Source: Octopus vulgaris | Lineage: Eukaryota | Direction of reading: 5' to 3' | Assembly: GCA_951406725.2 (NCBI GenBank) | Contig: OX597826.1 | Coordinates: 18,476,001-18,540,000, forward strand | DNA length: 64,000 nucleotides | In this document: positions 1 through 64,000 of the stretch, in pieces | How the letters are laid out: each line of letters begins with the position of its first letter | Position numbering within the stretch: the stretch's first letter is position 1 | Program-made: the position numbers and the translations under genes | Notes under the pieces: generated by a model | Seen by the model: the letters and a program-made list of their open reading frames with translations, nothing else | The model's database searches: none | Told to the model about the DNA's origin: nothing

Positions 1-1255
1 TACACACATGCATATACATATATATACTCATGCATGCACACACATCTAGATGTATATACACATACATGTATATATATAAATATATATGTATATACATGCA
101 TATATGTACATGTACATACACACATATATATATACACATATATACATACATATACACACATATATACATACATATACACACATATATACATACATATACA
201 CACATATATACATACATATACACACATATATACATACATATATATACACACATATACATACATATATATATATACACACATATACATACATATATATATA
301 CACACACATACATATATACATGCATATATATATATATACACATATATGTATGTATACACTTATATGCATACATATACATGTCACATTAATATATATATAT
401 ATACATGTGCACACGCACATATATATATATACATAAATATATATTATTTTATAAATATATATGTCTGTGTAAATGTATATATAATTTACCATGGCCGTAT
501 TAGTGTCCTGGTACACTGTTTCACTTGGGAGTTCACAGTCAACAAAGGGTGTGTTTGTATATAGGTAGATACATACATACATACACAAACATGTGCAAAG
601 ATATGCAGTATATGTATATTAGGCACATACATAATTTATTACTTACGTATATGTACAGACAAACACACACACATACATGTATCATAATTTTCCCAACAGT
701 TTATCCATGCCTGCATGGATCAGATATGAACCATTGAAAATCGATGACCAGTTGCTCTTCCAGCTACACGTACATGTTTTTAAGGAAAATAGCATCTATA
801 ACTACTCTAAATGTCCTTTTCATGCCTACATGTGTGTGTGTGTATGTGTGTGGAAGAAATGCACACACACACACACAAACATAAAAATTATACGTATTAC
901 AAAAGCATATGATTTCTATCAATATCTATATTTCTATCTCTGCTTATCACTCTCTATATATAAATACATGTATATATATACGTTTAAATATGTATATACA
1001 CTATATATATATCCACATATAGATGTATACATATATAAATGAATACATGTATATATACATATAGATATATATATACATCTATATAAATATATATATATAT
1101 GAATACACACATATATATATACAGATATATGTACATATATATACACATACATAAATATATATATGTGTATATATATATTTATACGTACACTTATATAAGC
1201 TTATAGGTATTTACATATGTATATATATATACACATACATATATATATATATATC
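1..1255. repeat. Compound (TA)n/(CA)n/(TACA)n microsatellite field with small unique islands
   Basis: Seen directly. It accounts for the overlapping H/I/Y/T-rich ORFs in the track. Confidence 0.95.
700..831 (+). CDS. Candidate internal coding exon of an unidentified plus-strand gene
   Basis: Acceptor ttttcccaacAG (AG 698-699), open non-repetitive frame LSMPAWIRYEPLKIDDQLLFQLHVHVFKENSIYNYSKCPFHAY, possible donor GTGTGT at 832. No homology recognised. Confidence 0.3.
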
Positions 1256-1376
1256 AATTAATAATTAATTGATAATTTACACCATTATAGGTTTTTTGTG
1301 CATGCTAAACCACTGATATTATTATAAACAATATCCTCATCTTTATATATATATATATATATATGTATGTATATAT

Positions 1377-1739
1377 TACTCCTTTACGTATTTCAGTCAT
1401 TTGACTGTGACCATGCTGGAGCACTGCCTTTAGTCGAGCAAATCGACCCCATAGCCTAGTACTTATTCTATCGGTTTCTTTTGTCGAACCGCTATGTTAT
1501 GGGGACGTAAACACATCAACATCGGTTGTCAAGTGATGTTGGGGGAGGAAGGACAAACAGACACACATACATATACGACAGGCTTCTTCCAATTTCCGTC
1601 TACCAAATCCGTTCACAAGGCTTTCGTTGGCCCGAACCTACAGTAGAAGACACTTAACCAAGGTGACATGCAGTTTGACTGAACCCTGGACCATGTGATT
1701 GGTAAGCAACCCACTTACTATACAGCCACTCCTGCACCT
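1377..1739 (-). mobile_element. tRNA-derived SINE, family A (CORE-like central segment), near full length
   Basis: Reverse complement matches the copy at 33342-33705: head GGAGTGGCTGT.TGGTAAG, CCTTGGGCAAGTGTCTT-like core, tail GCTCCAGCATGG.C.CAGTCAAATGACTGAAA. Confidence 0.9.
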
Positions 1740-2191
1740 ATATATATTATATATATATCTTATTACAGTCAGCCAAATGACTGACCACGGGTCAGCATGT
1801 AGCATGAAGTGATTATCACTGTTATTACTTTCTCCTTTTTTTTCTTTTAACTCCCATTTTATTTTATTTTCCGATCTGATAAAGTTCCATGATTCAAATT
1901 GGTATAATTACTTAGAACAATAACTATTATTATTATTCTTGTTATTGTGGTGGTTAAACCTGCGAATCACGCTAACAGAAACAGCTGTGAGTTGAGATTC
2001 TGTCTTTTCCTAATTAATTAATTAAATGATAATGGATGCAAATCGTTATTCATCAATTGTACCAATCATTATGATCATTAATATCAATGCTCATGATTAA
2101 ATATAGGTACTACACCAGTGGATACAAGTATTCCTGAGACGGTTGTTATAACCTCTAATGTAAGTCGCCTATACATACATACATATATATA

Positions 2192-2273
2192 TATCTGTAA
2201 ATGTAATATGTGACAATTATTCAGTAGCCATGATAAAACTCCGAATAATTGTCCCATATTACATTTACAGATA
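2192..2273. repeat. Short fold-back (about 30-bp inverted arms, 20-bp spacer) next to a (TA)n tract
   Basis: tctgtaaatgtaatatgtgacaattattc (2194-2222) vs gaataattgtcccatattacatttacaga (2243-2271), one mismatch. Confidence 0.9.
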
Positions 2274-2334
2274 AATTCCTCTATTTACATTATATCGCAG
2301 TCTCTTTCTTCTGTTGTCTTACCATTTTTATCAA

Positions 2335-2505
2335 TATATATATATACACACACACAAACATACAGATATATATATATATACACACAGACATATATATATA
2401 CACATACATACACACACATATATATGCATATACACACACACACACACATATATATGCATACACACACACACACACACACGCATATACACACACACACACG
2501 CATAT

Positions 2506-2539
<34 letters not shown>

Positions 2540-2928
2540 CATATAGATATATATACACACAAACATATATATAGACATACAATCTGCTGAAATGAATTGA
2601 TAGGTCCACATATAACACCCAAAGCTACATCTTTGTTTTCGTTTTTTCTCCCATGAAAATATACTCATGTTACATGAGTAACTAAATTAGTGAGTATTGC
2701 TTGAAAGGGCTCCAAGAAGGCATGACTAATCTGTTAACAATAAACACTTATCAACTGCCTTATCTGCATTTTCTATTCTTTTAAATGGATGTATGCTTAA
2801 TATATAGGTATTGTTTCAATGAAATTTCATTCCCCAAAAATACTAGATACTCAACTAGTATTTCCTTGGATGCAACCATCTTTTCAAGGCGTTAACATAT
2901 CCTCTGATTAAATTTATATATACACATT

Positions 2929-2962
<34 letters not shown>

Positions 2963-3076
2963 CATAATTATATATATATATATATACACATACATATATG
3001 TATATATATATATATGCATATATATATGTATATATATGCATATATATACATGTATATGTGCATATATATATACACG

Positions 3077-3116
<40 letters not shown>

Positions 3117-3217
3117 CATATATATACACATATGTATATATATATATACACACATATATATATATAGATACAAATACATATACATAAATATATATACACA
3201 CACACACATATATATAC

Positions 3218-3282
<65 letters not shown>

Positions 3283-3283
3283 C

Positions 3284-3316
<33 letters not shown>

Positions 3317-3422
3317 GATATACACACATACGTATATATATATATACATACAAATACCTGTGCATATACAGATAATAAATACATACATACACACACGTTT
3401 ATATATGCATACACACACACAC

Positions 3423-3461
<39 letters not shown>

Positions 3462-3700
3462 CCAACAGCTGCTAGAGAGGCACATACAGGAGTGGTGATA
3501 TGAAATATCCCAAACTGAGGAAATCAGCAAGATCATAGTGGTGTTCCAATATGACCACGAGCAAAAGAGAATATATACATATGTATACTTATACATATAC
3601 ATATATATTTATACACATATATATATGCATATACATATATATACACATATACATATATGCATACGTATACTCATATATATGTATACATATACATATATAT
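2335..3700. repeat. (TA)n/(CA)n microsatellite fields with intervening unique sequence
   Basis: Seen directly at 2335-2580 and 2915-3700. Confidence 0.9.
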
Positions 3701-3803
3701 GCATGGCAGTGCCCCAGCATGGCCGCAGCTTGTGAGCTGAAACTAGATAAAAAAAAAAAAATAATAATACATACTATTTCCCCTAATATGCTAATATGTA
3801 CAT

Positions 3804-3834
<31 letters not shown>

Positions 3835-3967
3835 TTAGCATATTGGTGATATTATATTTATATCTACATGTATTATATGTATATATATATATATATTCTT
3901 TTGTTTGTTTCAGTCATTTGACTGTGGTTATGCTACAGCACCACCTTAATATGTATGTATATATATA

Positions 3968-4507
3968 TGTTGCTACTGGTAACATGTAACCCAGTGCAAC
4001 CTGTTGCACGGTAGGGTCGTCGGCAACTAAACCGGCAACCCCACCAAGCTTGCTTGGTGAGGAGGGTGTTTATTGGACACCCTGCGGGATGAAAAACAAA
4101 ACCCGTCAAAGGGCGGAGGAACTCTTTAGAGTCAACGGCCATCCAATAAATGTCTTAAGGCTGTATCATGCGCAGGGACATAGACATAATCGGACGGAAT
4201 ACCCGATCGCGCGGTTAAACCATTGAGAGTGAAGCACTCGTGGCCTTTGTTAGGGCATCCTTCTAGGAGAAGGTAACTCAGGTAACTGGGATAACTCCGA
4301 CATAAAACCCGCGGCTCAGTGGATACCGATGATGTTGACTTGTTCTTCTTTTTGGATTATGGCTGCTGTTGCTTAGTGAGTGGAATTGACACAGTGCACA
4401 GCCTTTCCTCACTTAAAAAAAAATATTCTTGCACAGGCATTGCACGATAACAACATTGATTAAGCTTCGTGCAATGGCCATACTCGATAACGAGGGGGCT
4501 GCCACCA
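3968..4507 (+). mobile_element. GC-rich non-autonomous element, probably derived from an RTE-clade LINE (5' UTR-like), inserted in (TA)n
   Basis: Sharp GC island with TA runs on both sides, several perfect hairpins, no long ORF. The motif CATCCTTCTAGGAGAAGGTAACTC (4256-4279) resembles RTE/BovB-type 5' UTR sequence as I recall it. Confidence 0.55.
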
Positions 4508-6126
4508 TATATATATTTTATATATATATATATTAAGGTGGGGCTGTAGCCTTGCCACAGTCAAATGATTGAAACAAATATCTATATATATACACACACA
4601 TATAATACATATAGATATAAATGTAAAATCCTCATATTTGTACATACATATATAATATATACATCTATATACATAGATATATAATATACACATATATTTA
4701 TACATACATACACATATATATACATATATATATATATATACACAAATATATGCATACATATACATGTATACAAAAAGTATATGAGTGTGTATATTTATAT
4801 ATGCATATATATCCAAATTTAGGGAATGGAATAGGTAAAATTGAGAGTACATATGCTTCCTAGCTAGCAGAACCTGAGAAGTAATAATTAGCAAACTAGG
4901 GGCATTCCACTAGCTACATATCAGATCAAAGTTAAATGAAGATTATGTTGTCATTAAGGGATCCCATGCTAACTTGCAGAAGATGTGATAAAGCATGCAT
5001 AACTGTGTGTGTGTGTATGAATGGCATTAGCCGTTCTAAAGGCAGAGAGCATATTGTGCAGACACTCTCACTTTTCAACCTGTCTGTATAAAGGAAGTTG
5101 CTTTCAGTAGCAGCATTGACTATTTTCAGTTGAGTTTTTGAATATTATTTTCCTGTATTTTATGAAAAAAAAAAGAAAGAAAATAACATGAAAGGAATAT
5201 TCTAAAGGAATGGAAGGTCAACACAAACATGAATTCAAAACAAAAGATCTGATATTCTGTATCATGTGACCATAATGCAATGAGAATTATAACAGACAAA
5301 AAGGATTAAAATTAATACAACAGGTCAGGGCACAAAAGCAACAAGTTGAAGATACGTGTCTTAGAAATGTTGCATGTAGTGAACACCTAGACACACACAC
5401 CTACATATATATATATATATCTCAAATCTCATGGTATTTCATGCATTATGATATATTCACATGCTTTTATAAATCAACTAAGATTATACACAATTAATTG
5501 GTGAGCTTACATAATCATGTTGATTCACCCAATTGGTCTCTTAGTAAGAAAAGAAAAAAAAAAGGTACCACAAAGCCTAAAATGCCAAGTATATTTTCCA
5601 AAGGACACTGCATACCAGAGTCTACACGGGACCCTAAGTTTTTGTTATATGTCACACTTTCCGGGACTTTTCTAAATATATATATATATGTACACACACA
5701 CACACACATACATATATATATACATAAACACACATTTATATATACATAGATATACCATATATAATGATATATAAGTATATGTATCTATATGCACAAAAAT
5801 ATATAAATATATGTGTGTGTAGGTGTATGTATATATTATATATTTTCAGTTGCAGTTCAAACCTAGGTTTTAGAGGTAATCCAAAGTGAGCACTCATAGT
5901 ACAATACCTATTACTTTACATCAGTTGATGAAATCTCCTTATGTATGTATATATTATATATATGAATATATATATATATACACACACACACAAAGTATGG
6001 GGTTTAGTTCACAGGTGATCTAAACGATTAGGTACACTAGGTAAGTGCTGTAATGGATTACTAGGGCTCCAAGGTTATAGCCGAGACAGTAGTTATGGAG
6101 CCATTGCAGATTTCCGATATAGTGGA

Positions 6127-6285
6127 TATATAATTGTTAAAGAGGACAAATGTTAAGGCAAGGCAAACATCGTAAGTCATATACATTATTATTATTGGAA
6201 CAAAAATGTTTTTCCAATGATAATGTATATGACTTGAGGTGTTTGCCTTGCCTTAATGTCTGTTGTCCTCTTTAACAGTTATATA
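6127..6285. repeat. Fold-back inverted repeat, about 74-bp imperfect arms, 11-bp loop
   Basis: tatataattgttaaagaggacaa...ttaaggcaaggcaaacat...aagtcatatacatta..ttggaa pairs with ttccaa..taatgtatatgactt..gtgtttgccttgccttaa...ttgtcctctttaacagttatata. Confidence 0.9.
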
Positions 6286-6568
6286 CATTAATACACGTGT
6301 GTAGATATATATTTTAATATTAAAATGTTTCTAAATTCCATCCATGGATTAATATTATTATTATTATATTTATCCTGCATTATATTGGCACAACCCAAAA
6401 AAACTGCTATTGCCAGTTGCTATGATTAAGCTGTAACAGGTATAATAAAATAGGAGCTTTTATATGTACGCTCAAAAACGTTTCCCCTAAACAAACTTCA
6501 ATGATATAAATATATACACACACACACACACATATATATATCTATATGTGTGTGTGTGTGTGTATATA

Positions 6569-6600
<32 letters not shown>

Positions 6601-7509
6601 TCCTTCTGTAACATCATGTGTTAGTGAGTCGATACATATTGTCTATAATACCCTTTTTTTAAAAAATCCTGCCAAGGATAAGACAACCCTATAAGCACTG
6701 TTACCACTACAAAATGTCACTCACTCACTCTGTATCATTGCTGATGTTAGGAAAAGCACCCTACGCTAAAAATGGAATGTACAAGTGAGATGTGTTTCCA
6801 TGGACTCTTCCAAGTGGGTAGTAATTATGATTATGATCTGTCTCAGTCTATGGCAACTCATATGCCCCATGCCAGCATGGAGTGTATATTGAAAATGATT
6901 ACTTATATATTTATATAAATACATATATAAAGGGTATGTGTTTGTATAGACACATATGGTGGGATAATAATTTAAAAAGGCATTTTCACAAGTAGTTTTG
7001 TTACATAGCTAAACTAAACTATAGTGTGAAATTCAGTGAATGTCAACAGAAATTCCTGAACTATACCAAAAGCTATACAGCACAATGCGAAATGTAGTTG
7101 CAAGTAAACAGTAGACAGATTCTGATTGGTGGGGAAATGTCATTTGGAACAGCAAATCAGGCAAAGGATCGGATATAATCAAATGTGGAAAGAGTAGCAA
7201 ATGAAACAAAAACGTTAAACCAGAAATGTATACATTTTAAATGTACTTAGATGAATTTTAAAACTGTTTTTATACTTTAAACTGCTACTCAATCATAGAG
7301 AAACTTGAAAGGAGATGAAAAAAAAAAATGTCTTTCCTCCTAAGTTTCTAACATTTACTTTCATTATATATTCTACATGAGTGTCCTTAGCTTACACATA
7401 CAAAAGAGAGCTGAGAAAATCTTTAAATAAAGTTACAAACCAAATAATATCACTATTTAGATGTTATTTAATCTTCATCATCATTAATTTTATTATTTAC
7501 TTTTGTCAG

Positions 7510-7669
7510 AGTAGATAATGGCATTTTCATTCGAGAGGAATTTTGTCCAGCATTTGTGAACTTTGTTTCATTTATTGAAGAAAAACCGTTAAGTAGTGAT
7601 GTTTTGCAAGATAAAAGAAGATTCTCAAACTTTTCAGAAGAAAGTTATAGAAGAGAAAGTGATCTAACT
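7510..7669 (+). CDS. Candidate coding exon of an unidentified plus-strand gene
   Basis: Acceptor tttacttttgtcAG (AG 7508-7509), 53 open codons VDNGIFIREEFCPAFVNFVSFIEEKPLSSDVLQDKRRFSNFSEESYRRESDLT, possible donor GTTAAG at 7670. Phase is compatible with exon 700-831. Confidence 0.4.
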
Positions 7670-8084
7670 GTTAAGAACTTTCAGGATTTCTTTTTTTTTT
7701 TTATAGTAATAATTAATAACATTTTATAAAAATAAGGAAAAATTATAGCTGAACCACTGATTAGCCCTTGGGTATCAATTAGAGCTGCTGTACCATTAGG
7801 CTCATCTTCACAAATGCATGTTAAGGAAAAAGAGATATCATTCTCGGTGTTTTAACTGTCAGCAGCTAGTTATAGTGTATATGGTTTTTGTTGTTTTTTG
7901 TTTTGTTTTTAAGTAAATACCTTAAAACGCTCTTGTGTGTCAATGTACTAATGATGAACGAAAATAATTGAAAACAAAGGATAAAATAAAACAAAATGAT
8001 TAAAACAGAAAATAATAAACAAAAATAAACAAAAGATTTTTTAATGAAAATAAAAAAAGCCTTCAATTAAATCATTGTTAGTTT

Positions 8085-10541
8085 AAATTTTTTATTGATA
8101 TATATATTTATTTATTTATTTATATATTTTAAAAAGATGTCTTTTATCACTGAAAATATTAATATGAAATTTAGGGGTTTGTAAATGATATCCATAACGT
8201 GGTAAGTAGTATCCATAAAATGGTAAGAAACAGAGTCTTACTGCATTACATTTCCTACTCTCATAAACAATCATCAGCAAAGAATTAGCTAACAATCAAG
8301 GAGAAAGTCAAATGAGAGAAGTGTTTGGAAGAGTATATATAGATACATATATAAAAAAAAAAAAAATTTTAAACTGGTATAAAATCTGGTGAGCCTGAAA
8401 AAAATTTCATGCAGATCAAACGTACATTTCTTTTCTGTTTGTTTTCACCAAATTCTCCCCACTGCCTCTATCTTTATTACTTTCAGCTAAATAGAGTAAA
8501 TAGCAGCAGGTAGAAATTTTAAACAGATTATCACTAAAATTACGTTTTAGTTTTATATTTAACTTTGATAAGATTCTGAATTAGTTATGTTTATAATACA
8601 CAAATTAAAATTGAAAATATCCTATTGGAGGTTCCAGTGAAGTAAAAATTGTGTTTATAAATTGCTGCTGCACACTAGCATATAATTTCTTTTGACTAGG
8701 CACTAGGCCATATGTTTTCAGGGTAGGGGTAAACGGAATATTCCAGCCTTCAAGGTTTTTCCAAAGAACATTATTATAAGTAGTCAAGTCAAACAGCTTT
8801 AGCAAGGATTGAAACTGTGTTGCTGAAATGGCTAGCAAAGTGCTTACCTCTTCATCTGCAGCACTCACTCTGTGTGAGTGCATGTGTTGTGTGCATGCAT
8901 GTGTGTGTGTGCATGTATGTGTGTGTGTGTATATAATACTTATTTTAAACTTACTCATATGTAGGGAAAATATCTTGTCTATTAATCAGATTCCACATTT
9001 GATTAACTAATGATTAAAAAAAAAGACCCTGATAAAAAAAAAAAGCAGTTGTGTCATTACTACACTATTCCAGTGCAAATCAGAGAGACTGCAATATTTT
9101 GAAATAAAGAGAATAGTTATACATCAGCAGATAGTTCATCTGGCTTTGCTTGACCCAAGGACAAGTGACTGGCAATTGGAAGCTTTTTTAGAATGTCTTA
9201 GAAGAACTGCTTCATTAGCAGCCAGTTTTAGTAAATAATATTTAAAACTGAAATCTAAAAACAGCAGTACATGAGACAACATACAATGATAAGAAAACTA
9301 TTGATAAATGAAATGTTAAGGAAACAAAAGAGGAACAAAAAATACAATAAAATAAATGGCATACTGTAGAGGGGGAAATAAAAATCTAAGGACGGCCTTA
9401 AACATATGGGATAAGGGTTTTTTTTTTTTTATGGACTTGTTTTGAAATGGCAGTTGGACACCTGAACCAGACACTTCCAGATCACAGACTGTAAAATACA
9501 CTGGTAACGGAACCAGCAGATGAAGACGTATAATTGCCTTGTAGCAGCAGACAATTATATTTCTTTTATATAATTGTGTAGATTTCAAGCAGAAAAATCT
9601 AACAGAACAGTATTAAAAACAAATGGGAAATAGAAAGAAAGCAAGAAAGACTGAATGTATCAAGATTTACACAAGTTATCTTCAAAATGGTGGCTTCTCT
9701 TTCCAGAATAAAAAGTTGTGTAATGGATGTAGGAGATATAAATTCAACAAGAATTATCCTCGGGTAAGTAAACTGTATACTTCTGTAAAAATTATAGAAT
9801 TTTTTTTCTCTTTTTAATATATATTCTGAACCTTATAAAAAAAAATAAATAAATAAATAAAAAAATCTCAAATTTTGAGTGGGGGGAAAAAAGAAAAAAA
9901 TAATTTCTGAAAGCTGAAAAAGTATACCAAAGTTAAAAGTTACACAAAAAATTTGATTTTTCCGTATTCATGTGCCAACTAGCAAAAAGATTGAAAGAGA
10001 TTTATCAGATAAGTTAGCATATATTCACAAGCTTTTGACTTTTATAGACACTAAACAAAACTTTGGGAATCATTTTTAGTGGGAGAGAGGGGTGTTTTTT
10101 CTTCCTGTTTAAAATAAGAAAAACAATGTAAATCTCTTTTTAGTTAAGGATGACTTGGCTCCTCTTATTTTACGGGCAAAGTACAAAAACTATACAGAAT
10201 AAATTTCCTAGGTGACATCATGCTAATGAGAGAGAGAGAGAAAGAAAGAAAAACAGAGAGGAGAAAAGAGATTCAAAATTAGAGGGAGAAGGAGAGTTAA
10301 TTTCAGAGAACATATAAGCTTTTATCTCTTTTCTTGTAAAATAAATAGATAAAAACAAAGAACAGAAAGTTAAGTATTCATTAGCTTCTATCTGAAATTC
10401 TACTTATAATCTGAATTTATCATCTGAAATCACTAGGATTGGCTGGAGCATGAAGTGGACAACTATTCTGGTCAACAGTATTCTTCAAGAATCACTGATA
10501 GCAGTAGCATTCCAACAGCAACCAAATAAAACAACCACACC
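8085..10541 (-). other. Probable 3' UTR of the zinc-finger gene, with poly(A) signals near 8090-8120
   Basis: AT-rich stretch with no recognisable transposon, downstream of the stop. Several TTTATT on + (AATAAA on -) at about 8090-8120. The true 3' end is uncertain. Confidence 0.5.
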
Positions 10542-12179
10542 TTATGTGGTGAACTCAAATCGCCAAGGGTGGGCCTTAATTTTGTGCAATCGAAGTGCAT
10601 CTGATCGCTTGCAGTTCTTGCCACAGATTTCACACGTAAATAGAACAAGGCCTGCACAAGTCTTTTCGTGCCGATTTTTATTTGTTCGAAATGTAAATGC
10701 TGCACCACACACTTTACACAATGACCGGTTATGCTCACGCTGGCTATGAGCTTCGAAGATGCCCCAGTTCTGAACTTCGAATGCACAGAAACTGCACTGA
10801 AAGTGCCCTCTTTCGTTGAAATTTGGTTTTTGGCTAATTTGGTTGCGATTATGCTGACTGGCTGATGCTCGGACTTTCCGAGACAATGCAGAGCCAAACA
10901 GCTGTGATGACATAGAAAACTTAGAAGCAGCTCGCTGAAGGGTTACCTCGTATGTTGACTTTACAGTACCACTGGACTGTACTTGGAAATTTGGAGAGGT
11001 TGAGTCTAATGGGGGGAAAGTAAGGACAGAAGAAGACTGGCTTTGCTGAATAGGTGAGCTATTTGGCAAACTATCAGCATGCTGACTTAAATCAACACCT
11101 TCTAAATTCATGTCGGATTGACCGTTCATGTTTTGGTTATTTTCATAGCCATTATCTGGTGGCTCTGGCTTCACAACAACTTCAAAATCTGGGCTTTGTT
11201 GTTCAGAGGACATGTCATTTGAGGCAGCAGAACCATCTGCTCTTAGTGAAGTCTCTGAGACGGAGGACAAAGCAGTTTCATTCTGCGTGGAGTTTTTCAT
11301 CTGCATATTCTCTGTGGTTTCATGATGACTTGCAAAAACATTCATAACCCGACTAGCTTCACTTTGGATCTGCTGTTTCCCACAAAATCCTGAACGTAAG
11401 TGATTGCGTAGGTGGCTATGGCTCCGGAACATAGCACTACACATCATGCATTTTGTAAATCGTCCTCTCTGCGACTGCAAAACGGAGGAACGGATTTTGT
11501 TCCGTTTTGAACTAGTTAGTAACTTTCCCAAGATTGAACCCTGACCCGATGCGGATGCTGCTGAGGCAGCATGAGCTGAATGAAAGCTGGGCATTATTGC
11601 AGATCCTGATGAAAACTGAGAGCTGCTACTTTGAAGTCTCATTGATGTCTCACTTTGGAGTCGCATTCTGCTTTCAGACTCGATGGTGTCAGGGAAAGCA
11701 GTTGCTCCATAAGAATTCTGCAAATGTAAGTTGTTCTCTGCAACAATGCGGCAGCTTTCATCCTTAACCCCAGGGATGTCAAGGACGGAAGAGATTTCTT
11801 GAGCAGATTCATTTCCATAGGAAAGTTCACGTTGGTTGGCATTTGAGGAAACAGATCCATCAATGCCATTGCTCATTGCATAGCTTGGATCATGCCCATT
11901 CTCCTGGCTAGACTGAGCCTGGCAGTGATTGAAGTGGTCATCATGTCTTACAGAGTGGACTGATGACTTTGGACAATTGTTCTTTGATGTGCTACTAATG
12001 CTGACGTTTCTAAGTTTCTCGTGGATCTTTACAACAATCTGATTGTCGGGTTCCTCAGTAGCAATACAGATGATACCATCAATTTCAAGGCGGCTACTAT
12101 GCTCCGAATCTAACTGCTCACAGCACAGCTTTATGACGGCATCATAGATGAGTTTGTTTAATTTCAGTTGGCCAGCCAT
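10542..12179 (-). CDS. Zinc-finger transcription factor, 545 aa: unnamed N-terminal alpha-beta-beta module, disordered S/Q/N-rich linker, 1+3 C2H2/C2HC fingers
   Basis: The only long non-repetitive ORF. ATG at 12179 in AAGATGG context. Strong acceptor ttttctctatttgcAG with the exon starting at 12225; the frame is open to the acceptor, so an N-terminal extension is possible. Fingers: CMMC..HLRSGFC (11382-11450), then CSFC..HSQREH, CKVC..HEKTC and CEIC..HKIKAH (10569-10802). Confidence 0.93.
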   Translation of the reverse strand: MAGQLKLNKLIYDAVIKLCCEQLDSEHSSRLEIDGIICIATEEPDNQIVVKIHEKLRNVSISSTSKNNCPKSSVHSVRHDDHFNHCQAQSSQENGHDPSYAMSNGIDGSVSSNANQRELSYGNESAQEISSVLDIPGVKDESCRIVAENNLHLQNSYGATAFPDTIESESRMRLQSETSMRLQSSSSQFSSGSAIMPSFHSAHAASAASASGQGSILGKLLTSSKRNKIRSSVLQSQRGRFTKCMMCSAMFRSHSHLRNHLRSGFCGKQQIQSEASRVMNVFASHHETTENMQMKNSTQNETALSSVSETSLRADGSAASNDMSSEQQSPDFEVVVKPEPPDNGYENNQNMNGQSDMNLEGVDLSQHADSLPNSSPIQQSQSSSVLTFPPLDSTSPNFQVQSSGTVKSTYEVTLQRAASKFSMSSQLFGSALSRKVRASASQHNRNQISQKPNFNERGHFQCSFCAFEVQNWGIFEAHSQREHNRSLCKVCGAAFTFRTNKNRHEKTCAGLVLFTCEICGKNCKRSDALRLHKIKAHPWRFEFTT

Positions 12180-13577
12180 CTTTGCAGGAGAAGAAATCAC
12201 AGCCAGACTGGTAAGAAACCCAGGACTGCAAATAGAGAAAATAAAAGGTTAGAATAAGGAAATATAAGGAAACAAGCATCAGAGTCAGACAATAAGTACC
12301 ACACACACACACACACACATGCACTCATACATACATACACACACACATATCAAATGGAAAGGAATTAAAGGATTACATTGGTAGATAAGAGTTGTATAGA
12401 GAGAGGCAGTGAAATGAAAATGTAGGAACAGGGAGAAGGAATATGTTGATGTTTTGACAATAAGTAAATGTTACAGAAGAGGGTAATGAGAAGGTAGAAA
12501 CAAGAGGACTACACAGAACAATGGATAAGGAGTACTTGTGATACAAATGTGAGAGAGAGACAGTCAGACAGACTGAGGCAGAAGCATAATATTCTCTAAA
12601 GTGGAAGCTTCCCCAACTGTTTCAGATCAATCAGCATAGAGTGTGGAGGATGGCAAAAATGTTGAAAATATGAATTTGCTAAGGTAAAGATTGTATAAAT
12701 ATGATAAATATAGACTAAAATTAGTAATTAGCAATCAAAGTAAATGACTATTTCTTCCTTCAACTGATAGCCCACTGGCTCAGGTTAAAAGACCAATTTT
12801 ATTTTGCATGACAAAACTTGACCACATCTCTCACAATTGACTCGGCACAAATTGAAAAGAAGTGGCCTACAGAACTCTAACTTGCCCATTTTAGTCATCA
12901 GAACTCTCTCTCCCTCTCTGATTAACTATACATTTTTCAAGCATCTTGAAAATGTCTGTAAAAAAGAGCTTCAAAAACAAAGAAGAACAAAACAACTTCA
13001 AAGAACTCAAGAGCTCTTGGATTCCAGAATAGCTACTGGAGTAAAAAGATTTGTTTCTTGTTGTTAAATTAAATGTTTCAATCAACATAATTTATTGCAA
13101 TCAGATATATCGTTTTAACTTTGATGGTTAAAACCTGCAATTATTTTGAGAACAATAATTAAATATATACACAACTTACTTCCTCGTACTGCCACCTTCT
13201 CTATCCTCCTTCACCACCCCACCTCAAAAGCATTTAATCATTGATCTGTTGAATAATCCAACCTATGCCATCATAAAATTGAAGGGGATAATGATGTACA
13301 TATACATATATAAATATATTAGGTTTGGAGATAATGTATTAGAAGAAATAAGGTACTCAGAAACCTGGATGGTTTTATATTTACAGATTTTTATTAATAT
13401 ATCACATGTTTTTATAAACCATATATAAATATATGAAGTTTTTTTGTAAAAAGCAATTGATACGGTCACAAGGTATATACATGGTGTATATAATACACAT
13501 AATATATAAGTGTGTGTATATATATATATGTATATATATATAAAAAACAAAGTTATTTTATACCACATAGGTAGAAA

Positions 13578-14057
13578 TATAGGAAAAGAAGCAGTTAAAA
13601 ATGCACTGAGAATAGTTAGATTTATTCTTTAATTATATTTAAAGCTTTAACCAGTTTCACTGTTTAGACTAATTTTCAAAAAGTTCAAATAGAAAGACGT
13701 GGTTTATGTCACAGCTGTTTTGCTTCTGACTAGTGTTTGAAGCTTGCCCTATTTTTATAGGGAGTTCATGGCTCAAATTAGTATATGTTTTAAATAGGAT
13801 TTGATTGGTAGAGGATAGTCACATGACTGGTCTTACAAATTTTTGTAGGTTCCCTACTACGTTCATTTGAGCCATGAACTCCCTATAAAAATAGGACAAG
13901 CTTCAAACACTAGTCAGAAGCAAAACAACTGTGACATAAGCCACGTCTTTCTATTTGAACTTTTTGAAAATCAGTGTAAACTGTGAAACTGGTTAACGCT
14001 TTAAATATACTAATAAAAAATATTTTAACAATTCTCAGGGCATTTTCAACTTCTATT

Positions 14058-14065
<8 letters not shown>
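13578..14065. mobile_element. Long fold-back element (about 200-bp arms, about 86-bp spacer), probably an inverted pair of Penelope-like pseudo-LTRs
   Basis: Arm 13578-13778 is the reverse complement of 13865-14065 with few mismatches in the inner part. Each arm has a decayed hammerhead-like core followed by AATAAA. The right end abuts (TA)n. Confidence 0.75.
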
Positions 14066-14100
<35 letters not shown>

Positions 14101-14129
14101 CATATACATTGTATGTGTGTGTATACAAA

Positions 14130-14475
14130 CTACAGTGCCACATGGTAGTGAGATGTGAGTCCTGAATGCAGATGATATGCAGACTTAAAAAAAACGAAAC
14201 TAGTATGCTCTGCTGGATGTGCAACAGAGCACTAGAGTATTAAGAAACAAGTTAGGCATAAGATGAACTATATGTAGCGTGCAAGAGAAGAGATTGTGCT
14301 AATTTGGTCATGTGATGTGGATGGATGAGGACAGCTGCATAAAAAAGTGGAGGTAAGTTGTAGAAGAGGGTGACCCAGAAAGACATAGGACAAAGTATCA
14401 AAGGCCAATCTCAAAACACTGAGCCTCACAAAGGAGATGACAGTCGACTGAGATATATGGTGCATTGCTGTACAA
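14130..14475 (+). mobile_element. RTE-clade LINE 3' fragment (decayed)
   Basis: Translates with stops and frameshifts to HGSE, SMLCWMC, FGHVMWMDEDSCIKK, G.PRKT and LKTLSLTKEMT, the typical post-RT C-terminus of RTE elements. Confidence 0.8.
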
Positions 14476-14595
14476 GAACCCCACCACCACCATCACAACA
14501 GAATTGATATACTAAAACCAAGGTGCCACACAAAAAGCAGTGGTGTTAGTCTTGGTGCCATGTAAAAAGCAGCCTTCAACTTTTTTCCTAACGGG

Positions 14596-14626
<31 letters not shown>

Positions 14627-14628
<2 letters not shown>

Positions 14629-15640
14629 AGGCTGAGTAAAAGGTAAGCAACGTTTTGAAATATGAAATTCACGACAATATATTTCAACAATGCGGAAATT
14701 TTATTCATCTAAGTAAGTACCATTAAAATCAACACATTTTTGCCAAGTTACAAGTTTGTTTATTCCGGTAGATGAACTCTTTGAATGCACTTTAAGCATC
14801 AGTTTGATTTTCAAACTCCTTCTCTCGCAGGAAATCATCAAGGTGCTTGAAAGAGTGGTAGTCGGTAGGAGAAAGGTCTGGGGAATAAGCTTCATAGCCA
14901 AGTTCCCTGAACTTCTGGAGCGTCCTTAGTGAAATGTGTGGTCGAGCATGAAAAGTGATTGGCTCTCCTCTGTTGACCACTCTGGGATGGAGGAGCAGCA
15001 ATTTTTCATTCATTTTGGCAATTTCATGGCAATATGTTTCTGCAGTAATGGTTTTTCCAGGTTTTAAGAAGTTATAGTGGATGAGTCCAGCATTACACCA
15101 CCAAACAGTCACCATAACCTTCTTTTTGAAGAGATCGGGTTTAGGGAAGGTTTTCAATGCTTCATTTTGGTCCAACCACTGTAAAGGATGCATTTTTTAT
15201 TATTGTACAGAATCCACATTTCATCACAAGTTACAACATGGTTGAGAAATGGATTGGTTTGAGAAGAAACAACGAACAAATTTCGCATCTGCACATTTCC
15301 TGATTTTCACTCAAATCATGTTGTATCCATTTGTCAAGCTTTTTTGATTTTCTGATCGCATGCAAATGGCTGCAAGCAGTTTTCTGGCTAACATGAAGTT
15401 CTTTTGCCAGTTCTCAAGTGGTTTTATGTGGACTTTTCTCAATGGTGATCTTTAATTGACTGTCATCAATGACAGATAGGCGTCCACTATGCTCATGATC
15501 TTCAAGGCTCAGGTCTCCACTGCAAAATAACTTAAACCACTTTTGAGCTGATCACTCACAGGTCATTTCCTCACAAAATGTTTTGTTGATATCGCAAGCA
15601 GTTTCATGGAGTTGAGAAGCAAAATTGCTCAAATATTACA
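14627..15640 (-). mobile_element. Decayed mariner (Tc1/mariner) transposon
   Basis: ORF 14792-15193: KKVMVTVWW..GLIHYNFLKPGKTITAETYC..HARPH..YSPDLSPTDYH. Frameshifted, and the 5' TIR was not found. Confidence 0.9.
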
Positions 15641-16720
15641 CTTTGACAGTTCCGTTTCTGTTGATTGTAACAATGGTGAAAAAAATATCAATGTTAATTT
15701 ATTGATGCATTTGGGCAAGTCTATGTCTGTATTGAGACAACTGCAAAAAAAAAAAAATGCACAAAAAAATCAAAACTTTGCAGTATTCCATATCCAGGGA
15801 AACAAATCTGCAATACTACATTCACACCAGAATGTGTACAACACATATAGTAAGGATAATGAAATGATGAACAAATTTTTGAAGAGCAACTGGTATTCAA
15901 TGCATTATTACAAGGAAAGAACCTCATACAGAGCAGTAGTCAGTTGGTACTTAATTCTATGCAACAAGTGCTATGTTTAAGGCTAACAATTGCACATTTT
16001 ATCCAAAACCATTTCCAGTAATTAGAATATAAATGGATGGAAAGATAGAGACCTTCAGGAATTTCCTAGCTAGTTAAAGGATAGCAGTTAAAAACGGCTG
16101 CACCACTGTGACACAGAGTAACTACACAACAACAGTGAGCAAAATATTAAGGACATGTATTGTGATTACTTTAAAGAGTTTTAAGGTTGATTTTGTTGCT
16201 ATTGTGTTTATGAGTGGGATGTATACAAAGTAAAGAGTGTGTATGAGAATACACATGCACACATACACCAAGCAAACACTGTGCAGAAGTTCAATAAATG
16301 ACTGCTGTATTGAATATACTTCACTTAAAATCAATAGTAAAATATCAACTCTGCTGTCTTTATAACAACAGCTATCACTACTATTACTGCTACTATTACT
16401 ACGATGGCCACCACCACTACCACCATTATTATCACTGATGTAATTGTTGTTATTGTAAAAATCTTTAGTACTACTGCTACCATAGTCATTATATAAGGAA
16501 CATATGAGAGGTGAACATCCATGGTAAACCATCTTAATGAGAAGCAATATTAACAATAATGTGATGAAAATTTATTTCTGGAGTCAAAAACTTTTTACAG
16601 AGTGAGTAAAAAAATTAGTTTTAGAACACCAAGAGATTTCTGGTATTTATTTCATCATGTGCCATTCTCCCAATCTTAAAACCCTTTCTAGTATAAACTT
16701 TTAAGTTTAAAACTAAAACT

Positions 16721-16918
16721 TTATGCCCCCTCCCCTAGTTCAATTTTACAGGTGGTAGAGTCCATCACCCAGTTTAACACCTGGTTCTTGAGTGTATTAT
16801 AGAGAGTACATTCTATTACAAGTATTTGAACCTCGCCTCCAATTTGAGGATAATTTCTACCCTCACCCCTATCAGTTTCAAGAGCCCTGAAAATGGTCAA
16901 GGTTCTATTTTCCTTCAG
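16721..16918 (-). CDS. Weak candidate alternative terminal exon inside the zinc-finger gene intron
   Basis: Acceptor tttgtattttattgcttagtcAG, 65 codons in phase 0 (LKENRTLTIFRALETDRGEG...IELGEGA*), minus-strand AATAAA near 15697. No homology recognised. Confidence 0.2.
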   Translation of the reverse strand: MKENRTLTIFRALETDRGEGRNYPQIGGEVQILVIECTLYNTLKNQVLNWVMDSTTCKIELGEGA

Positions 16919-17317
16919 CTGACTAAGCAATAAAATACAAACACACAAAATAAACTGGTGTCATGTCAGTCTCTTAAAATTATGACCTGTTCTTATTATA
17001 ATGGGACTTGTAAATTCAAACTGAGAACTTCAAACATTTCAAGGACCTTCAATAATCTTGATTATAATCATTGTCATTGGTCAACTTTGGTATTACATTG
17101 GTACTATGGTCAAGACAAATGTTAGAGCAGAGCAATAATATCAGAATGATAGACCCAAGTAGATATTAAACAAATACTCTATAGCAACTGCAATGGTCAT
17201 TCCTGAATGAGATTAGTAGGTCAGTGCTAAAAAGAAAGTAAAGGTCTAATGGTCAACTGAATAACAAGTCCAATACCAAATAATATCAATGAAGCAGCAA
17301 AGTTAAATATATATATT

Positions 17318-17508
17318 GGTTTCAAATTTTGGCACAAGGCCAGAAATTTTGGGGAAGGAACTAAGTTGATTAGATCAACACCAGTGCTCCACTGGTACTT
17401 ATTTTATCGACCTTTCGTGGAATTTGAATTCAGAATGTCAATACAGACAAAATGCTGCTAAGCATTTTGCCTGGCACGCTTAAGGATTCTGCCAGCTTAC
17501 CACCCCTA
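17318..17508 (-). mobile_element. SINE family B (MetaSINE-like core), partial
   Basis: Reverse complement matches the copy at 50333-50560 (GCTGGCAGAATC..., TCGATAAAATAAGTACCAG). Confidence 0.8.
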
Positions 17509-18912
17509 AGGTAATGCTAAATATTGATAGACTACAGTTTAAAACTAGACCACAACACCACTGACAGCCATTTTCAATAGACACTGCCTGCTTTTACACC
17601 ACCACCACTACTACTGTGATAAGATTTTTCATCGAACACCAGCCACCACCATTCACTGCAACAATCAAAGCACAACACCTCCACCACAACCATACACGAT
17701 GCCCCTTGCTATTATAGTGATCATGATAGAAAATGCAAGAATACTCTTAAGCTGAATAACATAGTCAATAGTGTGTGTGTGTGTGTGTGTGTCATGTACT
17801 CACATGTGGTGTGTCTGTGTGTGTGTGTACACATAAATATTACTATTAAATCAGAGAGATTCTATGCACCAGAAGTTTACATTATAGTAAAGCAGACAAT
17901 ATTTCATATTAATAAATATAGACTTGCCCCACTATACGACACAACAATGCTTACTATAACATACCACACTTCACTATAACTGCATCACGAAGCTCTATGC
18001 TATGACATATCACATAACACTATTCGAACATTACACTGTGTGTAACACATTACAACTGCACCACGAAACACTACACAATGAAGGCTAGAGTTTTCATCAA
18101 TGAAAGATTTTCCTGGCAGACACTACTTGCCATGTTAATAAGAAATCAATACATCAAATAAACAGGGTGGAGAGAGAGAGAGGGGAGGGAGGAAGCGAGA
18201 GAGAGAGAGAGAGAAAGAAAGAGAGAGAAAGAGGAAGGGAGGGGGAGGGAGAGAGAGAGCTGATCCATAACTGACTGACTATTTTCCAACTGATACTGCA
18301 GAGCTGTCTGGTGGATTGAGGTTACAGATTTTGGAAGCGCAGCATTAGGTGAGAGAAGAAAGGAAAGAAGGAGAGCAGTGTGCCAACAGAGGAGTGAGAA
18401 GGAGAGTAGAGCATGTCTGTTAATGGAAGTGGAACTTGCCAATGTTTAGCTGTTGGCCTGCTAACAGAACAGCTCTAGACATGGCTAATCATTTCTACCT
18501 TCAATGGAATAATAAACTCTCAGATATATTAGGAAAGGCTAGCACTTGTATGGAAGGCAGTTAATGATAGATATTGAACTATATTTAAACAGGTACATAC
18601 TCAACTTCTCAAGTAAGGCTAATGTTGGACTGATACTAAACCTCTAAAATATAACAAAGCTGGCTCTTGTACGTAGAAGACAGTCACTGATTTTGAATGC
18701 ATGTTGAATGAGGAGGAGGAGGAGAATTGAAATGTTTGATATTGTAGTAAAATGAAAACTAGATTGTTTATAATTGTTGATAGTTACTGATCTAAGGTTC
18801 GGAATTAAAAAACAAAAATACAATATTTCTAGTTGCCAAGTTCTCAATATCTCTAGTATATAGTACAAAGACATTTCTCATGTAGGAAGATGATGGCTAC
18901 TACTGTCTAGCC

Positions 18913-19154
18913 CAGGGGTTCTCAACCATTTTTTTACCTTTGGACCCTTTTGATTTTTATTTTACTTAAGTAGATCCTCATAGCTTTTTGACATTTAAAA
19001 AGAACCCCTTTATATTTATATAATTAAATACAAGAAATTGTATTTTTAAAAAATTGTTAAAACATTCTCTGTTATTGTAGAAGTATAAGCAATTTATGGC
19101 TACATAAATTTTAACAACAAAGTCTTATATGGACCCCCAGGGGAAGAACCACTG
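18913..19154. mobile_element. hAT (Charlie-like) MITE
   Basis: Ends CAGGGGTTCTCAACC ... AGAACCACTG. 8-bp TSD gtctagcc / gactagcc (7 of 8 match). Confidence 0.8.
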
Positions 19155-19447
19155 GACTAGCCAAATACAAACTACTAGCATATAGTGTGGAACTGCAAAT
19201 AACACTGGCATTAAGAGAGAGTTCATGAAAAGCAAATGTCACTGGCAGATGGCGACAGCGAATGCTGTGTGATGATCATCTCAGTCCTATTCCTATATCA
19301 GATGTTAATCCAACTGGTTAAATTGGACAGCAAGTCAATGGATTGGCTAGCTGCAGCAAGTAATATGAGTATTAGAAGTTAGCGGTAAAGGTGCTGAAAG
19401 TTGTCTGAAATTATGGTAGCACACAGAAACACTGGTTAAACTTGATA

Positions 19448-19843
19448 TCTTTTATCTTTTACTTGTTTTAATCGCTAGATCATGTCCATACTGGGACACC
19501 GCCTTCAAGGATTTTGGTTGAATGAATTGACTCCAATATACTCCCTTTTTTTTTTGTTTCTTTTTGAGGCCTGGTATTTATTCTACCAGTCTCTTTTGCT
19601 GAACTGCTAAGTTATGGCTATGTAAACACACCAACAATGATTGTCAACAAACATGGACAGAAAGACACACACACACACACATACATATATACAATGGTCT
19701 TCTTCCATCAACAAAAATCCACTAACAAAGCTTTTGGTTGGCCAGAGGTTATAGTAGACATCACTTGCCCAGGGTACTACATTGTGGGACTGAACTCAGA
19801 ACCATGTGGTTGGGAAGCAAATTTCTTACCACGCAGCCATGCC
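19448..19843 (-). mobile_element. SINE family A, diverged full-length copy
   Basis: Colinear similarity to 57955-58349. Confidence 0.85.
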
Positions 19844-20416
19844 TTTTGCCCATATTTTAGTTTACTACTTATCAAAAAAATCAAGACTCCTGAAATATTT
19901 TAATATTTTTCATACAGAGCTTGATTTAGTAACTCATTACATTTTTTTTTTTTATATTGTAGCAAATGTTTTACCAAGTGTACTTCCAATCTCTCCTAGA
20001 TGACTGAGTAAACAAATTCCAAAGGTCTCCGACAAAGGGAAAAAAAACTGGACCCAGTCCACATGACTCTCAAGGTTTACATAAATATCCCACCACCTAC
20101 CTAACTATGGAGAAAACCGACAACAAAAATGCCGTTTATTATGAAATTAGATAAGCGGTTTATTTTATTTATTATCAAATTAAATAATAACCTTATTAAC
20201 CAATGTAACTGACCAACCTGACATGTGCAAAAAATTCTTAATTGACTGAAATTTATCCCTTAGTTTGAAAAAGAACAAAAAAACATTGTGGTGTCCGTTT
20301 GCAATTATTTATAATTGTTATTTACTGGGAAAAAGTAGGAAAAAACTATCATTGTTATTAAAGTGGTAACAAGGAGTCAGAAAATGCTATGCTTACTGAA
20401 AATAAAATTGATGATA

Positions 20417-20568
20417 GGCATAGGAGTGGCTGTGTGGTAAGTGGCTTGCTTACCAACCACATGGTTCCAGGTTCAGTACCACTGCGTGGCACCTTGGGCA
20501 AGTGTCCTCTACTATAGCCTCAGGCCAACCAAAGCCTTGTGAGTGGATTTGGTAGACGGAAACGGAAA
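20417..20568 (+). mobile_element. SINE family A, 5' part only (tRNA-like head plus core)
   Basis: GGAGTGGCTGTGTGGTAAG...GGTTCAGTACC...CACCTTGGGCAAGTGTC...GGTAGACGGAAAC, ending at the Penelope-like sequence. Confidence 0.9.
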
Positions 20569-20573
20569 CATGC

Positions 20574-22130
20574 ATGAATGCCTTTGAAAAACGGCCAAAC
20601 AAAAGTATTCCATCAAATTTTCTCTGTAGGGAATTAAGGTCTGTGTTACAAAGTAACACAACGAAGTTTGGACAAAAATTTTATCAACAGTTGAAGGGTC
20701 GCACCATGGGTACCCCCATGGCAGTTAATTTCGCTAATGTCTTCATGATGAAATTTGAGACACAGTTACTGAAGACAATCAAATCCTTACATGGTCATGA
20801 ACCAATACTCAGGTTACGGTTCATTGATGCTGTTTGTTTTTTATTGGGAAGGATCACAGGATAGTTTAATTGACTTCTTGCATTTCTGTGACTGTTATGC
20901 TAAAAACTATGCCTTTAAGTGCAACATAAAATTTATATCTAGTTTTTCAAAAACTAGTGTTGAATTTTTGGACACAAACGTTAAGTTTTCTGGAGTCAGA
21001 ATAGTGACAGAATTATTTTGCAAGCTCATGTCATCTCACATTTACCTCCACTGCTGTTCCAATCATTCACAACATATAATTCAGTCAAAATGAATTTTCA
21101 CCGACATAGGGGATTACTGGAAATAGCAAATGAGATAGCTAAGATAAGCAAGGAAAGTTTAACCGTCACACATAATTTTAGCAAACACAATACACTAGAT
21201 GACAGTGATTAACAGGCACCGAAATTTCGCTGGCATTTCAAAAATGTTGCATAAAAGTTGCCAGCATGTTGCAGAAAAATATCCTCATTTCAAAAATATT
21301 TCCTCTGCTGCCTATTGTAACCTTTAGATGGAATAAAAATACAAGAAAATTATTGACTTCCATTTCTGATGCCAAGAAAACTAACATTGGGGTATCTGCA
21401 CGCTGTATCTTGAAAAACAGCTGCAAGAGAGGTAAGCCCTGTCTAGTGAATTCCATCAGGAATCATAAAAGAAATGTTATAATTTATACAGAAGATGGGA
21501 TATGCAGAGATTCCCATTTGGTGTTCATGGGGGAAATGCACAAAACACAACTTGATTTATGTTAATTGTACTACAGAACAATTAAACAAAAGATTTAATG
21601 GGCACAGATATAATATCAGGCAAAATAACAGCAGTTTGACAAAACTTGCCAGATATTTTGCTTCAAACGGCCACAACTTTGAAAAAGCCTTGAAAGTGCA
21701 GAATATTTTCTCAGAAAATATTCTGAATCTGCTTCACTTTCAATATTCAGCATGCATGAGGAGAAATATGTTTGTGGGTTATTAACATCATGCCCTGAAG
21801 GAATGAATAAAATGACAGGAGAATATCATCAAATTTATACAAAACTGCTTGATTTAATCTTCTTTTTCCTTTTCTTTTTTTTCTGTCGTTTTCTTTTCGC
21901 CAGTTATAAAATTGAAACTTAAAGACTGATAATGTCATTCCATCAACATGTGGACACTGATTGCTCTCGTTCATACTTTAGATTTGAATTTCTATAATTT
22001 TGAATTTTTATCACTTTTTATTTTGAATTTGACAAAGACAGGCTTGCTGTCGAAGTATTGTTCAACCAATAAAATATTTATTGCAATTGCATCGCACTCT
22101 TCATCTTGTCTGTTTTACCTTTCTGAAGAG
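20574..22130 (+). mobile_element. Penelope-like retroelement, 5'-truncated and decayed: RT, GIY-YIG endonuclease, pseudo-LTR
   Basis: FYQQLKGRTMGTPMAVNFANVFM, RFIDAV (decayed YIDD-type motif), VEFLDT and YLHCCSNH, then KCTKHNLIYVNCTTEQLNKRFNGH (GIY-YIG-like). Frameshifted. The 3' end has a hammerhead-like remnant and AATAAA (22029-22073). Confidence 0.9.
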
Positions 22131-22176
22131 TTACGTCAATCCTTTTAAAATATTATTATTATTATTATTATTATTA

Positions 22177-23010
22177 AGATGATGAGCTGGCAGAATCATT
22201 TGTACGCTTAGCGGTATTTCATCTATCTTTACGCTCAAAGTACAAATTCCATTGAAGTTGACTTTGCCTTTCACCCTTTAAAACAAGTACCAGTTTTGAG
22301 GACAGAGGCTGAAGTAATCGACTTACTCCCTACCTCCCCGAAAATTGCTGGCCTTGTGTCATTGTTATTATTATTATTAAATTTCCTCTAGCTCTAAATC
22401 TTTACATTCTAAGATCGAATCCTACTGAATCCAACTTTGCCTTTCACTCATTTGGCATTGATATAAATAAAGAATCAGCCAAGTTCTAAGACCGATGTAA
22501 CTGACCGACCCTGCTCCCCAATTCCTGGCCATGTCCTTATCTTAGAACCAATTTATCATTAAAAGGACAGTAGACTGACAACAAGGAAGTGAAATGGCAG
22601 AATCATTAGAACACTGAACACAAAGCATTACAGTACCTGTTCTTACATTTCATGTTCGGAGATCAAATCTTGACAAGATCAATTTAACCTTTCATCTTTT
22701 GGCCTCAATAACAACATAAAGAACTAATCATGAACTGGGGTCAATATCATTTTGACACCCCTTCTCTCAAAATCACTGGCCTTAAATTGTGCCTGTATTG
22801 GTTTCAAATTCTGGCACAAGGCCAGTAATTTTAAGGGAGGAGATAAGTTGATAAATTGACCCAGTGTTCAACTGGTACTTATTTTAGTCGACCCTGAAAG
22901 GATGAAAGGTAAAGTTAACCATGGTGGCATTTGAACTCAGAATGTAAAGTTGGAAGAAAAGCCGCTAAGCATTTTTTCTGGCATGGTAATGATTCTCACA
23001 GGTACTGCCT
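22177..23010. mobile_element. Cluster of four SINE family B copies (three +, one -)
   Basis: Repeated ACTTTGCCTTTCA.C core at about 22260, 22435 and 22685 on +, and its reverse complement at about 22895-22920. Confidence 0.8.
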
Positions 23011-23389
23011 GAAACCATGCCTATGTCACAATTATTATCATCATTTAACCTAAATCACGGGTTTGGTGAAGATAGCAGGTTTGTATTACAATGTTTTACT
23101 CCATATGTTTAACAATCACTGTTTTGAATTTAATTCATGCCAGATCAACTTTGCAATTCAACCAGTTACATCTTGAAAGTTAGGAAATCATCTCTTAGCA
23201 GAAGAGAATTGGAATCAATTGGTTATAGTAAAAAGAAACTAGTATAGTATCACTTATTAAAGCCTAGTAGTTGAGGTATTAAAATACTGGTCATGAGTTC
23301 AAATCACATTACAACAGAATTCATTCTGCATCCTCTGAGTATCTCAAAGATTAACAACTGAATGGATACCTCACCATAAAACAAATACC

Positions 23390-24995
23390 ATACTGGCAAT
23401 TTTAAAACAACACAGCTATACAAAGACAGCAATTCAGCTATGCTAAAACACCAACCCAACCATACTAAAACAATAACCTAGCCATACTAATATGGCAACC
23501 TAGTTATGCTAAAATAGGAACCCAGTTGTAGTAGAATGTAAACCAGTTTCTATTAAAACAGCAACCAAGTCAATTCAAAATAGCAACCTAAAATATTAAT
23601 GCAGTCATACAAAAACATCAACCCAGCCATACTAAAATAGCAACCTAACTATCAGGTCATCCCATAAGTTCTGTCCAAATTTTGAATAAAGAAGACAAGT
23701 GATCAAATGTTATATATAATTGAAATTTAATCATCAATTTACTTTCCCTGATTATCTATGACTTCCATCTATTTACAAGCTTTTTAATCCCATGAATGTA
23801 AAACTCTTTTGGTTTCAAAGCAAAGAACTCTGAAATGTCAGTTTTGACCTCCTCCTGGTTTGCAAAAGTTATGTCCCCCAAATGATTCTGTAAACTATGA
23901 AACAAATGGTAGTCTGAAGGAGCAAAGTCGGGAGAATAATGTGGATGAGGAATTTTTTCCCAACCAAGCTCTTCAATCTTCTGTGATGTGATCTTTGCAG
24001 TGTGGGGTTGAGCATTGTCCTGATGAAACATCACTCCTTTTCGATTCACTAAAGCGGGTCTTTTTTCTTCAAAGCTTGGTTCAAACGCTCTAATTGCTGA
24101 CAGTAGACTTGAGTATTGATTGTTGCATTATGTGGTAACAATTCAAAGTGAATTACTCCTTTGCAATCCCACCAGATAGAGAGAAGAACCCTTTTCCCCA
24201 TGAAGTTCCCTTCTCAGTTGTGGTTGAGCTTTTTCCCTTTTACCAAGCCACTGTTTACGACGTTTAACATTTCAATAGAAGATTCATTTTTCATCACAAG
24301 TCACAAGTCTATCCAAAAAAGGTGAAATAAGTTCACGAGAATGGAGAGAAGAGCAGATGTCAACTCGGGATTTGCAGTTGCTTTCGGACAATTCATGAGG
24401 CACCCATTTTCCAAGTTTAGGAACCTTTCCAAGTTGTTGAAGATGATGATGAACAGTTGTATGGTTTGATCTAAGCTTTATTGCTAATTCTTCAACTGAT
24501 AATGCAAGATTTTCTTCAAGTAATGCCTCAAAGAGCTTATCATCAAACTCAAATGGACATCCTGTTTGAATCTTCATCTTCAAGGCTGAAATCTCCACTT
24601 CTGACTTTTGCAAGTTCTTTCATTCAAGCATTCTTCCCCATAAACTGAGTGTGTGTTTGAGTCACTTCAGCTGCAGAGTTTCTTCTTTTTTTTGTACAAG
24701 CATTATGTGCCTTAAATGTTCTTTGGATACTTCCATGTTAGAAAGGGTTTTAATCAAAGAAATTTTAATTCTATTATTCTATAAAATAATATTTAATTAG
24801 TTTAAATGTACACAAATGCATAAAAATAATTTTTAATTCCCTTAGACATTCTAAAATACTATTAAATTTCATTCAGTTTTAAAAAAGGTAAAATCGGACA
24901 GAACTTATGGGATGACCTGATATATTAAATAACTATGGTAAAGTAAAATAGTAACCCAGCTATACTAAAATAGCAACCATAGCAACTCAGCTTTA
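23390..24995. repeat. Degenerate minisatellite of about 22 bp (ctaaaatagcaacccagctata-like) interrupted by the mariner
   Basis: Units visible at 23390-23650 and resuming at 24923-24995. Confidence 0.8.
23652..24920 (-). mobile_element. Full-length (1269 bp) mariner transposon with disrupted transposase
   Basis: Perfect 25-bp TIRs TCAGGTCATCCCATAAGTTCTGTCC, TA on both sides. Motifs GKWVPHEL, LVTCDEK, FHQDNAQPH and YSPDFAPSDYHLF lie in separate frames. Confidence 0.97.
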
Positions 24996-26221
24996 ATAAC
25001 AAGAGAAAACAATACAGTGAAGACAATAGAAAAGTTTTCAAATGTCTTCTGAAAGATTCATGGTTTATGCAAGTTGCTGATAATTTTGACAGTTTGCTCT
25101 TATTTTGCTGGTGGTGCATGATAGATTAAAAGAAGAAAGAAAAAAAAACCAAAACAAACAAAACAGCGTATTTGTGAGCTATCATCAAAGGATGTGAATC
25201 AATGCTGAACTCTCAAGCATGAATGAATTCCATAGAAAGCAGATATATGGGGGCGAGGTATTGAATTATTGCAAAGGTAACTAGAGCAATTGTTCAAACA
25301 AACTCACAAAATCATCTGATCGGTATACTCATCAATCATCAACTGATTCAGAATTAAACATCAAAAATGTTATGACAGAGACAACAGTCTGAGAGAATTT
25401 CTGACTCTGACTATTAACACAAATCATGTGTGACAATAGCTATCAGATAAGTAAAAACCATAAACATGCAAACTAACCTGCAAAAAACAATTCGACTAAA
25501 TAGTGAACTGGTTACATTGTGTAGGTTCCCTATCATATATCAACATAAAATATTGCATAATGTCAGTTCTATGTACAACCAATTAATAATATTACATATT
25601 TCTAAGATGAATTAATCCAATCAGTATTTTATCACTGTAGTGATATTAACTTTATCATTTGTGCTTTACATCACATTTCAAGTGAGATACAGTTACTGAC
25701 ATATTGTTACGTTAGAGATGAACTCATGGACAAGGTTCCACTGTTCTTTTCTATTAGTCTACGCAAATGTGTACAGGGACAAATACGGCATCAGAAAATA
25801 AAACAAATACTGAAACATCACCATCATCAAAGTTTTGGCATGTATTTTTCCATACTAGCAACAGCCTGCATCTTCTGCCAGGCTCATCATCCTGAGATCA
25901 GATCTCATTATTTCCTTGGCCTTTATCTTCCACTTTCAAGATGCCTTTTCAGTTTTTTTACTTATTGTCCATTTCCATTCAACGTTCACATCAGTTGACA
26001 CCTATAATGCTAAGCTGCTCTCTCAGCAAACTAAAATTAATAGTGGACGGGAGTGAACACTGCTATTAACTCAACCAATATGTGTCACAGAGAGAATGGC
26101 ATAATGTGTGAGAGTTTATCTTGTGAATAGCACTTAACTATCCTTAAATTCCTGTCATGCTACCAGCTGCTGTGGTTTCATTTAGCATCTCTTTACTCAT
26201 CTTAATCAGGGTTTAATAATG

Positions 26222-26442
26222 TAACCCTTTAGCATTTAGATTCTTCTGTTAAATGCAATGCTTATTTATCCACACTGTTTTGAATTAACCATGCATTACC
26301 TTAGCTTCAAATTTTGATGCTGTGATTGTATATTTTTAGAAAGGCAGTGTAGGGTAGGTGTGACATGCTGGATTTGGCTAGTTTGAACACAAAACGACAG
26401 ACTATTTTGGCCTGGTATAGCCAGTTTAAATGCTGAAGGATA
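26222..26442. mobile_element. piggyBac-like MITE (family also at 42350 and 59548)
   Basis: Ends TAACCCTTTTAGCATTT ... AAATGCTGAAGGATAA. The body is the reverse complement of the 59548 copy. Confidence 0.75.
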
Positions 26443-27829
26443 AAACCACTGAGCCATTCTAATTGCTTGCTTCTTCCTTTTGTCGTTGCTATTGATATTG
26501 TTGCAGTCATCAAGATGACATTAGAAATGGTTAAGATAGAATTTCAGATTAGGTACTTAGTAATATCAAACTTGATGTCTTCTATCTCTCTTGAGGTGCA
26601 TCGACATACATACCAGTAATATACACTGGTTCATACAATTTACAATACTTCTACCTTTTACAAATGCTGCATTCTCAACCACAAGAGAGTATTACAATTA
26701 TTACTATTCTTTTATTGGGAAGGTAAATAGTAAAGAAACAAAGTGCTTTGGCTCACTGTTCTGAGCTCAGTTCATACTAGAATTGATATCAATCTTTCTA
26801 TCATGCTTTTGTAGAGACAGTATGAAAACTTCACCGTGTAAACAGGTAGCTCAAATATTGTCCTTAAGCATGGCACATTAATTATTCTTGTTTTGGGGTT
26901 GCAGAAAAAAGATTCAGCAGTTTTTTTTTTATTACAACTACTGTACAAGTGATCATAGCTCTTAACAGATGTGTCAAATATCTAGCGCTAATTAGTACTA
27001 TGAAATTGACAAGTTTTTGACTTACAGTCTTGAGTTCAAGGTAAAAATCTATCTGCAATAGGCCAGCATCCAATCCAAATGGGGTTATTTCTCATCTCTT
27101 TAATGCTATGGAAACAAGAGTTGAGAACAACTCTGTGGATCCTGGTGTTTTGGAAATTATTAGCATTTTTATTCTTTTCTCTCTAGTGCAGCTGAAAAAG
27201 AAGGAAGAAATTCTCACCATCTTACAACATTTGGAAAAGGTACTGCTTAACTCTCCTGCCATTTATTTGTTCCCAGACAAATTATTCAATAGAATGAAGT
27301 ATGGTTATTATTTATTTCCAGTGACACCAACTATTTTATAAAGTCGCAATTACAATAGTGTTGATAATTGAAGAGAAAAAAATCTACAAATTTTGATTAG
27401 CTGTCAATAGTCATCTTTCATTATGAAAGAATGGAGCAGTTGTGTCAACTGTATAGAAGATATATAATTGTTAGCAGTGACTGAAAAACTAAAGTTGAAA
27501 GATTACATATTTGGAAGCAACAAAGTTGTTGGGCAAGAAATTACTAAGATGATATCGAGAGGATATGAGTAAGAAATCTCAGTGACATTTTAAAACCAAC
27601 AGACTTGTCCATAATATATAACTGGTATGAATATTTTAACACATATGGAATTATGACACAACACACAGCTACAAAAGCTACTGATCCTGTTCAATGCCAA
27701 TACACTCAAAAACATAGGGGACAGTACAAAAGATGGAAAGCAACACAAAAGGGGGTTACATTAAATTGTTTAAAAAGAAAAGCATTAAAAAACAGTTGAT
27801 GATGATGATACAATGTTCCTGATATAGGA

Positions 27830-29100
27830 AAACCTTTAGGGCCAACCAAGAAACCTAACCATCCAAGAACTCCCTAAACTTCACGAGGGCTTTCTCTGTC
27901 ATTCTCCAATTGACAGGTTTACTTTTAGAGTGATTCTCATACACTCTAACCAACTTCACACCCTCTTACCCACCTTCCAATAAACCCCTTCAGAAAGCTG
28001 CTCCCTCTCCACCCCCACCTTTTTTTTCTAGTAAAAGTTGAAAAAAATTGATGAGAACTTTAGCAGAGAATAAAGTCTTTGTCTTCGTACAATTCAACCT
28101 TGTCCAATACACAACTCTTTCAATATAGACACCAGACAGGGGAAAACTACCTGAAGGAGGGCAGTGGGGAAATCCTCACAGTGGGCTCAGCTGACATTTG
28201 AACCTGTCCTACATGTGACAGCAGCATTTCAACAAAACTACAAAAGTCAGCAATGTTCAGAGATCAAAAGAGTATATGCAGAGCAGTTTTGTTTACAAGC
28301 ATCTCACAATGGCCTGTCTGATGGCACTTCAGTGCTTGTGTAGTTTATTGCAACTTGTTACATAGCACTGTTAAACCAAGGACTTCTGGAAATAATCCAA
28401 AATAATCAGTAGTCCGAAAGGTCTGGAACAGACTCCCAGATTTATTCTCATCAACATCCAGTCTCCACAAGAATGTTATCACTCATTCCCACCAATAATC
28501 CTCTACAGATCCCTAGAATGGAACATCCACAGATCCATTTGCCTGACTGGCAGAGAAGTGAGTGCTTGATGACATTTTAACTGCCAGGTACCCAGTTTCT
28601 ATCACTGCTTCACTTAGGACTGTTGCTCTGTCAAGGAGATGAACTACAGAAAGATATGCCTCACAAATACTAGTTCACAGTCGATGAATCTCTGCAGGTA
28701 GTGCTTACCTAACCCACCATACAGAGGACACTAGTAACGGACAGACTGCTTGACCAATGGAATGTCTATTCCATAAGAAACTGAACGACAGATGCTCCAA
28801 TCTGATCAGGCAGCAAACAGTAACAGGTGACCAAAGAATTTTTCACGTCTGATTGACCTTTTAGGAACAACTTCCTCTCAGCCCATTTCTGGATACCACA
28901 CAGACTGGCCACCCTGTTAACCTCATCCCAGTTCCCTCAATTGCCACTTAACTAATTCATTAATCTGGTCTTTGTAGTTATTTTGAATGCTGGTAAGGAC
29001 ACATTCAACAAAGTCCTTGTCTGAGGGCCTTATTTTAATCAACCAAGCCGAACTGTGAATATCCTATGCTATCCTTATCCACTAGCTTAACAAATACTCT
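27830..29100 (-). mobile_element. L1/Tx1-clade LINE remnant (post-RT region, Cys/His-rich C-terminus), heavily decayed
   Basis: Minus-strand fragments NWDEV, QKWAERKLFLKG, DYFQKSLV, VEMLLSHVGQVQMSAE, VVYWTRL, VLINFF and KKVGVEREQLS match the C-terminal ORF2 pattern of Tx1-like LINEs as I recall it. Many stops. Confidence 0.75.
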
Positions 29101-29759
29101 TACTATCCACATGGATGATTCACTGTGGTTAATTCATGTCCACACTGGCACATGTGGGAAATGCAGTTGGCACCTTGGAAACATCTGAGCAAGTTTTTGA
29201 GGTGGATGCATCTCCTTCTCTTATGTGGTAGTCCACACAGTCCCTTTGTGCATCTAAAAATACAGTTCCAATCTCCCACTAGTGTTATTGATTAAGATGT
29301 CCCCAGGAAAGCTTCTAGATGTCTGAAGAAATCAAACCATCAACCTGCTCCACTTGAGGCTTATCGATTATTTCCAGAACAGTTTCACCAACTGCTGGCA
29401 AAATTGCTGCTATTGGTCACTGGATGCTCATTTCTGACAGCATATACAAGGGTTGGTGGCAGGTAATGAGTAAAGGAAAGCTACCTACCCTCTACCCCCC
29501 CCCATACACAGTGAGTACTCATAGAAACAGAACTAAGAGTATATGTCAGAGTAGTTATGAGAGGAGTTATACAAATAAAAAGTTTGTTATATTTAATTTT
29601 AAGGTAACAAACGATTTGTTTTTCTTTTGACAATTAGCATTCATTCCTTCGTTTTGAATAAGTACCAAGGAATTTCATAAAACTTAACATATGTAAGCCA
29701 GAATTCCTGATATTACCCAACGCTGCCGGTCATATGACGAGTAACACTCTAATAATAAC

Positions 29760-30150
29760 GCTTTCTTATTTTGGCATGAGGCCAGCAATTCTGATGGCGG
29801 GGAAGATTGGTCGACGCCATCGATCCCGGTACTCGACTGGAACTCTATTTTAACAACCCTCAAAGAAAGAAAACAAAGTTGATCTCCGTGGAATCAGAAT
29901 GTAAAGAGCTGGAACAAAATACTGCAAAGTAATCCGCCGCCGCCACCTGCTCTGATCATTCTGTAGCTGTAGTGTTTCTAATTTAAGGCTAACAATTTTG
30001 CAGGGGTCAATACCATCGACCCCCAATACTAGACAGATACTTTATTTTATCGCCTCCGAAAGAATGAAAATTAAGCTGACCTCTCGGGATTTGAACTGGA
30101 ATAAAAACCACGAGGCATTTTGTCCGACGAGTTAACAATTCTGCCAATCC
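29760..30150 (-). mobile_element. Two tandem SINE family B copies
   Basis: Each carries ccatcga.ccc..tact.gac...tttatt(t)...gaaa..aa..aa..tgacct, the reverse complement of the family B core. Confidence 0.75.
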
Positions 30151-30199
30151 ATTTACCAAGGTTAAGTTTTGTAAAAGAGCAAAATTGATTAGTAGAAGA

Positions 30200-31560
30200 A
30201 CATGTGAATGGAGACAGAGGTTAATATGTGACTCGATACGAATGTAAAGCTGTACAACGTGGAAAAAGATCGAACATAAAACGAGCTGTCCCCCCTATTA
30301 CAGCCAAACAGAAAACACATTATATTAACATGTGACTAAATATGTATTGAAAACAAAGATGCGAAATTATTCTATCGTTTTGAACACTCAACGTCTATAA
30401 ACAAAAAAAGCTTCTGAAACCAGATAAAATAATAAACTATGATAGAACATAATATAAACATGGTGAACATGCCCGAAAAAGAACGGAGCTAACCAGAAAT
30501 TGTGGAGTTTAGGCTCCGCTAAAAACCGAGATTTATAATTAGATTAATTAATACACGTGTACGTAATTGGTTAGACACTACCTTTCAATAATCTGTGCAA
30601 AGAATTAGAGACACAACAACAACAAGAATAGTAAGCAAAGAGAATGACAATATTATGTCAAAAAGGTAATGAAGGCATTTAGTAAGATGTGGGTTAAATT
30701 GAGATTGACGGCGACGGCGAATTGAGTCGGTGGCTGCTGGAATGGAAATTGATGGAAACACGGGGAAGTAATAGCTGCACTGGCACAATAATAAGAGTTG
30801 CTTCCCCTTGCATTGTCGCTTGCCTCGCCTTTTCTTCTTTCACGTTCTTAATATGGTTTAATTAGATTTTCATATCCCTCCTCCTACACGCTCCTCCTTT
30901 TCACCATCAACGACATACTTACACACACACACAAATGTACAAATTTCAGGCACACACACACACACACACACACTCCACAAACACACAATTCTTCCCCACC
31001 CTCTCTCATTCATATCACTTTACGTAACAACACACAACCTTTCCTCCACCACCACCACCATTGTATCCTAAATCTGTCGACCTGCACACACACACACACC
31101 TATCTTTACCTGGCTGCCTTTCCGCAATGACCCAACTTGAAGAGACAACACACACACACACACGAGCAGACGACTAGACATGTCTGCTTCGTGTGTTGTC
31201 TACAGCCACTGATATTAATAGAAGTCCGCTTATATCAAGCATAGCTGGTGAAGGTGATCAAGTGGGAGTTTTGGTTATTTCTTTCATAACTCAGTCAGTA
31301 GCTGTACCATTAACGATCGTTGACCTCTCGAAATCTATCAGCAGGCAGCAGGGGTTTGTAATGTTACAAATGACAGAGCTCTCGAGAGACGACGACGCGG
31401 GAAGAGGGAAAAGGCAAAGAAAAACAGAGAAAACGTCTATTGACGAAGAGAGAGAGAGAGAGAGAGAGAGGAAAGGAAAGGATGTGAATGGGCAACGATG
31501 TGGAGTGTGAAGAGAGGAAAGCGAATCTACGATGTGGGTAAGGTGAAGCGAAAAGAATCA
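30200..31560. promoter_or_regulatory. CpG-enriched promoter-like region, probably driving the minus-strand zinc-finger gene and possibly bidirectional
   Basis: Local CpG excess in otherwise CpG-poor non-TE DNA (gacggcgacggcga 30707, gacgacgacgcggg 31388) and GA repeats. Splice donors point away on both strands. Confidence 0.55.
31110..31200 (-). other. Candidate first (5' UTR) exon of the zinc-finger gene
   Basis: Minus-strand donor CAG|GTAAAG (exon ends at 31110) inside the CpG-enriched region. It implies an intron of about 18.9 kb to the 12225 acceptor. The TSS is not determined. Confidence 0.45.
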
Positions 31561-31645
31561 AAACTGGGTCACAAAATTTATAATATAAACAATGATTGTT
31601 TCTGGACGAAATTGTCCTTCATACTCTCTTTTTACTCTCTCTCTC

Positions 31646-31936
31646 TTACTTGTTTCAGTCATTTGACTGCGGCCATGCTGGGGCACTGCCTTTAGTCGAG
31701 CAAATCGACCCCAGCCTAGTACTTATTTCATCGGTGTCTTTTCCCGAACCGTTAAGTTACGAGGACGTAAACACACCACCATCGGTTGTCAAGCGATGGT
31801 GGTGGTGGAGCAAACACAGACACACAAACATATACACACACATACATACATACATACGACGGGCTTCTTTCAGTTTCCGTCTACCAAATCCACTCACAAG
31901 GCTGAACCTGGAACCATGTGGTTGGTAAACAAGCTA
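31646..31936 (-). mobile_element. SINE family A with internal deletion
   Basis: High similarity to the other family A copies. Confidence 0.9.
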
Positions 31937-33066
31937 GTTTACTGACAGTTACTTATAAGAAGTCCCTCGGTGCAGAAAAGTTAATGATAAACCCCAAAAC
32001 TTGAACACGGTGAAGTGAGGTAAGAATGAGTTAACACCTGAAACTAATCACAATATGAGTGCTGAGAGTGACTCAGGTGGAAACACACACACTCACACAC
32101 ACACACACACACGAGTGGGTGAGGAAACGAAGGAAGGAGGCACTCAACACATTTGGTAAGAATACATATATTAATATTTAATAACAGTATGATTAGGTTC
32201 TATGCACTCCCCCCATATACATAAGAGCACTGCACACACACACACACACACACGCACAAGTGAGCTGAAACGTTGAAATCACTGTCAAATAAATATAAAT
32301 AAATATGGTACCCCATTGGAAAGTATAGAGTAATCTCCAATATAATATATCGAAGTTTCTATATATAACTTTACATAAGAAAAAAAAAACAAAAACGTGT
32401 GAGTGTGAAAATATACATGAAATGAAAATGTGCTCTGAGGAATAAACTAAGAGTGGCCAGTGGCATGTAGTTTTCGAACAAGATGAAAAGGGGTATATTA
32501 AGTAATAAACCAGATAAATTCTATATTTATTGAAAGTAGCTCAGCTTCCAGACAGGGTAGAACAATTGCTTTCTTGCAATTGGTACAAACCCAAATGAGA
32601 AAGAAAGGCAATCTCAAGGAGAAAAACTCTCTAAAACTGACATGCCATGAAGCAGATCACAGGCTGTTAGTCTGAAGAGAAGAGTACACCTGCTAAAATG
32701 TTTCTGCTTTAATGGGCATCATCAACACAGTACATGTCTTACATTATCCCCAGCAGATAGAAGACTTAGACATATACAAAGAGTAAAGAATAATTTAAAT
32801 AAACTGCATCTATCTCTCTATCTATCCATCCACACACATACATATAAATACATATAAATATATAGATACACACAAACATACACATATGTATATATGATAG
32901 ATAGATAGATAGATAGATGGATAGGTACATATATAAACACATGTATGATTTATGATTTATTTTAGTTTCAGCTCATGAGCTGTGGCCATGCTGGGGCACC
33001 GTATATGTATAATAGACATACATATGTAAATACACACACACACCAAAATTCATATTTTGCTTGCAG

Positions 33067-33219
33067 GGACTACATCAATTGTACAAATGTTTGTGGACCC
33101 TCTGCCACTTATATGCACTGGAGGGTGCACTGGACAAATGGAACAATCTTTGAAATTGATGCAACATCCACCACCACCACTTTCCAGATTGAATCTGCTA
33201 ACAGAGGAAACAACGCAGG
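33067..33219 (+). other. Candidate exon of a divergent plus-strand transcript (coding status unknown)
   Basis: Acceptor tattttgcttgcAG, donor AGG|GTTCGT, two open frames. Upstream donors GAG|GTAAGA (32020) and TTG|GTAAGA (32156). Confidence 0.35.
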
Positions 33220-33341
33220 GTTCGTTATAATCTATTTTGATGCTAAGAGGTTTAAGAAAAAAAAGAACATGTAGTAAGAATATATGTAAAAAATAAATAA
33301 TACAACTGTAGAACCATCACAAGTATGTATATATATATATA

Positions 33342-33705
33342 CAGGAGTGGCTGTGTGGTAAGTAGCTTGCTAACCAACCACACGGTTGCGGGTTCAGTCC
33401 CACTGCGTGGCATCTTGGGCAAGTGTCTTCTGCTATAGCCCCGGGCCAACCAATGCCTTGTGAGTGGATTTGGTAGGCGGAAACTGAAAGAAGCCTGTCG
33501 TATATATGTATATATATATATATGTATGCGTGTGTTTGTGTGTCTGTGTTTGTCCCCCTAGCATTGCTTGACAACCGATGCTGGTGTGTTTAGGTCCCCG
33601 TCACTTAGCGGTTCGGCAAAAAGAGACCGATAGAATAAGTACTAAAAGGTGGTGCTCCAGCATGGCCGCAGTCAAAATGACTGAAACAAGTAAAAGAGTA
33701 AAAGA
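33342..33705 (+). mobile_element. SINE family A, well-preserved full-length copy
   Basis: A-box-like TGGCTGTGTGG, B-box-like GGTTCAGTCCC, CORE-like TCTTGGGCAAGTGTCTT, internal TA/TG tract and (TAAAAGAG)n tail. Confidence 0.93.
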
Positions 33706-33877
33706 GAAAAGAGTATATATATACAATACGGTTTGCGTAGAAAATGTAAACACATGCAAAACCATCAAAGCAACACTTGAGTGGTTCTTGAATTGATGTT
33801 AAAAACTGTGCAATTGTTTTCATGCTAAACTGTTTTGGTTTGAGAACTTTATTAAATGAAGGCCCAATGTCTTTTGT

Positions 33878-34076
33878 CTTTTACTTATTTCAGTCATAAG
33901 ACTGCAGCCATGTTGGGGCACCACCTCAAGAGTTTTTAGTGTAATCGATCAACCACAGAACTTATTTCTTGTCAAACCAGGTACTTATTTCATCAGTTCT
34001 TCTGCTGAACTGCTATGTTACAGGGACATAAACATACCCACACTGGTTGGCAAAGGGTGGTGGAAGACAGATACAA

Positions 34077-34164
<88 letters not shown>

Positions 34165-34559
34165 ATATAATATAATATATGTGACCGCGTGTGTATCGTT
34201 GGTGATTTTCTTTCTCCATCTTCCCTTCTTTGGACTCTTTCTTTTTTTTCTATATTTCTGAGCTCCACTTGAAATGTGAAATTCTCCTTCTTTCTTGAGT
34301 GTCAAGTAACACTATACTTATTCCACGTCCTCACATTGTTGTGTTTTCTCTTTGTTCATGTTTGGATTAACTATATATATATATATATATATATACATAC
34401 ATATACGAGGGGTTTCTTTTAGATTTTGTCTACCAAATCCACTCACAAGGATTTGACCTGAAGCTATAGCAGAAGATACTTGGCCAAGGTGTCACACAGT
34501 GAGAGTAAGCCTGGAACCATGCGGTTAGGGAGAAAGCTTCTTGCCACACAGCCACACCT
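33878..34559 (-). mobile_element. SINE family A split by an expanded (TA)n tract and a nested insert of about 190 bp (34180-34372)
   Basis: The 3' half is at 33878-34080 and the 5' half at 34403-34559. The insert resembles a solo Penelope-type pseudo-LTR. Confidence 0.75.
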
Positions 34560-34997
34560 TATACATACACACACATCGACACATAGGTATGATTGTGTGG
34601 TTAAAAAAATCTGCTTTGCAAATGTGATTCTGGACTTGTTCAAAGTGTAACTGAAATATGATACATGAAAACTATGCAGAAGCCCATCAGATACACACAC
34701 GTGTTTGTGCATGCAAATATCTGTTCATCTGTTCTTCTAATGCCTTTATAGATTGCACTGTGGCCGTGTCGTTAACTGTTTCAGTTTAATTCCATCCACT
34801 TCAGCTTTTATTTCAGTTTGGTTTTTATTTTATTGATCGATGATTATCAAATTGAGGAGCTACACTTTTTAACACAAAATTGTCATTTAGACCAGTAAAG
34901 AAACATGATGGACCTCTACCTATAAGATGAAGAATATACTGGAGCAGGGCCATCTCCCATTATGTTATAACCAGAGTTTGTGACAAGGCAAAATGGT

Positions 34998-35166
34998 TAG
35001 TGGCATTTCAGCCATCTTTATGTTCTGAGTTCAAATTTGGCCAAAGTTGACTTTGCCTGTCATCCTTTCAGGGTTGGTAGAGTAAGAACCAGTTGAATAT
35101 TGGGGTCAATTTAATCGACTTTGCCCCACCCCTGAAACTGCTGGCCTTGTGCTAATATTTGAAACT
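34998..35166 (+). mobile_element. SINE family B
   Basis: GTTCTGAGTTCAAATT..GACTTTGCCTGTCATCCTTTCAGGGT..TGGCCTTGTGC. Confidence 0.85.
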
Positions 35167-35697
35167 AATATTACAATGACCGTAACAAAATCCTAGAACA
35201 ACTAATCTCGTTTAGAAAATTACAAATGAAATAAAAGTTTAAGTTTGTGTTTGAACCTGTAGCACCACCAATGAAGATACAAATCTGTCTAACAGACTTT
35301 ACCAATCCCTTTCGGCTTGTCTGATGACTTTCAAAATGATAAACATTAAAAATACTTTGCTTTCTTTACTTATTTAATCTTTCTGTGTGCGACACACACA
35401 ATTAAATGGCGGTGGTATATTGAACCAAGCTGAAAATAATGAAGATTAAAAGCGATTAAATCTTATCAACTGAAGATTTCGCTATAGCTGTTTGAATTCC
35501 CAAGTTCCAGCACACATCACATTTTCTAATTCTCCACCAACAATCATTGTAACAGATATAAAAATGTTTAATAATAAAAGAGCAGACTTCATCAAAACGA
35601 GCAGTGTAAGCAGGAGTTCACAGATTCAAGACAAAAATATGACTTGTAATAAATACAATAATTCTGTGTTCCACAGGTTCTGTTGTGAGTTTTTGTC

Positions 35698-35838
35698 TCA
35701 AATTTTAGATAACTTTCTATCTTCACACAACCTCAACACACTTGAAGTTTTTTTCTTCTTCCTTTCAGCTTTAATTTGGCCAGTTTTCCTGACTTTATCA
35801 TTTTCAATCTTTCCATCCAGCTTTAACTGTTCCAATTC
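35698..35838 (-). CDS. Candidate terminal coding exon of a minus-strand gene (basic, NLS-like tail)
   Basis: Acceptor cttttgttctgtcacAG, phase-0 frame ELEQLKLDGKIENDKVRKTGQIKAERKKKKTSSVLRLCEDRKLSKI*, minus-strand AATAAA near 34810-34835. Upstream exons were not identified. Confidence 0.35.
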   Translation of the reverse strand, partial: ELEQLKLDGKIENDKVRKTGQIKAERKKKKTSSVLRLCEDRKLSKI

Positions 35839-36098
35839 CTGTGACAGAACAAAAGTACCTTAATCCCCATATAAAAAGACTGGCTGACAATAGAATAGGA
35901 AATGAAGAACAGAGAGCAAAGAATGGGTCTTTGAGAAGAAAGGAAGCAGTCAGTGGATAAAGGGAAAATGGTCAGTCAGTTGTCTGATAAAGCTTTTCAA
36001 GAACAACCAATCACAAATGATATGAAATAAGAAAAACAAAGCCTTTTACTCCCATCATAATATCCTGCAGGCTAAGTGCAACAGCTTTCATTCTCATA

Positions 36099-36164
<66 letters not shown>

Positions 36165-36625
36165 CTACACATAACATATATACAGTATAGAAAATTATCA
36201 CAGTTTAACAACAATAGAGCATCGATTCTATTCTTCACTGTGATTCGGTTTTATTTTCAGCTGTGAACCACAACTATGAAACTGTCATTCCCATCTCTAC
36301 AAAACATATTGATACTGTGCCCCAGTGATTCTTAAGGCTCTTTTTGCTTTTGTTTTTTTTTTTTTTTGGTAACATTGTCTCTTTGCATTTACAAACTTTT
36401 TTCAACACCCACTTTCTGCTTCATATACACTTGCATACCTACCAGTTAACATTTATCTTTATATTCCAATTTATAGTTGTATTTTCTGTGAGTTTCACAT
36501 GCACATTTGTACACACATTTCTCTGTCCATGTGCAAACTTACACATGTCAGTTTACGCACGTGGATTACAAGCTCAACAAATGACACTTATAGCCAGAAC
36601 TGACACCATTCAAGCATCAGCAAAT

Positions 36626-36692
<67 letters not shown>

Positions 36693-38074
36693 CACACACA
36701 TCAGGATGGAATCTAATACTACAAGTATAATGGCCTCCTTTATTGCATGTATGGAAATAACCACAAATTTTGACAAAGAGTTATGAATTGTATTTTGTTT
36801 ATAATTTACATGCATAGATGATGATGATGATATATAGTCAGTTTTGTTTATTTAATTATTTACATATGAAAGCCTATTATTATTGTTGATGTTGTGATTG
36901 TAGCTCACAATTTATCTTGCTGCTCTTATTTGAAGTTTAGAAGACAAACAACTGCCGACATTCTCCATAAGGTGACCTGTTCCCACATCCATATACAATT
37001 CCATGTTGCCAACATTAACAAGCTCTGCCATACATACAGGAGGACAATACACCATTGTTTGTACTCTTCCATTACCAAAACAAAACAAATGACGGGATGT
37101 CACACATGGCTGGTTTCACCTCCCTGTCTGAGTGAATCCCTTGAACAAATGACTAACACAACCATAACTGCCATCAATCCCCTTCTCCACTCAGTTTCAC
37201 AATCATTACCCACAATCCAGTCATGTTCCCTCACTTAATAACCACTGACATCCCTACAACAATAAGCATATATATATATATATGTATGTAGAGAGAGAGA
37301 GGAGGAGGAGGAGAGGGAGAGAGTGCCTTACAACATGCAGCTGGCCTCTGGAAAAACCAACATGTATTGGTTTGATGGGAATACCAGCTTAATTTACTTT
37401 CAAATTTCACATAAACAAATGGAGGTAGAGATGAGAGGAAGAACTTGAGCAAAGAGGGAGTGAGAGAAAGGCAAAAGCACGAGGGAGAGAGAAAGAGATG
37501 GAAATAATGGAAGAAAGAATTATAAATAACTACAGCAAAATAAAGAGCATGAGGTGAGAAGCAAGACATTCACCGAGGATATTCATCACCGACACCATGA
37601 AGAGTCATGTGGTACAGCTATACGGAACAGCATGCCCTTGGTACAATAACATGGTAAGGGTATGTATCATGTATGTGATAATGTTAAGACACCCAGCCTA
37701 GACAATGCAGTCATAGCATTTTCCTGATATAACAAAATCTAAAACACGAGAATAAACCATACATCATATGTTTACTTATGCTTTGTTGTGTTTGCATGAG
37801 TTGAATGGGTCTTTTCTTACCATTCGTTGTAGTTCTTTGCCATCAGCACCCATCAATAGTTCTATTAGCATAAACATCTTTCTTTCTGGATGCAAGTGAA
37901 TGGTTGAGCACTCTGATGAAACAGTGTGAACAGACTTTTCAAATGATAATTTTAGATTTCCCTTTTATGAATACAGCTTTTTATTGTTGCTGAGCAATTA
38001 TACTATATAATATATGAGGTAACAATACTTTCATTAGATTATACTTGTAATTTTCTAGTAATAATATGAATCAA

Positions 38075-38177
38075 AGTGCTTTTGTCCTCTCGGGGCCAAT
38101 AAAAGTTAAATACTGGGGTCGATGTAATCAACATACTGCTGCCCTGAAATTGCAGGCCTTGTGCCAAAATTTGAATC
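38075..38177 (+). mobile_element. SINE family B 3' fragment
   Basis: TACTGGGGTCGATGTAATC..GGCCTTGTGCCAAAATTTGAA. Confidence 0.75.
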
Positions 38178-39565
38178 AATATGAATCAAGGTGTTTCAGA
38201 AGAAAATATCTGATGGTTGATGGTACCCTGTTACAAGCTAGGACACCATCACCTGTCATGCCACTGCAGACCAACACTTAGTATCCTAAGTGCAATGGTA
38301 CAGTTTACAATTGGGGGAAAAAAAAAAAAAACTAAGTATTCCTAACCAATTGCTTGTATCAATTCCTGATGAAACTGGTCTTGCAGATGAGTTGTGTTTA
38401 CAGAAGTCTAAAAGCTTTGATCCTATCTCATTTCTAGTGCAATATCTATAACCACCATAGTGTTACCCACAATACCCAATCAAATCATTATCTATGTCAA
38501 TGAAACAGCCATCATTTATTGAAGTAGTCTGCAAAGGGACTGCATAAAACTGCTCCATTTAGCTCAATTCTATCAGTGGTGATTGTGATGCAGATATCAC
38601 TAATAAAGGATCACATTTAAATATGCGTCATATGTAACAAATGCCGTGATATTTGACGACATGGTTCCACTAAAAATATAAGAGGCACCCTTGATTCATG
38701 TTTGAAATCTTAAAAATTGAATGGAGGGTAAAAAAAAAGCAGAAATAAAGAACTAACTGCTCTCCGATCTTCTGAGGTTATTTTACAGCAGCAATTTTCC
38801 TTGAAACCTTGTAGGAGGCTTTCAGACTAGCCGCAATGTGATATCAAATTTTATATATGTTCTGAGGCAACTTTTATAAGTGAGGTACATCTGTGTTGTT
38901 TGTCCACAAGCATGGGATATAGTCTGGACAGGAGTATATTCTGGCCTGGTTGTCTGGATGGGGTATAGTCTGGGCTAGCCCAGACTAGTCCTGGTTGTAG
39001 TCTGGGCAGGGGTATATTCTGGGCTGCTACACTGCCAATTTTCAATTATGGTTAGACTTGTTGCACCCATACCCCTGCACCAATCGAACCTGCATTCAAG
39101 TACGTGCTTGTACGCCCTGCACAAGTCGCCCCACATGCATTCTATCAGTAAGGTTTTTTTTAACACATAAATTAGAGGTTCTGCATAGTGCGTGCATGTT
39201 CAATGGTTCCAGTTTTAGCTAAAACCGAAAAACCTAGGGTTTTGAACATTATAAATCTGAAAATTGGTGACACCTTCGCAGACCCCTAAAATTGGTCAAT
39301 AGACCCCAGTTTGGGAACCAAAGCTCTATAGTGTAATAAAGATATAATTTGATAAAATACATCTAGCTGCATGGACCATTTTCTACATGTTGATGTAGTA
39401 TACACAATGACTTCCATACATAGCAGTATAGGTTACAGATTCTAACAAGTGATTCTAGACAGAGATGAATATGTGTATATATATATATGTACACACACAC
39501 ATTATATGTATACAGACATATACATATATATACACACACATACATATATATATATATACATACAT

Positions 39566-39616
<51 letters not shown>

Positions 39617-39703
39617 GTATACTGCTCCATGAAGGTAAGATCAACAAAAAAGTGTTCCATCTGGTGAGAGATAAATATTGTTTACATACACACACATTCT
39701 CAT

Positions 39704-39760
<57 letters not shown>

Positions 39761-40989
39761 AAACTGTAAAGGCTAGATTCCACACAGTGATGGCTGTAGA
39801 CTTGCTCTTCTGTTTAAATATTCGACTGAAAAACCACAAGTAATCAAATTATATAGAACAATTTATTTTCAATGATTAACAAACAATGCCAAAAATGACT
39901 AGACCCTCTGCCTCCCACTCCAAACAGGGTAAAATTATTCCTTGCATAATTTTCTGTACTGTGTTATAATGTTGAACAATTATGCACAGAAAAAGAATAA
40001 AATGAGAGAAAATGGGGTTAAAAGAGGGGGGTGAAATGTGAATAAAAATAAAAACAAAACTGTTGCAGATAGGTGAGAAACCTATGAGGATTGCAACTGT
40101 TCATAGGTTACTTTTATGTAATCTAATAGTGTATTGATTTTTAGCCTTTTTAGTTACATACAATGTCGATGGAGAGCTTTGCCCCAAAGCCAGGACTAGC
40201 TTCTGCTCTTCTATACTTGGCTTTTGGCCCTGCAACTCTGAATTCTCTATTGACTTCTTTGGACAAACATCGGCAAGTAGAGGCTTTCAGAATTTAAGCC
40301 TTTAAGTCATACAACTCTGCCAATTCCCAAAACTGTTCAACTTTTACAGCAACTTAACTTACACAAAACAAAAAGCCATCTATCTTCTTTCAACCACAAT
40401 TAGCATTTCCAGCAATTTCAATTCCTCTGAGAGGTTTCTAATTCCTCACCAATCACGCACAAACAGATGTTTCAATTATTCCCTGTTAGTAGACGTCTAC
40501 ACTCACTTTGCTGTTGCCAGTTTCTTTAGATTATACTTTTATCTCATTTACACTTTAAACAATGACTTCAAGTAACAGAAGTAAGAGAATATGATTTAGT
40601 TTTCCACAGGCAATGGGTTAAATATATTTAACATCCTAAAAGTCAACCCTTGAGAATGAGAATGTGCAGGAGAATGATTGTTCAACTAATTAAACCACAA
40701 ATTGTTGATAGTTGAAACATTGGCATTGGGAGATGGATTGCTGGAACAATAATTTTGAATCCAGCCAATTATTTCAAGTTAACACCATCTTCGTGGTGGT
40801 GGTGGTGATGATGACTACCACCTCCATCCATACACTTGATAAAAGTGATAGCATGTTGGTAGCTGGGAGTCAATAATCATTAGAGAAGGTCACCAAATAA
40901 GTCATAAACTGTCTCCATCTTCTCAGAAAATTATTCACATAATTAGTTTGGCCATAAGGTAAGAATAAATGTGTATCAACAACAATAAT

Positions 40990-42035
40990 AATGACGATAT
41001 CATCATCACCATCGTTTAACATCCGTTTTCCATGCTGGCATGGGTTGGATGGTGTGACTCAAGCCTGGAGAGCCAGTGACTGCACCAGGCTCCAATCAGA
41101 TACAGCAATATTTCTACAGCTGGATGCCCTTCCTAATGCCAACCACTCTGAGTGTAGTGGGTACCTTTTACGTGCCACTGGCACAGGAGCCAGTCAGGCA
41201 GGCCTGGCATCGATCACGTTCAGATAGTGCTTTTTACATGACACCGGCATGGGAGCCAGTCAGGGGTTACTACCATTGGCCACAGTCATATAGTGCTTTT
41301 TAAGTGCCACCGGTAGAAGAGCCAGTCAGGCGGTACTGGCATCGGCCATGTTTGGATAGTGCTTTTTATGTGCCTCTGGCACAGGAGCCAATCAGACAGA
41401 CCTGGCATCGACCATGTTAAAATGGTGTTTTTTACATGCCACTGGCACAGGAGCCAGTCCGGGATCACAGGCATCAACCATGTTCGGATGATGCATTTTA
41501 CATGCCACCGGAACAGGAACCAGGCAGGAGGCTCTGGCCACAGCTACAATTTTGGCTTTACTTGACTCAACAGGTCTTCTCAAGCATATCATATTGCCTG
41601 ACGCATCAAGGGTGCTCTTAAATGGGCCGGACATGCAACACTGGCATCGGCCATGGCTGTGATCTCACTTTAGTTGCTGGCTCTTCTCAATCACAGCATA
41701 TCTCCAAAGGTCGCAGTCTCCTGTCATTGCCTCTGTGAGGCCCAATGTTCGAAGGTCATGCTTCATCACCTCATCCCATGTCTTCCTGGGTCTCACCTCT
41801 TCTACAGGTTCCTTCCACAGTTAGGGTGTGGCACATCCTCACACAGCTGTCCTCATCCATACATAACACATGACCACACCAGTGCAGTCATCTCTCTTGC
41901 ACACCACATTTGATACTTCTTATGTGCAACTTTTCCCTCAGGACACTTACACTCCGTCATGTGTGCACCCTGACATTACACATGCAGCAGATCATACTAG
42001 CATCATTTCTTTCAAGCCTACACATGTCCTCAGCA
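40990..42035 (-). mobile_element. RTE-clade LINE 3' portion with a 66-bp tandem array in the 3' UTR and an (ATG)n-like tail
   Basis: On minus, 41690-42035 encodes MILCCMC-like, WSCVMYG and PRKTWDEVMKHDLRTLGLTEAMTGDCDLW. The 3' end is CAACCCATGCCAGCATGGAAAACGGATGTTAAACGATG. Repeat anchors fall at 41224, 41290, 41356, 41422 and 41488. Confidence 0.85.
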
Positions 42036-42349
42036 GTAAAAGGTAATTTGAATGTGAGCAGCACTAACTCCATATTTTGCACTCAACAGAGTGAATTGCT
42101 AGTACCAAATGGGTTTTACCTTGGATAAGTACAAAAATGTGGTTTTTATGCATGCACACGCATGTGCATATACTGTAATTTAGTTCTTTGTTTTGGTGTT
42201 TTTGCTGATACCTTTTTCGATACCCAATCATTCTGTTCATGCAGACTCACCAGCTTACAACCGTTTAACAATGACCTTAATTTTGTGAGGTTTGTTTCTG
42301 TGTTGAACTTTCTACATGTCTCTTCTTATACATTTATTTAACTACTTCA

Positions 42350-42575
42350 CCTACTTAGCATTTAAATTGGCCACATCCGGCCAAATTATTCTACCAGTTT
42401 TATTTTGAAACAGGCTAGATTTGGCCTCTCACACTTACCCTCCAATATTATTCTAGGAATAAACAATCATATCACTGAAACCTGAAAGCTACAAAGATAA
42501 TATATGATTAATTCAAAACAATGTGAATAAATAAGCATTACATTTGATAGAGAAATCTGAATGCTAGAGGGTTAA
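42350..42575. mobile_element. piggyBac-like MITE
   Basis: Colinear with 59548-59767. Right end AATGCTAGAGGGTTAA. Confidence 0.75.
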
Positions 42576-43149
42576 AAAGAATGAGAGGGATAAACAAGGC
42601 AAAAAGATACGACAAAAACTAAGACGATCATATTTGCTAGTCGTAAGCTTTGTTGGTGTTTTGTAATGGGAATGAGTAACAAAACTTTATGTTAACTCAT
42701 CATCTACTTAACAGCAAATCTATCTTCTCTATTTAATATTCATTCTTCCTAAATATGCGATTAGTTTCTAACATTCCACAAACTGTTAGAGGTAAAAGAT
42801 AACAAACCACAAGGTTATGGCTGTTGAAAATTTGTCATCACTGAGTCGTGCCTTTACATATGTAATTTTACTGTTTGTTTTGTCTGACTAAAAAACAAAG
42901 ACAAGCCTAGCATAAAACCGTTTTACTTGAAATGAAGGGGATTTTAAACATACTGCGATAGTAAATAGCATTGTAGATTAAACTTTAATTGAACAGAGTC
43001 AGCAGATCAAAAATTCAGACGAAGCTGAACAGAGACACCACTTCTACTTCAAAGTTTGATTTTTATCTCTGGGAACAGGAGCAGCTATCCAATTGTAAAA
43101 TGAGTTGCTCAACAATTCATAGGCAAAATTACAAATAATAACAAAAACT

Positions 43150-43602
43150 GTTTCAAATTTTGGCACAAAGCTGGCAATTTTGAAGAGAGGATACAAGTTG
43201 ATTACATCAGCCCCAGGACTTGACTGCTACTTTATTTTAGTGACAAAAGGCAAAGCTGACCTTGGCAGGATTTGAGCTCAGAACATAAAGAGTCAGAAGA
43301 AATGCTACTAAGCATTTTGTCCAATGCACTAACAATTCTACCAGCATGACTAATAATAATAATAATTTCAAATGTTGGCACAAGGTCAATAATTCCAGTG
43401 GAGTGATTACATCACCTCCACCCCAAGTGCTCAACTCATACTTGTTTTATTGGCACAAAAATGATGAAAGGCAAAGTTGAGCTCAGCAGAACTTGAACTG
43501 AGAATGTAAGGACGGATGAAATGCCACTAAGCAGCCCAGCATGCTGCCTTAGTATGAATAATAATAATAATAACAATAATGATAATAATAATAAATAATA
43601 AT

Positions 43603-43637
<35 letters not shown>

Positions 43638-43654
43638 CAATAATGATAGTAATA

Positions 43655-43690
<36 letters not shown>

Positions 43691-43900
43691 CTGCTACAGG
43701 CACAAGGCCTGGAATTTTAGGGGACGAGATTGGTTGATCATATAGACTCCCGTGCTCAATAAATACTTATTTTATCAACCCCAAAAGAATAAAAAAGTAA
43801 AGTCAACTTCAGTGAAATTTGAACTCAAAATGTAAAGACAGATGAAACACTGCTATTCATTTTGTCCAGAGCGTTAATGATTCTATCAGTTCTCTACTTA
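43150..43900 (-). mobile_element. Three head-to-tail SINE family B copies separated by (AAT)n tracts
   Basis: Copies at about 43150-43350, 43365-43550 and 43690-43900; (AAT)n at 43557-43690; (CAA)n(CAG)n at 43900-43943. Confidence 0.85.
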
Positions 43901-45266
43901 ACAACAACAACAACAACAACAACAGCAGCAGCAGCAGCAGCAATTATAGTTATAAAATGAAGCCAGTTCTGAGAGTAGAGGAAAAGAGAAGATAATTGGT
44001 AAAGAAAAATGAATGGTATGTAATCAAAGCAGAAATAATATTTTGAAACAATATGAATGCAACTACAGGTTCATAATCCTCTTTGCAATCCATTTCTGAA
44101 TGCATTAAACATTATCGGTATAAATGGTTTCAATATCAAACCTTCTCAATGGAACGGGTAAATTGATTAAATTTATGGTAAATTTCAGATTTTGCATTGT
44201 AATGATTTCCGAACTTTCAGTCATAATTCTAAGTTGACACTAGAGGAAATAGCTAAGAGAAGAATTATATTGTTAATAGTTATTAAGACACACCTGAGAC
44301 CATTATTTAATTGTGCTCCTATGTTTGGAGAAAGGGTATGTAATGGGTTCTACAGGGGAGAACCAGAAAAACTATCATCAAATTTTGATTTCTGAGCTGT
44401 TGCTAAGTGGAAATTGAGAATATATAAGGTTCAAGTTGACTGCTGTAGGTTATTAATTGATGTGTAGCTTGTCTCAAGTCATTAAATTAACAATTAATGA
44501 CTGAGCTCATGCACATTTAATAGACAGAAAATATATATGCAGCTTTTGCTTTGTCATAATGAAAAGTATCCCTTATTGGGTGATTAATTTCTTTAAGGTC
44601 CAGGAGAAGCAAAATGGGTGTTGTAACATTCAGCACATTTCTAAGTCCATTAATAGTACAAGTGATGCAAGAAAGTCATCCTGCCACAATCGATCTGTAC
44701 CACGGGCTAAAATGTTATCCCAGTTTGTTAAAACTTTTTGCTATTATTTGCAATTACAAAGTTTAATAAGTGTCCAGTTACTAAAAGCAAGAGATATGGA
44801 GAGGAAGTCAGCATATATTCACAGAATACTTGGGTAATGGTCAACATTATAAATGACAAATACAGATACAGGTAAAAGATTTAATCACCTACAGTAAAGT
44901 AATGAGTAAGCACTTTTCTAGTTTGCATAAAACTGTTGTGGAGGAAGATGAGGGAGGAGACGATTGGTATAGACTGGTAATTTACTATAATTCAACCAAG
45001 TGTTTTAGAGAAAGCATCTCAAAGATGAGAAAAGATGTATTAGGTCAGTGTTCTGAAGATAGTGTAAAAGAAAACTGGATGGGAGGGAGAGAGAGAGAGA
45101 GAGGGAGGGAGGGAGAGAGAATGCATGTCTGTAAACTATGGTGAAACCAGGAGGAATGTCTGTTTAAAGTAACAGATACAGCTAGAATATCATGTACAAA
45201 ATTTATTTCAACAAGAGTCACATGTTGGTTCTCAAGTTACAGATTAATGTGCAAGTTTACAGACAT

Positions 45267-45302
<36 letters not shown>

Positions 45303-48300
45303 TGCACACAGAAATGTATTAAGACACTTGTATTACACTCCATCCATCCAAAGTTTCACTGCAATGCTTCAACTATAAAGAGGACATAGATCAGAAAACA
45401 CAATTAATTGTAAATAATTAAGTATAACCCTTATTAAATGAGGACTCTTAACATTCTCCTAAAACATGCACACACACACGCTTCCCTCTCACATCAGAGG
45501 TATGTACTGAATGGAATACTGCATAGAAATTCTATTCAATAAATGCAGTCCCCAACTACTAATTAGTTGTTTTTAAATGAGTTGTTTTCAATTTTAATAA
45601 TATTAGTGGTAAATGAACAAGTATATACTGATTATTCTCAACAAAATTAATCGTTCTTACAACATGGTGTAATAAAGTTGGTGTTACATAACTTCTATAA
45701 TCTTACTTCAAACTTTATAGCCTAATGTCGTCACTCTACATGTGCCCTGCTTTGCTACACATGTACGGAATCGTCACATTAGAAAGATATCTACTAACCC
45801 TGTTGACAATGATGCTACACTTGGCCTCATCAAAAGTTTAGCATCAAAAGAAGAATCGACATAAAGCTCCACCGAGGATTCACACACTCAAGACTCCTCA
45901 TTTATTTACTGCTTTACAAAGTTAGATTTACAGACTGTTTCCAGTGCACAAGAACCGAGAAGAAATATTTTCAGTAATGTCAGAACCAGGATAAACAACA
46001 GAGGCTACATTTCTAGTAGCCAGCTTTGGTCTTGAAGATTCCTTATTAAAGTAAAGTTGTTATCAGTTCACATCTAAAGAGGCTTCACCAGAAAGGAAAA
46101 GACCAGTATATGAACTTAAGAAAAAAAAAAAAAAAAGATAATCAAGAGCAGACCACAGCAATTATAGCTTGGTAATCTGTCTGTGAAAATGATAAATCAA
46201 TCTGAGGTAGTCATTCCAGACATTTTGACAACAAATGCTACCGTCAATATGTTCAAAGAGATAAACTTCTGGTGAGTCAAGTGTATGATTTGGTTTCAAT
46301 CCACACCTAAATCCTTTTTCATTTCAGTGTTACACAGCTAATACATTTCGAAATGGGAAGAATGTCAAATCCCCCTCTCCTATAATCCAAGGCTTTGTAC
46401 CTAGGAATCAATATCATTTTATAAAGGAATCAATAAAAGGAATTTATTAAAAGGAATCAATATCATTTCATATAATCTCACAGTAAATAGTATAAAGTAA
46501 ATAGTGTAAGCTGTGGCAAGTTGGATTCATAGCATAGTTTCTTTCCCAAAGAGTGGTCATTTCACTCCGCTTTTGTTATTAATGTCTTAGAAGAAGATAA
46601 AGAGATCACATAATTATATTCTCTAATCAGAATGTTCTATGTAAGCAATCATCGTTACTGTGTGTCATGTTATATAGAAAAGATTCCAGTGACTAATGAC
46701 ATAATTCCAAGACAGAGACAATTCCAAAAGTTGTTACAATATTCCTGTCCTATAGAAATACACAGTACTACTTAAGGAGGACACACAACTTATATCCTCC
46801 TTGGATAGGTAGGCACGTAGGTAGGTGTGTGTGTGTGTATGTATGTGTGTGTATGCATGTGTGTGTGTGCACACACACACATTTTTTTCCTCCCCATCCT
46901 CCAGGTCTGAAGATTGGAATATATTCTCCCATCCTCCAGTATCAATGCATATATTTCCACAACCTCAATAGCATAGTACTAATATGTATTCCTCCATATT
47001 CAAGAAAGACACAGAAATAATATATATTTTACTCCATCCTCAAGAACACATGACTAACATGTACTCTCCCACCCTCAAGAATGGTACAGTAATAATGAAG
47101 ATGTTTGGTCTCTCAAAATACATTGCAGTTAATTTTACACTGTAATATGTTTATATGCAAAAAACAAACAAAAAACATACTAAATACTCCAAAGTATCTA
47201 GAGTTATTTTCTTCTCATTTTTTGCATTGTGTTTTGGTGTTCAAATTCTGTTCGGCTTGACTCAGCTTTGTCATTGCTTTACTCAAAAGATACAGAAGTC
47301 AAGAAGACAGAGCAGAGGTGTCTTGATTGTCCAATAGCAAGTTCTTATTTTATTCTGGGTATTGTGTGTCTTTAAGCAGAACATGAAACATCTTAGTTTG
47401 TCTTCAACTGTTATGATTCAACGGGGAATCATTTTGCTTGTTTAAAATGTCAAAAACTTTTAAAAATTGAAATAAGGTAAAAATTTCAAAGAAGCAATGT
47501 TGAAAATGTTAAGGAGTAGAGACTTTGTTACTATAGCAAAATTAATGCCCTAGATTTTCTTCACTGTATGTTCCAATCCTCCTGTATCCAAACACACCCC
47601 ACAACAATTCTACAACACAGCAGAACAATAGAGCAACTCAGAAAACTACTCCAATACTCCATAAACACTATCCTTCTGTTTCAATTTAAATAGTAAATGG
47701 GACTCCTCTACACAACTCAACAATATGTATTCAGTTGTTCAATCAACTGTGCTGTGCAGATGCACATTAAATTTTAATGTACCCTTAATGTAATTCTCAA
47801 GTAAAGCCAATGTGACACCACATGACAAGACTGGCTTTTGAATTTTAGGTACACACTTGCAGTTTCCATTAACCCCAATTTCATTTATAAAGCTTGTGTC
47901 AATCTGAGGCTATGATAAATTGCCCAAGATACAATGAATGACAGGTGAACTTCTTAACTATTTGGCCTTGGTGCACCTAACCTAAAATAAGAATAAAAGA
48001 GACTTACAAACTAAACTTAATAGTACCAATAGAGCTGTGCTCTTTATGTGCTTCTTTTGAAGTCAACAACCAGACTAATATATTCAAAAGCAGCCTGGAG
48101 GACTGAGGTAATGTTACATGCCCAAATAGTCACATTGCAATCTGCATGTCACAGTGTACAGTATATTACACAACTATATAGAGACATAATAAATTTACAA
48201 TGATGTGGTCTCAGTCAGATGTTCAACCAGCTGCTTAAAAACAGATCTAATCAGGATTTCTCGAGAAGTGGGATGAATGGGTAAGTCAAACTTGACTGCC

Positions 48301-50332
48301 CTCCTGAACTGAAGCTGTGAATCTATAGACATCTGTTGAATAAAAGGGAAAATTTAGTAAGGATATTTAGTTGGCAATTTGGCAGCGATAGATGGGAGGT
48401 GAAGTGTTTTGTGGAGTGTAACAGAGGAAGAGACAGTGTAACAACAAACACCTTCCAACTGTTACTTCTATTATATTAGTCATAGCAACATAATCAGCTT
48501 GAAATAATCAGGATCAATATCCAATAGAATCCATAAAACTGACACAATTATTTCATTTATTCATTTACATATTTACTCTTTTTAAATGAATGATCTGTTT
48601 CTGCATGTGTGTGTGTGTGTGTGTGTGTTTACACAGATACACACACACACATCCCAGGTTAGATTTTGTACATAATGTCAGTCAACACATATCAGAAATA
48701 CATGTGCATACAAGGACACACACACGCACACACACACACACCAATGCACACAGAATTCAGATCCTTTGTTCATATTTTCTCATATTTATGAAGTGGCTTC
48801 CACTAAATTATGTTTTATGGTTTTATTGAAAGACAGGAGTGCAGATACAGTTGAAGTCAGTCAGTTTTAGACAGAGTAAATAGCCAGAACAACATTTGTA
48901 ATTATTCTTCATACATCCCAGTATACAAGTAGATGTGGACATCATCATAAATAATAATAATGATAATAAAAAAAAGCATGGGGAAAAAAGAAGACACGGG
49001 CATGACTGTTCTTCAAAGTTCACTTTGCAAATCAGCGGGTTCCGCATTTAATTCAAGTACATGACACTTGGGCAAGCCATGAGTCAAATGAAACCCTGTG
49101 CATGCAAATGGGTAGATCACAGTTTTTGGGTGGTGGTAGACTTATGAACACCACTAAGTAGTTTGACCAGGCTTCAAGTGTGAGGACAATCTATGAGTCT
49201 TCTTTTACCTCTATCAGTCTTAGAAGTAATGCAAATAAAAAGAAAAAAAATAGGATGTCATCAGAGATTCCCTTCTTCTCTTGACTAAACTATGAAAAAA
49301 GGAAACTTAATTCAGTGAAAAATTGCTTTAGTGCAAAAGTTCCAGTGCAAATACCCCAGAGCTGAGGGTTTACATTTGCCACAAGTATTTTATCACACTT
49401 TGGGGGATTTAAAGAAGTTGAGAATTAACACTATTGTTTTACCTGAGTCAGTTTACCCAAATGCAAGAGAACATATAATATACTGATGCCCCACCAAGAC
49501 AAAAGATACAAATTTTATCCCTACAGCAACCACAATATCTGGAATTAAAGTACTGGATTGAAGGGCACAAATATCCAGTTGCGATATTTGTTATTTATTC
49601 ACAAATACTGAAACGTCATATTTAGTGCATTAACAGTGATTGAGAGCTCATGGCTATAAAGTCTCCCTTCTTTACCAAATTAAGGGGAAACAACACTTAT
49701 TCTATAACTGTAGTTAAATGAAGGAAGAGTGTGTTGGGAATAGTAGAACAGTTCACTACAAATATGTAATAAGCAAATCCAGTGTTCCAATTTTCACTGA
49801 TATGAGGATAACTAATTATTATATCATCAGAAGTGCATATTAAGAATCAACATCACATGGAAACACTTAACATCCCATCGGAAAGTTACTAGGAATTTCT
49901 ATGTAATATCTTCATTTTATTGTTTACAATAAATTTCATCTGCCTTTGGATCAATAGTAATGAACATATAATGAAACATCAATAGGTGTTGATTGACAGA
50001 ATTTTTTTTTTGTAAGTCAAACAAAACAGCAGTGGGGTGGGTCTATGTGTCATTAGCTTAATATGTAATAGATTGTGGTATACCAGCCATAAAAGGCAAG
50101 GTGTATCCCTGATGAAAAGGAGGGTTGAACTAAAGGTTGTTAGCTAACAAAATATTAAATATACAATGATACCATAGGTTATGATTATGGGCTAAAAACA
50201 CCCCTAAGCAGTAAACAGAATCAAATTAAGTTAAGAAAGTCTTTGACCATAGACACTGGCTAGACATCAATGACAGGATATAAAATATGAACTCTTCATT
50301 CAGCAATCATCTGTGATACAATAAATGTCACC

Positions 50333-50560
50333 AAGGCAGCGAGCTGGCAGAAATGTTAGCACGCTGGGCGAAATGCTTATTGGTATTTCGTCTGTCTCTA
50401 CGTTCTGAGTTCAAATTCCGCCGAGGTCGACTTTGCCTTTCATCCTTTCAGGGTCGATAAATTAAGTACCAGATATGCACTGGGGTTGATGTAATTGACT
50501 TAATCCCTTTGTCTGTCCTTGTTTGTCCCCTCTATGTTTAGCTCCTTGTGGGCAATAAAA
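50333..50560 (+). mobile_element. SINE family B, best-preserved copy (MetaSINE-like core)
   Basis: AAGGCAGCGAGCTGGCAGAAATGTTAGC head, B-box GAGTTCAAATTC, core GCCTTTCATCCTTTCAGGGTCGATAAATTAAGTACCAG. Confidence 0.9.
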
Positions 50561-53166
50561 AAAATAATAACTGTCACCATGTTAGGAACAAGAAATTTAG
50601 ACAGAGGTTAAGTCCAAATTCAAGGGACGACCCTTATAATATGCATCCTATACTAAAGCAATGGCATTATGCTTAAGATCACTCATTGCTGGGTACCAAC
50701 CTCAAAAAATGCAACAAAGAAAATATATTCTTAGCCAACCCCAAAAGACTGGTAAGAAAGACAAGAATACATTTGAACAAGATAGAGTTCATGGGTTGTG
50801 CAAAGGAGGAAGAGAGTGAGAGAAGAGTGATAAATACTAAAAGGGTTGATTCTTAATCATACACATTTACTAGGAAAGGTGTATCGTTATTATAAATTTT
50901 TTTTTTTTGAGGAAGTTTGTAAATTAATTTTTTAAAAATCCAATTAAAAATCCATGGTGTCATAAATCCACTGACACTTGTGTAGCTAGTTTGATTTGGG
51001 GATATATTTCAGTCAGTTTGAACGAACTTGGAATTATTCAGAGGTCGTATATTATATGAGATGAATGTGTAAGTTTGTGGGAGAATGTGTTGTTAAGCAT
51101 GTGTGGCTGTTTATACTTCTATGTGCTTATATGCATTATTATGTACACATGTTTGTTAAAACTGTGTGAATTTCAGTGTGTTTGTGTGCACACGCATGTG
51201 CATGTGTGTGTGTGCATGTACATGTGTGACTCTCAACATGAAAAGTGTAAAACTGAACCATTACCACCACCAGCCCCCGACTACCACCACTACCATTCAA
51301 ACATGTTGCTGAAATAAAACAACAACAACAACAACAAAAAATAACAAAGCTACCATATTGCAAGACATCACACCAGTTGCATGATAGTGCAATAGTTGGA
51401 AGTCTAGTCACTAATGGAATGTATGCAGAAGGGAAAGAGAGTTGATTGAAATGGTATGTTGATGCACTGGGTATCACAACGGTAGATTCTAACTACAACA
51501 ACAAATTCTGTAACAATAAAAAGCCTTTCATGATGAATTGAAAACATGTTTTCCTTTCATGTTAGTAAGATAGCTCTTTCTCTCTATCTCACTCTCTTTC
51601 TCCCTCTCCCTCAGAAAAGGCCCTCACCCAAACACTTACTCTCTGTAATGTGGCAATCAGGTCTCCAGAGACTGTCTACCCTATCTAATACAGAATCACA
51701 CACGACATACAGATCAAGTCTAGCCTTACAGACACACATACATGCACGCACATTCGCACACACACAGAGCATACGTGAAACCAAAATATATACAAATCAA
51801 TTCTATATATATATATATACATACATACATACACTCCCTCAAATCAATTCTTCCCCCACATACACATACCTACACATAAATCAATCCCCAGCTCCACATA
51901 ATTACAGTTTTTATCAGGTTTAGTTCTCCATATTCTTCCCCTGTTCCACATTGCTACTTGTTGGCTGACAACACACACACACATATGCAGACACACGCAC
52001 ACACAGCTGCACATGTGCAGGCCACATGCAAAAGTTGGCTGACAGACATAAACCCCATGTGCATAGACACACCTACACAGAAATAAATAAGCATACACTA
52101 ACAACAAAGTTAAAACACAAAGGGAACACATACATATATAGACACATACGCAAATAGGAGAAACATAAACACAACCACATGCACACAGATACATTCAAAT
52201 TCCATATACACACTACAGACATGCATAGATATACATATAAATTCAACAACTACCACAGAAACAGAAAGAGAGAGAGAGAGAGGGGCGGGAGGAAGATTTC
52301 TACAGAATACATGAAAAGCCATTAGGCTTCCCAGTTTAACCTAGCACTCTTCCCAGAGGGAGCCAGCAGAACACATAGCAAGTCATGACAATACAACACA
52401 CAACAGCACCTTTGAAACTGTGGTTAGGGTTCAGCATCATATCAAAACTGGTTGGGTCAGCAGTAAAGGGAAAGAGGTTTCGGTAAATTACACAAAATTG
52501 GTGATACAAAGTAGACAGGGGAATAGAAGAGAGTGGACATAAATTAGAATAGCAGCCAACAAAGGTTAAACAGACACATCTGTGAAGAATTAGCAGAGAA
52601 ATGAGATGTAAAACAATGTTAGCCTTTCCATGGGACAGTAAGTATTTGTAGATTGAGGTGTTATCTCATGTTTAACACTCAATGTTGCATTACATGGCTG
52701 CAAAACTAGTAGCCACTGTTTAATTTTTAACACTCCATTGTGCAAGACCCATCTGTAGAGCTGAGATGCCTCAAATACTTGTGCACTGCATGTTTATATA
52801 GTCTGATGTTATGCTTTATCTAAAATTGTAAGAAAATTAATCTAGTTTTAATAAAGCAGTAGAATCTGAGGAAATTATGGTCTGTAGTGATAGTCAACAA
52901 ACAATGAAATAAACTTTATTTCATTTACAGTCGAGTCTCAAGTTTTAGTTGACTCATTCAAACAGTAATTCAAATGGAGATTCAAATTTACATATTTACA
53001 CAGTACACTGGATTTGATGTTCGTCTCAGAGTTGGATATTGCAATTGACTACTTATTGTTAAGGTTCTATAACTGTGATTTCTTATGAGTATCACCGTAA
53101 AGTTTTCACTGACCATCATCTGCTGCTGTTGGTGTGAGTGTGTGTGTGTGTAAGTGTGTGTGTCTA

Positions 53167-54412
53167 TTGGGTCATCCCATAAATAATGCAGTTTTTCCAA
53201 CTGCATGAACTAAAAGTCGGAGGGGGACAGGATAAGCTGGCTGCATCAACTTGCTATAAAAGCAGGTCATAATTTTACCTTGCCCTTATTCTTAGTGTAA
53301 GTTTTAAAGAGTGCAGTTCGATTTTAACAGTTATTTTTTCAAAGCTATAATGGAAGTGACAAAGGAGCATATTTTGCTTTATGAGTTCAACAAAGACAAC
53401 AACGCAATGGAAAGTGTGAGGAATATCAATCCAGCATATGGGGATCGGACAATAAGCCTAAGCTAGTGTCAACGGTGGTTCCAGAAATTCCGAGCCAGAA
53501 ACTACAGCCTAGAAGACAAGCCTTGTCCTGGAAGATCTGTACAGCTCGATGAGGATGTCCTGCAAACCCTGGTGGAACAAAATCCCATCATAACTGTTGA
53601 GGAACTAGCAGAGAAGCTTGGATTTGGTCATTCAACCATTCATCGACACCTGCATGCCATTGGAAAAGTCAGAAAATTGGGTCAATCGGTTCCTCACAAA
53701 CTTTCCAAGTATAATCGTGTGCAGAGAGTTAATGTGTGCTCTTCCTTGCTGTCACATGTCATGAATGAAATTTTTTTGGACTGAATAGTGACTGATAACA
53801 AGAAATAGAGTGTCTATAGAAAAAGGAGAAACACTGGCACCCCAGGATAATGAAGGTCTTCACCCACATAAGTTGTTATCTGTTTGGTGGGATATGAAAG
53901 GTTTAGTCCACTTTGAACTTTTAAATCCAAACCAAACGATAACAAAGGAGATCTGCTGCGTGCAGTTTGAGCAGCTTATGTCAGCGCTAGAAGAAAAAAC
54001 AACCATCATTGGTTTCAAGACAAAAGGTGTTCTTCCATCAGGATAATGCTGGACCACATACAATGAGGATGACATTCCAAAGGCTGGAGCAGTTTGAATG
54101 GGAAACGATGCCCCACCCACCATATTCACCACACATTACCCCATCTGATTATGATTTATTCCACAGTCTTCAAAATTATTTCAATGGAAAAATTATGAAT
54201 TCTGTTGACAAGGTCAGAACAGTACTGGAGGAGTATTTTTCATTGTGGACAAGTGAAATTTGGAAGAGGGGCCTTGCAAGTCTGCCACATAGATGGAAGA
54301 GAATTGTACAAAATGAAGGAGAATATATTTTAGATTAAAAAAGAATTTTGTTTATCTTAATTTTGAAAAATAAAAGAAGTATAAAAAAAGCATTATTTAT
54401 AGGATGACCCTA
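53167..54412 (+). mobile_element. Full-length mariner transposon with disrupted transposase
   Basis: TIRs TTGGGTCATCCCATAAATAATGC / GCATTATTTATAGGATGACCCTA (2 mismatches). Motifs GQSVPHKL, LLSVWWD, FHQDNAGPH and PPYSPHITPSDYDLF, with stops and frameshifts. Confidence 0.95.
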
Positions 54413-56220
54413 TTGCTCCCAAACTAATAATACTAAAACAGGCACTGAAAAACTCATGTAACTCTCATCAGTTTTACAGTGCTGTCACTGCTTACTTATA
54501 GCCCGACTACTCTTCTGTTAAATCAACTGCTGCAGTTATTAATTACAAAGAGTGGAAGAATCTATTATCGGTAATAACCACAGGGCATAGAGTATAGTTT
54601 CAGGCTGAAGGCTGCCATGCTTCTCTTTAGAAGTGCTAAATTTTCATGTTTACAACCATTTTATACTGGAAACATTGGTTCTCATCTGTCAAGTTGCTGA
54701 AGATAAAATCTGAGACTAATTAGAAATTCGTAGCATCACCACTTTTGAAACCTAAGTGCCGTAAGCATCATTCAGTTGATAATAGTGCTCAAGCATGGCC
54801 ACAGACCGCTTAACTAAAACTGGTAAAACAGTACACACATTCCATTATATATGCTTATTTACACACACACACACACACAATTACATAGATAGGCATTTAT
54901 AATAAATATGATTATAAGTGCAACACTTGCTGTATTTCATCCTGGGCCAATTGAATAAGTACCAGTAGTATACTGGAGTTGGTTCAATTGAGTAAACACA
55001 AAAAAATTGGCCATGTGCCTAGACAAAAAGCCAGCTATCATTATCATAATAATCATCAAGCAAGCCACATGACTCAACAAGCTCGGTCCATATTAATATC
55101 TTGTGAACACGAGGTTTTTATGTGTGAACTTGTAACTTTACAATATTTTCATACATTAACTCTACTCTTTTGATATTTCTATCTATTCATGTTTACTTTT
55201 AAGCTTCTTCCACATTAACACGCTTACTCAACACTTTCTATTTTCCTGTGAAGTTACTGCATCTACACATACATATGTACGTGTGCGCGCATGTGTGTGT
55301 GTGTACGCGTGTGCGCGCGCGCGTGTCTATGTTTGCTATTATTTTTTTTCTTTTAATATCGGAAAAAAGGAAAAATATGACATTAAGTATCATAGAATAT
55401 ACTTTTCAATAATTGCTTCCAAATTTTAATCATTGTACTAGACATACTTTTGTGTATTAAATAAAGATTTGGCGTACATGCGTGTATATCTAGCTACCAT
55501 ATATACACATATATACACACACACACACACACAAAAACACACATATCTGTTGGTCTATATATCATATTTATAGACACACACACACATACACCTCTTGCTA
55601 TCTTTATATCATATCTGTATCTACACACACACACACATGTATATACTGGCTACTGCTTACACCCATATATACATGTCATGTATTGATGTATGAGACTGTG
55701 TATAACAACTATTATAGAAATACATACACATCAGTGCACACACACACAAGCATACTTACAGAAATACTCTTAAGGTAATAATAATAAAAAAAAAGTATTC
55801 ATTCAAATTCATCAGTTTTTTTTTTCTTTCTTTCTTTCTTTCTTTTTTTTCCTTGATAAAATATCTATCATGAAATAAACCAAGTGAATTAAAAAATCAA
55901 CATAATAATCTCAATAATAATAAACACGATGATGCTGCTGCTGATGATGATGACGATGATGATAATGGTGATGAAATTGTTTCGAATGAATTATTGGATT
56001 GAAAAGCAAAGAGTCATTAAAGCTCGTTATATATGATTTCAATTTGAATTATATTGCACTTCTAATCTCACTCACTTTGATTACAACTTGCTATTTTCTT
56101 TACTTTGCATTACCACCATTTCTTTTTTTCTTTTGTAAATAACGAACTGTGCAGTTATTAGTAGCTCTTTTATTATTTTGCTTATAATAAACAGTCAATA
56201 TCTTATTCCCATTATTATTA

Positions 56221-56261
<41 letters not shown>

Positions 56262-56583
56262 TCAGTTGTTGTTATGTATTCAAGAAGCCCCCCACCACCC
56301 AAAAAAACCCCAAATTGGCCAAAAAAAAACCCAAAAAACAAAGCAAACAATACAAAATAAAAAGCAAAAAACACTGGTATCAGAGTACTGTCTATTATAG
56401 TAAGATTCTAAAAGGGTTCACTAGCCGTTGTTATTGTTATTCTTCCCAAATATTTTCTTTCAACATTTTCTATAAAGTTTTCAAAGTTAAAACTGCACAG
56501 AAACATTTTAAGAAACAACAACAATTCCAAACAACAATAAATACAATGAATATAAAAACATTAGGAAATAGAAGAGATAGTCT

Positions 56584-56609
<26 letters not shown>

Positions 56610-56620
<11 letters not shown>

Positions 56621-56692
56621 GCATATACATACATAAATAAATACACACACACACATTCTTAAACATCATGAGTGTGATCAGGTACCTTGTAC

Positions 56693-56736
<44 letters not shown>

Positions 56737-56806
56737 TATACATACATAAATAAATACACACACACATTCTTAAACATCATGAGTGTGATCAGGTACCTTG
56801 TACCAC
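56610..56806. repeat. Local tandem duplication of about 85 bp separated by (TA)n
   Basis: gcatatacatacataaataaatacacac..attcttaaacatcatgagtgtgatcaggtaccttgtaccaca occurs twice. Confidence 0.9.
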
Positions 56807-57153
56807 ATCAGCACATCAAGAGACATGTACTGATTTAGAGCTGATAAGACAGAGGTAAACTAGAAATGAAATAGCTTGCTAAAGGACACACCTCCAGGTG
56901 CGATCTGGGGTACACAGCAACCGAACCAACACACAAGGCATGGGCCACAATCCTACATAAAGACAGGTGGCCTCTCACTTTCTCCTCCTTTCCAAATGTC
57001 ATGTTCTTGATGTACTACTAGGTCAAAGCTGGGAGGGTCAAGGGGCCTGCCTGTACCCATGACTACACAGGTAGCTAAAATAACTAACGAAAGTGTGGTA
57101 CAAGCCACAAGTTCGTGCACATAATGAGAGTGATGGCTATACCTTCACACACA

Positions 57154-57208
<55 letters not shown>

Positions 57209-57378
57209 ATATATATATATATAGTGATAAATAGAAAAGTGCACGCAAACATTAATATATGCATGAGTCTCCATATAAACTATTGAGACACAGATATGCC
57301 ATTCTCGACCCAAACTAGGTCTCCTTACTGTTCAAAAACCTCGATTCAAATGGATCCTGCAGTATAAATTTATGTATG

Positions 57379-57439
<61 letters not shown>

Positions 57440-57448
57440 ATATATATA

Positions 57449-57699
57449 CAGTGGGGTGCAAAAATGGGTATGGAAAAAGTACAACATCAGTGTTTTAATA
57501 CCTAATACATTCTAATTTTTAGTACGTTCAATTACTTGGCCACATTTTTGAACATCTTAGTGTCATTAATCATACCAACACGTTTATCATAAATATAATA
57601 ATACTTTTATCATAACTTTTAATTTTTTGGATGACAATAAATAAGCATTGTATGTGTTTTCTTTTTTCATAACTGTGTGCGTACTTTTGCACTACGCTG
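57449..57699. mobile_element. Tc1-type MITE in (TA)n
   Basis: Imperfect TIRs CAGTGGGGTGCAAAAAT / ACTTTTGCACTACGCTG, preceded by TA. Confidence 0.6.
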
Positions 57700-57765
57700 T
57701 GTGTATACACACACATATATATACATATACACATACATACATATACACATATATATATATATACA

Positions 57766-57811
<46 letters not shown>

Positions 57812-57885
57812 TACACATATATATACATATGATACATATAATTACATACATATACACACATATATACATATAATTACACACACAC

Positions 57886-57920
<35 letters not shown>

Positions 57921-57954
57921 TACATATATATATACACATACATATATATATAGG

Positions 57955-58349
57955 TCTCTTTTACTTGTTCAATCATATTATTGCGGCCATGCTGGAGCAC
58001 CACCTTTAATCGAGCAACTTGACCCTAGGACTTATTCTTTTGTAAGCCCAGTACTTATTCTATCGGTCTCTTTTGCCGAACCGCTAAGTGACGGGGACAT
58101 AAACACACCAGCATCGGTTGTCAAGCAATGATAGGGGGACAAACACAGACACACAAATGCATATATATATATATATATAAATATACAACGTGCTTCTTTC
58201 AGTTTCCATCTACCAAATCCACTCATAAGGCTTTGGTTGGCCCGAGGTTATAGTAGAAGACACTTGCCCAAGGTGCCACGCAGTGGGACTGAACCTGGAA
58301 CCATGTGGTTGGTAAACAAGCTACTTACCACACAGCCACTCCTGCGCCT
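57955..58349 (-). mobile_element. SINE family A, well-preserved full-length copy
   Basis: Reverse complement of the family A sequence from GGCGCAGGAGTGGCTGTGTGG to the tail. Confidence 0.93.
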
Positions 58350-58475
58350 AGGACCTGCAACATCTGATGGAGTCACAGTGGTATCATTATCAGGACACAC
58401 AGTATGTTTCAGGTATTTTTAACCTTTTAGCTATATATGTATATATACATACATATATACACACACACACACATA

Positions 58476-58508
<33 letters not shown>

Positions 58509-59547
58509 TATATATTTATGTTTAGCATTTACTAGATATTTAGGTATTGTACTTTTAAGTGCTTAATTATATTAATCGTTATTAATTTGTTCATTTTTTA
58601 ATTCATTTTAATATTTTAATTTTATAATTTTTAAAAATATATTTCTAAGTTATATATTTTTATTATATTTTTATTTATATTCTTATTTTTCTGCTTAATA
58701 TGTATTAGAATATGCAGTTTTAACTTTGATCCGTTAATAATAATAACAACAATAAGATAAATAGAGTGAGGATACACTGGTGGATTTATGTAAATAAAAG
58801 GTAGAGCCTGGAAAACACACCACCAGCGCAGAAACACGTGTAGTGTTGATAAAAGATATCTTCTCTCCCCACAGACTAATAACAGGTAAGACAAATATAC
58901 TTTATCAAATATCTTTTAAATAAACTTTTTTAAATAATTTTATTGTACTTTATAGTAGGTTTTAAAATGCTTATATTATTTTATTATTATATTGGATATA
59001 ACTTTCTATGTGTATTCCAGACAATGAGGTTGCCCTGAAATAGGAGTTGCGGTTCTATTGGTAAAATATATATATATATATGGACAGGCTAGTTCGACAC
59101 TCCCATGTATGCTCACCATGCATTTGTAACATGCACCTGTTGCACAACATTACATGCATACCATCTTGTTTTGTTTTCCTATTTTATAGCCGTCTATGCA
59201 CTTCATACTACTAAATTATTTCTCCTCCTTTACTAATGCAACCATTATTATTATTTTCTTTCATGGTTTGGCTCAATTAATTCCAGTGACCTACTTTTTG
59301 CACATGTCACCTAAACACCATAACTCCATAACCTAAATGGCAATACATTCTTTCGGACAATTGTTTATAACTTTAACTGGTCATGTCGCAGTTATCTCTT
59401 TCCGTCATCTTTCTTCCTTCCCTGGCTGATGCATGGTTCGTGTTTATATAACAGTTGTACTGATTTGATAAACTGTATTTTAAATTTCAACATGACCACT
59501 GCAGAGAGGTAATCAAAAGTAGAAAATAACATTTTCTCAAAAATTAA

Positions 59548-59767
59548 CCCTTTAGCATTTTAAATCAGTCATATCTGGCCCAAATATTTTACCTGCTTTA
59601 TGTTCACACTGGATGGATCCAGTGTCTGGCACCTAACCTACAATGTTATTCTATAAATAAACAATCACTGCACTGAAATGTTGTAGTTACAAAATAATCC
59701 ATGATTAATTCAAAACAATGTGAATAATAAGCATTGCATCTAACAGAATAATCTGAATTCTAAAGGG
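59548..59767. mobile_element. piggyBac-like MITE
   Basis: TTAA on both sides (59544-47, 59768-71). TIRs CCCTTTAGCATT / AATTCTAAAGGG. Confidence 0.85.
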
Positions 59768-59959
59768 TTAAGTACTTTGATTTTGGACTGTATTTTACAC
59801 ATGCCTTATTAGTCTGTCTCATAGGCTTATGTTTTATCTGGGATTTTATGGTCATACCTATGTCCAGTTAACTAATTCACATATTTTTGTATTTTGCTTT
59901 ATCAGGTAAAAATTTGAATGGGAAATTAATGATGGCCAGCAGATTTTTACAAGGAGAAA

Positions 59960-60430
59960 GACAATCCTGGCCACCCTATTATCTTGGCCTATAACTGCTC
60001 CACAAAATTTCTGTCATGTTACCAAGACAAGCTCTTATCACCTCTCGTCACTGCCTTCCTCTCACACATTAAAGACACCAACTGTGCCTTAAACCTCTTC
60101 ATCTCGTTCTCTTTTCCACCTGGAGAGCTCAAATTCCTTTCCACCATGGATTTAAAATCACTTCACACCATGACAAGGCTCTACTGACTACCTGAACCCA
60201 GCACCACTATACTCCTCTACCAAACCGAGCTTGTCTTAACCCCTAACTGCCTTTATTTCTCTGAGGACTTTTACAAACAAGTCAGCAGTTTTGCTATGGG
60301 GACTAGGATGGGACCCAATTCTGCCAACCTCTTCATAGCCTACAAGAAGACAAATCTTCACTCAATTCACCATCCTAGAGCTGTATGATCATAACAGAGA
60401 TGACTGTGTCACTGCTGCCACCCTTACCAG
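59960..60430 (+). mobile_element. Penelope-like RT fragment (decayed)
   Basis: PGHPII, SHIKDT, TMDLKSLHT, ELVLTPNC and FYKQVSSFAMGTRMGPNSANLFI. Confidence 0.88.
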
Positions 60431-60579
60431 TTAAAAAGAATGGGAGGAGCCTTTTTGGTAAAAGAACAAAAAATTTCTGAAAATATTTTCAGACACAAAG
60501 GTGTGTGATTTAAAGGAGATTTAGCTGCTGTTTCTAGCTAATTCCTTGACCACCTGATACCTTCTTCATTCTTTGCCAT

Positions 60580-60741
60580 TCAGACATGATTTGATGTTTT
60601 TCAACATTTTTCTCCCCATAAACACAATTTATGGATTGATAGTGAGGAAGTAGCACAGATATTATTTAGCTCAAAGGGGTCAAATGCTGGCAAAAAGAAA
60701 AATATTTTCTAATTTAAATTCTTAACCTCCACCCCACGAGC

Positions 60742-60790
<49 letters not shown>

Positions 60791-60879
60791 CGCACGTGTG
60801 TGTGTGTGTGCAAGTATAAGCATATTTACTTACAAGAAAGTATACTATTAAATTATCTTTTATATAACTTTTTAAAATC
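60580..60879. repeat. Segment of about 300 bp directly duplicated at about 62008-62298
   Basis: Near-identical unique sequence on both sides of a (GT)n tract. Confidence 0.92.
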
Positions 60880-61886
60880 ACTGGATAAATCCTAGTAATG
60901 ACCTTTTTAGCCTTTCCGATATTTTGAAATTATAAAAAGAAAGAAGGGAGAGGCTATTTAAAAAAAAAATTTTCAAATTTTCTTAAAAATATAATAGCAT
61001 ACTTTTCTGTTAGGAAATATGTTCTTTCTTAGACACACAGACTTACTTGGTGCCAGTGTGGAAGGAAGACATGTGGAAGGTATCATGTGGTCATGGGATG
61101 TGCTAGAAACAATAGCTAAATCTCCCTAAAATCACACACTTTTTCATTTAGCATACTTTTCTGTTAGGGCATTTAATTTAGCTATTTAAATAAAAGGTTT
61201 ATAATACAGCTAAATTAAATGTCCTTGTCAAATCTTGCCAAACTGTTTGCTTTTTCTTTTCTGCTTTGATCTAAATATATAGATTAAAGAAGCCTAAAGG
61301 AGTCAGGCTCTCATCAGGGGCCCGGGAAACTTGAAGTAGCACAGAACCAAATCAAACTGCTTTAAATAATATATTTAATTGTATATTCACAAAATGCAAA
61401 TAAAGGAAACTAGCTCATCCTATGGATGTCAAGTGGTTAAATAAATATGTTCACCTCTCATACCTCTAAACTTTTTTACGGTTTGCATACTACACATGAA
61501 ATAATTTCATCAATTGGATCTTCTGGAATTCACCTGCACAGACGCTCTACACTATGCTACTTTGTATTAGATTACTATACAGACTATTTACCAAGTCCAT
61601 AAGAGGAGCTTTCTGTGATAGCCACACAATTCTCTGAATCCATATCTTATAGTACAAATTTATACACATACAGTATGCATGTATGTATGTATGTATGTAT
61701 GCATCCATGCACCAAGGGTATTGTTTATCCATATTCATGGACAATCAAATGGTTGGAATATTGGTGCAAAAATATACCAACTCCTGGTAAACAACTCTAC
61801 CTTACACAGAACTAATGACTGTATAAAGAGGATAAGTTGGCAAGAAGGACAACTGGATTGTGGACTAGCAAAAGGAAAACTAGTTC

Positions 61887-62179
61887 GGATTTAAATTGTA
61901 CAAAAATGAACTGCATAATTCACATCTAGATACATTCAAAATAAAAATACTACTAATGATCAAAATCATCAAATGCAAGAAGATACCCAAACACATTTCT
62001 TTGTCAGTCAGACATGATTTGATGTTTTTCAACATTTTTCTCTCCATAAACACATTTTATGGATTGATAGTGAGGAAGTAGCACACATATTATTTAGCTC
62101 AAAGGGGTCAAATGCTGGCAAAAAGAAAAATATTTTCTAATTTAAATTCTTAACCTCCACCCCACAAGCCTGTATGTGT

Positions 62180-62235
<56 letters not shown>

Positions 62236-62408
62236 GTAAAAGCATATTTACTTACAAAAAAGTATACTATTAAATTATCTTTAATATAACTTTTAAAAAT
62301 GTGTTTGGGTATCTTCTTGCATTTGATGATTTTGATCATTAGTAGTATTTTTATTTTGAATGTATCTAGATGTGAATTATGTAGTTCATTTTTGTACAAT
62401 TTAAATCC
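61887..62408. repeat. Near-perfect inverted repeats of about 112 bp enclosing the duplicated 300-bp segment
   Basis: 61887-61998 vs 62297-62408. The ORF track shows the same peptide (MYKNELHNSHLDTFK...) on both strands. Confidence 0.92.
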
Positions 62409-62609
62409 AACAACTAAAATTTAAAGTCGCAGATATGAGAAATTCTACATACATGTTCAAACTGACAGAACAGGAAATTTGTATAGTATGCATATAATAA
62501 TTTTATTTTCATTTGACTAAAAAAAAATTCTTTTATGCAGTGCACTAACATGGCCACAGACTAATGACTGAAACAGGTAAAAGAGTAAAAGATAAAAAGA
62601 AAAGATAAA

Positions 62610-62915
62610 AGTAGTTAAGAACTATGGAAAAGCCAATGCTAATACCTTCAAAAGAATAAATGACAAGGCAAACAAATTAATTAACAAACTGGATTTAGCA
62701 GAAAAAACTGCAATATTCATACCTAAAACCCTTAAATTTAACTTAAAAGGCCACAAAGTTAACTTTAACAATAAACCATTCATCAGACTTATCAGCCCTT
62801 ACTGCATTGGAGCTTTGTAGGGTAAGCAAGGAAATTACAGACAGAATTATTCCTAACATTAAAAAACATTATTACGCTATGTGGAATAATACAAATGAAG
62901 TAATGGAATAAGTCA
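62610..62915 (+). mobile_element. Penelope-like element fragment (region N-terminal to the RT core), decayed
   Basis: [47 protein letters not shown] resembles the KDHK.NF...RLI.P segment of some Penelope-like elements. Confidence 0.6.
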
Positions 62916-62934
62916 AACATCTCCTTTCTTCAGA

Positions 62935-62959
62935 TATATATGTGTGTGTGTATGTATAA

Positions 62960-63007
<48 letters not shown>

Positions 63008-63150
63008 GTATGTATATGTATATATATGTATATGTAAATATATGCATATATATATGTATATGTAAATATATGCATATATATATGTATATACATGTGTGTG
63101 TGTATATATATTTGTGTATATGTATATATATATATATATGTGTGTGTGTG

Positions 63151-63204
<54 letters not shown>

Positions 63205-63362
63205 CATATATATGTACATATATATGTACATATATATGTACATATATATGTACATATATATATGTACATATATATATATATATATATACATATATATATA
63301 CATATATATATACATATATATATACATATATATATACATATATATGTACATATATATGTACA
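62935..63362. repeat. (TA)n/(TACATATATATG)n microsatellite field
   Basis: Seen directly. Confidence 0.95.
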
Positions 63363-63483
63363 TGAGGGTTTCGAATGTCCTGTCCGTGTTTATTGTGTCG
63401 TCTTCTAAGAGTTATACGTTCTTGTCCATGTTGTATTTTTCTACATACCTTAATATATATATATATATATATATATGTACATA

Positions 63484-63770
63484 GGCCATCAGATGTTGCT
63501 ACACATAGCTGATCACAATGCGCTTCACATTGTTTTAGCCTTCAAATGATGCCACCCCGCTGGCTAAGCGAGCAGGCCAACAGAAGAAAGAGTGAGAGAA
63601 AGTTGAGGTGAAAGAGTACAGCATGGATCGCCACTACCCCCTGCCAGAGCCCCGTGGAACTCTAGGTGTTTTTGCTCAATAAACACTCACAATGCCTGGT
63701 CTGGGAATTCAAATCTCAATCCTACGACCACGAGTCTGCTGCTCTAACCACTGGGCCATTGTGCCACCAC
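63484..63770 (-). mobile_element. tRNA-derived SINE, family C
   Basis: The minus strand begins GGTGGCACAATGGCCCAGTGGTTAGAGCAGCAGACTCGTGGTC (A box, tRNA-like arm), with a decayed B box TTTGAATTCCC, followed by a non-tRNA body. Confidence 0.75.
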
Positions 63771-63806
<36 letters not shown>

Positions 63807-64000
63807 GCATATATATATATGTATATATATATATGTGTATACATATGTGTGTGTAACTATATATATAGATAGATATACGTGTGTGTGTGTGTATATATAG
63901 ACACCTTCTTCTGCTCTCTGACCCCACGCCCAGCTACCAACAGACTATGTCCTCCACTATCCATGACCTCATCTCCTCACCAACACCACCCTCCTCACCG

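Follow-up and report, generated by a model that had tools for sequence, protein, structure and literature searches.

What kind of domain stands at the head of the zinc-finger protein encoded in this stretch of the Octopus vulgaris genome, and what might it do there? Named lineage-restricted heads of zinc-finger proteins include KRAB and SCAN in vertebrates, ZAD and Tramtrack-BTB in insects, and FiNZ in cyprinid fish; no such head was found in the literature for molluscs or annelids, and the module described here would fill that slot. The window, by which we mean the whole stretch of 64,000 nucleotides analysed (contig OX597826.1, positions 18,476,001 to 18,540,000), had been read once before from its letters, and this initial annotation proposed a compact, unnamed N-terminal module acting in oligomerisation or as an effector. 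Coordinates given without a contig are positions in the window.

The protein of 545 amino acids is encoded on the minus strand by a single coding exon (10542..12179; ATG at 12179-12177, stop codon ending at 10542), as indicated by the open reading frame, Pfam matches and RNA coverage. The N-terminal module is followed by a long low-complexity linker and four zinc fingers located by Pfam, namely an isolated finger of C2HC type (aa 244-266; 11382..11450, minus strand) and a C-terminal array of three (C2H2, C2HC, C2H2; aa 462-537; 10569..10796, minus strand). Pfam zf-C2H2 (PF00096) matches in three stretches at 31.4 bits against a cut-off of 25.2, making this a C2H2 protein. The coding exon is covered by two raw RNA runs and two contig sets, and coverage ends at 12225/12226 at a canonical AG acceptor (12227-12226), leaving a 5' part of the exon ahead of the coding sequence (12180..12225, minus strand). 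Both RNA runs differ from the window at fixed sites, and 11 of the 12 read differences inside the coding sequence are silent at the protein level. Upstream there are at least three alternative exons, at 27026 (minus strand), C13:18,562,190 and C13:18,669,824, the farthest lying ∼182 kb from the coding exon; the non-coding exon within the window (27026..27221, minus strand, far end approximate) has a canonical GT donor and is separated by a 14.8-kb intron. Met1 is taken as the start because two of the three upstream exons, those at 27026 and C13:18,669,824, contain in-frame stops and no Met, while the exon at C13:18,562,190 could add 21 N-terminal residues. The first intron also holds a fragmented mariner-type transposase (14792-15551, minus strand), of which a 134-residue piece matches Pfam Transposase_1 with E 9e-23.

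The residues singled out in the initial annotation were recovered in this reading frame at aa 7-56, which is also the extent of the module (∼50 residues; 12012..12161, minus strand) in the family profile alignment; aa 1-56 correspond to 12179-12012. AlphaFold2, run with 146 sequences, predicts an amphipathic helix (aa 2-23; 12111..12176) carrying the near-invariant Leu18-Cys19, a first strand (aa 31-40; 12060..12089) in which Gly35 is 96% conserved, and a second strand (aa 47-56; 12012..12041), all on the minus strand, in agreement with the helix ending in LC and the two strands read earlier from the letters. The strands are predicted to pair as a hairpin through residues 34-51, 32-53, 36-49 and 38-47. 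Disorder of the module is not predicted, its mean pLDDT being 77, and the value drops to 44 past aa 60.

Conservation follows the same boundaries. In comparison with the distant orthologues P0004-P0006, identity is 98.4% over aa 1-62, 98.9% over the final fingers and 92% over the block preceding the fingers, and 57-79% in three blocks of the linker; by these figures the module is under far stronger constraint than the linker. The closest named relative, a protein of Argonauta hians, is 100% identical over aa 1-62. A family HMM built from 455 of 479 rows, after removal of those closest to the two modules of this genome (60% or higher identity to P0007 or to the module of the window), scores the window protein at 51.7 bits, and 1000 shuffles of aa 1-66 reach at most 8.9 bits. 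Judged by this score, the module is a real domain, beyond chance.

Homologues extend well beyond direct orthologues. A profile built from the window module and its paralogue in the same genome retrieves 203 clusters at 50% identity with E≤0.001, here called the first subfamily. In 149 of the best 150 of these 203 the module is N-terminal, its start lying no further in than residue 65, and a C2H2-like motif is present in 117 of the 125 listed matches of at least 300 residues. The other partners, one case each, are a homeodomain (P0114), DDE_1 (P0019) and a sub-threshold BEN domain (P0147), so that the varied C-terminal DNA-binding domains expected from the initial annotation exist in more than one kind, but are lopsided toward fingers. 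In P0019 the module is joined to a pogo-like DDE_1 transposase-derived protein, suggesting either domestication under the module head or capture by a transposon. P0024 from Owenia has tandem modules in one chain (aa 7-55 and 87-139), which suits it to a test of pseudo-dimer formation. The only listed match with an internal module, P0020 (aa 388-439), lies inside an EGF-repeat protein and is probably a merged gene model. Two Mytilus proteins, P0212 and P0215, are named 'KRAB' at source, and the representative of their cluster, P0125, has no KRAB match.

A second subfamily was reached through a motif of the kind that the initial annotation described as opening many uncharacterised mollusc and annelid proteins. 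Scanning metagenome contigs with a short strand-1 motif gave 91 stretches with 93 translated motif matches; five are too short upstream, and 75 of the remaining 88, a count that includes near-duplicates, have a hydrophobic residue and Cys 10-12 residues upstream, a pair lying outside the search pattern. In profile-profile comparison, 42 chosen members match the window's subfamily with 96.3% probability and E 1.5e-9 over 62 columns; the real score is 44.6, 30 column shuffles reach at most 15.6 and the reversed profile 9.6, and when only the part ahead of the selected motif is compared, E is 2e-6. On this profile evidence the second subfamily is homologous to the window's, and the pattern of the initial annotation thus proved both real and related. 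Across both subfamilies Cys19 is present in 99% and Leu18 in 88% of weighted rows, Cys19 being the sole cysteine kept family-wide. The second-subfamily profile finds 188 further proteins, and in all 120 listed of these 188 the module lies inside the N-terminal 60 residues. Many of these proteins have the look of single-exon fragments, and C2H2 fingers occur in 6 of 39 scanned. In a FastTree of 179 rows the first subfamily forms one clade (0.90), and the window gene groups weakly with a bivalve group (0.73).

Sixteen clusters among 30 looked up are species-named, and they come from Argonauta, Ostrea, Saccostrea, Crassostrea, Mytilus, Sinanodonta, Ridgeia and Owenia, all of which we take to be molluscs or annelids. 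By the names attached to these records the family is seen in molluscs and annelids in 16 of 16 such clusters, with other carriers possible among the remaining clusters; the 'spiralian' label given earlier holds for these two groups and, within the 16, no wider. Four Owenia clusters share a longest contig of 35,751,742, which suggests one scaffold, and the Ridgeia-like P0331 group makes up 59 of the 120 listed second-subfamily matches and is strongly multi-copy. Family growth is thus apparently seen in annelids (Owenia and the Ridgeia-like group) instead of this octopus genome. Many predicted reading frames of the P0331 group have no DNA-binding domain before they stop, and may break off where an intron precedes variable 3' exons. 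Shared longest-contig figures, which do not prove one contig, suggest that module genes cluster in genomes: P0026, P0168, P0078 and P0047 share 428,992, and the Ostrea entries P0169 and P0207 share 109,476,225. Three module copies (L101, L102 and L114) lie in both orientations within one 29-kb contig.

The octopus genome itself appears to hold few copies. When the 2.8-Gb genome was searched for the first subfamily with four protein queries and one pattern, only two credible genes came back, the window gene and a paralogue of ∼800 residues lying on the same strand of the contig at a distance of 482 kb (C13:18,968,224-18,970,626, minus strand). This paralogue combines a module 40% identical to that of the window (E 2e-6) with a long C2H2 array and has close relatives in oysters. 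A third match of the first-subfamily motif, on C18, has no score with the family HMM, and an HMM scan between the two genes (C13:18,540,001-18,940,000; 18,940,001-18,964,000 lay outside it) found no further module. The second-subfamily motif gives eight matches in this genome, against nine for a control pattern, none in module context, and three second-subfamily protein queries returned the known paralogue weakly together with chance matches, and no credible member. Two genes is a lower bound, as only the best candidates were scored and intron-split modules escape detection. The accessible text of PMC12513265 gives 1,453 C2H2 proteins for O. bimaculoides and 228 for O. vulgaris, and the words 'N-terminal', 'effector' and 'BTB' are absent from that text. 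The link to cephalopod C2H2 expansion drawn in the initial annotation is unsupported, because two module genes were detected against these 1,453 and 228 proteins, and the module is probably not what lies behind the large expansion in cephalopods.

On the 545-residue protein Pfam reports only zinc fingers, and the best match on the module (E 0.19) is not significant. BTB is absent at E≤10 from the window protein and at E≤1 from 16 near-subfamily and 42 second-subfamily members; zf-AD and KRAB have no match on the window protein, and SCAN and SRF-TF (PF00319) have none on the window protein or on these 16 and 42 members, SRF-TF being absent at E≤1. The predicted secondary structure points the same way: the BTB core comprises about 100-120 residues in five or six helices, SCAN is all-helical, and ZAD has two CxxC pairs, that is four zinc-binding cysteines. 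The earlier view of a compact N-terminal domain distinct from these heads is upheld on both grounds. No description of the module was found in the accessible literature, and a prior mention is possible in subscription papers or in the 2024 review by Bonchuk and Georgiev, cited in PMC11426971, which is said to treat C2H2 domain architecture. Inspection by eye of the accessible parts of the text and Supplementary Data 1 of Wu et al. 2020 (PMC7441323) showed no module. Measured against Pfam, the domain family is apparently uncatalogued, and the role proposed for it is a familiar one.

The predicted fold suggests what that role may be. One face of the hairpin is fully apolar (L31, I33, G35, I37, I39, I48, V50, I52), the other face carries a second apolar patch (I36, C38, V49), and the helix has apolar residues on at least two sides (positions 7, 10, 11, 15, 16, 18, 19). 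A lone helix with a two-stranded hairpin would be unable to bury its own hydrophobic residues and would need a partner; apolar residues on both sheet faces and several helix sides suggest that chains pair. Position and portability point in the same direction, as they match those of BTB, SCAN and ZAD heads, which oligomerise according to the accessible parts of PMC7021899, 10.1101/2025.09.04.674178 and PMC11426971. The module is thus likely, though with substantial reservation, a self-association head through which zinc-finger transcription factors assemble as dimers or larger oligomers, and by analogy a lineage-restricted one in the role of BTB, SCAN or ZAD. In two chains the hairpins would combine as one sheet of four strands with two helices packed behind it, resembling the MADS-box core, with the second patch (I36/C38/V49) left free for dimer-dimer or cofactor contact. 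Such self-association would let a protein with a short finger array bind repeated or distant sites with avidity, and mixed complexes between paralogues may form. Covariation within the subfamilies gave no inter-chain signal in shallow alignments (effective depth 73 and 24).

The same exposed hydrophobic surfaces could alternatively serve a cofactor-recruiting effector in the manner of KRAB or FiNZ, binding one conserved co-repressor or co-activator, with self-association not its main activity. The N-terminal place on zinc-finger proteins is that of KRAB and FiNZ, the near-identity of aa 1-62 among orthologues would suit such a partner, and FiNZ, as described in the accessible part of PMC10547256, provides an earlier example of an N-terminal head confined to one lineage. 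However, an alpha-beta-beta arrangement with two apolar sheet faces seems nearer to interlocking dimer modules than to the short helical KRAB and FiNZ, and an expansion of KRAB type is absent from this genome. A single common partner is also awkward to reconcile with an outer face that reads D34, C38, K51 and H53 in the window's subfamily but Glu, Gly, Asn and Asn or Lys in the second, and we regard this reading as unlikely. Three of these positions bear on a zinc-binding domain held together, like ZAD, by Cys19, Cys38, His53 and Asp34. These residues are strongly conserved in the 206 rows of the window's subfamily (C19 99%, C38 98%, D34 83%, H53 82%), yet the second subfamily, with Gly at position 38 and mostly Asn or Lys at 53, retains the same predicted fold. 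CxxC pairs are absent from aa 1-62, and by strand parity D34, C38 and H53 would alternate onto the sheet face opposite to Cys19 on the helix, all of which makes a metal site highly improbable.

Descent from a known family by strong divergence, for instance from a MADS-box dimerisation core that has shed its basic arm or from the end of a winged helix, is likewise very unlikely, given that SRF-TF is absent at E≤1 from the 16 and 42 members scanned; STN1_2 reaches 14.3 bits in member 1, far below its cut-off of 27.2, and appears in none of the 16 near-subfamily members. MADS homology was also tried directly and rejected, the profile comparison with three MADS boxes of the same genome being at shuffle level (33 of 40 shuffles equal or exceed the real score with the joint profile, 39 of 40 with the near and 5 of 40 with the far), with a shallow MADS profile. 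These boxes are one SRF-like and two MEF2-like (C10:100.89 Mb, C4:77.30 Mb, C4:15.05 Mb).

If the self-association reading is extended, the module might be a major, uncatalogued transcription-factor head of molluscs and annelids: an alpha-beta-beta oligomerisation domain predating the mollusc-annelid split and without a close solved fold, carried by hundreds of zinc-finger proteins, spread by shuffling to proteins with a homeodomain, a BEN domain or a transposase origin, and encoded by clustered genes whose paralogues enter combinatorial mixed complexes like those of insect Tramtrack-type BTB. This larger picture is conceivable but on balance doubtful. The module follows a known design principle and is apparently not a mark of the expanded C2H2 genes of cephalopods, which makes it less surprising. 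At 50 residues it is nevertheless an easily expressed target for work on structure and assembly, and a marker sorting hundreds of 'uncharacterised' or misnamed proteins, including the two Mytilus 'KRAB' entries, into one family.

Among known systems, the MADS-box core of MEF2 and SRF differs in its basic DNA-binding arm, which the module lacks (no basic cluster occurs in the helix columns of the alignment of both subfamilies), and in the module the helix and strand 1 stand about eight residues further apart. KRAB and FiNZ, according to the accessible part of PMC10547256, are likewise short conserved N-terminal sequences on the zinc-finger proteins of one lineage; unlike them, the module shares one exon with its fingers, contains a predicted beta-hairpin and was detected in two copies as against hundreds. 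FiNZ is set apart from it by description and KRAB by the absent Pfam match. With SCAN and ZAD, as far as the accessible parts of PMC7021899 and 10.1101/2025.09.04.674178 describe them, it shares the character of a lineage-restricted N-terminal head on C2H2 proteins, but it differs from SCAN in its predicted hairpin, from ZAD in its lack of CxxC, from both in the absence of a Pfam match, and from both families in lacking a large expansion in this genome. BTB/POZ heads differ in that the module, ∼50 residues long, is predicted in both subfamilies as one long helix and two strands, and multimerisation, shown for TTK-BTB in the accessible part of PMC11426971, is for the module what we infer. It is nonetheless the Tramtrack group of BTB/POZ proteins, an arthropod group in that same account, that the window protein resembles in its N-terminal interaction head, long linker and few C-terminal fingers, and in a head found on proteins with different DNA-binding domains within one animal lineage.
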